A stretch of DNA of 64,000 bases from Nitrosopumilus sp. (GTDB lineage Archaea; Thermoproteota; Nitrososphaeria; Nitrososphaerales; Nitrosopumilaceae), in NCBI GenBank assembly GCA_965205675.1, contig OZ242186.1, positions 1,760,001-1,824,000 on the forward strand. Reading direction: 5' to 3'. Below, in pieces: positions 1 through 64,000 of this stretch (position 1 is its first letter; each line of letters begins with the position of its first letter). The position numbers were made by a program, and so were the translations under genes. Under the pieces are notes generated by a model. That model had not been told where the DNA came from and searched no databases. It worked only from the letters and a program-made list of their open reading frames with translations.

Positions 1-82
1 CCAATTGAATTAGCGTTGATGTTACATATGCCATCAATGGTTTCTTACCAATGAATACGGTGTCTCGAGTTTCAGTTGACAT
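1..82 (-). CDS. albA: Alba chromatin protein, N-terminal part (runs off window)
   Basis: Manual translation MSTETRDTVFIGKKPLMAYVTSTLIQL contains the Alba IGKKPxMxY motif. Confidence 0.85.
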   Translation of the reverse strand, partial: MSTETRDTVFIGKKPLMAYVTSTLIQL

Positions 83-197
83 ATAAAATTCAGTATTTAA
101 GGATAATTTAAAGCTAAAAGGGTATTTTCGAATTAAATGAAAAAAAATTGAAACAAATTAATCAATATTAACTAGAAAAAAGGAATATAGTCAGAAC

Positions 198-734
198 TTG
201 GAAAATATTTCAAAAGTTTTAGAATTGGGGAATAGTGAAGAAAAAATCAAAATTTTGAAAGGTTTGAATGATATAGACGATCTACAAATATTAGAAAAAG
301 TAATTTCAAAATTAGATGACGATGATCTTAGAGTAAGAGGAGAAGCATTTAGTTTGCTTTTACTAAACAAAAATAAAATTTCAGATTTTTTAATCAACAA
401 CTTGAATGCTACAAGTAAAAACATTAGAGGTTTTGTTTCACTTGTATTAGCAAATAGAAATGATACCTCAGCTATTCCAGAAATAATCAAACTTGCAAAA
501 GATAAACACTCAATGGTTAGATCATGTGCACTTGGAGCATTAGGTCACCTAAAGGCCATAGAAGCTAAAGAAGTTTTTCTTGCAGGATTATTAGATTCCA
601 ACATAGAAGTCAAGAAAAGTGCATTACAAGCAGTGATTGATCTGAAAATTACAATATCAAAAGAAAAAATTAATGACATTTTTAAAGAAAAAGATTCTGA
701 AATAAAAAAAATGATTTTGTTAATCAGTAGATAG
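198..734 (+). CDS. HEAT-repeat protein
   Basis: Repeated LxDxxxxVRxxA units; stop codon lies inside the adjacent ISH3 terminal repeat. Confidence 0.8.
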   Translation: MENISKVLELGNSEEKIKILKGLNDIDDLQILEKVISKLDDDDLRVRGEAFSLLLLNKNKISDFLINNLNATSKNIRGFVSLVLANRNDTSAIPEIIKLAKDKHSMVRSCALGALGHLKAIEAKEVFLAGLLDSNIEVKKSALQAVIDLKITISKEKINDIFKEKDSEIKKMILLISR

Positions 735-1430
735 GAAAGTGCTCAATTTAGATCAAAAAATAACGATCATTTCCTCAAATTATTCAGATAGAAAAAGCTT
801 GCTGAAAGTGTGCAGTTCCATCAAATATGAATCAGCATACTATTACTAGCACTGCACACCGATACGATATCTCACAGCAGACATTTGAAAAGTTACATCA
901 AACATTCTACTACACTGTTTTGTCATTTGGATTCTCTACCATATACAATTCAAAGTATGGATTACCAAATATGATAAATGCACTAATTGCCATTTGCATT
1001 GGAAATTCGTATGCAGAATCCACGATTAAAAAGACTGGAAATAGAGTCGCATCTCAAAAAGGCACCATCAAATTCTTAGTTGATTGACTCAATTAAGAAA
1101 ATCCCAGAACAAAACATGATGGTGATTCAGATAATGGATGCAATATATAGATGGCACAATACAAGACCTCAAAAAGATCGGAATGTTTGCAGAACCCGTC
1201 ACTGTTGCAATTGACAAGCATCTCAGTCCAAGATATGACAAGAGTTCAGATGAGTTTGCAGATAAAATTGATGGCGAAAAAGTATAACGCATTTTGAGAG
1301 ATACTGTACGATGAGTAATGTAACAGAATCCTGCAGAGCCTGTCTTGGTGCATTACATGCTCACACCACACGAGTCAAACTCTATTTTTGTACGTGAATT
1401 GATTAGCAATTGCATCAAAAATGATACGTA
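725..1430 (+). mobile_element. ISH3-family element, left end and degraded transposase
   Basis: CAGTAGATAGGAAAGTGCTCA terminus; fragments CIGNSYAES and EPVTVAIDKHLSPRYDK match the transposase at 40239-41342; stops and frameshifts. Confidence 0.8.
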
Positions 1431-1850
1431 CGTTACCTGTCCTACTCTAGAGAAGTCTAGACCGTTGTGATAGAATCTGTAAATGCTCCTTGCTCAAGTC
1501 AGGACATGCTCAAATTTGCAGAAATAGTGTGGTACAAAGCTGCTGCGATTGCAATGTTTGAAGTCAAAAAAGAGTGAATGAAATTATGATTAGAAAAATC
1601 CTTCGAGCCAACACTTGAGAGGGTGCTGATCCAATAGTAGAAGCAATTGGTAAGAAAATTATCTTTACTGTTCAAAATCAGAATAAAAACTATGCAACAA
1701 GTTGTCTTCAATACTAACTAAAGTAACAAATTAGGTTTTTTAAAATTAGTTTTCTTTTTTATTTTTAGATTATAACTTGAATACTTATAGTGTTGACTTT
1801 TATTTACCGTACATGATAACTGATGATTTGATTACATTCATAGGATTCCA

Positions 1851-3335
1851 ATGCTTGAAATCAATCCACAATTATCAGGATTTGAAGATATGAATAAAAA
1901 ATACATCGTATTGATTCCATTGTTACTTGCATGTGTAATTCATCTCATAAATCCAGTTGGATTTCCAGATGTTTTTTTTGATGAGGGAATATACATGAGA
2001 AGAGCAATGAATACAATAGATACCGGTAATCCTCAAGAAAGTTATCTGTATGATCACCCATATTTTGGTCAGATAATTCTTGCAGGTGTTTTACAGATTA
2101 CAAATTATCCACATAATGAAACTACAACTGATCCTACATCATTACAGAATCTATATCTTATTCCAAGATTATTCATGGGAATGATTGCAATATTGAGTAC
2201 TTTTCTTGTGTATCAAATTGCAAAAGAAAAATTTAGCAACAATGTTGCCTTGCTTTCATCTACATTGTTTGCAGTAATGCCATACACGTGGATTTTAGAT
2301 AGAATATTACTAGATTCTATACTTTTACCATTTCTCCTCACATCTATTTTGTTTGCAATTCATTTTGCAAAACCTCAAAGCAAAATGTACCTTGCTCCAC
2401 TTTCTGGGATAATGTTGGGATTGGCAATATTTACAAAGATTCCAATATTTGTTTTCATCCCTCTTGGATTTTGGCTAATTTTTCAAAAGAGAGAAAAATA
2501 TCAAGATATTCTGATTTGGATAATACCTGTATTGTTAATTCCAATGCTATGGCCTATAAACAGCATAATCCTAGATCAATTTGATTTATGGATTAAAGAT
2601 GTATTATGGCAGTCTGAAAGAAGTAGCAGTATTTTAGAAATCATAGGTTATTTCCTAGTAATTGATCCAATGTTATTTGTAATTGGGATGATAGGTATAG
2701 CATATGCTGCAATTACACGAAACAAGTTTGTCTTATTTTGGTTTGTCCCATTTATGGCATTCATATCATTGATTGGATTTAAGCAATATTTTCATTGGAT
2801 ACCAATAATACCGATTTTATGTATAGGAGCAAGTGTTTGGTTATTAGACATACCTAAAAAAATCAAATACGTTCAATCAAAAGCAATTCATAGAATAATC
2901 ATTGTATCCATTCTAACATTTGGATTTTCAAGTACAATGCTCATTATAACTAATGACATATCATACAACCAATTTGAAGCATTGTCATATGTGATTGAAA
3001 ATAAGAAAGAACAAAATACGATATTGGCAAGTCCAATATATTCTTGGATCCTTTATGACATATACAATATAGAAAACGTTCCATTAGACTATTCAGCAGT
3101 GTTATTTTACCCGATTGAAACTGAAAATATTACAGTTATTGCAGATTCGCATTTCATATTGGATCAAAACAGAGGTCTAGAAATTGTCAAAGCATACAAT
3201 GATACTGAATCCATAAAATATTTTGAAGGCCGAATAAATGAATTTAACACTGAAATATATCCATATACAAATATGAAGGTAACCCAAGAAGGATTCTCCA
3301 TAGATATCAGAGAAGGAAAATGGGATAAACCATAA
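1851..3335 (+). CDS. GT-C membrane glycosyltransferase (PMT/ArnT-like, GT39/83)
   Basis: DEGIY and YDHPYFG motifs, many TM segments, AIFTK motif. Confidence 0.8.
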   Translation: MLEINPQLSGFEDMNKKYIVLIPLLLACVIHLINPVGFPDVFFDEGIYMRRAMNTIDTGNPQESYLYDHPYFGQIILAGVLQITNYPHNETTTDPTSLQNLYLIPRLFMGMIAILSTFLVYQIAKEKFSNNVALLSSTLFAVMPYTWILDRILLDSILLPFLLTSILFAIHFAKPQSKMYLAPLSGIMLGLAIFTKIPIFVFIPLGFWLIFQKREKYQDILIWIIPVLLIPMLWPINSIILDQFDLWIKDVLWQSERSSSILEIIGYFLVIDPMLFVIGMIGIAYAAITRNKFVLFWFVPFMAFISLIGFKQYFHWIPIIPILCIGASVWLLDIPKKIKYVQSKAIHRIIIVSILTFGFSSTMLIITNDISYNQFEALSYVIENKKEQNTILASPIYSWILYDIYNIENVPLDYSAVLFYPIETENITVIADSHFILDQNRGLEIVKAYNDTESIKYFEGRINEFNTEIYPYTNMKVTQEGFSIDIREGKWDKP

Positions 3336-3401
3336 AAATAAAAAACATATTACATGTTTTCATATAAATTCAAGAAATAATTATAAAAAATAAATAAAAT
3401 T

Positions 3402-3760
3402 TAGGCATAATGCTTTACAAAAATAAAATCATTCATCAACAAAGCATTCTCTTTACAACCCTTGAATTCTTTATTTTTGTTATGCAGTTGTAATACATTG
3501 TCAGCTCGTATATCATTACACAACTCAATACAAATGATCTTACATTCTACAATCCTTTTACTGGAACTGTTCTAATTCCAAATTAGTCTTTGAATATTTT
3601 AAATGGAAGATCAATTGAGATTTTTCTATCAGAGTATACTTCTTGGCCTATTGTAGAATTGTAAAACTCTACAAACATGATTCTGTTTGGAGGAGTATGC
3701 GAGTATTGTTTTATTGAAGTAATCCATTTTAGATGTTTCTTGTTGCAAACCAACTGTGAC
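3402..3760 (-). mobile_element. Remnant of DDE IS (family of 14633-15845), C-terminus and right end
   Basis: Translates to ...TPPNRI...IRTVPVKG...YYNCI...RVVKRMLC with stops; degenerate TIR ggcataat. Confidence 0.75.
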
Positions 3761-3769
3761 AATATACCT

Positions 3770-3867
3770 ATTCAAATTATACATTGAGAAAATAATTGTT
3801 GATTGGTTTTGAGATAGAAAAAAATATCATTTGAAATACAAGAGATGAGTTACTTTCTCATTTACTA
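3770..3867 (+). mobile_element. ISH3 right-end remnant
   Basis: TGAGTTACTTTCTCATTTACTA resembles right TIR TGAGTTACTTTCCCATCTACTG at 41340-41361. Confidence 0.55.
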
Positions 3868-4048
3868 CTTATAGAGTCAGATCAGAAAAGTTTGAACATA
3901 ACAAACTATTTTCATATAATAAATTTCAAATTTTAATGTCTTATCATCCATCAAAACAAAATACCCAAACAGATAGAACTAACTTGTAGCCAATGGTCTA
4001 TAGTGTGTGCAAAAACAAAAAAATAATAAAATAGAAGACAGAAGTTTT

Positions 4049-4144
4049 CTACGGGTTATCCTTTACAATGCCATGCAGTAGGCTCTGACATGTAACACGA
4101 CAATAGGATATTATGTCTGAATATCCCTCTTGTTCTGTCTTCAT
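4049..4144 (-). CDS. Candidate 31-aa peptide MKTEQEGYSDIISYCRVTCQSLLHGIVKDNP (alternatively structured RNA)
   Basis: ATG about 25 nt downstream of a TTTATTA box; region also bounded by a 10-bp inverted repeat. Confidence 0.35.
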   Translation of the reverse strand: MKTEQEGYSDIISYCRVTCQSLLHGIVKDNP

Positions 4145-4598
4145 TACATATAGAGCGTAATGAATAATAAAGCAGATCTAAGAAATAGTATAAATTTATA
4201 TATTTTTAATTTAATTTTTAAATAAATTTTAAGATTTTATCTGGAATTCTTTAAATTTCTTTTTCTCATATAGTATGACTGATGGGGTCTATCATACCTG
4301 TTGAGATTCAAAAAGAATGGACTTTGAGGAAAATAAACAGATAGAAAAAGGAAGACGTGGAAGGATAGAAGTATATCTAAGATTCATCTAGTTTTTCATG
4401 ATATCTCGTTTCCTATTTCGTCACGAATTAGATTTTGTTTATAATAAACATACATGATTCACCAGTAGGATCTATATACCAAGTTTACATAATCATATTA
4501 AATTGGAATTCTCACCAAGTAACTAATCGTTGTTGGTCTTAAGTTCCAATTTTTTATAATCAATAACCTTAATTGTAAAATAATGATCAACAAAAATA

Positions 4599-6182
4599 TT
4601 GAAAGAAACTATGTTTAGTGTTATAGTATTTTTATTAATTCCAGTAGCGTTTGCAGAAGAATATCCCGAACTGGGAGTACAGATTGAAACTGTAGCAGAT
4701 AATTTAACCATACCATGGAGTATTGATTGGTTACCAGATGGGACTGTTCTATTTACTGAAAGAAATGGAAATCTGAGGGTCATACAAGATGGAGAATTGT
4801 TAGAAGATCCTTTACTATCATTAGTAGTTGGAGGTGTAGAAGGAGGACTGTTAGGGATAGCAGTTGATCCTAATTATTCAGAAAATAATTACATCTATCT
4901 GTACTATACTTACAATGAATTTATTTCAACAACAAATAAGTTGGTTCGCTATCAACTAACAGATGGAATACTAACTGAGAATAAAATATTGATAGATGGA
5001 ATTCCTGGTGGACCATTTCATGATGGGGGACGAATTCAGTTTGGTCCAGATAGAAAACTCTACATCACAACAGGCGAAGCTGGCAATCCAAATTTATCGC
5101 AGGATCTAAACTCATTGGGAGGAAAAATTCTAAGAATTAATTCTGATGGAACAATACCTGATGATAATCCATGGAAAGATTCTGCAATATACACAATAGG
5201 GCACAGAAATCCACAGGGAATTGACTGGGATGAGGCAGGTAATCTTGTTGCAACAGAGCACGGACCATCTGGACTTAGAGGTTCTGCACATGATGAGATT
5301 AATGTAATAGTTTCAAGTATGAATTATGGCTGGCCTGACATTATTGGTAGTGAATCTCAAGAAAACCTGCAACCTCCAATCTTGCATACGGGAGATGACA
5401 CATGGGCACCATCAGGTGCAGAGTTTTACAATGCAGATAAAATCCCACAATGGACTGGAAAATATTTTGTTGCAACATTGAGAGGAAATCATTTGCATAT
5501 GATGGATTTTGATTTAGAAAACAACAAAGTAAATTCACATGAAAAATTATTTCAAAACGAATTTGGAAGACTGCGAGATGTACAAACAGGGCCTGATGGA
5601 TATCTATACCTCCTAACTAGTAATCAAGATGGAAGAGGTAATCCACAAATCAATGATGATAGAATTCTCAGAATACTACCAATGAATACAGTAATGAATA
5701 GTTTTGAGGATTGCGTAGCAGCTGGCAATCCAATAATGGAATCATATCTAAGACAATGCAATACTATAGATGGATTGCATTTTATAGAAAAAATAGAATT
5801 GTGTGTTAATGTTTCAAAGGAGAATCCAATACACATCAAAGTAGAAACTGAAGATACAAAAAATAGTACCGGAGTCAAAGTGGAAGGCTGTGTATCAGAA
5901 ATTGCACATTTTAAAGAAATAAACATCAAAGTGCTTGATCCCAACGGAGAATTTGTTACAGGTGGCACAGTGGTTCCAGAATCAGATGGTACTTTTGTAA
6001 GAATTTTTGAGCAAGAATTTTTAGTAGATGGAATATATTCTGTAATTGCTGATGCAAACAATGAATCTTTTGTAACAGAAACTTTTTCTGTTGCACCTGA
6101 ATTTGGAGGAATTGTAATAGTTATTTTGGCAACCAGTATTATTATGATAGTTATTGTATCAATAACAAGACTACAAATTTGA
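4599..6182 (+). CDS. PQQ-dependent glucose/sorbosone dehydrogenase with PEFG-CTERM sorting signal
   Basis: HDGGRIQFGPD, GHRNPQG, GRLRDV motifs; signal peptide; C-terminal APEFG + TM. Confidence 0.9.
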   Translation: MKETMFSVIVFLLIPVAFAEEYPELGVQIETVADNLTIPWSIDWLPDGTVLFTERNGNLRVIQDGELLEDPLLSLVVGGVEGGLLGIAVDPNYSENNYIYLYYTYNEFISTTNKLVRYQLTDGILTENKILIDGIPGGPFHDGGRIQFGPDRKLYITTGEAGNPNLSQDLNSLGGKILRINSDGTIPDDNPWKDSAIYTIGHRNPQGIDWDEAGNLVATEHGPSGLRGSAHDEINVIVSSMNYGWPDIIGSESQENLQPPILHTGDDTWAPSGAEFYNADKIPQWTGKYFVATLRGNHLHMMDFDLENNKVNSHEKLFQNEFGRLRDVQTGPDGYLYLLTSNQDGRGNPQINDDRILRILPMNTVMNSFEDCVAAGNPIMESYLRQCNTIDGLHFIEKIELCVNVSKENPIHIKVETEDTKNSTGVKVEGCVSEIAHFKEINIKVLDPNGEFVTGGTVVPESDGTFVRIFEQEFLVDGIYSVIADANNESFVTETFSVAPEFGGIVIVILATSIIMIVIVSITRLQI

Positions 6183-6192
6183 GGCACATATA

Positions 6193-6984
6193 ATGGAATT
6201 AAAAATAGGCTGTACTGGATGGAGCTATCAAGGATGGTCCGGTACATTTTATCCCAAAAATCTAAAAAGTTCAGAATGGCTAAAATACTATTCTCATCTT
6301 TTTGATATTACTGAGATAAACTCTACATTTTACAAAATTCCAGCACAAGAGATTGTAAGAAGATGGAATGCAGAGACTCCCAGACATTTCAAGTTTACAG
6401 CAAAATTCCCATCAGTCATTACGCATGAAAAAAAACTAGATAGAGTAAATTCAGAAGTCTTTTCATTTTTATCATCATTGGCTCCAATTCATGAAAAGAT
6501 TTCAGCGCTTGTACTACAACTGCCACCATCATTATCATTTGAGGAGATAAAACCGAGGCTAGGAGAACTCTTTGATTTACTACCCAAGGATTTTGTATAT
6601 CCAATAGAAGGACGACATAAATCTTGGTTCTCAAATAATGCAATAACATATCTGAGACAAAATAAACACTGTCTTGTATGGAATGCAGTTTCAGGAATAA
6701 ACAATCCAATGCCAATTACCTCAAACTATCTTTATGTTAGATTGATTGGAGACAGAACTATCCCATATTCAAAATTTGGTAAGGTTACACAAAACAAAGA
6801 AAAAGAAATAGCTAGTTGGGCAAAAAAACTCAAAGAAATAAAAGATATTCCATATGCGATGATAATGACAAACAATCACTTTGAAGGGTTTGGTCCTGCA
6901 ACTGCAAATTCATTGAGAATGCAGCTTGGAATGCGTGAATTGATTTGGGAAGAAAAGAAACAGAAAACACTAGGTAGTTTTTAG
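6193..6984 (+). CDS. DUF72 (YecE-like) protein
   Basis: IGCTGWSY, EINSTFY, LQLPPS, YVRLIG motifs. Confidence 0.9.
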   Translation: MELKIGCTGWSYQGWSGTFYPKNLKSSEWLKYYSHLFDITEINSTFYKIPAQEIVRRWNAETPRHFKFTAKFPSVITHEKKLDRVNSEVFSFLSSLAPIHEKISALVLQLPPSLSFEEIKPRLGELFDLLPKDFVYPIEGRHKSWFSNNAITYLRQNKHCLVWNAVSGINNPMPITSNYLYVRLIGDRTIPYSKFGKVTQNKEKEIASWAKKLKEIKDIPYAMIMTNNHFEGFGPATANSLRMQLGMRELIWEEKKQKTLGSF

Positions 6985-7216
6985 AAACTAAACTAAACTC
7001 TGGAAAAAATGATAATTGGCAACTATCAACTAATTGCATTAAATTCTACTGCAAGCTACAGAATAACAAAACATGGCAGCTTCAAGACAACTCTGTTTGG
7101 AGGAGAATCTATAGTTATGGAAATTGGAAGTCATGGTGTACTGTATATATTCAAATCAAAAATGTCATGGAATTTGTACGTTCTATAATTCCATTCTTGT
7201 CTAAAAGAAACTAGTA

Positions 7217-7942
7217 TCAAATAGAAATATCTCTATCAGAACCATATGATCTCTTTTCTGGAACGTCATGAACATCAAGGGACGCCAAATATCTCAGCTG
7301 TTCTGAGTGTAATTTGTCACTACCAAATGATATCAAGATTCTATCATTGTGATTAATCTCATAAGATAAAATATCAGACATCGTTTTTCCATTTACCATG
7401 AAAACAAGGGAGTTTTTCTCATCAGCACAAAATGCTTCATCAGATATTGCATCATTTGTACCCAATACAATACAATTCTGACTAACCTCTATCTCAAATG
7501 ATGAAAACAACATATCTAGGGGTACGCCAGTCGCATGCTTGTGAATCTGGTATGGGTTGTGGTTCTCAAAATGAATATACTTGCTTTGTAATTGAAACTG
7601 TGGTAATCCAAAGTTTATCTTATCTCCTTCCACAAAAACTGCAATTGCAGCATGTGCATGATTACTACCAAGTTGACCAACATTATACTTTATAGCCATT
7701 TTTTGTTCTGCAGTCTTAAATGATGTATTATCCATAATTTGAGAATTAATCTCATTTTGGTTTACAAAGTAATATGAAAACACGCCAGCTGATACCAAAA
7801 TAAAAGCAACTACTGCCAACATCAGGATTCTACTTTTGGGTTTTGTCTCCACTGGTGAAACAAAATATGCAGCATCACTCTCATCTGCTCTCCCTGGAAG
7901 AGAATAATCCGAGTTCTCATTAGGCAATGCACTATCAGACAA
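7217..7942 (-). CDS. Membrane-anchored His-motif hypothetical protein
   Basis: One TM; HAHA and IHFE...IHKH motifs. Confidence 0.7.
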   Translation of the reverse strand: MSDSALPNENSDYSLPGRADESDAAYFVSPVETKPKSRILMLAVVAFILVSAGVFSYYFVNQNEINSQIMDNTSFKTAEQKMAIKYNVGQLGSNHAHAAIAVFVEGDKINFGLPQFQLQSKYIHFENHNPYQIHKHATGVPLDMLFSSFEIEVSQNCIVLGTNDAISDEAFCADEKNSLVFMVNGKTMSDILSYEINHNDRILISFGSDKLHSEQLRYLASLDVHDVPEKRSYGSDRDISI

Positions 7943-8064
7943 ACATTATTCATAATTCATTCTAGCTATAAATTTCCATAATGTAAAATTTAGATACAAT
8001 AACCTAGCTCTAACATGACTAGATTTGAAAATCATTTCATTAAAGCATCACTATACTATACCAT

Positions 8065-8262
8065 CTAGACACCAAATGACTTGAATTTTTCACATTTTGG
8101 ACAATTCGTTCCTCTAGTTTCTGTGCCACATTTTTTACAGTACACATCAATTCCTACTATTTCACGTGAACCTGTTTTTGATATTTTGACAATCAAAATA
8201 ATCACTAGTAAAACACCTAAGACAATTCCAATATATGCAAGTACCATACATTCTATATGCAT
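8065..8262 (-). CDS. Small membrane protein with zinc ribbon
   Basis: TM followed by CKKC...CPKC. Confidence 0.65.
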   Translation of the reverse strand: MHIECMVLAYIGIVLGVLLVIILIVKISKTGSREIVGIDVYCKKCGTETRGTNCPKCEKFKSFGV

Positions 8263-8282
8263 TCACATCTTAAAAATCAATT

Positions 8283-8492
8283 CTATACATTCAAAACATA
8301 TTGGTTTGCTAAAATTCTCTTAATATCATCAATGTATTGTCGTCTTGTACTACCAACAAATCCCCAACGTAACTCCATAGCCTCTTCTGACACTTGATAT
8401 ACCAAATCAATTTCTTCTTTTGCATCTAGTTCTTTTTCTGCAATAACTAACAGTTCTTGCAGGCAAGTTTTTCTCTTCATGTGTGGGTACAA
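8283..8492 (-). CDS. Hypothetical protein (likely start MKRKTC)
   Basis: ORF track; co-oriented with neighbours. Confidence 0.55.
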   Translation of the reverse strand: MYPHMKRKTCLQELLVIAEKELDAKEEIDLVYQVSEEAMELRWGFVGSTRRQYIDDIKRILANQYVLNV

Positions 8493-8673
8493 CTGCCCAT
8501 AGATTACACAATTCCATCATGATCTAAAAATATCACTATACACTTATCATTTATCTATATTCTGAATCACAAATCACATCAAAAAGATCCTTTATAATGA
8601 TATACAATTTTTTTGGAATATAGTTTATTTGGCTAATATTGAAGAAAGCATTGTAGATGTGTAGAATATTATT

Positions 8674-9234
8674 TTGAATATAGTAAAAAGTGCTGAATTA
8701 TTTGCAAAAAACAAACATGCAGGACAATTCAGAATAGACGGAATTATTCCATACTCTAAACACTTAGAAGATGTTGTAAATAGACTCAAAAGTTTGGGCG
8801 TAATTGATGAGCAAATATTTTGTGCAGGATGGCTACACGATGTAATTGAAAGTACAGAAACAACTTTTGATGATTTGTATGAGCAATTTGAAAGTGAAAT
8901 TGCAGTGTTGGTATCCTCCATATCAAAAGACATGTCATTATCTAGGAAAAAAAGAAATCAAGCATATACAATTCAACTCAAAGAATCATCGTTTGGTGCA
9001 AAACTAATCAAACTGTGTGATATTTCTGCAAACTTGAGTGAGTTGAAAACCTATCAAGCATCAAAATCAAAGAAGATACGACTAGTAAAGCAACAAAGAT
9101 ACTATCTTAGTATTATCAAAAATGATCTCATTGGGAATCCAAACTATCCATATGTCCAATCTTTAATAGATAGTGCCAATGTAATTTTTAGAAAATTTAA
9201 CCAGAGACCAATATCATTTCGAGTAAAATCCTAA
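8674..9234 (+). CDS. HD-domain protein, RelA/SpoT hydrolase (Mesh1)-like
   Basis: HAGQFR...PY..H, AGWLHDVIE, IKLCD motifs. Confidence 0.85.
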   Translation: MNIVKSAELFAKNKHAGQFRIDGIIPYSKHLEDVVNRLKSLGVIDEQIFCAGWLHDVIESTETTFDDLYEQFESEIAVLVSSISKDMSLSRKKRNQAYTIQLKESSFGAKLIKLCDISANLSELKTYQASKSKKIRLVKQQRYYLSIIKNDLIGNPNYPYVQSLIDSANVIFRKFNQRPISFRVKS

Positions 9235-9290
9235 AACCAGTCTCAAAATTTACTCTATAATCTTAAATCTACAAATTTTATAGATAACAC

Positions 9291-9698
9291 ATGACTGAAA
9301 ATAAAAATTCTGATGATTATAGCGTATTTGAAGAGATAAGCAAAAAATATTTCTTAGAAGTTGAACATACAGTTCCACACATTCAGCAAACACTATTTGA
9401 TTTACAAAACGAATACTACAAGTCAGTAAAGCATGCAGTTGATGCAAACATCAAACTATGTCAAGAATTCCTATCTGACTCTGGATTCAAACTACCACAG
9501 GCAGCAAAAGATATCATAACAAACATGGGCGAAGAATCTACAAAGTGTCGCTCAATGTACAACAAACTCGCAATACAAAATGTAGAATATATCAAAAATA
9601 ATGTAAAGGCCTGGAATGATAATGCAGATGCAATAGTAGAGATGAATCATAGAATCCTACGCTATTGGTTCTCTGTATTTTCTAAAAATACAAAATAA
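9291..9698 (+). CDS. Hypothetical helical protein
   Basis: 135-aa ORF. Confidence 0.65.
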   Translation: MTENKNSDDYSVFEEISKKYFLEVEHTVPHIQQTLFDLQNEYYKSVKHAVDANIKLCQEFLSDSGFKLPQAAKDIITNMGEESTKCRSMYNKLAIQNVEYIKNNVKAWNDNADAIVEMNHRILRYWFSVFSKNTK

Positions 9699-9762
9699 CT
9701 CATATTTTGATAAGAACTCTCACAGAAATATCTAAATCACAATCATTTGGAAACTAGTTATC

Positions 9763-11046
9763 TTGGAACTACCACGTGGGATGAAAGACTTTGAAGGTGC
9801 AGAAAACGCAAACATTGAACATATCAGGTCACATTTTAAGAAACTATCGACTTTGTATGGATTCTCCTTTATGGACCCATCCCCTATAGAATTACTATCA
9901 ACTTTGGAGACAAAATCTGGTCCTGGAATAAGAGATGAGATTTACTATTTCAAAGACAAAGGAGACAGAGAAGTAGCATTACGTTTTGATTTTACAATGG
10001 GGCTGACAAGATATGCGTCTGCTCAAAAATCAATGAAACTGCCTGCAAAAATCTCAGCCTTTGGTGGGGTGTTCAGATACGATGAACCACAAAAAGGAAG
10101 ATATCGATATTTTCACCAATGGGATATCGAAGTTTATGGTAAAGCCCGCCTTGAATCAGAAGCTGAAATTATAGAAATTACCTCAAGACTATTTGATTCT
10201 TTATTGCTCAAAGATATCACAATTGATATTAATCACAGAAATCTTGTAGAGTCTTACATCAACAAAGTGTTTGATTCCAAAGAACCACAGCTAGTTGCAG
10301 ATATTTTACGAGCAATAGACAAAATTACAAAAAAATCAAAACAACAGATCCTAGAAGAATTTGAAAATAAAGGATATGCAACTGAAAAACTAGAAAAAAT
10401 ATTACAATTCTCACAAATCAAAGGAACTATACAAAAAATAGAAGACACATTTGATGTCTCCCAACTAGAATCCTGGGATAAACTAAAAGCACTAGTTGAG
10501 TCATTAAATAATAGAGGCGTATCAAATGTTAGAATTAATTTCGGTATAGTACGAGGACTGGATTATTATTCGGGAATCGTCTTTGAAGTATTTGATAAAA
10601 ATTCCACTCTGGGTGCATTAGCTGGTGGTGGACGATACGATACTCTAACTAAAGCATTTGGTAGAGAAGACATTGGTGCAACAGGTGTTGCAGGTGGAGT
10701 GGAGAGAATAATGCTAACCATGCAAGAGCAAAAAATAATTCCTCAGACAAACCAAAACAGAGTTGCAGTACTATACATCAATGAAGAGATGCAAAAGGTA
10801 GCTCATTCTATCACATCACTACTAAGACTAAATAATATCCCAACTGACATTGATTTGGCAGGGCGTAACATGAAAAAACAGATGGATATTGCAACTCATG
10901 CAAAGTTTGCAATTATAGTAGGACCTCAAGAACTAGAAAATGGAAATGTAATACTCAAAGATATGGTAAATAGTACTGAAGGAACTATATCCCTAGAGAA
11001 ACTAACTGAAGACCCAAAATCTATTCTTAATTTAGAAACGCTCTAG
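9763..11046 (+). CDS. hisS: Histidyl-tRNA synthetase
   Basis: PRGMKD, GRYRYFHQ, RGLDYY, GGGRYD motifs. Confidence 0.97.
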   Translation: MELPRGMKDFEGAENANIEHIRSHFKKLSTLYGFSFMDPSPIELLSTLETKSGPGIRDEIYYFKDKGDREVALRFDFTMGLTRYASAQKSMKLPAKISAFGGVFRYDEPQKGRYRYFHQWDIEVYGKARLESEAEIIEITSRLFDSLLLKDITIDINHRNLVESYINKVFDSKEPQLVADILRAIDKITKKSKQQILEEFENKGYATEKLEKILQFSQIKGTIQKIEDTFDVSQLESWDKLKALVESLNNRGVSNVRINFGIVRGLDYYSGIVFEVFDKNSTLGALAGGGRYDTLTKAFGREDIGATGVAGGVERIMLTMQEQKIIPQTNQNRVAVLYINEEMQKVAHSITSLLRLNNIPTDIDLAGRNMKKQMDIATHAKFAIIVGPQELENGNVILKDMVNSTEGTISLEKLTEDPKSILNLETL

Positions 11047-11692
11047 TTAACATCATAATTTCAGGACCACTAGTCAGAGAACCAACTATTACGCAGTGAT
11101 TATTTACCAAAATTCCTGATGACACATATGGAATACCGTTGTTAATTGAACTCTGCTCAATATTTACGCCTAGTACATTGGCTATAGTTTTCATGTCTTC
11201 CTCATCTGCTTCTGGATGAATTGCAGCACCACTACCGTTTGCAACTAGTACTACTCCTGTTTGATTAAACCCAGCAATTTTTTTCTGAATTACCTCAACT
11301 CCCAAAACATCTGAAATGATTTGACAGTCTTGTTTTGATAACCAAGGAGATACCACTGCACCTTTGTCATTGGCACAAATTACATTTCCTAGTGCATTAA
11401 ATTTTGTATCTAGCACTCCAACTTCTAAATCAGTTTCAACTTTGAGATAATCGTATTCATTTTGATAAGCAGTATTTGGTAATAAAACTCCTTTATTGTT
11501 CATCACTGATAATGCACCAATTAATCGAGTATTTGCAATTGCAGTATGATGAATTTCTATATCTAGATATTTTGCAAGCTTGTCAGATTTGGTTTGAGCA
11601 AATCCCATTGGAACCAGTCCTATACTATCATTTATTGCAATGTATACTCCTAGATTTGGTCCTCTATACACATCATACTTGATAATATCCAT
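11027..11692 (-). CDS. eif6: Translation initiation factor aIF-6
   Basis: NLGVY, ALGNVICAND, AAIHP pentein repeats. Confidence 0.92.
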   Translation of the reverse strand: MDIIKYDVYRGPNLGVYIAINDSIGLVPMGFAQTKSDKLAKYLDIEIHHTAIANTRLIGALSVMNNKGVLLPNTAYQNEYDYLKVETDLEVGVLDTKFNALGNVICANDKGAVVSPWLSKQDCQIISDVLGVEVIQKKIAGFNQTGVVLVANGSGAAIHPEADEEDMKTIANVLGVNIEQSSINNGIPYVSSGILVNNHCVIVGSLTSGPEIMMLTRAFLN

Positions 11693-11802
11693 ATCCAGAG
11701 AATTGCTACTTGATCGTTATGAACGTAAGGAAATTTTCCTACCTAACATGATCTATAGTCTAGTGTATATTCGTAAAACAACTCTCTAGCTTTAAATAAT
11801 AA

Positions 11803-12330
<528 letters not shown>

Positions 12331-12436
12331 GTTTTAGAGATCTAATCCTAGAAATTTTTAATTTTTCTATTCCTTTTTGAATTTAGTCTCAACTAATTTT
12401 GTTTAGATTTAAATAATATTTAGAAATAACGAATTC

Positions 12437-12985
12437 ATGGCAGATTTACAAATACCAGAAGATTTTTGTCACAATGATGTTAAGCCAAAAGGCCAAACAA
12501 ATCATGCAGATGGTGAAAATTTTCACTATATCTGGGGTGACGGAAGATCAGACGGTGCCGCATTCTCAAACGACGATGTAAAAGCAGCTTATGAAGCAAA
12601 AGGAGAAACGCAAGTTCCTCTAGGAATTCATGGTACTACTGTTGCAGTCGATTGGGATTCATGTGTTGCAGCTGGTTCATGCATGAGTGTATGTCCAGTT
12701 CAAACATTCCAATGGTACAGAACTGAAAAAGATATTCCTGCAGACAAAGCTATGGGAGAAACTTTTGAAGGAACTGGCCTTACAGAACAAGACGAAAGAT
12801 TAGATTATACAGACAAATCACAACCAATCAGAGAACACGATTGTACAGTTTGTATGGCCTGTCAAGAAATTTGTCCTGAAGGAGCTATTCGTATAGAATC
12901 AGCTAACCAAGAATGGCACGAGAAAGCAGCCGGAACATATGTAATTATGAAATCTGGTTCTGAAAACCCACACGCACACGATTAA
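12437..12985 (+). CDS. Dicluster ferredoxin paralogue (Zfx-like, His-rich N-terminus)
   Basis: CVAAGSCMSVCP and CTVCMACQEICP. Confidence 0.9.
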   Translation: MADLQIPEDFCHNDVKPKGQTNHADGENFHYIWGDGRSDGAAFSNDDVKAAYEAKGETQVPLGIHGTTVAVDWDSCVAAGSCMSVCPVQTFQWYRTEKDIPADKAMGETFEGTGLTEQDERLDYTDKSQPIREHDCTVCMACQEICPEGAIRIESANQEWHEKAAGTYVIMKSGSENPHAHD

Positions 12986-13058
12986 AGAAATTTTTTCTTT
13001 TTTCTTATTTTTCTATTTCACCTCAACAGATTTTAATCGCTACTATCCAATATTTTTT

Positions 13059-13142
13059 GCAGAGGTCGCCTAGCTCGGTAGGGCGCGGGCCTTGAGAGCC
13101 TGTGTGCGCAAGCATACGGGGGTTCAAATCCCTCTCTCTGCG
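13059..13142 (+). tRNA. tRNA-Ser(TGA)
   Basis: Cloverleaf, anticodon loop CTTGAGA, long variable arm, TTCAAAT T-loop. Confidence 0.95.
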
Positions 13143-13282
13143 TTTTCAATTTCCATTTTATTGAAATCTATTCTGAGAATTGCAGCTTAGAATTATTATT
13201 CGATAGGACTTGAAATAATAGAAAAATTCAATTCTGGTTATGAATAGATGATCATACCAGTTATTGCCATAGTTGTAATTAT

Positions 13283-13490
13283 CCATGTGAATTGTTTTTA
13301 TACATTTCCTCTCTTTCTATACATCAGGGCATGGCTTTCGCTAGAGAATGGTTTCAATCAAAAGATGGCAGACATGTATCCATACGAGACTATTCTCTCA
13401 ATGCTATCTTCATCCTAGTTAGGATTGTTCGCAGTTATTAGACGAGGCCTTGTCCCTCAATAATTACAACGCGACTTGCAGTCCTAACTA
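13283..13490 (-). ncRNA. Predicted bridge/seek RNA of the IS110 element
   Basis: Nested stems enclose GTTGTAATTAT and TCTAATAACT, exact matches to the two target flanks; second stem-loop contains donor-junction ATGGATA. Confidence 0.85.
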
Positions 13491-14477
13491 TAATTTTGTA
13501 CAAATTCTCTCCTCTCCTTTAACATCCAATAAATCACCCTCAGGATCTTTGATGCACCAGCTACTGCAGCTTTGGATGATCCTCTTTTCTTTTTAATGCG
13601 ATTGTAAAATTTTGTAATGTCACTATCCTTGGCATGAATTGCATGAGTGTGTATGCATTCTGTTAGAACCCATCTCAATGTCATGCTTCCCCTTTTTGTT
13701 ATTCTGCCATGGTGTATTGTATCTGCAGAGTTTCTAACTGATGGTACAACTCCTGCATATGCACACAGTTTGTGAGAATCATTGAATCTCTCAATATCTG
13801 CAATCTCTGATGCAATGACAAGCGAAGAATAATGCCCAATTCCCGGAATCGAGTTTATCAAAATTGCATCAGGATTAACTTTTACAGCAGCATACACTTT
13901 GGAATTAATCTCTGCAATCTGTAAATTAAGGTGGCTGATTTGTTGCAAGAATCCGTCTATTCTGTAATCTCCTAGTGCCTTGAGTCTTCTGTTGTATGTT
14001 TCAGTGAATGTAACTCCTGGAATCCTGATTCCTTCCTGTAACAATATTCCATGAACTGAATTCTTGACAGATGTTCTCCATTGGATTAGTTTTTTCCTAT
14101 ATCTTACAAGCTGTCTTTGTTGTACAATCTTTTTGTCTGGAACATAACATGTGGCAATGTATCCTCCTCGTAAAAGATCTGCCAATATCTTGGCATCAAT
14201 CTTGTCTGTTTTCTTTTTTGATGTAGCAATTGCCTTTGTCAAATATGGGTTTGAGAGTGTGACGTTTTTGTATCCCAAAGTATCTGTGAGAAATCGATAC
14301 GTGTCATACCAGACTGATGAGGATTCCATTACAATATTTGCAGAAATTGGTATTTTTGCAAAATGCTTCCTGATAGATTCATGAGTGTTATCCACTTTGT
14401 CATTTTGTAATACTTTGCCTGCATCATCCATTTATTACTTGAAGAAACTTCTTGTGCAGGTCAATGCCCACAAACAT
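13484..14477 (-). pseudogene. IS110 DEDD recombinase/transposase, frameshifted near codon 15
   Basis: MFVGIDLHKKFLQV is out of frame with MDDAG...; KTDKIDA, IPGIG, YAGVVPSVRNSA, ITKRG motifs. Confidence 0.9.
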
Positions 14478-14632
14478 GCCTTTCTTTGGTTTCTTCCTAA
14501 TCTGTTTGTTTGTAATCTTTTTTGGAGCCGAGTATTTACGAACCTTGGAACTAGATTCATTTTTTATGCTATCTGATTTCCTTGCTTTCTTATTCACATA
14601 TAGTTATTAGAATTATTAGTATATCATTTATT

Positions 14633-15845
14633 TGAGACTTGGGCATAATTAATTCTGATTTTTGAGTTATCTCTCAAATTATTCAAATGGAAAAAGCTAA
14701 AGATCAGCACATCGTGATATCATTGAAATGATAAAAGATGTACAAATCCCTAGGCAACATAAGGTATCAATCATTTCTTATTGGCGTGTTACATTTGGTT
14801 CATCATGCAGTCTGATATTTGTAGCGGCGATAGGTATCAATCATTTCTTATTGGCGTGTTACATTTGGTAGGGACATTATCTTTGTATGAAGATGTACTC
14901 AGAGTCGGTAGACCATACGTGTACTCCACCATTCAGATGATGCAATTGTGCATCGCAGGTCTTGGATGAGAATATCCAGCAACAATACACTATACTATTT
15001 TCTTTTGATTAAATCAACCAATCACAAATTACTCAAGGTTTGTAAATTACAGTAAATCCCAAACCGTAGAACAATTGACAGGCGATTTGAATTTCTACCA
15101 ATTAGTGACATGATTAGTACAATGGGCAACAAATTCATCTCAGATGGATTGGTGGAAAATATTTTAGTACTAGTTGATAGTTCCATGCTAAAAGCTGCTG
15201 AGTCCAGTATAGCAAAAATCAGACATTACACAAAATCGTTTGCCAATTGCAGGAATTGATACTGGTGCCAAAATAGGGTTTCTCCAAATACAAGGGTTGG
15301 ATATTTGGATACAAACTACACATAAGTTGTTCGGCTGGTAAATTGATTGTTCCTTTATCTGCTGATGTCTCAACTGCAAATGTTCATGACAATAAGATGT
15401 ATTGTGAAATAATCAAATCACTTGCAGGGCTGATAAGTAATGTCTTGTGTGATCCAGCATATGATGATGGTTCACTGTACCAGTTTAGCAGCAAGAAAAA
15501 TCTGAGATTGATTACTTCAGTTAAGATATACCCATCAACTCCTCCAGAGAGAATCAAACTTGCAGATTTTTATCATTCTGTGATTGGTCAAGAGTTGTAT
15601 TTGCAAAGAAAAATTTCAATTGAGCCCCTATTTCAAATATTCAAAGATGCATTTGATATCAGAACAGTCCCTGTGAAAGGATCAAATAACGTAGAATCAT
15701 TTGTGCTGATCTGCGTGCTTGTTTATCAGTTGGCAGTGTATTACAATTGTATTACTGGAGTAGAGAATCCAAGAATTGTCAAAAGAATGCTTTGTTGTTG
15801 AAATAATTTAAAACTATTTTTGTAAATCACTATGCCCAAATCTCA
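14633..15845 (+). mobile_element. DDE_Tnp_1-type IS (IS982/IS1182-like, family unresolved), degraded
   Basis: TIR TGAGACTTGGGCAT/ATGCCCAAATCTCA, ~5-6 bp TTTAT duplication, GYKLH, TANVHD, DPAYD, SIEPLF motifs. Confidence 0.85.
14762..14869. repeat. 38-bp perfect direct repeat pair separated by 32 bp
   Basis: AGGTATCAATCATTTCTTATTGGCGTGTTACATTTGGT at 14762-14799 and 14832-14869. Confidence 0.95.
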
Positions 15846-16080
15846 TTTATCTCTCTAGAACCTGTTAAAACAAAAAATAATGAACTACTAATAATTTCAA
15901 TTAATGCATAACCTGGTTATGCATATGTTTTTGTTGCACAAGAACTGGGATTTTTTGAAGATAATGGAGTTAATGTAGAATTAATTTTAAGACAAGATTA
16001 TTATGAATCTCAAGAACTTTATTTGAATAGTAATAAAGAATTCATTGGGAAATATTATTAAAGTGTTCTACTTGGTATAA

Positions 16081-17028
16081 TTATTTCGTATTTCCTAGTT
16101 CTGCTAACATTGCAGATAATTGAATTTCAGAATTTGCTCCAACTAATACTCTATAATCATACTTTGCAATTATCTCTAAGATATCTGCTAATTTATCATG
16201 TTTTGATTCGAATACTGCAGAGTTTAAATATTTTAGAAAATCTGATTCAGACATTCCATAAACCTTGATTAATTCAATCATCTTTTCTCTGGCTTTTGCA
16301 ACTTTACCTGACAGTGCAATTTTTAAAACTTCATCAACATCACTAGTTTTTGTCAGCCCTGCTGATGATTTTACATTCTCTTCTGTAATTTCACCAATAC
16401 TTGCAGTTGCCTGCATTAGATTAATTGCATGTCTCAAGTCTCCTTCAGAATAATCATAAATTGCTTTGAGACCTTTTTTATCAGTTTTGACTTTTTCTTT
16501 TTTGGCAATAACTTCTAATCTACTAATAACATCTTCTTCAGAGACTGTGGTAAACTTGAAAGTGGCACATCTACTCTGAATTGGATCTATAATTTTTGAA
16601 ATATTATTAGCTATGAAAATAAATCTACAAATTTTTGCAGTATCTTCTATAATTCGTCTTAGTGCCGTTTGTGCATCTCCTGTCATCTCATCGGCTTCAT
16701 CTAAAATGATAATTTTGAATGGAACATCGGTCATTCCTGCAAATCTTGAGAATTTTTTTACCTTTTCTCTGACCATCCCAATCCCTCTTTCATCAGATGC
16801 GTTGAGCTCTAATGTGTAGTCTTTGGAATAATCTCCTAAAATTTGTCTTGCAATACATAGTGCAGTAGTTGTCTTCCCCACTCCTGCAGAACCTGAGAAC
16901 ATCAAATGTGGCATATCTGTTGGATCTTTGATTAGAGCCTCTAAACTTCCAATAATTTCAGTTTGGTTTACAACTTCAGAAAGCTTGACTGGTCGATACT
17001 TTTCTACCCACATACCAGTTTCAGCCAT
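16081..17028 (-). CDS. rfcS: Replication factor C small subunit
   Basis: WVEKYRP, GVGKT, ELNASD, DEAD, SRC motifs; start placed at MAETG. Confidence 0.95.
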   Translation of the reverse strand: MAETGMWVEKYRPVKLSEVVNQTEIIGSLEALIKDPTDMPHLMFSGSAGVGKTTTALCIARQILGDYSKDYTLELNASDERGIGMVREKVKKFSRFAGMTDVPFKIIILDEADEMTGDAQTALRRIIEDTAKICRFIFIANNISKIIDPIQSRCATFKFTTVSEEDVISRLEVIAKKEKVKTDKKGLKAIYDYSEGDLRHAINLMQATASIGEITEENVKSSAGLTKTSDVDEVLKIALSGKVAKAREKMIELIKVYGMSESDFLKYLNSAVFESKHDKLADILEIIAKYDYRVLVGANSEIQLSAMLAELGNTK

Positions 17029-17118
17029 GTGTATTAAATGCAAAACCCCACTAATAAATCCGAATTGGTTATTGTCATATACCATATCTTAAAATCAAAA
17101 TTTGTCATAATCACTTGC

Positions 17119-17215
17119 GATCAGCCTGAAATTAATTAGGATCAATTGATCTCACTAAATTGTTAACAGAATTGATCGATCCGATACTTGAGGATCTAAA
17201 TCAGAAAAAGTGATC
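17119..17215. promoter_or_regulatory. GATC cluster in the divergent rfcS / gins-mcm promoter
   Basis: GATC at 17119, 17140, 17148, 17174, 17178, 17193, 17212. Confidence 0.6.
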
Positions 17216-17219
17216 TCAG

Positions 17220-17750
17220 ATGGAAATAGATAAAATAGAAAAAGTGCATTCAATTGGATACCGCCTAAAAGATGCTAAGGTTACTGTAAACAAGGATTTC
17301 AAGTATAATGTGGCTGGAATGAAAATTGAAGGCACGCAAGGTGATACTAATAACATGCCTCAATGGGTAGGAAAGATTCTCTCTGATAATGAAATAGGAA
17401 CCCTTGATTCTCCAGATATGATAACTCAATTAAAACAAGCATTATCAAAAGAAAAAATGGTTGGTGAATATCAAATATCTACACTTGATCCTCATTTTTA
17501 CATCAAGCTAAAAGAATCTATGAAGGATCTAAACAATAATGATTTTGATAAGGTGGAGAGTATGATGTTGGAATTATTTAGAATGCGAAGAGGCAAGCTA
17601 GTGAAGATTGCAGATTCCATCAAACTAAATTCCGAACTTTACAACAAACTAACTGTTGAGGAAAATGTTTTCTATAAAACAATTTATGATAACAGTAAAG
17701 AATTTGAAAAACAGATAAGAGGAGATCAAAATAAGCACAGCTCAAGCTAG
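17220..17750 (+). CDS. GINS subunit (Gins23-like)
   Basis: Directly upstream of mcm; PQW, LDPHFY, RRGKLVKIA, LTVEE motifs. Confidence 0.8.
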   Translation: MEIDKIEKVHSIGYRLKDAKVTVNKDFKYNVAGMKIEGTQGDTNNMPQWVGKILSDNEIGTLDSPDMITQLKQALSKEKMVGEYQISTLDPHFYIKLKESMKDLNNNDFDKVESMMLELFRMRRGKLVKIADSIKLNSELYNKLTVEENVFYKTIYDNSKEFEKQIRGDQNKHSSS

Positions 17751-19818
17751 CACATTTACTGATTCTGCTTTATCTGATAAAGTAAAAGAATTCTTAATTC
17801 AATTCAAAGACAGAGATGGCAATTACAATTATGTAGATGCAATCGATGAGATGATGCCAAAGAATGCAAAATATATCATAGTTGATTATAATGATTTGGT
17901 TATAGAACCCCAAATTGAAGCAATGTTTTCAGAAAATCCTGATAGAATTTTTGATGCATTTGCAAGAGCAATCAAAGAAGCATTACAAACAAGATTTCCT
18001 GATTATGCAGAAAAAATTAAAGATGAAATTCGTGTAAGACTAATCAATTTTCCATTAGAGCGCAGTCTAAGACAAATTAATGCTGAAACAATTGGAAAAA
18101 TTACCAGTGTCTCTGGAATGGTGGTAAGAGCATCTGAAGTAAAGCCTCTTGCAAAAGAACTAGTTTTTGTGTGCCCTGATGAACATCCAACCAAAGTAAT
18201 TCAACTAAAAGGAATGGATGTAAAAATCCCTATAGTTTGTGATAATCCTAGTTGTAAACATAGAGATTTTGAATTAAAACCCGAAGCAAGCAAGTTTATT
18301 GATTTTCAGATACTAAGACTGCAAGAACTTCCAGAGGACTTACCTCCTGGACAATTACCTCACTATATCGATGTTACCACTAGACAGGATTTAGTAGATA
18401 ATTCAAGGCCAGGGGACAGAATCATACTCACAGGTATGGTCAGAGTAGAACAAGAATCAGTTGCAGGAATCCAAAGAGGCCACAGTGGATTATACCGATT
18501 AAGAATTGAAGGAAATAATATTGAATTTCTTAGTGGACGTGGTTCTAAGACTGATAGAAAAATTGGTAGAGAAGAAATTTCTCCTGAAGAAGAAAAACTA
18601 ATCAGATCACTTGGTCAAAGTTCTGATGTGTATCAAAGATTGATAGATTCTTTTGCACCTCACATTCAAGGTCAAGTATTAATCAAAGAAGCTATTTTAT
18701 TACTAATTGTTGGTTCTAATCAAAAATTACTTGGTGATGGAAGTAAGATTAGGGGAGACATCAACATATTTCTTGTAGGAGATCCTGGTACTGCAAAATC
18801 TGAGATGCTAAAGTTTTGTGCAAGAATTGCACCCAGAGGTTTGTATACTTCTGGTAGAGGTTCTACTGCTGCCGGTCTTACAGCTGCTGTAGTTAGAGAC
18901 AAGACCGGGATTATGATGTTAGAAGCTGGTGCAGTTGTGTTAGGTGATCAAGGTTTGGTAAGTATAGACGAATTCGATAAGATGAAACCCGAGGACCGAA
19001 GTGCATTGCACGAAGTTATGGAACAACAATCTGCAAGTATTGCAAAAGGTGGTATTGTAGCTACGCTAAATGCACGAACTTCAATTCTAGCTGCTGCAAA
19101 TCCAATGTATGGAAAATATGATCCTTTCAAAAATATTACAGAAAATGTCAATTTGCCAATTCCATTGCTTACAAGATTTGACTTGATATTTGTTGTAAGA
19201 GATATTCCAACCAAAGAAAGAGATACACAAATTGCAAAACATATCATTCAAAGAAATACTTCAGTAGGTACTGATAAAAAATCTGTAATTGAAGTTGATT
19301 TACTGACAAAATACCTATCCTATGCAAAACGTGGGGAACCTGAACTAACACAAGAGGCTGAGGCCAAAATTCTTGATTATTATCTCCAAATGAGAAATGT
19401 TGAATCAGAAGAAATGATTACAGTTACACCTAGACAACTTGAAGGTATAATCCGACTTTCAACTGCTAGGGCAAGATTACTTATGAAAGATAAGGTAGAA
19501 GAGGAAGATGCTGAGCGTGCAATCTTCCTAATTCAGAGCATGCTACAAGACGCTGGAGTGGATGTCAATACTGGTAAAGTAGATCTGGGTGTGTTACAAG
19601 GCAAGCCAAGAAGTGAAGTTTCAAAGATGCAATTATTCATGGATATACTCAAAGGTATTGAAGGTGATAACAAGATCCCAGCAGAAGAAAAGGCCTTTGT
19701 CAGAGAATTAGAAAAGAGTGAGAAATTCACCGAGGAGGAGGCAAGAAATTACATTAGAAGAATGCTTAGAGAAGCATCTATTTATGAATCAAAACCCGGT
19801 CATTATAACCGCGTATGA
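17731..19818 (+). CDS. mcm: MCM replicative helicase (frame extends 40 codons upstream of the first ATG, to an ATA)
   Basis: GDPGTAKS, IDEFDKM, AAANP, TRFD motifs; upstream STAQASTFTDSALSDKVKEFL in frame. Confidence 0.95.
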   Translation: MSTAQASTFTDSALSDKVKEFLIQFKDRDGNYNYVDAIDEMMPKNAKYIIVDYNDLVIEPQIEAMFSENPDRIFDAFARAIKEALQTRFPDYAEKIKDEIRVRLINFPLERSLRQINAETIGKITSVSGMVVRASEVKPLAKELVFVCPDEHPTKVIQLKGMDVKIPIVCDNPSCKHRDFELKPEASKFIDFQILRLQELPEDLPPGQLPHYIDVTTRQDLVDNSRPGDRIILTGMVRVEQESVAGIQRGHSGLYRLRIEGNNIEFLSGRGSKTDRKIGREEISPEEEKLIRSLGQSSDVYQRLIDSFAPHIQGQVLIKEAILLLIVGSNQKLLGDGSKIRGDINIFLVGDPGTAKSEMLKFCARIAPRGLYTSGRGSTAAGLTAAVVRDKTGIMMLEAGAVVLGDQGLVSIDEFDKMKPEDRSALHEVMEQQSASIAKGGIVATLNARTSILAAANPMYGKYDPFKNITENVNLPIPLLTRFDLIFVVRDIPTKERDTQIAKHIIQRNTSVGTDKKSVIEVDLLTKYLSYAKRGEPELTQEAEAKILDYYLQMRNVESEEMITVTPRQLEGIIRLSTARARLLMKDKVEEEDAERAIFLIQSMLQDAGVDVNTGKVDLGVLQGKPRSEVSKMQLFMDILKGIEGDNKIPAEEKAFVRELEKSEKFTEEEARNYIRRMLREASIYESKPGHYNRV

Positions 19819-21941
19819 AAATAGAGAAATTAAAACTTCCAGCATCTGCAATTGATTTTCTAAAATCTCAAGGTTTTGAAAAATTATATCCCCCACAAGC
19901 TGATAGTGTAAAGTCGGGTTTACTGGATGGAAAAAGTATTCTAGTGTCTGCCCCTACTGCTAGTGGAAAAACTTTGATTGCAATGCTTGCAATGATGAGT
20001 TTTATATCAAAGAATAAAGGCAAGGTGGTTTACCTTAGTCCATTAAGAGCATTAGCTGCTGAAAAATTTACAGAATTTAAAAAATTAGAAAAAGTTGCTT
20101 TAGGAAATAAAGTAAAGGTTGCAATATCTACTGGTGATTTTGAAAATATTGAAAAAAACCTAGAGAAAAACAATGTGTTAATTTTAACAAATGAAAAAAT
20201 GGATTCCATGATTAGACATGGTGCTGAATGGGTTGATGAAATTGGATTGGTAATCTCTGATGAAGTGCATTTGATTGGAGATGAAAGTAGGGGTCCAACA
20301 CTTGAAATGATTTTAACTCAACTCAAACTTTTGGAAACAAAACCTCAGATTGTAGGTCTTAGTGCAACAATTACAAATTCTGATGAGATTGCAGATTGGC
20401 TTGAATGTAAATTGATAAAAAATGACTGGAGACCTGTTCCATTATCTGAAGGTGTATGTGATGAAGGTCAAGTTACAATGAGTGATGGTAAAACTTTTGA
20501 AGTTAAACGTAGTTTGATGGATACACCAATTGATTTAGGCGTACAATCTGTAAACCAAGGAGGTCAATCCCTAGTGTTTGCAGAGACTAGAACTCGCTCA
20601 AAATCCCTTGCAACAAAAGCATCAGATGCAATATTTAAAAAATTAGAAAAAAAAGAAATCGCTGAACTAGAAAAAATATCAAAAAAATTATTATCAGAAA
20701 ATGAACACACTGAACTAGTCAAGACACTAGCATTGTTGGTAAAAAAAGGAGTCGCATTTCATCATGCAGGACTAAATCAAAAATGTCGAGAGACGATAGA
20801 GAAAGAATTTCGTAAGGGTACAATCAAACTATTATCTTCTACCCCAACTTTGGCTGCGGGTGTTAATCTTCCAGCAAGACGAGTTGTAATATCTAATGTT
20901 AATAGGTATAATGCTAAAGTTGGTGCAAACAGACCAATTAGTATTTTAGAATACAAACAGCTTTGTGGAAGAGCAGGAAGACCACAGTACGATGATTATG
21001 GAGAATCAATTATTGTTGGAAATGGCAATACTGAAGATTTAACAGAATACTACATCAACGGCGAACCTGAGGTAATCGAATCCAAAATTACTGATGACAA
21101 GTCTTTGCGAACTCATATTCTAAGTGTTATAGTTACTCATCCTGGAATTAAAAAAGAAGAAATTTTAGAATTCTTTTTACAAACATTAGGTGGATTACAA
21201 TCACGAAAACCCACGATAAAATTTGCAATTGATATATCATTACGTTTTCTTTCAAGTAAATTCTTAATAATTAAAAAAGGTGAAAGATATGCCGCCACAG
21301 AATTTGGCAAGAAAACATCAATGCTGTATATTGATCCATTAACTGCAACATACTTTAGAGATTCAATTGAAAATGTGTCCCAAGAAAGAAAACACACTTT
21401 TGGATTCTTGCATTTAATCACAAATTGTGAAGAATTTTTTCCGAAATTCTCACTGCGACAAAAAGACTATGAAACTGCAAGTTTGATGATAGAGAACAAT
21501 TCATCACAACTTTTGGAATCTATCTCCGAGTATGACTGCTCAAGAAGTCTTTTAGCTCTACAATCTTGGATTACAGAATCTACTGAATTATCTCTCTCTG
21601 ATAGCCTTAAAATTGAATCTGGAGACATGCACAGAATGACTGAGAATGCCAATTGGTTATCATACTGTCTCAGAGAGATATCAAAACATGTAGAGAGGGC
21701 AGACTTGCTTGAAGAATTGAGTGATTTGAGAACTAGAATAGTTTATGGAATCAGAGAAGAACTCTTAGATTTAATTCACGTCAAAGGTATTGGAAGGGTT
21801 AGAGCACGGATTCTCTTCAAACACGGAATCAAGAATCTAGATGATTTGAGGAAGATCCCAGTGTATAAATTAGCAGAAATTGATAAAATTGGCTCAACCA
21901 TTGCAGATAACATAAAGACAGAGTTACGAAGAGTTAGTTAA
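19815..21941 (+). CDS. hel308: Ski2-like helicase Hel308
   Basis: APTASGKT, DEVH, FHHAGL, TLAAGVNLPA, GRAGRP, C-terminal HhH. Confidence 0.93.
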   Translation: MKIEKLKLPASAIDFLKSQGFEKLYPPQADSVKSGLLDGKSILVSAPTASGKTLIAMLAMMSFISKNKGKVVYLSPLRALAAEKFTEFKKLEKVALGNKVKVAISTGDFENIEKNLEKNNVLILTNEKMDSMIRHGAEWVDEIGLVISDEVHLIGDESRGPTLEMILTQLKLLETKPQIVGLSATITNSDEIADWLECKLIKNDWRPVPLSEGVCDEGQVTMSDGKTFEVKRSLMDTPIDLGVQSVNQGGQSLVFAETRTRSKSLATKASDAIFKKLEKKEIAELEKISKKLLSENEHTELVKTLALLVKKGVAFHHAGLNQKCRETIEKEFRKGTIKLLSSTPTLAAGVNLPARRVVISNVNRYNAKVGANRPISILEYKQLCGRAGRPQYDDYGESIIVGNGNTEDLTEYYINGEPEVIESKITDDKSLRTHILSVIVTHPGIKKEEILEFFLQTLGGLQSRKPTIKFAIDISLRFLSSKFLIIKKGERYAATEFGKKTSMLYIDPLTATYFRDSIENVSQERKHTFGFLHLITNCEEFFPKFSLRQKDYETASLMIENNSSQLLESISEYDCSRSLLALQSWITESTELSLSDSLKIESGDMHRMTENANWLSYCLREISKHVERADLLEELSDLRTRIVYGIREELLDLIHVKGIGRVRARILFKHGIKNLDDLRKIPVYKLAEIDKIGSTIADNIKTELRRVS

Positions 21942-22940
21942 TTGATTGATTTACTGATTCCAGCAATAATTTCTTGCATTGTTGCATTTGTAGTTGTTTT
22001 TGCAATGATTCCTCCACTAATTAAAATTTTAGAAAAAAGAAATCTTGCAGTAAAAGATGTGAATAAAAAAGGGAATGTTATGGTGGTGAGACCTGGAGGC
22101 CCTGCAATTGTTGCAGGAATTATTGCATCTGAAATTGTTCTTTATGCATTTTTACAAATGAATGAGATTCTTGCAATACTAATTACTACTTCTGCAGCAT
22201 TTGTAATTGGATATATTGATGATAGAAAAGTAATGGGTGGATGGTTTAAACCTGTTGCCCTTGCAATAGCTGCAATTCCAATTATTGCATTTGGGGCATA
22301 TGATTCAGATCTTACTTTTCCATTGTTTGGCTCAGTACAAATTCCAATTCTCTATTTCATATTAATTATATTCATGATACCAATTACTGGAAACACCATT
22401 AACTCTATTGATGTTTTAAACGGAATTGCAAGTGGATTTATGATAATTGCTAGTTTCTCATTATCTATCTGTTTATTCATAATACAAAATTATGAGATTG
22501 CAATTGTCAGTTTACCTCTTGGTTTTGTTTCACTAGCATTTTACAAGTATCATAAAATCCCAAGTAAGATTTTTCCTGGCGATTCTGGTGCTTTAACATT
22601 AGGTGCAATGTATGGTGCTATTGCAATTGTAGGTAATGTAGAAATTATTGCAGCAATAGCTCTTTTACCTGCAGTAATTAACTCTTTTTTGTTCCTATCA
22701 AGCGTAAAACGAGTCGTAGAACACAGACAAATCAAGAGAAAGCCCGTAGAGCATACTGCTGATTTTAAATTAAAGGCAACTAGTGATAAAAAAGCTCCAG
22801 TTACTTTGATGAGATTAATTCTTGCTGCAGGTCCAATGTCAGAAAAACAAATAGGATTTGCAATTTTCAAGTTAGCAATATTTTCAGGAGTTTTAGCAAT
22901 AATTACTGCATTTATGATGGAGACTCGCTTTGAAATCTAA
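21942..22940 (+). CDS. UDP-GlcNAc:polyprenyl-phosphate GlcNAc-1-P transferase (MraY/AglH-like)
   Basis: GYIDD, NSIDVLNG, IFPGDSG motifs; multi-TM. Confidence 0.88.
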   Translation: MIDLLIPAIISCIVAFVVVFAMIPPLIKILEKRNLAVKDVNKKGNVMVVRPGGPAIVAGIIASEIVLYAFLQMNEILAILITTSAAFVIGYIDDRKVMGGWFKPVALAIAAIPIIAFGAYDSDLTFPLFGSVQIPILYFILIIFMIPITGNTINSIDVLNGIASGFMIIASFSLSICLFIIQNYEIAIVSLPLGFVSLAFYKYHKIPSKIFPGDSGALTLGAMYGAIAIVGNVEIIAAIALLPAVINSFLFLSSVKRVVEHRQIKRKPVEHTADFKLKATSDKKAPVTLMRLILAAGPMSEKQIGFAIFKLAIFSGVLAIITAFMMETRFEI

Positions 22941-23160
22941 TCTTTTTGGATTTTTGTTTGCAATGTGGATTATGATAATTGTTGGAGGTGGAATCATAGT
23001 TATTTTTCTGGGTCCGATTTCTATTTCAGGGTTTGGTGAATTTGATCGGTTTATCGCATCAGTAATTAAAGCAATCATTGCATTAGTTTTAGTTGTAATT
23101 TGGATTTTAATTCTATCAAAATTAAAGAATTGGATTTTTAGAAAAGAAGTTAATTTCTAA
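22930..23160 (+). CDS. Small two-TM protein
   Basis: Overlaps upstream gene; two hydrophobic helices. Confidence 0.65.
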   Translation: MKSNLFGFLFAMWIMIIVGGGIIVIFLGPISISGFGEFDRFIASVIKAIIALVLVVIWILILSKLKNWIFRKEVNF

Positions 23161-23161
23161 G

Positions 23162-23728
23162 TTAAACTTTTCCTATTATTTTACCTACTATTGCCTTGTC
23201 TGCTCTAACGTGGGAATTGGGTGGGATGTTCTTTGTGATCAAACAACCCATATCAATTAAAGAATTCTCTCCAATTTTTACTCCTGGAATTAATCCCACA
23301 TTCTCTCCAATCCTTACACCATTTTCAACAGACGGTGGATATCGAGTGTCATCTGTAGTGTTTGGATAACCAAATTTACCTGCACTTATCTTTGGAGTAT
23401 TTGCAGTATAAAAAAATGGTGCAATAAACACATTGTTTCCTATTTCCATTCCCCATGTAACATGACATTGAGAATGAATTGTTGTCCATGAACCAATCTT
23501 AACATTTCCTTCAGTTGTAGATAATGTTCCAAATATTGTATGATCTCCTATTTTTGTATTTGATTTTAAAACTGCTGATGTACCAATTACACAATCTTCT
23601 CCAATTTCACAATTATCATAAACTATTACACCCGGTTCTAGTTTTGTATTTTTTCCAATTCTTATTTTTGTACTATCATCAAAATATCCTTCATTAAATT
23701 TGCTAGTTTTTTTTAAAATATGTAACAT
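23162..23728 (-). CDS. Hexapeptide-repeat N-acetyltransferase (WbpD-like)
   Basis: [IV]G hexapeptide repeats. Confidence 0.8.
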   Translation of the reverse strand: MLHILKKTSKFNEGYFDDSTKIRIGKNTKLEPGVIVYDNCEIGEDCVIGTSAVLKSNTKIGDHTIFGTLSTTEGNVKIGSWTTIHSQCHVTWGMEIGNNVFIAPFFYTANTPKISAGKFGYPNTTDDTRYPPSVENGVRIGENVGLIPGVKIGENSLIDMGCLITKNIPPNSHVRADKAIVGKIIGKV

Positions 23729-23813
23729 GTTATAACGATATATTTTTGAAATTTCATTAATACTTTGTTGATAAATAATTAGTCAGTTTTTAATCAAATC
23801 TTACAATGGTTAA

Positions 23814-24083
23814 TCAAATATGCCATGGGTTCGCTTTTGTAATAATTTTTTCAGGTAATTGATTTTTATAGTTTTTTAGAAATTCCATTTCTTGTTTCTT
23901 GTTTCGTAGTTCGTCAGGTAACATGATTGGAATTTCTTCGATAATTGGATAGAATCTAGAGCATTTTGGGCAAAAAATTGCACCTTCTGAGACAATATTG
24001 TTCTTTTCCTGTATCTCAAATAATTCTAAAGGGTAATTTTTGTCAATTGGGCATGCCAAAATATCCATCATTGTTTTATTCAT
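23814..24083 (-). CDS. trm112: Trm112-family protein
   Basis: DILACP...CPKC..FYPI...IPIML. Confidence 0.88.
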   Translation of the reverse strand: MNKTMMDILACPIDKNYPLELFEIQEKNNIVSEGAIFCPKCSRFYPIIEEIPIMLPDELRNKKQEMEFLKNYKNQLPEKIITKANPWHI

Positions 24084-25015
24084 TTTAGATCTAGATAGAT
24101 AGGAATTCCTTTTTGACTAGATAAAAGTGCAGCTTCGGCGATTTTTGTCACATTTACTGCTTCTTGAGATTTTACAACTTGTTGATTTTTACCTTCAATT
24201 GCTCCAAGAAAGCTTTGAATCTCTAATAGTAATGGCTCTTGTTTTTTATCTTGAATTTTTTCTGGTACTTCATCTTTTTCTACAATAATTTCCTGACTGA
24301 TAAAATCAGATGAAATGACTGCATCTGTACATATTGCATTGAATTTTCTCACTTTTTTTGGTGTTATCCAATTTGATAAAATAATTGCAACTTTGTCATC
24401 CTTGTATCCTAATATTATACTTGCAAAATCTTCATGTTCGTGTCTTATTTTCCCTGCTCTGGCAAATACTACATGTGGCATTTCATCAAATAACCAATTA
24501 GCAGTATCAATATCATGTACTGATGTATCATAAATAATCCCTACATCTTTGATGTGGATCGGCATTCTATTTTCCCTGTGAAATTCCAAAGTAACTAATT
24601 TACCATATTTTCTCTCTTTAACCATTTTCTTTACTATGCCAACTGCAGGGTTGAATCTTTCAATATATCCACATGTTAAAATCACTTTATTTTTTTCCGC
24701 TAACTTTGCTAGAGTTTCTCCATCTTCTGATTGGTATGTCATTGGTTTTTCTACAAACACATGTTTTTTTGCCTTTAGTAATTTTTTTGCAATTTCAGTA
24801 TGAGTTGATGTAGGAGTTATTACAAATGCTCCATCAAATTCTTCTATAGATAATAATTCATCTAATGACTCATAGTGATTAACAGAATATTTTTTTCCAT
24901 ATTCCTTGCATTTTTTAAAATCAGAGTCGCATACAGCTACTAAAACTCCTAGTTGTGATAAAATCCTTGCATGGTTCTTACCCCATCCACCAATTCCGAT
25001 TTGAACAATTTTCAT
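24080..25015 (-). CDS. Gfo/Idh/MocA oxidoreductase (WbpB-like)
   Basis: GxGxWG, VEKP, ERFNPA, DxxxHDID. Confidence 0.88.
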   Translation of the reverse strand: MKIVQIGIGGWGKNHARILSQLGVLVAVCDSDFKKCKEYGKKYSVNHYESLDELLSIEEFDGAFVITPTSTHTEIAKKLLKAKKHVFVEKPMTYQSEDGETLAKLAEKNKVILTCGYIERFNPAVGIVKKMVKERKYGKLVTLEFHRENRMPIHIKDVGIIYDTSVHDIDTANWLFDEMPHVVFARAGKIRHEHEDFASIILGYKDDKVAIILSNWITPKKVRKFNAICTDAVISSDFISQEIIVEKDEVPEKIQDKKQEPLLLEIQSFLGAIEGKNQQVVKSQEAVNVTKIAEAALLSSQKGIPIYLDLK

Positions 25016-25933
25016 CTAATAAACCTCAGTTAACCAATGAGAGTAATCATCATTTTTGTTCATTACTATTTCTGTATATTCTTGCATCATCTTTTTAGTA
25101 ATGTCTCCTGGTTTTCCGTTTCCTATTTGTTTTGAATCCATCTTTATGATTGGAGTAATTTCAGCTGCTGTACCTGTAAGGAAAATTTCATCAGATATGA
25201 TTAGCTCACTCCTAGTTATTCCTCGTTCAACTACATCTACATCCAAATCTTTTGCAATCTTGATTATGGCATCACGAGTAATTCCTTCTAGTGCCGATGA
25301 TAGAAACGATGGTGTTACTATTTGACCATTTCTTACAATGAAAATATTCTCCCCTGAGGCTTCACTTACATTTCCGTTATGATCAAGTAAAATTGCCTCA
25401 TCAACCCCATTTCGTTTTGCTTCTTGTGTAGCTATGATAGAGTTTAGATAATTTCCACCCATTTTTGCTTGTGGTGGTGTAGACATGTCTGAGAACTTTC
25501 TCCATGATACAACTCCTGCGGTAATTCCATTTTTGTTAAATAAATCTCCAAATGGAAATGTAAAGATTGCAACACTAGTTGGTGCTTTTTCTGTTACATG
25601 TAGATTAATTCCATAATCGCCAACAAAATAAAATGGTCTAATGTAGCATGATTTCTTTATTTTATTTTTTTTACAAATCCCAACGATTGCCTCAGCAATT
25701 TGTTCATCTGAAAAATTCAATGAAATATTATAAAATTGTCCTGATCTTCTAAATCGTTTTATATGTTCATCTAGTCTAAATACATGAAGATTTTCCCCAT
25801 TCCAGTACGCTCTAATCCCCTCAAAGATTGATGTACCATAATGAATTGCATGTGTTGTGATTGGTACTTGTGCCTTTTCTGTAAAAACATATTTTCCATT
25901 AAACCAAACATATTTTGATAATGGAGGCTTCAT
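25016..25933 (-). CDS. ilvE: Branched-chain amino acid aminotransferase (paralogue 1)
   Basis: HYGTSIFEG, AKMGGNY, LEGITR, TGTAAE. Confidence 0.9.
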   Translation of the reverse strand: MKPPLSKYVWFNGKYVFTEKAQVPITTHAIHYGTSIFEGIRAYWNGENLHVFRLDEHIKRFRRSGQFYNISLNFSDEQIAEAIVGICKKNKIKKSCYIRPFYFVGDYGINLHVTEKAPTSVAIFTFPFGDLFNKNGITAGVVSWRKFSDMSTPPQAKMGGNYLNSIIATQEAKRNGVDEAILLDHNGNVSEASGENIFIVRNGQIVTPSFLSSALEGITRDAIIKIAKDLDVDVVERGITRSELIISDEIFLTGTAAEITPIIKMDSKQIGNGKPGDITKKMMQEYTEIVMNKNDDYSHWLTEVY

Positions 25934-25967
25934 AGAAAACTTTTATCCAATGTGTATTAATCTTTAT

Positions 25968-26570
25968 TTATTTTGAATATCCTTCTTTTGGAAATTTCAT
26001 TCCTACAACTCTTGTAGTTTGATCTTCTTCATTTGCAAATTCCTTAATCGTTTCCCATTCATCTTCTATAATTTTGATTATATTTTCTGGTACATCTTCT
26101 TTCCATGAAGATTTTTTCCCATGAACTGAATCATACAATTTCTCTTTGACTGATGTTGCAGAAAGTGATTTTCTCTCACCTATTTTTGGTTTTAATCTGT
26201 ACATCTTTAGCATGTACCCTTCAGCTTTATCTCCTGTATATGAAAAATAATCTCCCTTTACTCCGTCAAGAATTTGTTTTCTCAATCTCCATGACTTTCT
26301 TCTAATTAGTGGTGGCAAGTATTTTTTAAATGGAGCATGAAATGCATAATCATCTGTAATTTGAATCGAATCACCAAAAATTGATTCTAACATTTTCTTT
26401 CTTACTTTAAAATTAAATGGAAAACTTTTACTGTTGATCTCTCTATCTTCATCTTTGAAGACTACAGGCATCACTTTAACAATATCTGCTTGTTTTTTTA
26501 ATTCTGTAATGATCTCTATATGAGCATTCGTTACAGGATTTAGGTGTGCAAGATAAAGCGCTGTAATCAA
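25968..26570 (-). CDS. Cytidylyltransferase-superfamily nucleotidyltransferase (NMNAT-like)
   Basis: NPVTNAH, PF...R, SATSVK motifs. Confidence 0.7.
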   Translation of the reverse strand: MITALYLAHLNPVTNAHIEIITELKKQADIVKVMPVVFKDEDREINSKSFPFNFKVRKKMLESIFGDSIQITDDYAFHAPFKKYLPPLIRRKSWRLRKQILDGVKGDYFSYTGDKAEGYMLKMYRLKPKIGERKSLSATSVKEKLYDSVHGKKSSWKEDVPENIIKIIEDEWETIKEFANEEDQTTRVVGMKFPKEGYSK

Positions 26571-26619
26571 TTACATCACGTTAATAATTCTCATATTTCA
26601 ATGATTGATTTTTTTAATT

Positions 26620-27465
26620 CTATCCATATGATTCGTATTTGACTTCGTAACTTCCATCTTCACGTTTATCATGTTCAGTGATGAAACCTTTAGGATTTAA
26701 AAAATCCATTACACCATCTATGGTTCCTTGCCAGCCACAAACATAGAATATTGTATTTTTTTTAGTTATCTTATCCCCAATTAATTCCTCTAGTGGCGAA
26801 AGTCCGTTATCTCTTGGTCTTAGAAATGTCTCAACTCTTCCAACTTGACCTGCCCATGATCTGTTAAACCATTCTTGTGGTCTACTGATTGCAGCTCGAT
26901 ATTTAAAATTCCATTCCTCCTTGCCTTTTGCCACGCTTTCATCTTCAAGACCTGTTAGCAAATCCTTGTAACTTAACTCATCAACATAACTTGCTCCATG
27001 CAAAACTACAATTTCACGTTTATCTTCAGTATCATGAAGGTGTTGTGCAAAGCTCACAAATGGTGCAAGTCCTGTACCTCCACCAATGCAAACAATTCGT
27101 CGGTTATCTTTCTCACCATTAGGTAATTCGTCATTAATTAGCAAAGCCCGACCTGTAGGTTTTAGCCAAAGAATTTCATCCCCTTCTTTTATATTAAATA
27201 ACTGAGTGGTTAATCTACCTGGAAGTGGTTTTCTAACCCATCTGATAACTAGTTCAATGTAATCTCTATTTTCTGGGTGAGATGCAATTGAATATGCACG
27301 TCTAACAATTTTTCCATTTTCTACTGGATTTGGTAACCCTAATGTAATGAATTGTCCTGCTTTGTATTCTGGAACTGGTCCATCTTTTGGAACTAGTCTA
27401 ATAATTACAAGATCTTCTTTTAGTAATTGAACATAAGTGACCGTTGCTTTGTTATCTACGACCAT
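26620..27465 (-). CDS. Ferredoxin-NADP(+) reductase
   Basis: RAYSIAS, GTGLAPF, YVCG motifs. Confidence 0.9.
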   Translation of the reverse strand: MVVDNKATVTYVQLLKEDLVIIRLVPKDGPVPEYKAGQFITLGLPNPVENGKIVRRAYSIASHPENRDYIELVIRWVRKPLPGRLTTQLFNIKEGDEILWLKPTGRALLINDELPNGEKDNRRIVCIGGGTGLAPFVSFAQHLHDTEDKREIVVLHGASYVDELSYKDLLTGLEDESVAKGKEEWNFKYRAAISRPQEWFNRSWAGQVGRVETFLRPRDNGLSPLEELIGDKITKKNTIFYVCGWQGTIDGVMDFLNPKGFITEHDKREDGSYEVKYESYG

Positions 27466-27590
27466 AACGATTCAATCAACATTTGCAAGGTTAAATATAT
27501 TGTGTTAATATCATAACCTGATTTTTCTATTGACCGCTAAACGTTAATAACCAATTTGGAAAACATATTTCGATCAGAATTCTGATTATT

Positions 27591-27664
27591 GGGCCGGTCG
27601 TCTAGTCCGGTAGGATAGGTGCATGGCATGCATCGGATCGAGGGTTCAAATCCCTTCCGGTCCA
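27591..27664 (+). tRNA. tRNA-Ala(GGC)
   Basis: Cloverleaf, loop ATGGCAT, G3:U70. Confidence 0.95.
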
Positions 27665-27687
27665 CTTATTTTTTTTATAAATATTAA

Positions 27688-27922
27688 CAGTAGATATGAA
27701 AGTGCTACCCAACATATTCTAGAAAACAATCTTGTTTTTCATTTCTGATCATTTGTATGACAAAGAATCTAAAAAAACATTTGAGTATCTCAATTGATAT
27801 GATTTGTTTGCCATCCATAACTGTTTGATTCGTCTTGTATGATACAGTTTGTAACAATCCATGTGTTGTAAAATATCAGTGGAAAATAAAACATCAGTAA
27901 TCTTACAGAATGATTCGGACTT
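27688..27922 (-). mobile_element. ISH3 remnant (C-terminus and end)
   Basis: CAGTAGATATGAAAGT terminus; SVRLLMFYFPLIFYNTW resembles SIRLLYFYYSLILYNAW. Confidence 0.7.
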
Positions 27923-28060
27923 GTATAGCGACGATCAAAAGTTCGTGAACTAAATAATTTCAAAAAACTAGAAATCAGTTGATCTTGCCTATAGGTAAAT
28001 ACGAATAAACAAATTGAAACACCTAAAAAATAACTCACGAACTTATGCTTCTCGCTATAG
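27923..28060. mobile_element. IS630-derived MITE, copy 1
   Basis: Ends match TIRs of IS630 at 55917-56993; near-identical to 57233-57370. Confidence 0.88.
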
Positions 28061-28312
28061 ATCCCAAATACGCTGCAATTGACAGTATTTCAATGCAATA
28101 GATACAGCAAAGCATAGTAATAAAAGAATTGAAAAAATTATAAAAATATATTTTCAAGAAAAAATAATAAATAGTGTTAATTGGTTAGATTGGAAATATA
28201 TAGAATACCATTCGTTCTAATTTTGGATGATTAAAACGGTTTGACATCCAAAATGGATTGCTGATGCCAATTAACAATACAGTTCTTTAAGGATATTCTC
28301 AGGAAAATATTC

Positions 28313-28573
28313 ATGGGTAAAACCATATTCATAAAAGAAATCATCACCATACTCAAAGAACCCAAATTATGTCCCACATGCCAAAAAGAAGACAGACTTG
28401 AAAAAGATGTTATCCGAGAAGAAAGATCCAATGGAAAGACAATACTATGTTTCAGATGTGAAGCATTGATAGTAATTACAAATCATAACCTCAAACAAGT
28501 TGATCTATCTCCAATTAAGGATGACACAATCATGCTAAAAGAACCGCATTTGATCAGAAAAGTAGGTTATTGA
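28313..28573 (+). CDS. Zinc-ribbon hypothetical protein
   Basis: CPTC...CFRC. Confidence 0.7.
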   Translation: MGKTIFIKEIITILKEPKLCPTCQKEDRLEKDVIREERSNGKTILCFRCEALIVITNHNLKQVDLSPIKDDTIMLKEPHLIRKVGY

Positions 28574-28818
28574 TTATCAGGTTTATCAAGTAATTCTTTA
28601 ATCACATAACCTCTAACATTTGCAAATTCCCATTCTCTTAGATTTGCATCCCTACATTCTTCTTTGATTATTAGCCCTGCCAAGCCATTACTCCAGATAT
28701 GACGTTTGATATCATATACTTCAATAATTTTTCCATGTTTAGTGATTTTGATTGCGCCATGACATCTACGAAGTATTTGTAATGCAACTCTCCGATAGAT
28801 TTTTTCAAAATTGGCCAT
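28567..28818 (-). CDS. Hypothetical protein
   Basis: 83-aa ORF convergent with previous gene. Confidence 0.6.
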   Translation of the reverse strand: MANFEKIYRRVALQILRRCHGAIKITKHGKIIEVYDIKRHIWSNGLAGLIIKEECRDANLREWEFANVRGYVIKELLDKPDNQ

Positions 28819-29046
28819 ATGAGAATTATATCATATCATATCAAAAAGGTTCTGATTTCATATACGAAATAACAATATAGCCTAGAAAATAAAAGAAAAA
28901 CGCTAATGATTAACCAACAAACTAAGCTATGACTGATAGATGATGAGTTTGCCGAATTATGAAGCTGGAAATCATAAATTAAAATAGAAATTTAATCTAG
29001 ATTATAAGAAAAGAATTTTCTGGAAATTTTCCAGAATTTGCAATAA

Positions 29047-29919
29047 TCAACTCATCTCAAAACCCTACAATACATCAAAAATGATGCAATGTTAACTAAC
29101 CCAAGATAATTTTCTGCTACTCTTTCATATCTGATTGTCGTTCTTCTAAATCCATTTTTGAGCCAAGCAAAGAATCATTCCACGACATAACGAACCTTGT
29201 TATATTTTTTGTATGATTTATTTTTTGTTGCTCCATCATTATTTTTTCTAAATGGAATACATGGATTGATGTTTCAGTCTCTCAAATAATTTCTAATTGA
29301 TTTTGCATCATAACCTTTGTCTGCATAAACTGAAATAATTTCCCTCACCATCTACAAAATCAGAGATGTTTTCTATTACATCAGCTAATTTTGTGGAATC
29401 ATGGATATTTGCAGAACCCATTGTAATAGATATCGGTAAACCGTTTTGTTCTACTGCAACATGAATTTTTGTGCCTGTAATCTTTTTGAAACCATCTCTT
29501 CTTATATCGTTACCCATTTTTTTGCAGCAGCACTTGAGGAATCAACTGGTACTTTTTTCAGACTAATCTTGTTTGCTTTGTGTGCAGATACAATTACATA
29601 TTTGAGAATCTTTTTCCATATTCCCTTTTGCTGGAAATCCTGAAATCTCCTATGTGCAGATGATTTGGAACCATATTTGACATGTATGTTAATCCACCTG
29701 CAACCTGTAATTAACACAAACATTATTGGATTGATTGTGGTCCTGTCATCGGCTCTAGGTCTGGCTAGTTTTAGCTGGTTTTGACAAATGTAATTGCAAC
29801 ATATTTCATTGCTTGTTAGTTAGTTCTGTAAATTGCATAGAATTGTTCTAAATGACATTGTTCGTAGATCTAAATGATCATCAAAATTTGTCTAAATGGT
29901 TGGTTTTGGGATCAGTTGA
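29047..29919 (-). mobile_element. IS5-family (IS427/IS1031-like) element, degraded
   Basis: TIR TCAACT(C/G)ATC(T/C)CAAAACC; TGCRW, GTKIH, ANIHD, YADKGYD motifs. Confidence 0.85.
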
Positions 29920-30093
29920 GAGTAATCTGGAACATCTGACATGTGTATCGCATCTGATTTTACCTTACTTGAGTTTGTCTGAATGGTAATCCAAAATACA
30001 TTCGGGCATAACTTGTTGTCAGCTTTGGATCTTGTTGTGTGTAAATGTTGAAAATATGATCAAATTTTAGTTAATTACGCAACAACAGGTCTA
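29920..30093 (-). mobile_element. Mosaic of IS fragments (IS5 DDE_4-type left end plus IS903-type piece)
   Basis: AGACCTGTTGTTGCGTAATT...CAAGATCCAAAGCT resembles the end at 39158; YFGLPFRQT fragment. Confidence 0.6.
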
Positions 30094-30260
30094 TTATAGT
30101 AAATTCTCATGTGTGATTCTTTAAGAGAGATTTTGCAAGATGCCACCAACAAACCCATCTCTATCTGTAAATAGATCTTCATAAAATAAAATAAGATTGG
30201 GACTATTTTGTCATTGTTTATTTCTATTGATTTTTAAAAAGCCTTATTTCCATACTGTTC

Positions 30261-31319
30261 ATGGATAATATTACAATTGATTCATCACTTAGAACTGTAG
30301 AATGGAAAAACAACAAAGTGATAATGATTGAACAGACCAAATTGCCAAATAAGCTGGTATTTGTAGAATATGATGATTTTAACCAAGTTGCAAATGCAAT
30401 CAAAACTCTGATTGTTAGAGGCGCACCTGCAATTGGAGTCTCTGGAGCGTTTGGATTGGCTTTAGCTGCCTTACAAAGTAAAGCAACATCAAAAGAAGAA
30501 TTATTTTCTGATTTAGAAGATGCAAAAAAAATTCTTTTTGCAACAAGACCAACAGCAATAAACTTGGGATGGGGATTAGAAAAAATCATGAATGTTGCAA
30601 AGACTGGAAACACAGTTGAACAAATTAGAGAACTAATAATTTCTACTGCAAAAAAGATGGCAGATGAAGATATTGAAATAAACAAAGCTATAGGAAAGAA
30701 TGGTTCTATTCTTTTTGATGATAATGACACTATAATGACTCATTGTAATGCTGGTGCGTTAGCTACAGTTGCATATGGAACAGCACTTGGTGTAATAAGA
30801 GCAACAAGAGAGAGTGGAAAAAATATTAAAGTTATAGCAACAGAAACTAGACCAATTCAACAAGGTTCCAGATTGACAGCATTTGAACTAAAACATGATG
30901 GTTTTGATGTTAGTCTAATTCCGGACACTGCTGTAGGATATTCTATGGCAAACGGATTAGTGAATAAGATAGTGGTTGGGGCAGATAGAATTGTGAAAAC
31001 TGGTCATGTGTTTAATAAAATTGGAACATATCAAGTAGCTATGATGGCCAAACAACATGGAATTCCATTTTATGTTGCAGCACCATTATCCACAATTGAT
31101 ATAAAAACAAAAGCTGAAGATGTGGTTATTGAGATGCGTAAAGGATCTGAAGTTACAGGTATTGGAGAGAGAAAGACGGCTCCTGATGATATTGATGTGA
31201 TTAACCCTGCCTTTGATATGACTCCTCCAGAGCTAATTTCTGGGATTATAACTGAAAAAGGTGTTACTATAGCACCTTATGAAGAATCAATTCTAAAATT
31301 ATTTGAAGCTAATAATTAG
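30261..31319 (+). CDS. mtnA: Methylthioribose-1-phosphate isomerase
   Basis: VRGAPAIG, RPTAINL, THCNAGALAT, ETRP, NKIGTY. Confidence 0.95.
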   Translation: MDNITIDSSLRTVEWKNNKVIMIEQTKLPNKLVFVEYDDFNQVANAIKTLIVRGAPAIGVSGAFGLALAALQSKATSKEELFSDLEDAKKILFATRPTAINLGWGLEKIMNVAKTGNTVEQIRELIISTAKKMADEDIEINKAIGKNGSILFDDNDTIMTHCNAGALATVAYGTALGVIRATRESGKNIKVIATETRPIQQGSRLTAFELKHDGFDVSLIPDTAVGYSMANGLVNKIVVGADRIVKTGHVFNKIGTYQVAMMAKQHGIPFYVAAPLSTIDIKTKAEDVVIEMRKGSEVTGIGERKTAPDDIDVINPAFDMTPPELISGIITEKGVTIAPYEESILKLFEANN

Positions 31320-31355
31320 AAAGTTTTTATTGTTTTTCAAACTGTCATTTACAAT

Positions 31356-31994
31356 ATGAGTACTGTTTCTGCACAAGCAATTGAAGAATCTCTTAAACAA
31401 TGCATGGATCCTGAAGTTCCACTAAATATTGTAGAAATGGGGTTAATTTATGGAATTAATGTTACTGAAAATAATGATGTTAATATCAAAATGACCATGA
31501 CTACACAAGGTTGTCCATTACATGAAACTCTAGTTGAGGATGCAACAAGATTTGCTAAAAAAGTTCCTGGAGTAAATAATGTGAAAATAGATATTGTATG
31601 GGAACCTGTGTGGTCCATGGATAAGATGACTGAAGAGGGTAAATTAAAAATCAAGAATATGGGTGCTACTATGAATACGCCTGCACCAGTTAATTATGAA
31701 ACCACACTACCTCAAGGCGTTGGAAAACTAGTACAACAAGAAGATGGTTCAATGGTACTTGCAAATGAACATGAACAAGGATTTATGGTTAATCAAGCAA
31801 TTGTTGATTTCTGGAAATCGTGTAATGGTCAACGTAAAATTACAGATCTAGTTGAAGTGTTTGCCCAACAAACGGGATTACAAAGAAAACAAATTGAAAA
31901 AGAAGTAATGCAACTATTACAACAATTACGTGATGCTGGATTAATTGCAATTGCAGGTCAATCTGATACCCCAAATGTAGAATTTAAAAAATAA
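31356..31994 (+). CDS. Fe-S assembly DUF59/SufT domain fused to PqqD-like domain
   Basis: DPEV..NIV.MGL, TTQGCP, WEPVW; C-terminal wHTH-like region. Confidence 0.8.
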   Translation: MSTVSAQAIEESLKQCMDPEVPLNIVEMGLIYGINVTENNDVNIKMTMTTQGCPLHETLVEDATRFAKKVPGVNNVKIDIVWEPVWSMDKMTEEGKLKIKNMGATMNTPAPVNYETTLPQGVGKLVQQEDGSMVLANEHEQGFMVNQAIVDFWKSCNGQRKITDLVEVFAQQTGLQRKQIEKEVMQLLQQLRDAGLIAIAGQSDTPNVEFKK

Positions 31995-31996
31995 TT

Positions 31997-32644
31997 TTAA
32001 AAAATATAGTTTGAATTAGCACCATCAAAGTTTATTGTAACTCCTGAAAGATATTTTATGTTATTTTGAATTATTGATTTTACAAAGTTACCAATTTCTC
32101 CGGGTTCTCCTAATCTTTTCATGGGTAATGTTTTTTCATATTCTTTTACATTCTCTATTAATTCTTGAGTTCTATCTGTGTTTATAGGACCCGGCGCAAT
32201 GTTAATACAACTAATATTTTTTTGAGCATATTCCTTACTTAGTACTTTGAAAACTTCACTAAATGCAGCTCTATATGCTGATGAGATTATTAATTTTGAA
32301 TTTGGTTCTTTAATTACACTAGAACTAACTACAAAGATGTATCCACCATCATTAATTTTGATATTTTGGAGAATTGTGATAAATCCCAAAAATAATTGAT
32401 TATGATATATTTTCCAATCTTCTTCAGTAATTGTAAGAAATGGTTTAGGTTCAGGCCCACCTGTGTTTAAAATTAAAATATCTGTATGAGTATTTTTTTT
32501 TAAAAATTCTTTTACGCTATCTAAATTTGATGTATCAATGTCATTTTTTGATGTTGCTAAAACATCAATATCTAGTGTTTTTAGTGAATCGGATATAGCT
32601 TTTCCTATTCCTCTTGAACCTCCAAGAATAATCGCACCAGCCAT
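31997..32644 (-). CDS. SDR oxidoreductase
   Basis: GGSRGIG, NTGGP, PGPINT. Confidence 0.85.
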   Translation of the reverse strand: MAGAIILGGSRGIGKAISDSLKTLDIDVLATSKNDIDTSNLDSVKEFLKKNTHTDILILNTGGPEPKPFLTITEEDWKIYHNQLFLGFITILQNIKINDGGYIFVVSSSVIKEPNSKLIISSAYRAAFSEVFKVLSKEYAQKNISCINIAPGPINTDRTQELIENVKEYEKTLPMKRLGEPGEIGNFVKSIIQNNIKYLSGVTINFDGANSNYIF

Positions 32645-32667
32645 ACAATTCTCTAAAAACTTGATAA

Positions 32668-32928
32668 TTAAATTTCTTTAATTTCTGTAATCGTACCTAG
32701 CACTGAATCCATTCTAACAATTGCTTTTTTTTCATCCCATCCTAATGCAACATACCAATCGCCAGCGTCATCATGATATTTTGTTTCTAGAGTTTGGATA
32801 TTCTCAGGCTTAATATCATATTTTCTTGCAATACTTGAAATACCTAATGCAATTGCATCTCTTTCTTTCTCCAAGCGTCTTTTCATTAATCCTATTCCTG
32901 GATTCATAATTCCCTTAGGATATTTCAT
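32668..32928 (-). CDS. Hypothetical protein
   Basis: 86-aa ORF. Confidence 0.65.
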   Translation of the reverse strand: MKYPKGIMNPGIGLMKRRLEKERDAIALGISSIARKYDIKPENIQTLETKYHDDAGDWYVALGWDEKKAIVRMDSVLGTITEIKEI

Positions 32929-33026
32929 CTAATATACTTAATTCATAAAATTAGCCACAACATGGATTTTTTCTAATTAATAACATTACAATATTTCAAA
33001 TACTTCTATCATATTGTAGAAATAAA

Positions 33027-33620
33027 ATGAAACTAATTCAAAGACTTTCAAATTCAAAAATTGCCCAATCCAACACACTAATTTCTCTAGTATCAATTTT
33101 AGCAGTAATTGGTCCAATTGTGATTGTCTCAGCTGGATTTTGGGATGCAATCTCTCATCTTCAAAAAGAGCCGGAATTTTTCTGGAGTCCCTCACATATT
33201 GTAGTATACTTTGGAGTTTCATTGACCACTTGCGCTGCAATTATGGGTTCTATGCTTATACTTAGAAAATCAGTTTATGGTTCTCTTAAAACTGGAATTA
33301 AACTAGTAATTGTAGGTTCTATCTTGCAGATCGTCTCAGGTTTTGCTGATTCTTTATCTCATGATTTTTTTGGCATTGATGGATTAATCTCTTGGTCTCA
33401 TCAACCATTAGAATTAGGATTAGTTCTTGCATCACTAGGAGCAGTTTTAATATTAAAAAATAGAGAACATACTAAACTAAAATTATTTTTACCTTTTTCA
33501 ATAATTGCTTTTTTGTTTTTTACAACTTGGTTGTTATTTAATTTTGTATTAATTTTTGGTCATACAGTTCAATGTATTCAGATTTATGAAATATTTTCTT
33601 CTGGCTGTTCTATATTGTAA
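33027..33620 (+). CDS. Membrane protein with two D-x3-H...H motifs
   Basis: WDAISH...SPSH and ADSLSH...SWSH; multi-TM. Confidence 0.75.
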   Translation: MKLIQRLSNSKIAQSNTLISLVSILAVIGPIVIVSAGFWDAISHLQKEPEFFWSPSHIVVYFGVSLTTCAAIMGSMLILRKSVYGSLKTGIKLVIVGSILQIVSGFADSLSHDFFGIDGLISWSHQPLELGLVLASLGAVLILKNREHTKLKLFLPFSIIAFLFFTTWLLFNFVLIFGHTVQCIQIYEIFSSGCSIL

Positions 33621-34075
33621 TTTTTTATTTTTAAATATGATATTATCATTATAACAATAGCACCAACCAAAATCATAACTCCTGAAAATTGCATCTTTTG
33701 AGAATTTGTATTTCCAAATTCTATTTGTATATCAATTGGGTTTTTTGCAATATTTGTAATTTTTACAGTATATTCTCCATCTCCATCAAAATCAAAATAT
33801 CCTACGGACATTTTTGTTTGAATCATTTGCTCTTGAATTATATTATCTTTCAAATCTAATATTTGAACAAAAATCTTTTCCCCTGTAAATTCATGTATGT
33901 ATAATTTGTAATACCCTATATCTGTACCAAAAAACGTTGATTTTACTTGAATAGAATTTGATTCTTTTAACATGATTGTTTCATGTGTTTTCTCTGTTTC
34001 ATCAAAAATAAATACGGTCCAAATTATTCCTAGAATTACTAATACTAATCCGATTTTGAATGGTGATAATAGCAT
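33584..34075 (-). CDS. Two-TM protein with extracytoplasmic beta domain
   Basis: N- and C-terminal TMs. Confidence 0.65.
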   Translation of the reverse strand: MLLSPFKIGLVLVILGIIWTVFIFDETEKTHETIMLKESNSIQVKSTFFGTDIGYYKLYIHEFTGEKIFVQILDLKDNIIQEQMIQTKMSVGYFDFDGDGEYTVKITNIAKNPIDIQIEFGNTNSQKMQFSGVMILVGAIVIMIISYLKIKNYNIEQPEENIS

Positions 34076-34331
34076 TCCATCATGCTGAGAAATTATTTAC
34101 TTAATAAGATAGTCGATACAAAAGTGATTAGATTAAAAGAAATTTTTTACTAAAAATAGAGATATTATTGTATCAAGACTAAATGTATTTGATACGATAA
34201 CATTCAAGTTTTTTTAATTGATTAGAACAAAAAAATCTAGATCGCATATTGGAACACCCTAAACCAATTATTCTAGAATGTCAATAATTACAACACACGA
34301 ATTTTATTTTATAATTTGAAGATGAAAATTC

Positions 34332-34417
34332 GTCAGGGTCGCCAAGTTAGGTATGGCGTGGTATTGAAAACACCATTATCTTCCCCGATATCATGGATTC
34401 GAATCCCATCCCTGACG
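34332..34417 (+). tRNA. Atypical tRNA: Ser-type body with GAA anticodon (possible pseudo-tRNA)
   Basis: 7-bp acceptor, 4-bp D stem, loop TTGAAAA, long variable arm, G73; A.C mismatches at 31-39 and 53-61. Confidence 0.7.
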
Positions 34418-34532
34418 GGTTTTATAATACCCATTAAATTATTAATCATAAAAAGATTTGTGAGTTATTAGGCTTGAAAATTATTACAATTAGATCGCAA
34501 TAGATTAGTAATCAAAATCATCATAACAAATT

Positions 34533-34829
34533 ATGGCAGATAAAATAACTGTAAGTGATCTCAAAGCACAAAAAGAAAACTTTGTTATCTTAGACGTAAG
34601 AGAATTTGATGAATTAGAATCTGGAAAAATTAAAGATTCTAAACATATGCCATTAGGTCTAGTGATTAGAAATGTCAAGAAAGAGCAGATTAACGACTTG
34701 AAAGATAAGAAAATCTGTACTTATTGTGCAAGTGGTTACAGGGGAAACATTGCAGCTGATGAACTAAACAAAGGTGGCTTTAATGCAATAACCCTTGAAG
34801 GTGGATTTCCATCATGGAACCAATCTTAA
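34533..34829 (+). CDS. Rhodanese-domain protein
   Basis: LDVRE, YCASGYR, LEGG..W. Confidence 0.88.
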   Translation: MADKITVSDLKAQKENFVILDVREFDELESGKIKDSKHMPLGLVIRNVKKEQINDLKDKKICTYCASGYRGNIAADELNKGGFNAITLEGGFPSWNQS

Positions 34830-34839
34830 TTTCCTTTTT

Positions 34840-35079
34840 TTAATCACCCAAAAAATATTCTTTGTCAATTTCCTTAATTTTTATTGTCTTCTTTACTTTA
34901 ATTCCCACATTATTTTCAATCATGTATCTAACTAATTGTTTACCGTTTATCAACACAATATTTTTTTCAGATTTTGTTATATCCTCATAGGCTTCTTTGG
35001 AAAAATTAGAAGTTGTAATGAATATTCCTTTTCTAGATTTCTTTAAATAATTTGTTATCCTCAAAAGCCTAGTTTTCAT
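34840..35079 (-). pseudogene. mrr: Mrr endonuclease C-terminal fragment
   Basis: KGIFITTSNFS...IVLINGKQL...ENNVG...IDKEYF. Confidence 0.8.
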
Positions 35080-35558
35080 TTCTTTAACAGTTTTCTAATT
35101 ACCAAGGATTTATACAATAAAATTCCTCCAATAGAGAATTCAACAATGGATGTTATTAACGATAAAAGTAACCAAACTAAAATGCGTGGCTGACTATAAT
35201 CAATTAGAGGGGGTGTTGTTGTCAAAGTCTGTAGAAATGAAACTAGATTAGTAATGCCAAAAAATATCAACGATCCTGCCAATGCCAAAATAAAATACGG
35301 CCTCCTAGGAATGTTTTTTCTTTTTAGAATAAAATACAGTACTGGAAATAATAATAATACTGCAACACCCAATGAATAGCCTTCTGATATTACAGCACCA
35401 ATGACGCTGATTGCTAGCTGTTCCATTCCTTCTGGAGTACCAGTCCATGCTCCGATACCGTCTCCAGCATACCAAACGTGTGGGCTAGCTAATATATCAG
35501 TCATCCCAGAAATCTGTATAAGAAAGACGGTGCTGATAATCAAAAGTATAATTTTCAT
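35076..35558 (-). CDS. Multi-TM membrane protein between the two mrr fragments
   Basis: Signal peptide/TM plus about 3 TMs; ATGA overlaps at both ends. Confidence 0.65.
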   Translation of the reverse strand: MKIILLIISTVFLIQISGMTDILASPHVWYAGDGIGAWTGTPEGMEQLAISVIGAVISEGYSLGVAVLLLFPVLYFILKRKNIPRRPYFILALAGSLIFFGITNLVSFLQTLTTTPPLIDYSQPRILVWLLLSLITSIVEFSIGGILLYKSLVIRKLLKK

Positions 35559-35998
35559 CTTTTTAAAAAATCATTAATAAGAATATTATTGATTTGAGAA
35601 AGTCCATCATCAATAAAATCTTCTGGAGATTTACCACTATCAAATAATTCAGTTGATGTTGCTGATGATTCTAATTCATTTGATTCTTCAAATTGAAGTA
35701 AAAATTTTCTGTTAATTTTCAATGGTTTTTGTTTTAATATACTTAAACCTCTAGTTGAAATTTTGAATGTTACTCGTTGTTTTTCTAAAATACTAGCTCG
35801 TGTTAGATAAAATTTAGCCCATCCAATTCTATTATAGAGGTAATTTCCTCCTGACGGGCGTTCTTTTTCTATATCTTCTTGTTGTAAATCAAAATAATTT
35901 ATCAGATAATCCATTACTTCAGAATATTTTTTTTCATTATTATCACCTAAAAAATCTACAAGAGGTAGCATAATATCTTCAAAAGTAGGAAGAGACAT
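35555..35998 (-). pseudogene. mrr: Mrr N-terminal (Mrr_N) fragment
   Basis: LPTFEDIMLPL, NRIGWAKFYL, SPEDFI motifs. Confidence 0.85.
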
Positions 35999-36033
35999 AA
36001 TTTAGGAAAAATCAAGAAAGATATGAATATTTA

Positions 36034-36291
36034 CTATTTCGTCTTGCTACAGGATTCATGAATCCAAACACCTTTAGAATTTCTTACGATTTTGTCCTTT
36101 TTTACAACTATCTTTAACTTACAAACCTTGCATATTCCGTCAAACTTTGCTAAGATTGGTTTGCTAGAATATTGTTTCACATTATTTCCTCTAGGTCTAA
36201 AATACTGGCACTCTTTACATTTTGTACACTTGTTAGGAATTCCTGTACTGTGGTATTTATCAACATGTCCACAAAAGCAGATTATTACCAA
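36034..36291 (-). CDS. Double zinc-finger small protein
   Basis: CxCGH...H...CxxCxxC and CxxC...HxxC. Confidence 0.6.
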   Translation of the reverse strand: MVIICFCGHVDKYHSTGIPNKCTKCKECQYFRPRGNNVKQYSSKPILAKFDGICKVCKLKIVVKKDKIVRNSKGVWIHESCSKTK

Positions 36292-36550
36292 TAATTCTAA
36301 GAATCTTGCTAAAAATATATGGTTTACAAATTGTGATATTTTTGAATTAAACTGCAGTAACTCTTGATAGAATAACTATGGTCCTATTGCTACAAGTATC
36401 AGTAGTTCTTAGTAATGGAACTTGATACTTTTCCAAGCCTCTCAAAAAATTAGCAAAATATCCATAGTATCAAATCTTACCAAAATATCAAATTTCCAAT
36501 AATCCTAACTAGGATTCTTGGAATTTCTAACGCCTATGACATTGCATTAG

Positions 36551-36829
36551 TTTGCATGGAAAAAAACTTGAAAATAACTTGAAATTGCATGAAAATAACT
36601 AATATGCGACTATGAGTTTGCATGACTAGACTTTTTTGCATTTCATGTGCCTATTTTTTTGCATTTCATGTGCCTATTTTTCCAAGCCATGTAAGGTCAT
36701 GCAAATTCATGCAAACTTGAATAATTTCATGCAAAGTAGGTAATTCATGCAAAGTTGAATAAATTCAAGCAAAGTATACAATTCATGCAAAGTTGAATAA
36801 ATTCAAGCAAAGTATACAATTCATGCAAC
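36551..36829. repeat. Iteron-like TCA(T/A)GCAAA array with orientation switch
   Basis: Eight forward motifs 36697-36828, inverted TTGCAT motifs 36551-36666; 38-bp and 23-bp tandem duplications. Confidence 0.85.
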
Positions 36830-36923
36830 TATCTAACTAGGTCTAGTATCATCTATTGCAGTAAGTCTAGTTTTAATGGTATGATAGATTCTTTTTTTGG
36901 TTAGATAGTATCAAATTCTAATA

Positions 36924-37850
36924 TTGTCATATAATATCAATGATAAAAGCGATAGAGAATTACTAATTACTCTACTTGGTGATATTCAGTTAGTAAAAAA
37001 GAAATTAGATATTGAAGAGAATAGATTTTGTACTATCGCAAACTATGAAATCGAACTATCAAGGTATGAAGAATTTGCCATAAATACATTAGACCTCAAT
37101 CCTGGAACTATAAAGAATCATACAATAGCAATAAAGAAATTCCTAGAGTTTTCAAAAGGTGAGGTAAACTATGACATTACAAAAGAGTATCTTGATTCAT
37201 CAGATAGTAAATCTCAAGCAAATATTCTAAAGTCATTAAGACGGTTCATTAGGGATTACCTAAAACTTGGAAACTGGATTAATGAGATACAGTTCAAGAC
37301 AGAAAAGACCAAACTCAAGACTGAAAAACTATCAAACAACAAAGAACTGTCTGTATTTTGTTCAGAAATTCAAACATTGGAAATTCAAGTTATATTTTTA
37401 ATTTGCTTTAATTCTGGATTGAGAATAAATGAAGTCTTACAAATAGAACGAGATAAGATAAATTATGATTTGAATTGTATTGATGTTTCAGATATTCATC
37501 AAGGCGGTACTAAATCCTCTTGGTATGGATTTTTCACAGAGCAAACTAAAGAATATCTACAAAGTCATATTGAGAATAGTTTCATAGATGATAAAATATT
37601 TGACGTGTCGTATGATCAAGTTTATGCGGAATTCAAAAGAGTAAGTGAGATTACAAAAATTGAGTTAACGCCAAAATCATTAAGGACTATTTTTGTTGAA
37701 AGGTGTATTGATTGTAAGATAGATAAGAATGTCATTGATATTTTTGAAGGTCGAATCCCTAAAGGTGTTCAATCAAGGATTTATAGAAACTATTCCTCCC
37801 AAAGACTAAAAGAACATTACAATAAGGTTGAAGAATCTCTAACTTTGTGA
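36924..37850 (+). CDS. Tyrosine recombinase/integrase with SSV1/pTN3-like catalytic signature
   Basis: SGLRINE, PKSLR (K for H), FEGR, RIY. Confidence 0.88.
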   Translation: MSYNINDKSDRELLITLLGDIQLVKKKLDIEENRFCTIANYEIELSRYEEFAINTLDLNPGTIKNHTIAIKKFLEFSKGEVNYDITKEYLDSSDSKSQANILKSLRRFIRDYLKLGNWINEIQFKTEKTKLKTEKLSNNKELSVFCSEIQTLEIQVIFLICFNSGLRINEVLQIERDKINYDLNCIDVSDIHQGGTKSSWYGFFTEQTKEYLQSHIENSFIDDKIFDVSYDQVYAEFKRVSEITKIELTPKSLRTIFVERCIDCKIDKNVIDIFEGRIPKGVQSRIYRNYSSQRLKEHYNKVEESLTL

Positions 37851-37860
37851 TTTGAAAAAA

Positions 37861-38100
37861 TTATGTTCTAAACACTGTATCAAATTCTTGTTCAAACTGT
37901 TTTAGTGTAATGTTTAATTTCTTTAGTATCTGTTCAACATAAATATCACTCATTTTATTTGTTTTTTTAATTATAATTTTCTGTTCGTTGTATTTGATTG
38001 AAAACATTGAATCAATTCTAGACCAAACAACATTAAGATTAAATGATTCATCGAGAACTCTAATAAATTGATACCAATTGTAATGTTTGCTAAAAGCCAA
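37861..38100 (-). CDS. Divergent HicA-like protein
   Basis: Size, QILKKLNITLKQF end, adjacency to HicB-like gene; no GSH motif. Confidence 0.5.
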   Translation of the reverse strand: MAFSKHYNWYQFIRVLDESFNLNVVWSRIDSMFSIKYNEQKIIIKKTNKMSDIYVEQILKKLNITLKQFEQEFDTVFRT

Positions 38101-38102
38101 TA

Positions 38103-38312
38103 TTATGCAGGAATTTCAATAGAAATCATATCGCTTATCATTGTAGGGTTTTCAATTATACAAGCACCTAATGCAGTAGTAATATCAGTTTTCAACTGCT
38201 CTATATTTGATGATTCTACTACAATAGGCAAATTCTCAACTATTCCTACCATTCCTTGACCGCTATCAATAATTGTAATATCCAATGCACCTTTACCGGT
38301 TATTGTCTTCAT
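38103..38312 (-). CDS. HicB-like antitoxin (short form)
   Basis: VENLPIVVESSNIEQLKTDITTAL pattern. Confidence 0.55.
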   Translation of the reverse strand: MKTITGKGALDITIIDSGQGMVGIVENLPIVVESSNIEQLKTDITTALGACIIENPTMISDMISIEIPA

Positions 38313-38432
38313 GTTATATTATGATGTAATAGAGCTTATAATCATAATGATCAATTCCATGCCTAAAATCATTTGTTTATTTTGAGTTTTATCTAAATCA
38401 AAGAATTAAAAAATAATCTCGTGAAAATAAAA

Positions 38433-38463
38433 AATAGAAAGTAGAATATTCTACTTTTCTATT
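38433..38463. terminator. Near-perfect palindrome, possible terminator
   Basis: AATAGAAAGTAGAAT/ATTCTACTTTTCTATT at the end of the SSB-like gene. Confidence 0.45.
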
Positions 38464-38779
38464 ACGGTTTGTTTCTTCATCAGTTCTTCTCTGTTTACAT
38501 TGATTGTGTATTTTTCCCTACCGTATGAACTGGGTACTATTGGTATCTCTTTGCCTGTCATTTTGATAGTCTCTGATCCGGACTTGTCAATTAATGCGTT
38601 CTTACATTGTTTGTTTAGTGTCCAGTTGGCAAGTGTCTTGTTTTTATCATTGCATGGAACCCTAGCTACTACGTTTCTTGAAAATCCGTTCTCAGGAATT
38701 TTTGGCTCTTGAATTATAACAAGTTTGGTATGTTGTTTTCCTTGACAAACAGGCCGTCTAGTTCTCTCTCTATCTCCAA
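38451..38779 (-). pseudogene. Virus-type SSB/OB-fold-like gene, frameshifted
   Basis: TTG after GGTGA; WTLNKQCKNALIDKSGSETIKMTGKEIPI pattern; one frameshift near 38730. Confidence 0.45.
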
Positions 38780-39004
38780 CTGATCACCCCCTCTTACTTT
38801 GCATAAGTTAGATTTGGTTTGTGTTGTAATTTTTTCAGATATTAGACAATAGTTCTCTAGTGTAAAATTGATTGAAGTTCTTGTAGATGTTATTTTTCTA
38901 TGTGATATGGAATGATGTCTTGATGATTGCTCCATTGTACCAAAACATCTAGAACATTTTCTACATTCCATAACATCAAAACCAAACAAGTCAACTTGTT
39001 TCAT
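38714..39004 (-). CDS. C2H2 zinc-finger protein
   Basis: CSRCF...HHSISH. Confidence 0.55.
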   Translation of the reverse strand: MKQVDLFGFDVMECRKCSRCFGTMEQSSRHHSISHRKITSTRTSINFTLENYCLISEKITTQTKSNLCKVRGGDQLEIERELDGLFVKENNIPNLL

Positions 39005-39156
39005 TTTTCAGAATCCTCAAAAAGTTTAGACTGTAATAGACATTGTTTCTCGTGTTTGTCTTGTTGTTCTCGTGTTTTGTTGTTTAGTGATTTATTGCAT
39101 CTAGTACAGATTGAGTTTTTTGTAGTTCCCGAATATTGGGAGTGATTGGTTTTCAA
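39001..39156 (-). CDS. 51-aa C2HC zinc-finger protein (possibly 5'-truncated by IS)
   Basis: Manual translation CTRCNKSLNNKTREQQDKHEKQC; ATGA overlap with next gene. Confidence 0.55.
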   Translation of the reverse strand: MKTNHSQYSGTTKNSICTRCNKSLNNKTREQQDKHEKQCLLQSKLFEDSEK

Positions 39157-39157
39157 T

Positions 39158-40229
39158 AGACCTCTTGCGTAATTAGACATATTTTACCATATTACACAAA
39201 TTCCTTCACAGCAAGATCCAAAGCTAAGAACAACTTAACACATTTCATGTTAACATACAAGCAACTCTCAAAAAAGCCAAAATCCCTTCTCTCTTTTACT
39301 GGAGTGACTAGGCAACAGTTTGATGTGATTCTAAAGGATGTCAGAAAGAATCACCGTATAGAAGAAAAGAAGAGACTATCCAAAGCAAAGAGAAAAAGAA
39401 GTATCGGAGCTGGGCGAAAGTTTGATTTGAGTCTTGAAGACCAGCTTGTAATGTTGTTTGTTTACTATCGGATGTACCTGACATGTGAATTGACAGGATA
39501 TCTGTTTGGATTAGACCAGAGCAACGTCTACAGAAACATCAGATATTTAGAGCCTGCAGTAAGAAAAACAGTTCCTATTCCTGCAAAACTATACTCTGAT
39601 TCTAAAAAAATAAATGATGTACAGCAACTCCAACTGTTCTTTCCTGAATTAATTGCAATGACTGATGGGACAGAGCAGCAAATCCCAAGACCCCAGAACA
39701 AAAAGAAAAGATCCACTATTCAGGCAAAAAGAAAAAACACACAATAAAAAACCAAACACCGTAAACCAGAAAGGTGAGATAATCCACAAACCCCCACATT
39801 CTCCAGGTAACATGATTATGCCATACTGAAAATCAGACATCCAGAACTGCCCGAAGATGTGATGATATTTTATGACCTTGGGTATTTGGGAGTGGAAAAA
39901 GATTTCCCAGAACAGACAAGCATTCTACCATACAAGAAAAAGAAAGGAAAAAAACTGACCATACATCAAAAGGAATGGAACAAGATACAGTCAAGAATCC
40001 GAATAAAAGTAGAACATATTATCTCTCAAATCAAAAAGTTTAGGATTAATTCTGAGACATTTAGGAATAGATTGTGCAGGTATGATGCAATAAGTGACAT
40101 CGTATGTGGAATTGTGAATTTCAAGACAAGATGGAAGCAAGAGCTTGTTGTGATTCCATAAGATTAGAAATTATTTGAAATTAAATTCAATGAAAGATAA
40201 GATTTTGTTTGTAATTACGCAAGAGGTCT
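39158..40229 (+). mobile_element. IS5-family (DDE_Tnp_4/ISL2-like) element, copy 1, frameshifted
   Basis: TIR AGACCTCTTGCGTAATTA, AAT flanks; DGTEQ, DLGYLG, RIKVEH motifs. Confidence 0.92.
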
Positions 40230-41361
40230 AATATCTTATTGTTTCCATGCTCTAGTAAAAATAACTCACGGTTCCACAATGCAGATGCACATAATTCTAT
40301 CATGTCATTGTGTTTGGGAAATTCATATTCTGAATCTGGATTAAAGAAACTGGCAATGGAATCAGATAATGCTTCTCCAACTGGTTCATGGTTGAGAAAA
40401 ATCATATCAAAAATATCACAAAAAACAATGCAGATTCAATTACATCAGTCACTAGATAGTACAGTATCAAAATTACAAGAATTGGGAGTATTGGAACAAC
40501 CAGTTACTGTAGCAATTGACAAACATCTAATCCCAAGATATGACAAATTGCCAAACCATTCTTTAATAAAATCAAAATCTAAAAACAGTACTACTCATTT
40601 TGAGAGTTACTGCACCATGCAGTGCGTTGAAAAAAGAATCAGGGCTCAATTAGGTTGTTATCCTTTGTATGACAACAAATCAAATGCCGATTTTGTGCGT
40701 AAATTACTCTCTGATGGCATCAATAATGGAATCAAGATTAAACTATTGCTAGTGGATAGGGAGTTTTTCACAGCTGGAACAATTTCAGAAATAAAACAAA
40801 AGAATCTGAAATTTCTAATGCCTGCAAAAAAGAATTCTCGAATCAAAGATGCAATTGTACAATACGTTAATGGAGATAGAAAGTCAATCTCGCCATACAC
40901 AATAAAATCATCATCAGGACATGTAGAATCATTTAATCTAGTTATTCTACCAAACAAAAATGCAAGAAAAAAATCAGATATTATTGATCAGTATGTTGTG
41001 TTTGCAACAAATATTTCACCAAAAGAAATATCATATAACATACAAAACATTCCAACTGACTACAAGAAACGTTGGGGGATTGAAACAGGCTATGCATGTG
41101 TGGGAAGGTTCAGACCAAAAACCACCAGTTCAAACCAATCCATAAGATTGTTGTATTTTTACTATTCATTGATTTTGTACAATGCATGGATAATTGCTAA
41201 TTTGATTATCTCAGAAGAAACTAATGTACAAAATCACAAACCAATAATATCAATTGAAATTCTCAAATATTTCTTTGTAAAGATAATTATTCATTATTTT
41301 AGAAATAACAAAAATAATTATTTTCTAGAATGTGTAACTTGAGTTACTTTCCCATCTACTG
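40230..41361 (+). mobile_element. ISH3-family element, 5'-truncated; transposase ORF 40239-41342
   Basis: AIDKH, DREF, YKKRWGIETGY motifs; TACTG terminus. Confidence 0.9.
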
Positions 41362-41769
41362 ATCACAAATATCAACAATTTCTTTTTGCTGTAATGGATA
41401 AAGTTCCTCTTCTTGTTTTTTTGGAAATTCTAGATTTTCTTTTACATCATCAGAAGTTATCTTAATCCCTAAATGTCTAATGTATTTTTTTAGATATGAA
41501 AAATACATTATGATCGTACTTGGTGCATTACCAACATCTACGTTATAATTAACCCAACCTTGCAATACATCAAATATTTTATCAATATCATTTTTTACTA
41601 CAACCATTTCATCAAATACAATACTCGAATCTCTATTATCATACCTTGATTTACAATAACTGTTAAAATTACTAATCATATTTTTATGAATTTTTTTAGT
41701 ATTGGTTGGTCTAACTTTCATTTTATCCTCGAATGATTTTGATTGTTTTCTCTCATTTAAGAAAGTCAT
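41356..41769 (-). pseudogene. Phage integrase N-terminal fragment truncated by ISH3
   Basis: Starts just after the tRNA-Arg 3' end; PSTIIMYFSYLKKY SAM-like helix pattern. Confidence 0.7.
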
Positions 41770-41836
41770 TATTGAAAAATGACCTAAAAGAATACTTAAT
41801 CTAATCGTTTTGCATTAGATTAATAAGATAATCTAA

Positions 41837-41911
41837 AGGGCTCGGAGGGCTTCGATCCCTCGACCTAGCGGTTCGAAGCCGCTCGCACTATCCAGACTGT
41901 GCAACGAGTCC
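41837..41911 (-). tRNA. tRNA-Arg(TCG)
   Basis: Cloverleaf, loop CTTCGAA. Confidence 0.93.
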
Positions 41912-42138
41912 AAACAAGTAAGATTTTAACGGGTCTAAATATCTGTCTAGATCTAGTTTTTGACATGTTTTTTATTGGTTTGACGTTTTTAGATTATGCA
42001 AGATAGTTCCAACATACAATACAAGGTTAGTATATGCATTTGAAACCCATGCCGATAAAATTAAAGCAATTCCATAAGATTACTTTATGGTTTTGGAATG
42101 ATATGTTGGCGATGCTAATAGAAATTCAATTACTGATT

Positions 42139-42335
42139 ATATAGAAACGAACAAAGGATTGTAAACATCTGTACAGGATTTGTAAAAATATAATTTACAA
42201 CATCAAATTTGAACTTTGTTACTCAAATATTCAGAAATTGCCTTGTTCATTATTGCAAACATTGCATAATATTCTGATACCAACAACTCATACTTGCTTA
42301 TCTTCCATTATTGTTTTATCATGTTCAAGTATAGT
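42139..42335 (-). mobile_element. IS630 C-terminal remnant
   Basis: Aligns by eye with 55918-56112. Confidence 0.7.
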
Positions 42336-42412
42336 AATTGACTGTAATAGTAAAATCACCTCAAAAAAGACTGAATAAAAAATCTAGAGTGCGATGAATT
42401 TAAAACATACTA

Positions 42413-42457
42413 ATTTGTCCAGTTAATTCCTAGATTTTAGAAAATAACTGGACAAAT
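42413..42457. repeat. 13-bp perfect inverted repeat, 19-nt spacer
   Basis: ATTTGTCCAGTTA...TAACTGGACAAAT. Confidence 0.85.
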
Positions 42458-42533
42458 GAAAGCCAAAAAGAGAAAATCTAAGAGGCTTGGAAAAATGGAT
42501 CATACCACCATGTGTTTGCTGGGTATGTGGAAT

Positions 42534-42686
42534 TTAGAAATTCCAATACTTGAATAGAACACCAATCAAACCAACTATGATTAGTATTTCAAATATTCCA
42601 ATTCTGAATATCTGAAACTTGCCAACTCTTTTAATCCATTTTACTGCAAAATTATCCTCAGTGTTGATCTTAGTAGAGTTTTGCAT
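42534..42686 (-). CDS. 50-aa single-TM protein
   Basis: MQNSTKINTEDNFAVKWIKRVGKFQIFRIGIFEILIIVGLIGVLFKYWNF; upstream AGGTGG. Confidence 0.5.
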   Translation of the reverse strand: MQNSTKINTEDNFAVKWIKRVGKFQIFRIGIFEILIIVGLIGVLFKYWNF

Positions 42687-42731
42687 CTGTTATCAGTCCA
42701 CCTTTGTAATATAAAAAATATCCTAAAAATC

Positions 42732-44104
42732 TCATAATTTATTATGTGGTGTATTTTTTTTCATTTCTTTTTCAAGTCTTCTAGCCTGATTAATGCCCAT
42801 ATATGCTACAGTGAAATTTTTTGCGTGAGGTCTAAGAGATCGCTTTGTTTTATTCACTGTAAAATCATCTTTTTGATAGTATGATTGTAATCTATGACGT
42901 AGTACTTTTGATACCCCTATACCCCAGTTCATAAGTCTTTTCAATTTATTGTTCTTGCAAAATACTGATACATATTCAAATTGAATTTGTGCGTTCTAAA
43001 ATATTCCATAACTGTATACCTCATTTCATGAATAGATTCATAAAATTCTGATTCAACATTAACATGTTTGCACTGTCTCCAAACCTCTTCAATCATACTC
43101 AAATGCGGGGAGCCTCTCGGAAGATATGCCAGTTTGACATCTTTGTTTTTACGCAGATATTTTTTTACATCATTAGCTTTGTGTTGCGGCGCTCTATCGA
43201 CGATAACAAATATTTTTCCAAATTTTCTACGAGCTGCTTCCAAATAATCCATAAATGCAATTGAATTAAATTTTTCATACGATCTAAAAAAACTTTGATT
43301 ATCATCATTTCCATAAACCAAAAATCTTTGATGTGATCCTCTCCAACGTACAATCATTCGTTGATGTGTATCTGTCCAGTATTTTTTACCAAGACGCACA
43401 TCGTCTACAAATACTGATTCGTCTTGGATAAATACTGTAAAACCTTTCTTTTTTGCCTTTTCTATGCGTGAAATGATGCGGTTTTTCCACTTGCGGCATG
43501 CATCCTTGGATGCGGCACGTACATGTACCTTTTGTGGAACCTTTGGTTTTAGATTCCATTTATGCATCAAACGACGCACATGAGTGATATGATATGTAAT
43601 GCGTGTTCTGTAAAATATGAATTGTATCAGTTTCTTTGGAGTCATGCCGTCTGAAATTTTCTTAAATGCACGCTCTATTTTTTGTAATTTTTTGTGTGAA
43701 ATTAATGGCGGACGGCCAGAACGAGGGAGATCCTCCAGGCCCCCTCCAATCCGTATTTTTCAAATGAATCAAGCCAATTCCTTACAGAATTATATGTACA
43801 AAACATTTGGTTGGCAGTTTCAGCAATTGTGGATTCGTTGATTTTAATCTTACACATTGCATGCAGTCTTTCCTTTTTCTTACCGTACTTTTCTTTTTTG
43901 TAGGCCTGGAGTAACTCGTCATTTGTGATGTCCATGAAATTATTTCTAACTACTGATCAAAAAGTATTGCTATTTGTTTTGAAAAATTGCAAAGAATTAT
44001 GCTCCGAGGTATACATATTCCAGTTTTCTATTTTTGTTGAAAATTTGATAATATCCCGAAACATTTTTTATTTTTGATATATTTTCTTTGTTTAATTTTT
44101 TCAT
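42732..44104 (-). pseudogene. Minimal GIY-YIG nuclease split by IS630
   Basis: Removing the IS at its TA gives SGYYQIFNKNRKLEYVGVSKVLRHRLQSYY...LEKE...PHN. Confidence 0.8.
42918..44013 (-). mobile_element. IS630-family element, frameshifted
   Basis: TATACC termini, TA target, HTH plus QDES, VDRA, SPHLSMIE motifs. Confidence 0.9.
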
Positions 44105-44105
44105 C

Positions 44106-44245
44106 TTAACCAATCTTAAACATATTCGTATTGCATTTAGTACACTTGCCTTTAGTTGCAGGTCGCCCGTTCTTCATCTTTGTTTTAGTTGCGTTCTTCA
44201 TGGTTTTTTTTTTGATTTGCATTTTACACAGTAGCCAACAGTCAT
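44106..44245 (-). pseudogene. DUF5679-like zinc-ribbon protein, frameshift in A10 tract
   Basis: MTVGYCVKCK...MKNGRPATKGKCTKCNTNMFKIG. Confidence 0.75.
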
Positions 44246-44287
44246 GTTTTTTCAATGGTATTGTGATCTAAAAGGATTATGGTGTAT

Positions 44288-44600
44288 CTATGATAATACA
44301 ACGTCAGTAGATATGTTCAGATTTCCCAATACTGTCAATAGTGCCCTTAGTTGTGATTGTCCTTTTGGTAATACTAGACCGCTTGTAAACTCATTGATGT
44401 TTTGTGTTGTTTTTCCAGCGGTGTTTATCGTTCCTATTGAATTAATAATTTCAAACCATTCATCATTTGATCCTTTTGATTCTAGTCCTATCTTGATGTT
44501 TTTTGGACTTGTATCTACTATCTGGTTTTTAGAGAAGACTAGATTTTGCGGTTCATCATGCTTTGTTTCCCAACCCCAAATAACCATCAACACTCTTTGA
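44288..44600 (-). pseudogene. 5'-truncated beta-rich hypothetical protein
   Basis: ORF cut upstream by the IS903-type element; co-oriented with DUF5679/GIY-YIG genes. Confidence 0.45.
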
Positions 44601-44601
44601 T

Positions 44602-45459
44602 GCTTTGAAATCATTTCTGATTCTATTGCATTGCAATCATTTTATTGTACAGACAAACTTTCATTTTCAATTCATGAATCATGTTTTCTCTCTTGTGCGA
44701 TGTCACATGCTCTCCAAACATTCTTTTGAATACAGAGAATGCTCCCTCTACAATCCATCTATCCCCATAGCTTACGCTGAGCTTCCATAGATCCAAGTTA
44801 TACAATTGTGCCAAAACAGACTTTCTCCGAGGATAACAATCAGTTACAACTGATGAGTTTTTTCTTGTTTTAATTGCAGGTAGAATATCATTATCATAAT
44901 ACAGATATGAAAAATTATCCTTTGTATCATATGCACCATCAGCCAAAGTTTTAGTGACATTGCCAAACTGTTTTGATTGCTCAACTAGCGATATGAAATG
45001 TTTTGAATCATGTGACTTGTCATCTGTAATATCAATCCCTGTGATCTGTTTAGATTTCACATCTACTGCCCAACATGAATTTTAAGAAATCCTCTTCTCT
45101 TCTGCCATTTCTGTCTCATCCACTCACCTCTGTCTGCAACCTTGATTCCAGTTGAGTCTATTGCAATGACAATGTCTTTTCCTAGTTTTGGATTCATCTT
45201 GATGTCAAGTTTGTTGACACGTTTCCAAATGGCAGAATATGTGGGAGTCTTTGTTTTGGATTGGAGGTGTGATTTTATCAGACCTTCTGTTTGTCTGAAT
45301 GGAAGATGCAAATAGAGATGACAGTATCCTAGTGCCTCCATGAAGGATTCGGGATAGACAAATCGATGACCTTCCTTTTTGTGATTCATCTCTTTTAGTT
45401 CCATACTCCATGATTCCATTGCGTCAAAGGACAACATGATTTCTCCACGTCTAACTAGT
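44602..45459 (-). mobile_element. IS5-family (IS903-like) element, truncated and frameshifted
   Basis: LPFRQTEG, IDSTGIKV..RGEW, ADGAYD, RWIVE motifs. Confidence 0.88.
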
Positions 45460-46524
45460 AGACCTCTTGCGTAATTAGACATATTTTACCATATTACACA
45501 AATTCATTCACAACAAGATCCAAAGCTAAGAACAACCTAACACATTTCATGTTAACATACAAGCAACTCTCAAAAAAGCCAAGATAATTTCTCTCTTTTA
45601 CTGGAGTGGCCAGGCAGCACTTTGATGTGATTCTAAAGGATGTCAGAAAGAATCACCGTATAGAAGAAAAGAAGAGACTATCCAAAGCAAAGAGAAAAAG
45701 AAGTATCGGAGCTGGGCGAAAGTTTGATTTGAGTCTTGAAGACCAGCTTGTAATGTTGTTTGTTTACTATCGGATGTACCTGACATGTGAATTGACAGGA
45801 TATCTGTTGGATTAGACCAGAGCAACGTCTACAGAAACATCAGATTTAGAGCCTGCAGTAAGAAAAACAGTTCCTATTCCTTCAAAACTATACTCTGATT
45901 CCAAAAAAATGATGTACAGCAACTGCAACTGTTCTTTCCTGAATTAATTGCAATGACTGATGGTACTGAACAACCAATCCCAAGACCCCAGAACAAAAAG
46001 AAAAGAAAGACTCACTATTCAGGCAAAAAAAACACACAATAAAAAACCAAATCACCATAAACCAGAAAGGTGAGATAATCCACAAACCCCCACATTCTCC
46101 AGGTAACATGATTATGCGATACTGAAAATCAGACATCCAGAACTGCCCGAAGATGTGATGATATTTTATGACCTTGGGCATTTGGGAGTGGAAAAAGATT
46201 TTCCAGAACAGACAAGCATTCTACCATACAAGAAAAAGAAAGGAAAAAACTGACCATACATCAAAAGGAATGGAACAAGATACAGTCAAGAATCCGAATA
46301 AAAGTAGAACATATTATCTCTCAAATCAAAAAGTTTAGGATTAATTCTGAGACATTTAGGAATAGATTGTGCAGGTATGATGCAATAAGTGACATCGTAT
46401 GTGGAATTGTGAATTTCAAGACAAGATGGAAGCAAGAGCTTGTTGTGATTCCATAAGATTAGAAATTATTTGAAATTAAATTCAATGAAAGATAAGATTT
46501 TGTTTGTAATTACGCAAGAGGTCT
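45460..46524 (+). mobile_element. IS5 DDE_Tnp_4-type element, copy 2, multiple indels
   Basis: Near-identical to 39158-40229; flanks AGT/AAT. Confidence 0.92.
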
Positions 46525-46652
46525 AATGAAATGAATATCCTATAAAATCTGTTATTTTGGTAATTCTGATATTACCTTAGTACAACTTTTGATCAGTTTG
46601 TATACAAAATAATCACTAAGGTATTATAGTATGTAATTTTCTATTTCTCTAC

Positions 46653-47501
46653 ATGCCAGAAGAAATTCCAGAGAGAATGTGGCTGCCATTATTAATTTTA
46701 GAAACTACTGGTGACTTACATTCGAAAACAAAATTCCAAAAAATTGCATTTCTGACACAATACGAATCAAAATTTGACGTATATGATTTCATTAAACATC
46801 ATTATGGTCCATATTCTGATGGTCTTGATTTAGACACAGTATGTTATCCTTCATTGATTACTCAAACTACTTCTCAATTGTATTATGCACCAAGTAGACA
46901 TTACTATTCTTATTACATTACAGAACAAGGAAAAAATATTTTATCAGAATTAAAACAAAAAATACAACCAGAAATCCTTCAAATAATGGTTGACAAAATT
47001 AAAGAAATTAATGAAAAACCATTATGCGAATTACTTGAAGAAGTTTATGAAAAATTTGCTCTAAAGAAAGATGATTCTATACAACTTGAATTACAAGTTA
47101 AAGAAGAATTAATGAAAGTAATGCCTCCAATTAATCATAGCTATACAAAATTTGGAAATAGACAAACTACTTTTGTTTTAGGTATTTTAGAAGCCATTGA
47201 CAAAATTCTGTCAAAATCCCAAACAGAAAATACCGTGCAAAAAGGAGTTATTTTTAATTTATCAAAAGAAATTATTCAACGATGCAAAGATTTAGCAAAA
47301 GATGTTATTCCTCCTACCAATTCTGATTTCTTACGTCCACAATTTTTAGAAATACATGATCTTTATAGCTATCTTATTCAATACTGTGAAAATAGAAATA
47401 TCGTTCAAGATCCTATGTCACAACCATTAGATGAAATACTAAACGAGGATGAAGCATTACGTCTGTCTCAAGCACTGGAAGCAATAGAACTTCCATCTTA
47501 A
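46653..47501 (+). CDS. Panacea/SocA/YwgA-like antitoxin with helical extension
   Basis: KTKFQKIAF...YDF..HHYGPYS motif. Confidence 0.7.
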   Translation: MPEEIPERMWLPLLILETTGDLHSKTKFQKIAFLTQYESKFDVYDFIKHHYGPYSDGLDLDTVCYPSLITQTTSQLYYAPSRHYYSYYITEQGKNILSELKQKIQPEILQIMVDKIKEINEKPLCELLEEVYEKFALKKDDSIQLELQVKEELMKVMPPINHSYTKFGNRQTTFVLGILEAIDKILSKSQTENTVQKGVIFNLSKEIIQRCKDLAKDVIPPTNSDFLRPQFLEIHDLYSYLIQYCENRNIVQDPMSQPLDEILNEDEALRLSQALEAIELPS

Positions 47502-48082
47502 CTGTCCTTGATACAAACGCTTGTCTTTTCTATTCGATTAATCATAGCGTAACAAAATCAGGAAGAAAAATTCCTATAAAATTAAAGAATTCTGAACCTG
47601 TAAATCGCTATCTTACACCAAAAATTTCAGAGAATTCAATTTATGTCATAGAAACTGTTAATCGAGAAACTACAGGAAAAATTTGGGATGAACTATCAAA
47701 AATTGGTTCTAGTCTTTCATTTCAAGCATCAACAATCCACAAATTGGTTCAGTTATCTTCTTCAAATTTTAACAAATTAACTCAAAATCAAATCCATCCT
47801 GATGATCTATCTCTTCTTTCTGATGTCAAAAACATGTATGCAACAATTTGGAGTGACACTGGAAAAAATGAAAAAAAGAAAAAATGGGCACAAATAAAAA
47901 AAACTACCATAGATAAAGGTCCTCCAAGTGGACCTGATCTAGATATTTTAGCAACAACTGCAAAATTGGCGCAAGATGAAATTGTAGAATTACTAACGTT
48001 TGACAATGATTTTATTTTATTTGCAGATGAAATATTGAGCGAATTTGGAATTTCCATCAAAAATGGATGGTTACTAGAATGA
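47456..48082 (+). CDS. PIN-domain nuclease, no canonical start
   Basis: Frame open 47453-48082 with VLDTN, DLDILA, LTFDNDF; first TTG only at 47744. Confidence 0.7.
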   Translation: MTSVSSTGSNRTSILTVLDTNACLFYSINHSVTKSGRKIPIKLKNSEPVNRYLTPKISENSIYVIETVNRETTGKIWDELSKIGSSLSFQASTIHKLVQLSSSNFNKLTQNQIHPDDLSLLSDVKNMYATIWSDTGKNEKKKKWAQIKKTTIDKGPPSGPDLDILATTAKLAQDEIVELLTFDNDFILFADEILSEFGISIKNGWLLE

Positions 48083-48149
48083 TCGATCAAATTTCCCTCC
48101 TAAAATAACTCTAAACTATCTGAATTCTCACTAAAGTTAAATTGAATAT

Positions 48150-48422
48150 TTATGAATAATTTTCTACAAGATCTGAAAAATATTCTATAATATCATTCAC
48201 TAATAACTCATATTCAGGATTAGAAGAACTGGATTGAACCATCATCTTGCCATTTTTGTAATATGTGATCATAATTTTACCATTTGGAGTATCAACTTCT
48301 AAAGCTTCTTGGGTGCCAAGTTGAATAGATCTGTTATTCAGTCTATGCCTTTCTTTTAGAAATCCTTTGAGATTATGAAATTCACTTTCTCTAACATTTG
48401 GACAAACATGATATGACTTCAA
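48150..48422 (-). CDS. Small TBP-like-fold protein (RNase HIII N-terminal/DUF3378-like)
   Basis: ITYYKNGKMMVQ pattern. Confidence 0.45.
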   Translation of the reverse strand: MKSYHVCPNVRESEFHNLKGFLKERHRLNNRSIQLGTQEALEVDTPNGKIMITYYKNGKMMVQSSSSNPEYELLVNDIIEYFSDLVENYS

Positions 48423-48565
48423 AATAGTGATGATGTATTGTCTTGATTAGTTATTAACATTTAACGAAACTTTGTAGATCGATATAGTTGTGGGACAAAT
48501 TTAATCCCCAAAAATGGTTCAAGCCTTTACGGATTCAGTCATAATCTTTTAAATTTAACAGAATA

Positions 48566-49645
48566 TTGTTTTATTTTGTGAAGTTTGTTATTTTTGCATT
48601 AATTCCATTAATCCTCTCAATAGGAATTGTTCCTGCTTTATCATCTGATTTTGTTCCAGAAGCTAATGCTGCAAAGTCCAAAGGGAATTCTCTGACTGAA
48701 ATTGGTTCAAAAAAAGTTTGTGGGGATAGATTATGCTCAGAAATTTCTGGAACAAAAAATGTCTCTCCTTCAATGATCATAAAATCTGAAAAGAAATTGT
48801 TTGCATCTGCAATGGATTACACAATTGCAGGACCTGAAATAGATCCTGAAAAAGGATATGCAGTAATTGAAATTGGTGATGGTCTTTACTGGCTAACTGA
48901 TGGAATGTATCAATTAATGTTCTTAACAACAGGAGAAGGAGTAATCTTAGTTGATGCTCCTATGGGAATGGGAACAAAAATTCAGCAAGCCATATCTGAT
49001 GTTACTTCTGAAAAAGTAACTCATTTCATTTACTCTCATATTCATAAAGATCATGTTGGCTCTGCAAGTTTACTTCCTGCTGATACAGTCTACATTTCCC
49101 ATATTGATACTGCTGAACATTTGATGATGAAAAATGATCCTCAACGTCCAGTTCCAACTGTAACTTTTCATGATGATTTTACTTTGGTGGTAGGTGATCA
49201 AATTTTGGAATTATCTTACTTGGGACCATTTCATTCAAAAGGTGATATTGTGATTTATTCTCCTGCTCACAAAACTATCATGGCAGTTGATTTGTTTCAT
49301 CCAAATGCAGCACCATTCCAATTCATGGGAATTACAAGAGATGTAGGTGAGCATATTGCAGTTCATGACAAACTTTTAGAAATTGATTGGGATGTAATTG
49401 TATCTGGCCATGAACCAATTTTAGGAACTCCTGAACATCTAAAATTTAACAAAGAATTCACCTTGGCAGTTTTAGATAATGCAATAATTGCAATGCAAAC
49501 AACGCAGTCAAGTGCAGATTACTTTGGAGATTTGGCAAACAAATGTGCTGAATTAACTGTTGAACAATATTCAGATCTAAAAGACATTGAAGTTTATCCT
49601 GTAGAAAACTGCATTACAATGGTTTTCTTTGCCATGATTGACTAA
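48566..49645 (+). CDS. Secreted MBL-fold metallo-hydrolase
   Basis: SHIHKDH, HSKGD, SGH; signal peptide; VCGDRLC motif. Confidence 0.85.
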   Translation: MFYFVKFVIFALIPLILSIGIVPALSSDFVPEANAAKSKGNSLTEIGSKKVCGDRLCSEISGTKNVSPSMIIKSEKKLFASAMDYTIAGPEIDPEKGYAVIEIGDGLYWLTDGMYQLMFLTTGEGVILVDAPMGMGTKIQQAISDVTSEKVTHFIYSHIHKDHVGSASLLPADTVYISHIDTAEHLMMKNDPQRPVPTVTFHDDFTLVVGDQILELSYLGPFHSKGDIVIYSPAHKTIMAVDLFHPNAAPFQFMGITRDVGEHIAVHDKLLEIDWDVIVSGHEPILGTPEHLKFNKEFTLAVLDNAIIAMQTTQSSADYFGDLANKCAELTVEQYSDLKDIEVYPVENCITMVFFAMID

Positions 49646-49741
49646 GCTGCGTCCATTTTTGACCCCAAAAACGATTTGAATCTATAATTATGAAATAATA
49701 GGCACGATTTGCTTTTTCATTATTAATATTTTCTATACAAT

Positions 49742-49856
49742 TGAGACTTGGGCATAATGATTTACAAAAATAAAATCTAATTTCATTCTAAATTCTCTAA
49801 CAGCAAAGCATTCTCTTTACAGTTCTTGGATTTTCTGCTCCAATTATACAGTTGTA
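49742..49856 (-). mobile_element. Right end of DDE IS (TGAGACTTGGGCAT family)
   Basis: Exact reverse complement of 50841-50955. Confidence 0.9.
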
Positions 49857-50432
49857 TACCTCGGAGCATAATTCTTTGCAATTTTTCAAAACAAATAGCA
49901 ATACTTTTTGATCAGTAGTTAGAAATAATTTCATGGACATCACAAATGACAAGTTATTCCAGGCCTACAAAAAAGAAAAAAATATTCACAAAAAAACAAG
50001 ACTGCATGCAATGTGCATTATCAAAATCAACGAATCCACAATTGCTGAAACTGCTAACCAAATGTTTTGTACATATAATTCTGTAAGGAATTGGCTTGAT
50101 TCATTTGAAAAATACGGACTGGAGGGCCTGGAGGATCTCCCTCGTTCTGGCCGTCCGCCATTAATCTCACACAAAAAATTACAAAAAATAGAGCGTACAT
50201 TTAAGAAAATTTCAGACGGCATGACTCCAAAGAAACTGATACAATTCATATTTTACAGAACACGCATTACATATCATATCACTCACGTGCGTCGTTTGAT
50301 GCATAAATGGAATCTAAAACCAAAGGTTCCACAAAAACTACATGTACGTGCCGCATCCAAGGATACATGCCGCAAGTGGAAAAACCGCATCATTTCACGC
50401 ATAGAAAAGGCAAAAAAGAAAGGTTTTACAGT
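49855..50432 (+). mobile_element. IS630 left half (ORF 49933 onward), truncated by MITE
   Basis: Near-identical to 43435-44013. Confidence 0.9.
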
Positions 50433-50572
50433 AGACCTCTTGCGTAATTATAGAGATTTTTTCTCAAATTTTGTATTTTAACAGAATTCATACCTGAAAA
50501 TTCAAATTTCTCAACCAATTTGAAAAATCCTGCAGCAAAATTCACGCCTAGAAATAATTACGCAAGACGTCT
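50433..50572. mobile_element. IS5 DDE_4-type MITE, copy 1
   Basis: TIR AGAC(C/G)TCTTGCGTAATTA shared with 39158 element. Confidence 0.9.
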
Positions 50573-50955
50573 ATTATATCAGTTTAGTGATGAGAGACAT
50601 TTGAGATTGATTTGTCCTATCAAAATATATCCATCAACACCACCAGAGCGAATCAAACTTGCAGATTTTTATAATTCTGAACAAGGTCAAGAGTTATACT
50701 CACAAAGAAAAGTTTCGATTGAACCTTTATTTGAAATATTCAAAGATACGTTCAACATTAGAACTGTACATGTGAAAGGATTTGACAACGTGAAATCATT
50801 TGGATTGGTTTGCGTGTTGGTGTATCAACTTGCAGTATATTACAACTGTATAATTGGAGCAGAAAATCCAAGAACTGTAAAGAGAATGCTTTGCTGTTAG
50901 AGAATTTAGAATGAAATTAGATTTTATTTTTGTAAATCATTATGCCCAAGTCTCA
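50573..50955 (+). mobile_element. DDE IS C-terminal part and right end
   Basis: YPSTPPERIKLADFY...KRMLCC as in 15343-15801; TIR ATGCCCAAGTCTCA. Confidence 0.88.
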
Positions 50956-50982
50956 CTTAGTTAATCAAAATTAGGCATGAAA

Positions 50983-51057
50983 TGGGCCCACGGGGATTTG
51001 AACCCCGGATCTTCGCCGTGTAAGGGCGACGTCATAACCGACCTGGACTATGAGCCC
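50983..51057 (-). tRNA. tRNA-Val(TAC)
   Basis: Cloverleaf, loop CTTACAC. Confidence 0.95.
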
Positions 51058-51136
51058 AGAAACCTACTCTGTTAAAATCCATTTAAACTTTGAGACAAGA
51101 GAAAATCTAAAAATTTGATTAAAAATCAATAGAATC

Positions 51137-52153
51137 ATGAATATTTTTAGTTTTTTTTCTAGTCCAATTGGATTGGGTCATGTGACTAGAGATATTGCAA
51201 TTGTAAATAATTTTAAAAATATTTCAACTAATTTTATTACAGGTAGCAATGCTGCAAAAATTCTAGAAAAATTAGATTACAATGTACAAGATGTATACAA
51301 CCCACCTTCATTTATTGTACAAAATGGTACATTAAAGAATCCAGCAAGATGGTTGTGGAATTATTACAAATATTACAAAGATTGTAAAAATATTTCACAA
51401 AATATTATTCAAAAAACTAATCCAGATTTATTAATTAGTGATGAAGATTTTGCATCACTAACAGTTGCACAAGAAAGCAAAATTCCAACAGTATTGATTA
51501 CAGATGTGTTAGAGACTCATTTCACTAAAGGAATAGCATCATTAATTGAGAGAGAAATGAATAAATCAATGCAAGAAATAATTAAGAAATGCGATATTGT
51601 AATACTTCCAGAAAACGGTGATGATAAAGATAACATCAGAAGAACAGGACCAATTGTTAGGAAAACAAATCACACACGAGAAGAATTGAGAGAAAAATTT
51701 TCATTTACAAAAAAGACTATACTAATATCCATAGGTGGAACAGATGCAGGGTTATTTTTAATTGAAAAAGCATTAGATACAATATCAAAAATTAATCAGG
51801 ATATAGAAATAATTCTAGTTTCTGGTCCATCAGTAAATAAAGAATTCAAAGATGTAAAAAACTTAGGATTTGTAGATAATTTACATGAATTAATTTTTGC
51901 AGCTGATGTACTAGTATCATTAGCAGGAAAATCTACAATAGATGAGGCTGATGCTTATGGAACTCCTGCAATATTCATACCAATAAAGGGACATTTTGAA
52001 CAAGAAGATAATGCAAAAGAGCACGGATTTGTTTTTGAAGATATTAACAGATTAAAAGAATTAATTTTAGAAAAATTAGAAGAGAAAAGAAATCAAATCA
52101 ACACAAATGGTGCTAAAATTGCATCAGATATTATTAAAAAATTAATGAATTGA
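51137..52153 (+). CDS. GT-B glycosyltransferase (GT28/MurG-like)
   Basis: GLGHVTR, SIGGT, AGKSTI, HFEQ..NA. Confidence 0.85.
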   Translation: MNIFSFFSSPIGLGHVTRDIAIVNNFKNISTNFITGSNAAKILEKLDYNVQDVYNPPSFIVQNGTLKNPARWLWNYYKYYKDCKNISQNIIQKTNPDLLISDEDFASLTVAQESKIPTVLITDVLETHFTKGIASLIEREMNKSMQEIIKKCDIVILPENGDDKDNIRRTGPIVRKTNHTREELREKFSFTKKTILISIGGTDAGLFLIEKALDTISKINQDIEIILVSGPSVNKEFKDVKNLGFVDNLHELIFAADVLVSLAGKSTIDEADAYGTPAIFIPIKGHFEQEDNAKEHGFVFEDINRLKELILEKLEEKRNQINTNGAKIASDIIKKLMN

Positions 52154-52198
52154 TAATCAAATGCTTAATAGATGGCTATTTGATTCTGATAGAGTACT

Positions 52199-53614
52199 AT
52201 GACTAATCTAGTAGTTGTTAAATTCGGGGGTAGTGCAATAGGTCCAAACGGGGAAACTATATCAAGAATTATTCAGAGAATTATAAATTTGAAAACAAAT
52301 TCCAAAGTTATTGCAGTTTTTTCAGCACCATTGACAATTCATGATGGGAGGAAATGCTCACTAACAGATGTTATTTTAGAGCAAGGCAAAAATGCAGAAG
52401 AGGGCAAAACCCCATCACTAGATATTGTAAAAGCAACTTATCAGAAAATTCTAGAGATGGTAGATGAGAAAAATAAGGAAAACTGTATAAAAACAATTGA
52501 TTCTCATCTAAAAAAGGCACAAAATGCATTAGATGAGGCCTACGCTAACAGAGAATTTGCCAACGAAGTACGATCTAGAACACTAGCATTTTCAGGAGAA
52601 ATTCTAATGTCACATGTCATGGCCTACATTCTCAGAAGTAATAATATCAATACTGAAGCAGTAGAATTTGAGAATTGGCCAATTATTACAGATGGAAATA
52701 TTGAGTTTACAAATTTTCTCACAGCGGAATCCAGAGAAAGAATAGATAATGTTGCAAAGTTGGTAAAAAATAATGAAGTTGTTGCCATAGGTGGTTTTAT
52801 TGGAAAAACAGTTGATAACATTACGACTACGTATGAACGTGGAGGCTCAGATAGAACTGCGGCAAATTTGGGAATATTATTTCATAAAAAATATGAAACT
52901 AGTATAGACTTTGAAAAAGACAGTTCAGTAGTTTCAGCTGATCCAAAAATTGTAGATTCAGAATTAAGAGAAGTTATTCAGTTATCATATAATGAAGCAA
53001 GGCTAGCAGGAATGTTTGGAATGAAAATTTTAGATCCAATTGCAATTAAAGAAATTGTAGAGAATGGAATAGATATGCCAATTACAATTACAAATATGAA
53101 AAACCCAAAAAAAACTACTACAATAAAACGAATTTTAGAAGAACATAAAGGACATCCAATAAAGATAGTTACGGGAAAAGAAAATTGTGCTATAGTTAGA
53201 ATTGAAACAAACGCAATTCAAAAATTATTAACATCTCTAGAGAAAGACAAACATTACAGTGAATTTGTCATATTATCGCCATTTACGAAAGATGGGATTG
53301 AGTTTTCTAGAATATTATTTTTAGATGGAGATTATGTAAAAAGAAATGAAAAATATCTCTTAGGATTTGATTCACTTGCCACCATTACATACAACAGAGG
53401 AGTTATTACATTAATTGGAGATGAGATGTGGAGAGTTCAACAAGTAGCTTCTAAAACTAGTGCAAAGATTGGTGAGTCAGGATTAAACATATTAAATATG
53501 GATGCACAAGAAGAAACTTCAAGAATAATTATCGTTATAGAAGATACGCAGGGTAACATTGCAAAAGCAATCAAAACAATACACCAGGAAATTTCAAAGA
53601 TAAATTTTGATTAA
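52199..53614 (+). CDS. lysC: Aspartate kinase
   Basis: VKFGGS, RGGSD, SADP, FGMKILDP, C-terminal ACT. Confidence 0.9.
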   Translation: MTNLVVVKFGGSAIGPNGETISRIIQRIINLKTNSKVIAVFSAPLTIHDGRKCSLTDVILEQGKNAEEGKTPSLDIVKATYQKILEMVDEKNKENCIKTIDSHLKKAQNALDEAYANREFANEVRSRTLAFSGEILMSHVMAYILRSNNINTEAVEFENWPIITDGNIEFTNFLTAESRERIDNVAKLVKNNEVVAIGGFIGKTVDNITTTYERGGSDRTAANLGILFHKKYETSIDFEKDSSVVSADPKIVDSELREVIQLSYNEARLAGMFGMKILDPIAIKEIVENGIDMPITITNMKNPKKTTTIKRILEEHKGHPIKIVTGKENCAIVRIETNAIQKLLTSLEKDKHYSEFVILSPFTKDGIEFSRILFLDGDYVKRNEKYLLGFDSLATITYNRGVITLIGDEMWRVQQVASKTSAKIGESGLNILNMDAQEETSRIIIVIEDTQGNIAKAIKTIHQEISKINFD

Positions 53615-53622
53615 TGTAAGAG

Positions 53623-53712
53623 TGGCGTTACGGGCTTTCACCTGTAAACTGCCATCATGGGTTTATTCTTGGACCTTCATCTAGAGTTAGTCCGGCGTTA
53701 CCCAAAACACGC
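53623..53712. ncRNA. Candidate two-hairpin structured RNA
   Basis: GC-elevated intergenic; TTACGGG/CCTGTAA, TGGGT/ACCCA, GGAC/GTCC stems; ACA after second hairpin. Confidence 0.4.
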
Positions 53713-53764
53713 GATATTATAGATTAGAATTTCTAGTATTTAGAGTTGATCTATATAGATCTGT

Positions 53765-53971
53765 TCACACACGCTCAGCTGTATACCAAAAAAGTATACC
53801 AATGCCCAAGATAGCATACCACTTGAAATTTCTTTTATTCATAAAAATATTTGCAGAGCCTAAGTCCTCATCTTTGTATGTGGTTAAACGGATTTTTCTC
53901 ATTTCAAATGCCTGACCAACTAAGCCTATCACAAGCAAAATAATTCCAACAAAGCCCAAAGTCCACTCCAT
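53765..53971 (-). CDS. Small two-TM protein
   Basis: 68-aa ORF, two hydrophobic segments. Confidence 0.7.
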   Translation of the reverse strand: MEWTLGFVGIILLVIGLVGQAFEMRKIRLTTYKDEDLGSANIFMNKRNFKWYAILGIGILFWYTAERV

Positions 53972-54061
53972 AATAGAAATTAAGACTAATCAGATATGTA
54001 GTTTAAGATGATTTGACAGAAAAAATAATTCTTTAAATTAGCATGGATTTTTTGCTCTCCT

Positions 54062-54976
54062 ATGAGAGAGGTTGGTAAAATATGGATGAATGGAAAATTG
54101 GTGCCATTCAAAGATGCCAAAATTCACGTATTGACTCATGCATTACACTATTCAACATCAGTCTTTGAAGGAATTAGATGTTATAATACTCCGAATGGAT
54201 CAGCGATTTTCAGACTACCTGAACATGTTGATAGATTTTTCAAATCTGCAAAACTCTATTCAATGAAGATGCAATTCTCAAAGAAAGTAATTTCAGATGC
54301 AATTGTAAAAACTGTACAAGCAGGAGGACTCAAAGAGTCATACATTAGACCATTAGCATATTATGGATACGGAACAATGGGATTAACCCCTACTGCTAAC
54401 AAGGTAGATGTTTCAATTTCTTCTTGGGAATGGAAAATGGGTGAATCAAAAGCAGGGAAATTTTCAGGGGCAAAATGTAAAGTGTCTAGTTGGATTAAAA
54501 TTGATTCAAGATCTCAACCGATGCAAGCAAAAGCTGCATCAAACTATGCAAATGCAGCTCTTGCAAGAATGGAAGCATTAGAAAACAAATACGATGAAGC
54601 AATTATGTTAAATTATCATGGTAAAGTTACAGAAGGTAGTGCAGAAAACATTTTCATAATTAAGGATGACATAATTCAAACTCCTCCACTTTCAGCAGGA
54701 GGATTAGAAGGAATTACTAGAGACAGCATCATTCAAATTATTGAAGAGAATGGAGATTTTGTAGTCGAACGTGATCTAGAACGAGACGATCTCTATAATG
54801 CAGATGAGGTTTTTATGACAGGAACAGCAGCTGAAGTAAAATCAGTAACTCAGATAGATCAAGTGAAAATAGGAAATGGGAAAATGGGCACCATCACAAA
54901 AGCATTACAAAAGTCATTTACAGATGTAGTTATGGGTAAAGATGAAAGATTCTTGCCATGGTTGACGTTTATCTAA
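54062..54976 (+). CDS. ilvE: Branched-chain amino acid aminotransferase (paralogue 2)
   Basis: HYSTSVFEG, AKAASNY, LEGITR, TGTAAE. Confidence 0.92.
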   Translation: MREVGKIWMNGKLVPFKDAKIHVLTHALHYSTSVFEGIRCYNTPNGSAIFRLPEHVDRFFKSAKLYSMKMQFSKKVISDAIVKTVQAGGLKESYIRPLAYYGYGTMGLTPTANKVDVSISSWEWKMGESKAGKFSGAKCKVSSWIKIDSRSQPMQAKAASNYANAALARMEALENKYDEAIMLNYHGKVTEGSAENIFIIKDDIIQTPPLSAGGLEGITRDSIIQIIEENGDFVVERDLERDDLYNADEVFMTGTAAEVKSVTQIDQVKIGNGKMGTITKALQKSFTDVVMGKDERFLPWLTFI

Positions 54977-55018
54977 AATTCCATGAAGTTTTTTTACCCA
55001 CAATAAAAAGTAATAATC

Positions 55019-55180
55019 ATGGATTCATGTACGCCGGGCAATACTCAAGAAATTTGTTGGTTTTGTAGAAAAGGTCGCCATGGAGATTGTATGAAAGAGA
55101 TTCCTACGCAAGGAAAATCAGACGGTCCACATGATTGTACTTTTGATACAAAACTAATTCCATGTAAATGTCAACATTAA
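55019..55180 (+). CDS. 53-aa Cys/His-rich protein
   Basis: Manual translation MDSCTPGNTQEICWFCRKGRHGDC...HDC...CKCQH fills the intergenic gap. Confidence 0.65.
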   Translation: MDSCTPGNTQEICWFCRKGRHGDCMKEIPTQGKSDGPHDCTFDTKLIPCKCQH

Positions 55181-55202
55181 ACAATTAGTAACAAATACAG
55201 CT

Positions 55203-55775
55203 TTGTTTAAAAAAAATTCTATGAATTATGATGAAGAATTTTGGAATAAATATTCGGATGAGAATGAATCCAAATATAATGAAGAATTTGCAAAATTTGT
55301 AAAAGATTTAGCAATTTCTTTGCGTTGTACAAGTGTGTTAGAAATTGGATGTGGTACAGGGATTGATTTGAGATTGTTTCCAGATACATTTCAAATTCAT
55401 GGGATTGATCTAAATGATCATGCATTAAAAATTGCACAAGAAAAATTAGCGATAGCAAAATTCAAGAAAGGAACAATTACTGAAATACCTTTTGATGATT
55501 CATCAATTGATTTTGTATTTACTCATGGATTAATGAATTATTTGGATGAGAAGACATTAGAGCAGGGGGTTGCAGAAATGTTTCGAGTTTCTGGAAAATA
55601 TATTATGAATTGTGAGAAATTTGATGAAACAGAGAGAAAAATTGATGAAAAACAAAAATTTTGCAACATGCAAAATAGATGGCTGGATTATAAAGTAAGA
55701 TTTGTAAGTAATGTGGATATACATGAAGACATAGATCCCGATAAACCTCGATTTACATTATTGAAAAAATTGTAA
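55203..55775 (+). CDS. Class I SAM-dependent methyltransferase
   Basis: VLEIGCGTG, GIDLN, PFDDSSIDFV. Confidence 0.88.
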   Translation: MFKKNSMNYDEEFWNKYSDENESKYNEEFAKFVKDLAISLRCTSVLEIGCGTGIDLRLFPDTFQIHGIDLNDHALKIAQEKLAIAKFKKGTITEIPFDDSSIDFVFTHGLMNYLDEKTLEQGVAEMFRVSGKYIMNCEKFDETERKIDEKQKFCNMQNRWLDYKVRFVSNVDIHEDIDPDKPRFTLLKKL

Positions 55776-55916
55776 CTTATATCAAGATTTTATTTTAACA
55801 CAAAATAAAGATAACTATAACCATATGTACCAAAATCAGTCAGGAAATTAGAATGTACTTGCATTCGTGCCAAAACTCGCAAGAAGACTAGAACTGCCAA
55901 CAAACACATTACTCTA

Positions 55917-56993
55917 CTATAGCGACGATCAAAAGTTCGTGAACATCTTTGCAGGATTTCTAAAGATACAATTTGCAACATCAAACTTGAATCTTGTCAT
56001 TCTAAAATATTTTGACACTGCATCATTTATCGTAAACATTGCATAATATTCTGATATCTGCAACGCATACTTGTTTATCTTTCGGTATTGTTTTATCATG
56101 TTCAAGTACGGTGAACCTTTTGGCAATCATATTAGTTTGACATCTCTATTGTTTGCAAGATATTCCTTGACCTTCTTTGATTTGCGAATTAATACTCGGT
56201 CTAGCATAATTGCAATCTTGCCATATTTCCAGTGCAACTCTTTTAGATATTCTACAAATCTTACAGTGTTGAATTTTTCATAAATTCTAAACAGTTGATC
56301 TCCACTAGTTGTAATTGTTCCATATACTGCCAAACTTTCATGATTCCCCGTATATGGAAGAAATATTCTCTTGGCAACTGGTGACTGGGTATTTTTTTCC
56401 TATTTTTGTATCCCTTAGAAAAAATGCCTCATCAGCCATTACAATGATAAATCCATTCTCTTTTAGGCATAAAATTCTCTTTCTGATGCGTTACTGCCAG
56501 ATTCGCACAACAGATACGCTTGCATGGTTGATGTGATATTTTTGTGCAGTTTTTGCAGATATAATACTGGTGCATTATCTTTTGGATGTGAGTGATGTGA
56601 AATTTTACTCCAGTGGAATGAAATATTGCTTGCTGTAGCATCACAGGTGTAAACAAAGTTAGCATTGCTTTTGAGAAGATACAGTCCATTTTGGTCTGGG
56701 AGATTGTTCTTGGTCTTCCACTCCTTGGGTGGTCGTAGAGGCCATCGATTTCAAAACGACTCACCCATTTTCATACCCAGTTTGTGCAGCTGTGCAATGT
56801 CTTTGCAGTGTGTTCTATTTCCTTACTCCCTTTTAGAATCATCAATACTGCAAGCATTCTTACTGCAACTTTTGAATTTTTTGTATGCTGCTTTCAAGGG
56901 ATTCTAACTTTCATGTATTTTGTTGGGTTGACTGATCAAAAGGTTTTTTGTTTTGGAATTATTTAGTTCACGAACTTTGTCTTTTCACTACAG
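55917..56993 (-). mobile_element. IS630-family element (second type), degraded; source of MITE ends
   Basis: TIR ...AAGTTCGTGAAC, TA flanks, PRSGRP, ADE, PKGSPYLN motifs. Confidence 0.88.
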
Positions 56994-57196
56994 TATACAA
57001 GACTATGCAAGAAGGTGATTCTACCTTTAAACTACAAGCCCACAAGGTTTATTAAAAAATCCAATGTAATAACGTTAGTTCTTAGGCGGTAAGGCTATCA
57101 TAAACTAGCCTATTTTTTTATTCAAATATGAAAAATGATTTATCCAATTTCTGATCTTATCATATGAATCTGCAAAACGGACTTTATTGTATCAGT

Positions 57197-57406
57197 TCCC
57201 TTTAGACTCGCTCTCTTTTGTTGGTCAATATACTATAGCGAAAAGATAAAGTTCGTGAGCTAAATAATTTTAAAAAACCAGAAATCAGTTGATCTTACCT
57301 ATAGGTAAATACGAATAAACAAATTGAAACACCTAAAAAATAACTCACGAACTTATGCTTCTCACTATACTATATTTGTCAACAAAAGAGAGCGGGTCTA
57401 AAGGGA
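57197..57406. repeat. 36-bp inverted repeat (32/36) including the tRNA-Lys 3' end, flanking a MITE
   Basis: 57197-57232 vs reverse complement of 57371-57406. Confidence 0.88.
57233..57370. mobile_element. IS630-derived MITE, copy 2
   Basis: TA duplication; near-identical to 27923-28060. Confidence 0.9.
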
Positions 57407-57466
57407 TTCGGACCCTTGACAACCGGATTAAGAGTCCGGTGCGCTACCTGGCTGCGCCATAGACCC
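57393..57466 (-). tRNA. tRNA-Lys(CTT)
   Basis: Cloverleaf, loop CTCTTAA; T-loop reads TCCGAAT. Confidence 0.92.
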
Positions 57467-57532
57467 ACCGAAATAGATAAGCATATAGAGTTGTTATTAA
57501 TCTTAAGATTTTAAAATAAATGAAGATGTGTT

Positions 57533-58129
57533 TTATGCTTTAGCTTCAATCTCGTTGTATTTTTCAATGATTGCTGTAAGTGCAATTGAAACTGGAACGT
57601 CATTCATCTTTTTCTTTTCTGCTAAAAGTTTTTGGTATGCATCTAATGTGATGTATACTGGGATTGAACCGTTTCCTTCTAGTAATCCTCTAACATTGTA
57701 TAGAGCAGTTTCCAGTCCTTTTTCAGCAGATTTTGTAAATTTTGCTTTATTCAAAATTGCTCCCAGAGGACCAAATGGCATCTTATAGTCCACGGACATG
57801 GTTATTCGTGTAAGATTATTACCTAATGCTTTGAATTCATTGGTGATTTGCCAATTTTTAAATGGACCTTCAATTTGTTTAGCAGTGATTTTCTCATTTC
57901 TGATGAATTCAGTTGTTTCACAATCCCATTCTACACGCTTTCCGCCAAAGTCACCGATAATTCTAAAGGTTGTACCAACACCCATCCCTTCTTTAATGTC
58001 CATAGGAACTACGGTCATGCTTATTGCATCATTTTTGATTTGATCAGAAACATGTTCTGGTCTTGCAAAATAGGTAAAGACATTCTCTACAGAGGTCTTA
58101 ATATCGATTGATTTTGTAATGAGGGTCAA
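57533..58129 (-). CDS. SRPBCC (polyketide cyclase/START-like) protein
   Basis: SIDI...VF.Y, EGPFK.W, PFGPLG motifs. Confidence 0.8.
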   Translation of the reverse strand: MTLITKSIDIKTSVENVFTYFARPEHVSDQIKNDAISMTVVPMDIKEGMGVGTTFRIIGDFGGKRVEWDCETTEFIRNEKITAKQIEGPFKNWQITNEFKALGNNLTRITMSVDYKMPFGPLGAILNKAKFTKSAEKGLETALYNVRGLLEGNGSIPVYITLDAYQKLLAEKKKMNDVPVSIALTAIIEKYNEIEAKA

Positions 58130-58226
58130 CGATTGGGTTTCTTGCCAATAAGGATTTAAAGGTTTTGAAGATTTTCGTAAAGGAATTGATTTACAATATA
58201 TTCACCAAGTTTACATAGTAAATTAA

Positions 58227-58751
58227 ATGGCTAAAAAGCGATCAGTTTTTTTGATCTTTGTTTTGATTTTTTCAATATATTCAGGATTTGATTTTGCGTA
58301 CGCTCATTCTATGTTTAATTCTGCTGAGCAATCATATGGCGGTTATAGAGTCCAAGTCGCAACAGCCCCAGAATTTCCACAAATTGATGAGCCATCTCAG
58401 TTTCTAATCAAAGTGACCAAAGGAGGAGATTATGAAGAAGTGGATAGTTTTACAATGGGGATCAGAGTATACTATAATGATCAGCAAGTTGATGCAATTC
58501 CACCGACAACAATAGATAATGCACATTGGGATTTTGATTATACGTGGAAAAATATAGGAAACCATATTGTTAAAGTGGATTTGTATGATATGATAGAACC
58601 AGACAAAATTCTAACTTATACATTTAACATGGGAACACAAAGTCCATTTGGATTTGTGTTCATAGGAGCAATAACTACTGGTGCTTTTGTGTTTACAGGA
58701 ATAATGCTGTATATCTACTTGCCAAAAATTTTTAAAAAATTTAAGCGCTAA
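58227..58751 (+). CDS. Surface protein with signal peptide and C-terminal TM
   Basis: AYAH cleavage motif, C-terminal TM. Confidence 0.7.
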   Translation: MAKKRSVFLIFVLIFSIYSGFDFAYAHSMFNSAEQSYGGYRVQVATAPEFPQIDEPSQFLIKVTKGGDYEEVDSFTMGIRVYYNDQQVDAIPPTTIDNAHWDFDYTWKNIGNHIVKVDLYDMIEPDKILTYTFNMGTQSPFGFVFIGAITTGAFVFTGIMLYIYLPKIFKKFKR

Positions 58752-59184
58752 TTCCTTTAGGTGACTTTGATATTCTAAATGCAAACAGAGTAGTAAGTAA
58801 TACCATTGCAAACAACCAAATTCCAATTCCTAAGTGAATTGCAACTAATACGGCATGAAGTTGAGTATCAATCACTAAAGCACCAAGAGTAATTTGAGTA
58901 ATTACCAATACAGTTGCCAATGAACTTGTTATTTTGATTTTCGAATCAGCATTTTTGTTAATTAGGCTACCAATCATGGTTGCAACTATCAGTACACCAG
59001 TAGTTGCAGCAACAGTTCTATGAATCCATTCAATAAGATATTCTTCAGAAGGCATTATTCCATTAGGACATAAAGGCCATTCAGGACAAGTTAATCCTAG
59101 TCCTGCTGCAGAAATATATCCACCGATAAACATAAGCGAATATAGAACAATCATTGTTATTAGTGCAAGATATTGTAAAGTCAA
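58741..59184 (-). CDS. ctaA: Heme A synthase (short CtaA/COX15)
   Basis: CPEWPLC, EWIHR, H motifs; in cox cluster. Confidence 0.85.
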   Translation of the reverse strand: MTLQYLALITMIVLYSLMFIGGYISAAGLGLTCPEWPLCPNGIMPSEEYLIEWIHRTVAATTGVLIVATMIGSLINKNADSKIKITSSLATVLVITQITLGALVIDTQLHAVLVAIHLGIGIWLFAMVLLTTLFAFRISKSPKGISA

Positions 59185-59191
59185 TATTTCT

Positions 59192-60253
59192 CTAGTTTAC
59201 AGAAATGTTACCTAACATCCAAGGATGAACCATGCAATAGTATGGATATTCATCTGCTACATCAAAGGTTACAGAATACGTAGTTCCTGCAGTAAATAAG
59301 CTGCTATCAAATTTACCATCATGACCGTCTGTGGGGGTTCCACTTGTAACAGTATGAGCTGCTGAGTCATCATTTGACCAAGTAACTTCATCACCTACTG
59401 AAACTGAAACAAAAAATGGGATATAGCATTCATCTGTTTCATCACATCCAGGAACTCCAGAACCATCTGGAACTGAAATGATTCCGTTAAAGTCTACAGA
59501 TTCAGGTTCCATAACTTCTTCCATTACCTCTGGTTCAGGTTCCATAACTTCTTCCATTACCTCTGGTTCAGGTTCCATAACTTCTTCCATTACCTCTGGT
59601 TCAGGTTCCATAACTTCTTCCATTACCTCTGGTTCAGGTTCCATAACTTCTTCCATTACCTCTGGTTCAGGTTCCATAACTTCTTCAATAGAAGCATCAC
59701 CTACAATGATTTTACCAACCATTCCTTGATCTCTGTGACCTGGAATAGTACAGATATAGTAATAAACACCATCCTCACCTGCAATAAATTCCGAAGTACC
59801 ACCCTCCCCAGATTTTAATGGATTTGATGCTAGTGCAACTTCACTTCCAGGAATAATTCCTGCATATCCTTCAGAATCAGAAGTGACACCAAAGGAATGA
59901 AGTGACTTACCATCATTGACAACATCAAAGACGATTTTATCTCCAACCTCCATCTTGATGGTTGGATTGTTATCAGGCTCTCCTGGTAATGCGTTAAAGG
60001 CTAAAGTTCTAAAATCAGATGATTCGATAAATGAAAGAATAGACATGATAGTTGCACCAGTATGTACTGCTGAACTTGCGGAACCAGAATCACCTGCCAT
60101 CATGGCTACAACTGGAGCAGGTTCAGATATCCAGTAATCCCACATTGAAAAGAATATTGCTCCACCAACAAGGCAGATACCTAACATGATAATCATCATT
60201 TTTCCAGTTCTAGCTGGAGTTGTTCTATAAATTTGGGAATTATCGTGGCTCAT
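59192..60253 (-). CDS. Membrane-anchored two-domain blue copper protein
   Basis: CTIPGHRDQGM and CMVHPWM type-1 copper sites. Confidence 0.9.
   Translation of the reverse strand: MSHDNSQIYRTTPARTGKMMIIMLGICLVGGAIFFSMWDYWISEPAPVVAMMAGDSGSASSAVHTGATIMSILSFIESSDFRTLAFNALPGEPDNNPTIKMEVGDKIVFDVVNDGKSLHSFGVTSDSEGYAGIIPGSEVALASNPLKSGEGGTSEFIAGEDGVYYYICTIPGHRDQGMVGKIIVGDASIEEVMEPEPEVMEEVMEPEPEVMEEVMEPEPEVMEEVMEPEPEVMEEVMEPEPEVMEEVMEPESVDFNGIISVPDGSGVPGCDETDECYIPFFVSVSVGDEVTWSNDDSAAHTVTSGTPTDGHDGKFDSSLFTAGTTYSVTFDVADEYPYYCMVHPWMLGNISVN
59501..59686. repeat. 33-bp perfect tandem repeat, ~5.6 copies, encoding EPEPEVMEEVM
   Basis: Units at 59501, 59534, 59567, 59600, 59633, 59666 (partial). Confidence 0.95.
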
Positions 60254-60265
60254 TTCATATATCTC

Positions 60266-61792
60266 CTAATGTGATGGATTCTTTGCCTCAAATGGATAAT
60301 AGTATTTTCCACCTAGACCAAATGGATCATCAGTGTTTGCAAATTTACCTTTTCCGGAACTGTAAATCATGTTAGCTAAGAAGATGGCCATACTGACACC
60401 AATAATCATTGCGCCTACAGAAGCAATTTGGTTCATAGCAATCCATTCTGGGATTGGTGGATAATCAAAAATTCTTCTTGGCATACCATACAAACCAAGT
60501 ACGTGTTGTGTAAAGAATACTAGTACTGTACCGATAAAGGACATGATAAAGTGGATTTTACCCATCGTTTCATTGTACATTCTACCAGTTACGTATGGGA
60601 ACATGTAGTAAAGATAGCCAATTGAACCAAATGCAATAGTTCCCATCACAAAGAGATGAAAGTGTCCAACTACCCAGTAAGTATCGTGTGTTGTAAAGTC
60701 TAATGGCATTGCACTATTAACTACACCACCTGCACCTGCAGAGAAGAATAAAGCGATACCGCCAACTGCCCACATCATTGGAGTTGAGAATCTAATTCTA
60801 CCATTCCACATAGTTGCAATAAAATTAAAGACATGCATTGCAGATGCTGGAACTGCTGCAAGAGTTCCTACCATGAACACAGTTTTTTCAGTAAATGACA
60901 TTCCTGTTGCATACATGTGATGTGCCCATGATGAGAAACCAACAATAGATAACAAGACAAATGCAAAGACACCAGAACTATAACTGTAGATAGGTTTTCT
61001 TGAAAATCTTGGAATAATCTCATACATCATACCGATTGCTGGAATTACTAATACATACACTTCAGGATGGAATGTAAACCAGAACAAATGTGCATATGCT
61101 ATTGGATCACCACCCATTGCAGGGTTAAAGAACCCACTTACTCCAAGTCTATCAGTTAACAACATCAAAAGTGCTGCTGCAAATGTAGGAATTGCAACTA
61201 GAATGATTAATGATGAGGATAAAAATGACCATGCCAGCAATGGGACTTGTCCAATAGACATGTCAGGGTGTTTACATTTTAGAATTGTAACTACAAAATT
61301 GATTGCACCAAGTACGGAAGATATACCTAAAATCTTTAATCCAAAAATCCACATGTCAGCTGCAGGACCTGGGGCACTAATAATAGAATACGGAGGTGTA
61401 GCATACCAAGTAAAGTCAGCAAAGCCTAACCAGATAAGAGCACCTGCTGGAGGAATCATCCAAAATGCAATTGCGTTGAGTTTTGGATATGCCATGTCTT
61501 TGTATCTGACCATAATTGGAACGTAATAGTTACCAACAGCAGATGCAAATGGAATGATAAACAAGAAGATTAATGTTGTACCGTGAACAGTAAATATTCT
61601 GTTGAAAGTCATTGCATCACCAATAATTTGAGCTCCTGGCAAAAATAATTCTGCTCTAATTGCAAGAGCTAGTGTTCCACCTAAGAACAAGAATGCAAGT
61701 GATGAAATCAGATAAAGTAAACCAACATCAGTGTGATGGGTTGAAAACATAATTTGCCAAATTGGACGTGGTTTTGCTAATTCTAAAGTCAT
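60266..61792 (-). CDS. coxA: Heme-copper oxidase subunit I
   Basis: HPEVY, WAHH, HFH motifs. Confidence 0.97.
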   Translation of the reverse strand: MTLELAKPRPIWQIMFSTHHTDVGLLYLISSLAFLFLGGTLALAIRAELFLPGAQIIGDAMTFNRIFTVHGTTLIFLFIIPFASAVGNYYVPIMVRYKDMAYPKLNAIAFWMIPPAGALIWLGFADFTWYATPPYSIISAPGPAADMWIFGLKILGISSVLGAINFVVTILKCKHPDMSIGQVPLLAWSFLSSSLIILVAIPTFAAALLMLLTDRLGVSGFFNPAMGGDPIAYAHLFWFTFHPEVYVLVIPAIGMMYEIIPRFSRKPIYSYSSGVFAFVLLSIVGFSSWAHHMYATGMSFTEKTVFMVGTLAAVPASAMHVFNFIATMWNGRIRFSTPMMWAVGGIALFFSAGAGGVVNSAMPLDFTTHDTYWVVGHFHLFVMGTIAFGSIGYLYYMFPYVTGRMYNETMGKIHFIMSFIGTVLVFFTQHVLGLYGMPRRIFDYPPIPEWIAMNQIASVGAMIIGVSMAIFLANMIYSSGKGKFANTDDPFGLGGKYYYPFEAKNPSH

Positions 61793-61841
61793 TAGTTAAT
61801 CTCCTCACTACAGATGATTGGAAGTTGTGATAAAAGCGTTA

Positions 61842-62273
61842 TCAAGATGATGGTTCCTCCACATATAGTGTTCCACGCATATTATAGTGAAGCAATCCAC
61901 AATATTCTCTACATTGAATATCATGTACACCTGGTGCATCTGGTGCAAACCATACAGTATTAACTCTACCAGGAATTGCATCCATTAAAACAACATAATC
62001 GTGAATATTAAAAGAATGGTTAACGTCTTTGGACATTACCTCAAATTTGTAAGCTTTACCCACTTCAACGTGTAACTCTCCAATTTCTTTTGTACCATCT
62101 TCGTGTTCAAAAGACCAGAACCATTGTTGGCCAGTTACTTTGATTATTTCAGCATCTTCAGGAACATGTTCTACAAGTCGTTCTGCTTCCCATGCTTCTG
62201 CACCAACCCAAACCATTAACGCAATGACAACTCCGATGTAAACCCATTCAGGCCAGTTAGAGTGTCCACCCAT
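61842..62273 (-). CDS. coxB: Heme-copper oxidase subunit II, CuA domain
   Basis: DVNHSF, CREYCGLLHYNM. Confidence 0.93.
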   Translation of the reverse strand: MGGHSNWPEWVYIGVVIALMVWVGAEAWEAERLVEHVPEDAEIIKVTGQQWFWSFEHEDGTKEIGELHVEVGKAYKFEVMSKDVNHSFNIHDYVVLMDAIPGRVNTVWFAPDAPGVHDIQCREYCGLLHYNMRGTLYVEEPSS

Positions 62274-62275
62274 TG

Positions 62276-62536
62276 TTACCAGTCCGTGCCCTCATATGGA
62301 GTCGGTTTGGCTTTAGGATGAGATTCTCTAAATCTCCAAACTTGCCAAATAATTGTACCAGATACTACTGCACCTACAGTAAATGCAACAGTCATCATTC
62401 TGTAAAACAGATTCCAAATGACTACTCTACGATCAAGATACTCTCCAGGTTCATCACCTGCGGCAAATGCCAATTCCACAGCTGGAACTATCATCAAAAC
62501 TGCCAATACTAAGAATAATCCGACCAAATTGTTCAT
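62276..62536 (-). CDS. Small membrane subunit, probably the split N-terminal TM part of subunit II
   Basis: Directly upstream of coxB; signal + TM + WRFRE. Confidence 0.65.
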   Translation of the reverse strand: MNNLVGLFLVLAVLMIVPAVELAFAAGDEPGEYLDRRVVIWNLFYRMMTVAFTVGAVVSGTIIWQVWRFRESHPKAKPTPYEGTDW

Positions 62537-62588
62537 TAGCGATTGAATGACGTGGACTATAATTTCTATTTAAGGGTTTTCAAGATTA

Positions 62589-63576
62589 GGCTTCCTAGAA
62601 ATCATCCATAAAACTAACGCAGAGATCAAACACATTCTATGACATTATACGCCGATACTCGATAGAGTAACTCTGTTTTCATAGCATCATTGTATGATTT
62701 GATTTCAGAATCAAACCTTCTTTTCACTACAGAAAATACTGTCTCAGTTTTATTCCGTTCATGGTACAATGTTTCATCAAATTCTTTGCTCATCAGTTTT
62801 CTATATTTGCCATGCGTATATGAAATTGGATTATCCACTCTAACTGGGAATGATTGAGAGAATAGACGTCTTGCGTAATTATTTCTAGGCGTGAATTTTG
62901 CTGCAGGATTTTTCAAATTGGTTGAGAAATTTGAATTTTCAGGTATGAATTCTGTTAAAATACAAAATTTGAGAAAAATCTCTATAATTACGCAAGAGGT
63001 CTAATATTCTCTTATCTCTAATTTGCTTATGAACTGATTCTGCATCATATCCTTTCTCTAACACCATTGTATTCATTGGAATAACATCATACATTTGAGA
63101 GAATGGTTTTGGGAAATGTTTGATATCATGAGATACAAGATAGTACTGAATCACAACTGCACAAATCAACTGGGATTTCATATCAGATCCTGCTGACATT
63201 TTTGTAAATACATGCCTGAGATTGCATCTGTAAGAATAGTAATGGTGTTAGCAGGTCTGTTTTCAAATCCTGTTGCATCAATTTCTGCAAATATTGCACC
63301 CTGAGATATCATTCCAATGAATCTGCCAATTGCAACATGCAGTAAAACGTCACTCAATCTAGCAGTATGATGTGTTTTGGTGTATTGAAAATGTGTGTTT
63401 TGATTTTGGATGCAAAAACAGTGAAACATTCATTTTCTTTAGAATCCGGTGCATGAGGGAAATCATGCGTTGGTATTTGTTTTTCATAAAATGGCGGAAC
63501 TGGAAATACATTCATTGAACAAGATGATCTGTTTTGTGTTACAAATAGGTGAAATCTAGATGATTTCTATGTAGTC
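62589..63576 (-). mobile_element. IS5-family (ISH1-like) element, degraded and MITE-interrupted
   Basis: TIR with TAGAAATCATC core, 8-bp TSD CAAGATTA; IDATG, KGYD, RNKTETVFS motifs. Confidence 0.88.
62864..63002. mobile_element. IS5 DDE_4-type MITE, copy 2 (inverted)
   Basis: Reverse complement of 50433-50572; AAT duplication. Confidence 0.9.
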
Positions 63577-63588
63577 CAAGATTATTAG

Positions 63589-64000
63589 CTACCAACCTTG
63601 ATCGAATCTAGAAGGATGCATTACGTTAAGCCCTAAAAGAGAGAATTTTTGATCTTTTTCCCTAAAGATGTTAAGAGATGCATTTGCAATAATTAGTTCA
63701 AAGAGATTGGTCGGTGATAAATCAACAATTGTAGAGAGCATTGCTTTGATTGGATCCATATGAGTTACAAGAACTACGTTCTCATCAGGATGTTTTTCAA
63801 TAACGTGATCAACAATTCCTGAAACTCGTTTTTTGACTTGATCAAAAGTTTCTACACCATTATGAGCAATTTCTAATTCACCGTTATAGAATTTCATAAA
63901 GACATTACCATGACTGGTAAAAATTTCATCATATTGCAATCCAGTGAATTTTCCCATATCAAGTTCAATTAAACGATCATCTATTGTTACATCAACGGAA
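63589..64000 (-). CDS. Histidine phosphatase/phosphoglycerate mutase family, C-terminal part
   Basis: RLIELDMG, ETF, VLVTH, NAS motifs; runs off window. Confidence 0.85.
   Translation of the reverse strand, partial: SVDVTIDDRLIELDMGKFTGLQYDEIFTSHGNVFMKFYNGELEIAHNGVETFDQVKKRVSGIVDHVIEKHPDENVVLVTHMDPIKAMLSTIVDLSPTNLFELIIANASLNIFREKDQKFSLLGLNVMHPSRFDQGW

Follow-up and report, generated by a model that had tools for sequence, protein, structure and literature searches.

A probable RNA-guided insertion sequence of the IS110 superfamily, with an IS1111-type layout, in the ammonia-oxidising archaeon Nitrosopumilus

RNA-guided recombination by elements of the IS110 and IS1111 groups has been established since 2024. 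The IS110 group is represented by the bridge recombinases of IS621 and ISCro4 (Durrant et al. 2024, PMC11208160; Hiraizumi et al. 2024, PMC11208158), and the IS1111 family by ISEc11, ISPa11 and ISKpn4, which have a seekRNA (Siddiquee et al. 2024, PMC11187229). As described in these sources, the target is ≈14 bp for IS621 and 12 bp for ISEc11. The sub-terminal inverted repeats of IS1111 elements are given as 7–17 bp in PMC11208160 and as usually 11–13 bp in PMC11187229; their terminal extensions are described as 7 or 6 bp on the left and 3 bp on the right, with no bases added on insertion. A further IS110-family element, ISPpu9 of Pseudomonas putida, is reported in PMC12288879 to have a small RNA gene downstream of its transposase, to occupy sites in repeated sequences and to form modular circular intermediates. 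Archaeal IS110 recombinases have already been catalogued, 662 of them according to a preprint (10.1101/2024.06.21.599552).

The window, the whole 64,000-nucleotide stretch of Nitrosopumilus DNA that was analysed, very probably contains an archaeal counterpart of these elements. Judged by its sequence, the segment at 13283–14607, named ISa here, represents an insertion sequence of the IS110 superfamily with an IS1111-type layout; this copy is non-autonomous and carries a recognisable bridge/seek RNA (Table 1). Like ISEc11, ISPa11 and ISKpn4 as described in PMC11187229, ISa has a DEDD recombinase whose gene is followed by a long non-coding region, and its inverted repeats are sub-terminal, with terminal extensions that are asymmetric but of other lengths; as in ISEc11, 4 bp are common to both junctions and there is no true duplication. 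Unlike those elements, it has an archaeal host (Nitrosopumilaceae) and is known here from its sequence alone. With IS621 and ISCro4, as presented in PMC11208160 and PMC11208158 (PDB 8wt6 and 9t56), it shares the conserved catalytic D, E, D, D and Ser residues as well as target- and donor-binding internal loops that each read both strands and overlap at the crossover. It differs from them in having its predicted RNA at the 3′ end of the element, where theirs is at the 5′ end, in the reversed order of the arms, and in a crossover that would fall in ATAA rather than in a CT core. ISPpu9 (PMC12288879) is likewise an IS110-family element with an RNA region downstream of the transposase, in a bacterium.

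Table 1. Coordinates of ISa and its predicted features in the window; motifs of the ends are written in element orientation unless noted.
Feature	Position	Strand	Remarks
Mobile unit, 1325 bp	13283–14607	−	One copy of TTAT counted; 10 copies in the genome and three empty paralogous sites
Shared TTAT (ATAA in element orientation)	13279–13282		Second copy at 14604–14607; from empty versus occupied sites
Left-end extension ATAA-CTAT	14600–14607	−	Outside the inverted repeat; from empty sites and siblings
Left sub-terminal inverted repeat ATGTGAAT	14592–14599		Recombinase GTG start inside
Right sub-terminal inverted repeat ATTCACAT	13285–13292		Followed by GG, then shared ATAA
N-terminal recombinase fragment, 57 aa	14424–14597	−	First catalytic Asp (VGIDLHK)
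C-terminal recombinase fragment, 315 aa	13484–14431	−	Rest of DEDD domain and Transposase_20 with Ser equivalent to IS621 S241
Predicted target-binding stem-loop	13416–13490	−	Three nested helices around an internal loop; 99–100% paired in 15 relatives
Target loop, 5′ arm GUUGUAAUUAU	13460–13470	−	Complementary to top strand of ATAA+TTACAAC; first GUU near-invariant in the family
Target loop, 3′ arm UCUAAUAACU	13433–13442	−	First 4 nt, left target; AUAA, shared bases; CU, own left end
Predicted donor-binding stem-loop	13360–13415	−	Hairpin with compensatory changes, ending in a conserved U-run
Donor loop, 5′ arm AAGAUAGCAU	13401–13410	−	
Donor loop, 3′ arm UAUGGAUACA	13375–13384	−	
Candidate archaeal junction promoter TATAAAAA	13295–13302	−	Near right end; A/T-rich block in the same place in relatives

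The 2.01-Mb single-contig genome contains 10 full, near-identical copies of ISa (99–100% identity) as well as fragments. In the window, the left flank and core GTTGTAATTAT lies at 13272–13282, CCATGTG starts at 13283, CACATAT ends at 14601 and AGTTATTAGA then follows at 14602–14611. An earlier note on this DNA had quoted these and other strings, all of which were found in place by direct reading, and had concluded that the element is 1319 bp long and that deletion of 13283–14601 restores a 21-bp target, GTTGTAATT-AT-AGTTATTAGA, with a 2-bp AT core and a specificity possibly longer than that of IS621. These boundaries imply an empty site TGTAATTATAGTTATT and a circle junction CACATGG-AT-ATGTG. 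AT is indeed present at both ends of the 1319-bp stretch, and the arms of the predicted RNA match the immediate flanks at this copy in 11/11 and 10/10 positions. When the flanks were BLASTed against the same genome to find unoccupied paralogous sites, three were recovered in which TGTAATTAT is followed directly by TGGA, without AGTTAT, whereas the occupied paralogues read TGTAATTAT, ISa, AGTTAT and then TGGA. Read directly, the three empty sites are TTTTATGTAATTAT/TGGAAAAAAC, CTCAATTGTAATTAT/TGGATTTGTG and TTCAATTGTAATTAT/TGGATTTATG. Since AGTTAT is absent from all three, the inserted unit is 1325 bp (13283–14607), and by these sequences AGTTAT is ISa's own left-end extension rather than target, so that the shorter deletion does not restore the target.

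The corrected ends, in element orientation, are ATAA-CTAT-ATGTGAAT on the left and ATTCACAT-GG-ATAA on the right. The 4 bp common to both junctions are TTAT, or ATAA in element orientation, and the comparison of empty and occupied sites suggests that the crossover lies within them. If the shared ATAA is counted with the left end, following the convention used for ISEc11, the left extension is 8 bp long (ATAACTAT) and the right one 2 bp (GG). Their asymmetry and their total of 10 bp are as in the IS1111 group, but the split is 8/2 and not 7/3 as in ISEc11, ISPa11 and ISKpn4. The sub-terminal inverted repeat ATGTGAAT/ATTCACAT is perfect; its 8 bp fall within the 7–17 bp given for IS1111 elements in PMC11208160, but it is shorter than in those elements and below the usual 11–13 bp. 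In sibling elements, AACCAT occupies the position of the left extension. The same layout was seen in a second lineage, G031, where one of the 22 copies of the target repeat is empty and reads TTTGCTAA/TTCATACG, and the occupied junctions read TTTGCTAA-CTATATGTG and CACATAGAT(T)GA-TTCATAC. A pattern search for this empty site had returned one unrelated match only, and it was a later search with the upstream repeat that found it. The two flank classes ATTGATTC and ATGATTC had raised the possibility of a 1-nt flexibility in the register of the 5′ arm; this was discarded, as the G031 empty site puts the variable T inside the right end of the element.

A tRNA-Ser gene is located at 13058–13143, beside the region of the ISa insertion. 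Homology to 9 genomes of the same genus ends just past this gene, which places the insertion in a strain-specific region, and a search for an orthologous empty site in relatives found none, the homology of the best matches stopping at query position 709–751 of 846, right after the tRNA. The host reading frame said to be restored by the deletion amounts to a 27-aa hydrophobic ORF (29 aa with the shorter deletion) in this strain-specific region; given its size and the end of homology past tRNA-Ser, the claim of an interrupted host gene is weak.

The recombinase gene is broken at about 14431–14435, where the window allele lacks 2 nt relative to the intact one. This frameshift allele is common to 8 of the 10 ISa copies and is present in both ISa sequence subgroups, while two copies (G000, 615809–617129 and 1108054–1109374) have an uninterrupted frame of 372 codons. 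The early frameshift that the earlier note considered repairable is thus real, splitting the gene into ORFs of 57 and 315 aa, and its repair is moot, given the two naturally intact copies. The copy in the window could presumably move only with recombinase supplied by these two. None of the sequencing runs listed is recorded as RNA. Contigs from four runs contain 2-nt insertion variants near 14431–14435, as would be expected from the intact allele, and also a G>A variant within the 3′ arm, at position 13441; they are fragmented over the repeat, and no joints were found in them.

The intact copy matches Pfam PF01548 (DEDD_Tnp_IS110; 3.9e-25) and PF02371 (Transposase_20; 1.8e-21), as well as NCBIfam NF033542, "IS110 family RNA-guided transposase", with 228.8 bits against a cutoff of 140. 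The recombinase also aligns to ISCro4 (9t56, E 4.7e-12) and IS621 (8wt6, E 2.9e-9), although this similarity is weak in sequence (49 and 40 bits, respectively). The GID, MES and KTDKIDA motifs and the Ser of RNSA align with D11, D102, D105 and S241 of IS621, catalytic residues named in PMC11208158 (the residue numbers are by our own count, chain numbering minus 2). The D, E, D, D and Ser residues that characterize the IS110 superfamily are thus all conserved in the intact copy. Beyond the Nitrosopumilaceae, the nearest plasmid-borne relatives are haloarchaeal proteins annotated "IS110 family transposase", with 33–37% identity.

A scan of one genome per species yielded 77 related loci, 75 of them in records titled Nitrosopumilus, Nitrosopumilaceae, Cenarchaeum or Nitrososphaerota and two in a record titled "MAG: bacterium". 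These titles agree with the attribution, made in the earlier note, to an archaeal element of the IS110 superfamily with an IS1111-like layout.

The stop codon of the recombinase is at 13484–13486, and the non-coding region that contains both predicted loops (13283–13490) is downstream of the gene. On the minus strand, GTTGTAATTAT (13460–13470) and TCTAATAACT (13433–13442) flank a TGAGG...CCTCG hairpin nested in TCGC/GCGA, which is in turn nested in TAGTTAGGA/TCCTAACTA. RNAalifold, applied to 15 diverse relatives, predicted the same three nested helices, which are 99–100% paired but nearly invariant. This bears out the three stems and target-matching loop arms described earlier. Overall, the helices of the region are 97–100% paired in the 15 relatives, with 8 compensatory cells, and none of 500 shuffles reached the observed percentage of pairing or the covariation score; since most helix positions are invariant, the structural covariation rests on 3 pairs and these 8 cells. 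Folding the single sequence, a check that the earlier note had suggested, gave a minimum-energy structure no better than those of shuffled sequences (z = −0.46; 64 of 200 shuffles folded at least as well). The Rfam covariance models found no match in the element at E up to 1, and elsewhere gave tRNA and two chance-level matches.

The resemblance of the arms to the flanks is far beyond chance: of the 1,980,044 21-mers in the genome outside IS copies, only 47 consist of an 11-nt and a 10-nt half that both occur somewhere in the element. Such segments could conceivably act as DNA, either as a captured copy of the target or as a binding site for a synapsing protein, with the stems incidental. The guide RNA is, after all, predicted from sequence, and its fold energy is unremarkable. 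We nevertheless consider this account most improbable. The two segments occur in the sense of opposite strands, with the order and overlap described for seekRNAs; the internal loop is framed by helices that are kept in 15 relatives, with compensatory changes; and the protein family has been shown experimentally to need such an RNA. The bridge/seek RNA anatomy proposed in the earlier note thus appears to be present in the 3′ non-coding region.

A guide should change together with its target, and the earlier note had proposed covariation between loop arms and flanks as a check. In the relatives, the non-coding scaffold is kept while the arms vary. The scaffold was recognised by a regular expression in 48 of the 77 loci, of which 33 had recognisable ends; the other 44 were dropped (29 without a scaffold by this expression, 15 with unrecognised ends). 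Together with the five solo ISa copies, this gave 38 records comprising 37 unique sites and 19 arm pairs, a set dominated by about six genomes of one genus, whose sites are not fully independent. The longest exact run between the 5′ arm and its cognate 3′ flank averaged 7.89 nt, compared with 4.05 for 1126 non-cognate pairings, and among the first five bases of the 3′ arm, 3.08 matched the cognate flank and 1.65 the non-cognate ones. Family-level permutations of the arm pairs reached the observed value in 0 of 5000 trials for each arm. Across the 19 pairs, the arms match both strands and change with the target, as expected of a bridge/seek target loop, and relatives whose loops differ occupy different sites, in keeping with their loops, a natural reprogramming among relatives like that described for the IS1111 family in PMC11187229. 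In the ISa RNA region, the match to the top strand is 5′ of the match to the bottom strand, which is the order that distinguishes IS1111 seekRNAs, and as in the seekRNAs of PMC11187229 the two matches overlap on a target of ≈12–15 bp.

All 10 ISa copies have identical loop regions. In element orientation, all have ATAA-TTA(C/T)A on the right side. The bases to the left of the five solo copies (c1–c5) are TCTA in one, TCCA in three and ATGA in one, and ATAACTAT comes next; TC(C/T)A is thus present on the left in four of the five, with copy c4 matching at only 1 of 4 positions, in a recognition sequence that is itself only 4 nt long. Identical loops at unrelated sites had been named in the earlier note as an outcome that would tell against guidance; instead, the 10 identical-loop copies are all at TTA(C/T)A-containing sites, which favours it.

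The target that emerges, TC(Y)A-ATAA-TTA(Y)A in element orientation, has 13 bp in the consensus; two further bases match at the window copy, bringing it to 15 bp. The 5′ arm pairs with ATAA-TTACAAC and the 3′ arm with TCTA-ATAA, so that 4 nt of the target are read by both arms, and the CU that closes the 3′ arm matches CT of the element itself. Six of the 21 bases previously assigned to the target belong to the element. The 21-bp figure is too long because it counts the 4-nt overlap twice and includes element bases, and by sequence the true target is about 13–15 bp; more generally, a reading of the flanks only makes the target look longer than it is, since part of the guide is directed at the end of the element itself. 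In this, the CU of the 3′ arm resembles the handshake guides of IS621 (PMC11208158), in which crossover-adjacent bases match the other partner and the target is also ≈14 bp.

Other observations also speak against the 1319-bp element with its 21-bp target. That 21-mer does not occur in the window, and nowhere in the genome does a site come within 4 mismatches of it, whereas the 13-bp consensus has 10 unoccupied sites in the genome (2.7 expected); one of these, in the window at 27397–27409 on the minus strand, matches in 14 of 15 positions. The first three bases of the 5′ arm, GTT, and the last five of the 3′ arm, TAACT, hardly vary among the 19 arm pairs, whose targets differ; such bases are more likely to have a structural role, or one at the element's own end, than to read the target. 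Of the 10 copies, only one has a flank that matches the GT of GTT. In view of these points and of the three empty sites without AGTTAT, there is very little to recommend the longer target, despite the perfect match of the arms to the flanks at the window copy. Saturation of the targets, once considered from the absence of 21-mer sites, was rejected when the flank BLAST showed the empty sites to be 6 bp shorter.

The 10 unoccupied consensus sites mean that present-day activity of ISa should not be assumed. All copies might be dead relics, multiplied together with their shared flanks by segmental duplication and recombination and not by targeted insertion. Eight of the 10 copies are frameshifted, c6 and c7 have identical 40-bp flanks, and c2, c5 and c10 have common flank motifs, all of which suits such an origin, as do the good target sites left vacant. 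However, the two intact copies are 99–100% identical to the others, the flanks of c1, c4 and c9 are unique, c3 and c8 are in diverged paralogues that also exist empty, and the same target halves occur beside every copy. We thus find a purely relic origin unlikely, and it would in any case bear on present activity only and not on the identity of ISa as an RNA-guided element, which we regard as genuine with high confidence, based on sequence comparison.

The second loop would read the donor. The earlier note had drawn it as a stem AGAGAAT/ATTCTCT, but the two parts of this stem are paired in only 84% and 54% of cells in the 15 relatives; a local hairpin that competes for the same bases does better, with 97% pairing and 7 compensatory cells. 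The ATGGATA that it had placed across the predicted circle junction is present at 13377–13383 and matches the right end and shared bases, although the junction itself has to be redrawn with ATAA. Within the 3′ arm, U-AUGGAUA-CA, the match is to ATGG-ATA, and the G/A position of AU(G/A)G agrees with that of CACAT(G/A)G at the right end in 86 of 88 copies from all sources. The 5′ arm has AUAG or AUGG, the complement of CTAT or CCAT in the left extension (AACTAT/AACCAT), and is concordant in 60 of 68 copies and discordant in 8, a two-state character that probably reflects few independent changes. Six of the eight discordant arms combine an ISa-type arm (TAGCAT) with an AACCAT left extension, a combination found in elements whose gene is ISb-like and whose non-coding region is ISa-like (ISb is a sibling family described below). 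The donor matches are short, 7 nt for the 3′ arm and 4–5 nt for the 5′ arm. As far as sequence can tell, ISa has one loop for the target and one for the donor, and each of them reads both strands, which is the logic of the bridge RNA as set out in PMC11208160.

The mechanism that we propose starts from the observed anatomy, copies, empty sites and covariation of the arms with flanks and element ends, and takes the production of the RNA, its binding by the recombinase and the position of strand exchange by analogy from the experimentally established behaviour of the family. A region of ≈135 nt just downstream of the recombinase gene would be transcribed and fold into two stem-loops. The circle junction under the corrected boundaries would read CACATGG-ATAA-CTATATGTG, that is, TTCACATGG-ATAA-CTATATGTGAAT, and the arms of the donor loop would match it, AUGGAUA corresponding to the right end and shared bases and AUAG to the CTAT of the left extension. 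The RNA-bound DEDD/Ser recombinase would then recombine the circular form into the 13–15-bp target TC(Y)A-ATAA-TTA(Y)A, with a crossover inside ATAA and without true duplication. Because the GTG start is inside the left inverted repeat, integrated ISa would have no internal promoter. In the circle, TATAAAAA would lie ≈30 nt upstream of the GTG, a spacing suitable for an archaeal promoter that gives rise to a leaderless mRNA; among bacterial IS110/IS1111 members, promoters formed at the junction are known.

The same genome contains two sibling families, ISc and ISb. The arms of ISc (4 copies, 58% protein identity) match its own flanks. In ISb, the 5′ arm is complementary to ATGTGAA, which is the left inverted repeat of ISa and ISc, and the 3′ arm matches AACTATA and ISb's own AAC(C). 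All nine ISb right ends adjoin the left end of a sibling, ISa in eight cases and ISc in one, and this is why five of the 10 ISa copies have ISb on their left-end side; these five tandem copies carry their own ISa subtype. An ISb relative in another genome gave a single tblastn match covering residues 1–369 with no break. The IS1111-family elements IS4321 and IS5075 insert into the terminal repeats of Tn21-type transposons. Like them, ISb has its target in the end of another mobile element; unlike them, it is directed at sibling insertion sequences, at their left terminus, and none of its eight full copies has an intact recombinase gene. Tentatively, the genome might be seen as a small ecosystem of three sibling RNA-guided insertion sequences, with ISb as a non-autonomous hyperparasite of the sibling left terminus (AACTATA/TGTGAAT), a picture that we find possible but somewhat doubtful. 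If so, insertion of ISb would make a permanent copy of the circle junction, placing a TATA-like box of the ISb right end ≈30 nt upstream of the sibling's leaderless GTG, and the ISb–ISa pair would then spread as a composite unit.

Since the mechanism and archaeal recombinases of this type were already known, ISa adds no new principle. Our literature search found no paper on a bridge or seek RNA in Nitrosopumilaceae, although the supplementary tables of the 2024 papers may list such elements. The value of ISa and its relatives lies in a clean natural data set from a mesophilic, AT-rich archaeal lineage, in which at least 19 naturally reprogrammed guide pairs are carried on one conserved scaffold, together with empty sites that fix the boundaries of the element and two intact recombinase genes.

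In the 2.01-Mb Nitrosopumilus genome that holds the window (G000), the left terminus of ISa, the IS110/IS1111-type element under study, serves as the seat of a sibling element, ISb (≈1326 bp), in five tandem ISb–ISa pairs (listed in the table below). By sequence comparison, the ISa left terminus is matched by the guide arms of ISb, the two segments of its predicted non-coding RNA loop that match the target, and ATGTGAAT of a sibling element adjoins all nine of the ISb right ends.

The ISb left ends in G000 (n = 16; e.g., at 566152, 63654 and 1407699) carry the hexamer AACCAT as one, two or three tandem copies, preceded by either ...AACT-AT or ...AACC-AT. The recombinase gene is split into two frames in 8/8 full ISb copies in this genome (e.g., 953081–954406); the same +1 shift, after ...LLRGG, is needed in seven of them, and in the eighth the gene is interrupted by an insertion. 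In L075, a relative from another genome, the recombinase is read through in one frame.

An unoccupied ISa site, CTTGTAATTATTAGA, lies at 27397–27409 of the window on the minus strand, inside a 283-codon ORF, and matches 14 of the 15 target bases. The target of the type used by the solo ISa copies c2 and c5 is located immediately 5' of a 285-codon ORF.

Similarity to genomes of the same genus ends just past a tRNA-Ser (UGA) gene, so that the region around the window ISa copy looks like a strain-specific island. A different insertion sequence is represented in the window by a fragment, the 152-aa ORF listed below. Two multi-copy repeats were also observed near ISa copies: one of ≈75 bp, 22 bp beyond the window copy (14623–14705), with more than 20 copies in G000 at 84–93% identity, and another of at least 122 bp beside c5 (G000:1109403–1109524), found in ≈30 other places at 88–100% identity.

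Locations of features in the window and in G000
Feature	Location	Strand	Remark
tRNA-Ser (UGA)	window 13058–13143		
ORF, 152 aa	window 15343–15801	+	C-terminal part of DDE_Tnp_1 transposase domain, E 8.2e-11
Repeat of at least 122 bp	window 39157–39278		
Repeat of at least 122 bp	window 45459–45580		
ISb–ISa pair	G000:440473–444219		
ISb–ISa pair	G000:925845–930163		L007
ISb–ISa pair	G000:996453–999100		
ISb–ISa pair	G000:1501181–1503828		
ISb–ISa pair	G000:1664872–1667519		

In G031, the genome of a second lineage with related elements, L045–L058 and L131 have GA at the right junction, where AA is found at the left junction and in the empty site, and the right-end extension varies by one T between copies. 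In this lineage, the crossover bases of donor and target may not be the same.

Finally, in L013 (G000:754384–755681) the gene and the left end (AACCAT) are ISb-like but the non-coding region is ISa-like, and the same chimeric layout is found at L063, L069, L073, L091 and L095. The combination of these parts in one element suggests that modules have been exchanged between the sibling elements.

Follow-up and report, generated by a model that had tools for sequence, protein, structure and literature searches.

A conserved GATC-palindrome element upstream of the gins-mcm-hel308 operon in Nitrosopumilus and relatives as a candidate for methylation-dependent control of replisome genes

Introduction

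Archaea lack cyclins and CDKs, and it is an open question by what means their cell cycle is ordered; the function of the orphan Dam-type methyltransferases that are conserved in several archaeal lineages is not known. A locus of Nitrosopumilus sp. (GCA_965205675.1, OZ242186.1) raises a question that touches both: what is the role of seven GATC sites crowded into 97 bp in front of the genes of the replicative helicase, in a genome that otherwise avoids this tetramer? It is the combination of four features, namely the rarity of GATC in the genome, the conservation of a Dam-type enzyme, the N6-methyladenine reported at GATC in relatives, and the conservation of the cluster itself, that leads us to infer methylation-state control of replisome gene transcription as the leading hypothesis. 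If so, the locus might provide the first example from archaea in which the methylation state of DNA switches replication genes. The element thereby offers a concrete and testable link between archaeal cell-cycle control and the orphan Dam enzymes, in the form of a single 100-bp target before the replicative helicase genes in hundreds of genomes of globally abundant nitrifiers.

Organization of the Locus

The window, that is, the whole stretch of 64,000 bp that was analyzed (positions 1,760,001–1,824,000 of a single 2,011,361-bp contig; 33.7% G+C), carries rfcS and, in divergent orientation, a gene for a GINS subunit followed by mcm and a hel308-type helicase gene (Table 1). These gene names had been proposed from the sequence alone and are right by Pfam. 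The start of rfcS at 17028 is kept in relatives (MAETGMW start; tblastn query start 1), and the intergenic region therefore extends from 17029 to 17219 (191 bp), with the GATC cluster occupying its gins-proximal half and the last site lying 4 nt from the gins ATG. Homologs of gins were found in 120 of 121 family genomes. Because gins overlaps mcm and mcm in turn overlaps hel308, a single promoter probably serves all three genes. Five relatives start mcm at an ATG that lies within the last codons of gins. The corresponding codon in this genome (17731–17733) is ATA, which may reflect a sequencing error, a recent mutation or the use of a non-canonical start. Starting instead at the first in-frame ATG (17851) would lose about 40 conserved N-terminal residues.

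The region between the two divergent genes had been described in the sequence-only reading as a shared promoter. This description is right only in part: rfcS appears to possess a core promoter of its own on the minus strand, distinct from the GATC element. Its TATA-like box (17051–17058) is situated about 26 nt before the rfcS ATG within a conserved block, and is also present in relatives without the GATC element. According to Pfam searches, no transcription factor gene is linked to the locus within the 64-kb window. Just past rfcS lie an IS110-family transposase gene (13484–14431) and a DDE transposase fragment (15343–15801), and the conserved replication locus thus borders mobile DNA in this genome.

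Table 1. Features of the rfcS–gins locus and the dam gene. Positions refer to the window except for dam, which is given in genome coordinates; GATC counts refer to 58 distinct aligned sequences.
Feature	Position	Strand	Evidence or conservation
rfcS, replication factor C small subunit	16081–17028	-	Pfam Rep_fac_C, AAA, RFC lid domains
Conserved block with rfcS TATA-like box	17046–17068	-	In all family intergenic regions inspected
GATC site 1, GCGATCAGCCTG	17117–17128	.	GATC in 30/58
Palindrome 1, GATCAATTGATC, GATC sites 2 and 3	17140–17151	.	GATC in 58/58 and 54/58
AT-rich 22-nt spacer with TTGTTAAC-type box	17152–17173	+	Length invariant, sequence semi-conserved
Palindrome 2, GATCGATC plus C, GATC sites 4 and 5	17174–17182	.	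GATC in 52/58 and 56/58
Conserved block GATACTTGAG, then GATC site 6 (17193–17196)	17183–17196	+	Site 6 GATC in 42/58
GTGATC, GATC site 7	17210–17215	+	GATC in 52/58; 4 nt before gins ATG
gins (GINS subunit), first gene of the operon	17220–17750	+	Pfam Sld5, E 3.8e-10
mcm	17731–19818	+	Pfam MCM, MCM_OB, MCM_lid; start from N-terminal comparison with relatives
hel308-type helicase	19815–21941	+	Pfam DEAD, Helicase_C, Helicase_dom4_arc; overlaps mcm stop by 4 nt
dam, D12-class adenine methyltransferase, 286 aa	genome 294,589–295,335		PF02086, E 3.6e-65

GATC Density and Genomic Background

GATC is scarce in this organism. Its 6130 occurrences correspond to 0.305 per 100 bp, in line with the earlier rough estimate of well under one, and the observed/expected ratio of 0.64 (second-order Markov, whole genome) is the lowest among the 16 palindromic tetramers. 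The window itself contains 179 GATC in 64,000 bp, as against 243.6 ± 13.7 in dinucleotide shuffles, all 100 of which exceeded the real count. The seven sites that the sequence-only reading had noticed were all located, with starts at 17119, 17140, 17148, 17174, 17178, 17193, and 17212 (97 bp, 17119–17215). A genome-wide density scan, which that reading had proposed, identified them as the top cluster of the genome at about 17 times the background density; similar clusters are not common, and the runner-up independent clusters comprise five sites. The rfcS–gins intergenic region as a whole reaches 5.2 GATC per 100 bp, compared to 1.43 in the second-densest intergenic region (based on crude ORF calls).

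Might such a cluster have arisen by chance, or represent the neutral leftovers of a mobile element? Two transposase genes are found just beyond rfcS, and random placement of the 6130 sites produced a maximum of at least seven in 11 of 2000 trials (0.55%), so that a density of this kind is not astronomically rare. However, the cluster recurs at the same place in hundreds of genomes from 20 genera while a reversed control pattern has no match at all (see below), and this conservation refutes an accidental origin, which we consider extremely improbable.

Anatomy and Conservation of the Element

Four of the seven sites are arranged in two palindromes, GATCAATTGATC and GATCGATC, whose centers are 32 bp apart and which are separated by 22 nt; the AT-rich spacer between them contains a TTGTTAAC-type box that is a candidate gins TATA box. 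The half-site TTGATC/GATCAA has three exact occurrences in the element. Downstream of palindrome 2 follows the block GATACTTGAG, which is retained in standard and variant elements as well as in second copies (see below), then site 6 (GGATC) and, after about 15 variable nucleotides, GTGATC. Site 1 is limited to a long (~191 bp) form of the intergenic region and missing from a ~122-bp form. The long form adds about 70 bp (17069–17116 here) with conserved blocks, for example TTAAAATCAAAAT, that are likewise missing from the short form of other genera.

Conservation of the cluster was among the points on which the sequence-only reading had let its own proposal stand or fall. A strict pattern consisting of GATCAATTGATC, 20–26 nt, and GATCGATC precedes gins in 306 of 401 family genomes representing 20 of 27 genera (177 of 246 when only high-quality family genomes are considered), in most cases as the only copy of the genome. 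The reversed pattern, which served as control, had 0 matches in any genome. At the class level, 67 of 91 family genomes contained the strict pattern, as opposed to 0 of 59 genomes from 12 other families. These figures under-count the element, since the genera without an exact match include degenerate, recognizable copies (loci L074, L065, and L064); the loci examined from genera g23, g24, g28, and g33 contained no trace of it. The tallies include 3–8 genomes flagged as unpublished, and the conclusions are the same without them; none of the sequences used here comes from these genomes.

Within the genus, 20 of 22 loci with both genes carry six to nine GATC in the ~191-bp intergenic region, and among 66 family loci with both genes (24 genera sampled) 61 have at least four GATC in the 112 nt before gins. 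The element is kept even where GINS identity is only 39–49%, and in loci of 50–63% G+C. Exceptions are the five loci L024, L025, L063, L076, and L080. In one of these, L063 (genome G098), the rfcS–gins intergenic region contains an expanded tandem array of ~10-nt units and most GATC have decayed; the spacer sequence is retained, so the element can still be recognized as a natural "GATC-less" version.

The spacer measures 22 nt in all matches listed, the exceptions being overlapping alternates that involve a third GATC after palindrome 2. Two protein sites held in register should show just this combination of an invariant spacer length and a drifting sequence, which would point to such an arrangement here. 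In the alignment of 58 distinct sequences, the mean majority frequency is 0.911 for GATC columns vs. 0.769 for other columns. Conservation within the element peaks at GATC but is not confined to it. Lineage-specific extra GATC in the aligned region number 17 over the 58 sequences, where ~15 would be expected from background density; the remodeled variant described below excepted, the numbers therefore do not indicate that GATC count as such is selected for, and this line of argument was dropped. The pattern of conservation suggests that the element is under purifying selection, and we regard it as very likely that it constitutes a cis-regulatory module of the helicase operon.

Remodeled Variant and Second Copies

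A remodeled form with 8–9 GATC is carried by 4 of 121 genus genomes (G007, G052, G335, and G380; loci L015, L049, and L097–L101). One of these genomes, G052, contains two variant copies ~15 kb apart. The variant aligns to the reverse complement of the 38-bp core with scores of 15–17 vs. 4–5 for the direct alignment; for the standard elements of four other genera the direct alignment is better. The core is bounded by the 8-bp inverted repeats GATCAATT and AATTGATC. These alignments are compatible with an inversion of the core in the distant past, and the apparent inversion argues that the core acts at the DNA level and that either orientation is tolerated.

Second copies of the module are found elsewhere in five relatives (G303, G147, G078, G399, and G021; loci L086, L088, L089, L090, and L092). 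In three of them, a small ORF without Pfam match starts 33–34 nt past palindrome 2, as compared to 38 nt for gins. The fourth is likewise followed by a small ORF without Pfam match, with its start 98 nt past palindrome 2, and the fifth has an HD-domain gene ~150 nt downstream. This arrangement suggests that the second copies behave as a portable promoter module, and mobile or variable regions may have borrowed the helicase promoter of their host.

Dam-Type Methyltransferase and GATC Methylation

Whether a Dam-like methyltransferase is present had been left by the sequence-only reading as something to be checked. The enzyme is encoded here (Table 1), and PF02086 matches over the cut-off (~288 aa) were obtained in 119 of 121 family genomes; elsewhere in the order, strong matches occur in 2 of 16 genomes from other families. 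The dam gene directly adjoins amoA, which encodes ammonia monooxygenase subunit A, with an IS66 transposase opposite (genome 293,780–295,386; L001 692–2298), and no nuclease ORF lies beside it. Searches with positive controls detected no member of the DpnII, MutH, or SeqA families in this 99.9%-complete genome; for the SeqA profile (PF03925), which had no match in this genome, the control was E. coli. The avoidance of GATC throughout the genome coexists with the lack of any detected nuclease family of the DpnII or MutH type.

Methylation of GATC in relatives, to which the sequence-only reading had referred, is indeed published. In detail, 9446 of 9618 GATC positions (98.2%) carry m6A according to SMRT sequencing in a Candidatus Nitrosoarchaeum genome bin, the methyltransferase of which is not part of a restriction system (PMC6329791), GATC methylation exceeds 99% in Ca. 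Nitrosomarinus catalina and a homologous enzyme is found in N. maritimus (review PMC11033074), and marine archaeal bins show GATC methylation ratios of 19–99% with two exceptions (PMC8919816). The GATC specificity of the Dam enzyme studied here is inferred from these relatives only. By the same analogy, the m6A of the relatives and the conservation of Dam make it very probable that GATC is methylated in this organism too.

Dam also occurs in family genomes without the element (G018, G002, G046, and G051) and outside the family (G038), and is therefore not sufficient for the element to be present. Co-occurrence of Dam and the element amounts in essence to a single event at the level of the clade, and its statistical weight is small.

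Promoter Position and RNA-Level Signals

Across the genome, a TATA signal is located at −30 to −24 from start codons, which indicates mostly leaderless first genes and agrees with the place of the rfcS box. At gins these positions read GAGGATC and do not match the TATA profile of the genome, and a leaderless gins promoter is therefore unlikely. Owing to this poor fit, the core-promoter assignment of the element is uncertain, and two candidates can be proposed. In the first, the AT-rich spacer box would serve as TATA box with a predicted start near 17186–17192. Palindrome 1 would then be situated just upstream of BRE/TATA, palindrome 2 would separate TATA from the start, the start would coincide with site 6, and site 7 would fall inside a leader of ~30 nt. 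In the second, the GATACTTGAG/GGATC block would itself be the promoter and transcription would begin close to the ATG, which fits the 33–34-nt spacing in three of the second copies. With either candidate, the GATC sites would sit where basal factors or a repressor are predicted to act. No useful start-site maps for Nitrosopumilus were found in the literature searched.

The GTGATC preceding gins is perfectly complementary to the 3′ end of the 16S rRNA as read from this genome, and site 7 may therefore double as a Shine–Dalgarno-like site. Such considerations lead to the alternative that the element is mostly the 5′ UTR of the gins mRNA, containing leader structure or ribosome-binding signals, or else a small RNA gene. 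Besides the 16S complementarity 4 nt before the ATG, a leader is likely from the departure of the gins upstream region from the leaderless TATA position, and GATCC (17178–17182) and GGATC (17192–17196) could pair. However, only 4 of 1254 genes in this genome have GTGATC before their start codon, the conserved units are perfect DNA palindromes, and the core has apparently been inverted in the variant, a change that an RNA would not tolerate. Moreover, no Rfam family reached its threshold (the best match, to a C/D-box family on the minus strand, scored 25.8 bits vs. a gathering score of 50), and the folding energies of both strands are ordinary when compared to shuffled sequences (z −0.67 and −0.20). 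A function at the RNA level is thus regarded as improbable. A C/D-box small RNA within the long intergenic form was considered separately and rejected, as the Rfam match is below threshold and no convincing boxes were apparent by eye.

Relation to the Replication Origin

An origin-associated element had been offered as the second option of the sequence-only reading. The sole Cdc6_C-bearing gene of the genome (orc1/cdc6) is located at 30,991–32,199, 265 kb away from the GATC element. In its upstream region (~30,670–30,990; L082 871–1193), copies of a 23-nt repeat surround an AT-rich stretch; two of them are exact and direct, a third is weaker, and one is inverted. Inverted repeats around an AT-rich stretch beside orc1/cdc6 represent the classic layout of an archaeal origin, and by its sequence features this region is the probable replication origin. 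Skews of GC, AT, and gene strand gave no clear origin signal. In complete genomes of the same genus, the element is separated from orc1/cdc6 by ~233 kb (G012), ~211 kb (G146), ~276 kb (G021), and ~286 kb (G153). Since this distance is nearly constant, the locus should be replicated at a reproducible and fairly early time in S phase.

The element itself shares with archaeal origins that it is a unique, repeat-containing intergenic element adjoining replication genes, and could be imagined to serve as a second origin, as a site where helicase is loaded, or in some other role associated with an origin. In bacteria that possess Dam, oriC is marked by GATC clusters, and second copies of the element reside in variable regions of some relatives, one of them near a ParB-like gene. 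Yet the origin recognition boxes and the AT-rich stretch that were found upstream of orc1/cdc6 are absent at the element, and the whole region 17029–17219 contains no origin-type repeats, only the GATC palindromes. In many genera, the intergenic region of ~122 bp is made up of the rfcS promoter and the element, without an AT-rich unwinding stretch, and the 33–34 nt to the downstream start codon in three of the five second copies are promoter-like. As the single orc1/cdc6 with its flanking repeats is 265 kb off here and 0.21–0.29 Mb in the four other genomes, the suggestion of an origin-associated element was not borne out, and we rate it as very improbable.

Proposed Function

We give about an even chance to the reading that the element is a promoter/operator module of gins-mcm-hel308 at which protein binding depends on GATC methylation. 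The module would drive the helicase operon and perhaps influence the divergent rfcS as well. In this model, the two palindromes flank the AT-rich box, two further GATC lie near the probable start and in GTGATC, and every GATC would be a target of the conserved orphan Dam-type adenine methyltransferase of the family. The palindromes might be occupied by the basal factors or by a DNA-binding protein that acts as a dimer or tetramer, with an affinity set by whether the GATC sites are methylated on both strands, on one or on neither. Each passing fork would leave the promoter hemimethylated and, with the locus 0.2–0.3 Mb from the origin, could switch transcription of the helicase genes, the expression of which would thereby be tied to the replication state. 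A more far-reaching version, which we consider possible but tentative and place below an even chance, is an epigenetic replication-coupled switch, in which an archaeal reader of hemimethylated GATC acts at the Dam-methylated promoter and times expression of the GINS–MCM operon. This version would add an independently arisen counterpart of Dam/SeqA or CcrM/GcrA that has been kept throughout the history of the family.

The main rival is an operator that is blind to methylation: the palindromes would bind an ordinary transcription factor, GATC would be its recognition sequence, and Dam would be irrelevant or tolerated. Palindromic operators by TATA boxes are the usual layout of archaeal repressor sites. 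The palindromes and their invariant 22-nt spacing are seen directly; they would flank the TATA box if the spacer box plays that role. Furthermore, the flanks of the GATC sites are conserved family-wide (AATT between sites, T or C after, and the recurring TTGATC half-site), the non-GATC core positions are also strongly conserved (0.77), and the spacing is fixed. Extra GATC are no commoner than background, some Dam-bearing family genomes do without the element, and the SeqA and MutH families are absent, so that no known reader of hemimethylated GATC was found. Other observations speak against indifference to methylation. If Dam is active as in the relatives analyzed by SMRT, each palindrome would carry four N6-methyladenines in the major groove and become hemimethylated after each fork passage, and a factor that reads GATC could hardly be indifferent to this. 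GATC is the most avoided palindromic tetramer of the genome and yet the most conserved part of the element, and the remodeled variant alters the non-GATC sequence while keeping its 8–9 GATC.

Also against an ordinary operator, no regulon was found, the motif being present in no other intergenic region and at no other replication gene. No other intergenic region exceeds 1.43 GATC per 100 bp, and GATC clusters are lacking upstream of dam and of orc1/cdc6. Other exact matches to the palindromes, which had been considered as possible members of a regulon and were rejected, lie near a gene for an EgtD-like methyltransferase, purK or IS66 transposases, or inside genes. Weighing both sides, we judge a methylation-blind operator to be somewhat unlikely. 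Even if methylation should prove irrelevant, few non-coding elements of these genomes are as conserved as this one, and it would provide a handle on a regulator of archaeal replisome genes.

Comparison with Known Systems

The closest functional analogs of the methylation-dependent module proposed here may be the dnaA promoter of E. coli, which is under Dam/SeqA control, and the promoters that depend on CcrM/GcrA in Caulobacter. In E. coli, the GATC clusters of the dnaA promoter and of oriC are read by Dam together with SeqA and undergo sequestration after replication. The Nitrosopumilus element has in common with them the dense GATC, at a density of that order, in the control region of a replication-essential gene and an orphan Dam-family enzyme, and fork passage would again give a readable hemimethylated state. 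In contrast, its promoter is of the TBP/TFB type, no SeqA or MutH was found, it is not at the origin, and GATC is depleted throughout the genome; moreover, the sites in E. coli are single and loosely phased, whereas here two fixed palindromes lie 22 nt apart.

In Caulobacter, GcrA acts at methylation-dependent cell-cycle promoters, the activity of which depends on the replication-dependent methylation state. The likeness consists in a clade-wide orphan adenine methyltransferase whose target motif is found in the putative promoter of a replication gene. However, methyltransferase class and motif are different, and the element is essentially single-copy without a regulon. We know of no GcrA-like reader in archaea.

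A third comparison is offered by the phase-variation switches pap (Lrp) and agn43 (OxyR), where two to three GATC are included in regulator sites by the promoter and where binding and methylation are mutually exclusive. The position of GATC within presumed regulator-binding sites next to a promoter is similar, but these switches control surface structures in a heritable ON/OFF manner, whereas the element described here belongs to the core replisome, is family-wide, and shows nothing that suggests bistability. The roles of Dam as well as CcrM and GANTC are mentioned in the review cited above (PMC11033074).

Among archaea, aCcr1 boxes and TFB2-dependent promoters time cell-cycle genes in Sulfolobus, where Gins23 is cyclically expressed, as reported in the accessible part of a preprint (bioRxiv 10.64898/2026.09.06.749720). 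These are archaeal cis-elements too, with two or three copies per promoter, but of another motif and another lineage and serving a multi-gene regulon; no link to methylation is described in that part of the text. The accessible part of a 2024 review (PMC7617429) calls archaeal cell-cycle control unclear, and the word "methylation" is absent from it. No published description of the element was found in the full-text literature searched, which covers few subscription journals.

Other GATC-Rich Sequences in the Genome

The two next-densest GATC clusters proved to be unrelated to the element, one being located within a large periplasmic-binding-protein-like gene and the other beside an IS66 transposase. 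In addition, a repeat of ~26 nt that contains two GATC 4 nt apart is present at no fewer than 10 places in the genome, ~50 nt from ORFs of ~155 aa (positions 254947, 386071, 744999, 977792, 1513513, 1541047, and 1695537; reverse-complement copies at 300738, 442722, and 1099477). These repeats are probably the ends of an insertion-sequence family, and they are the reason for the GATC peaks observed at fixed distances from some start codons.
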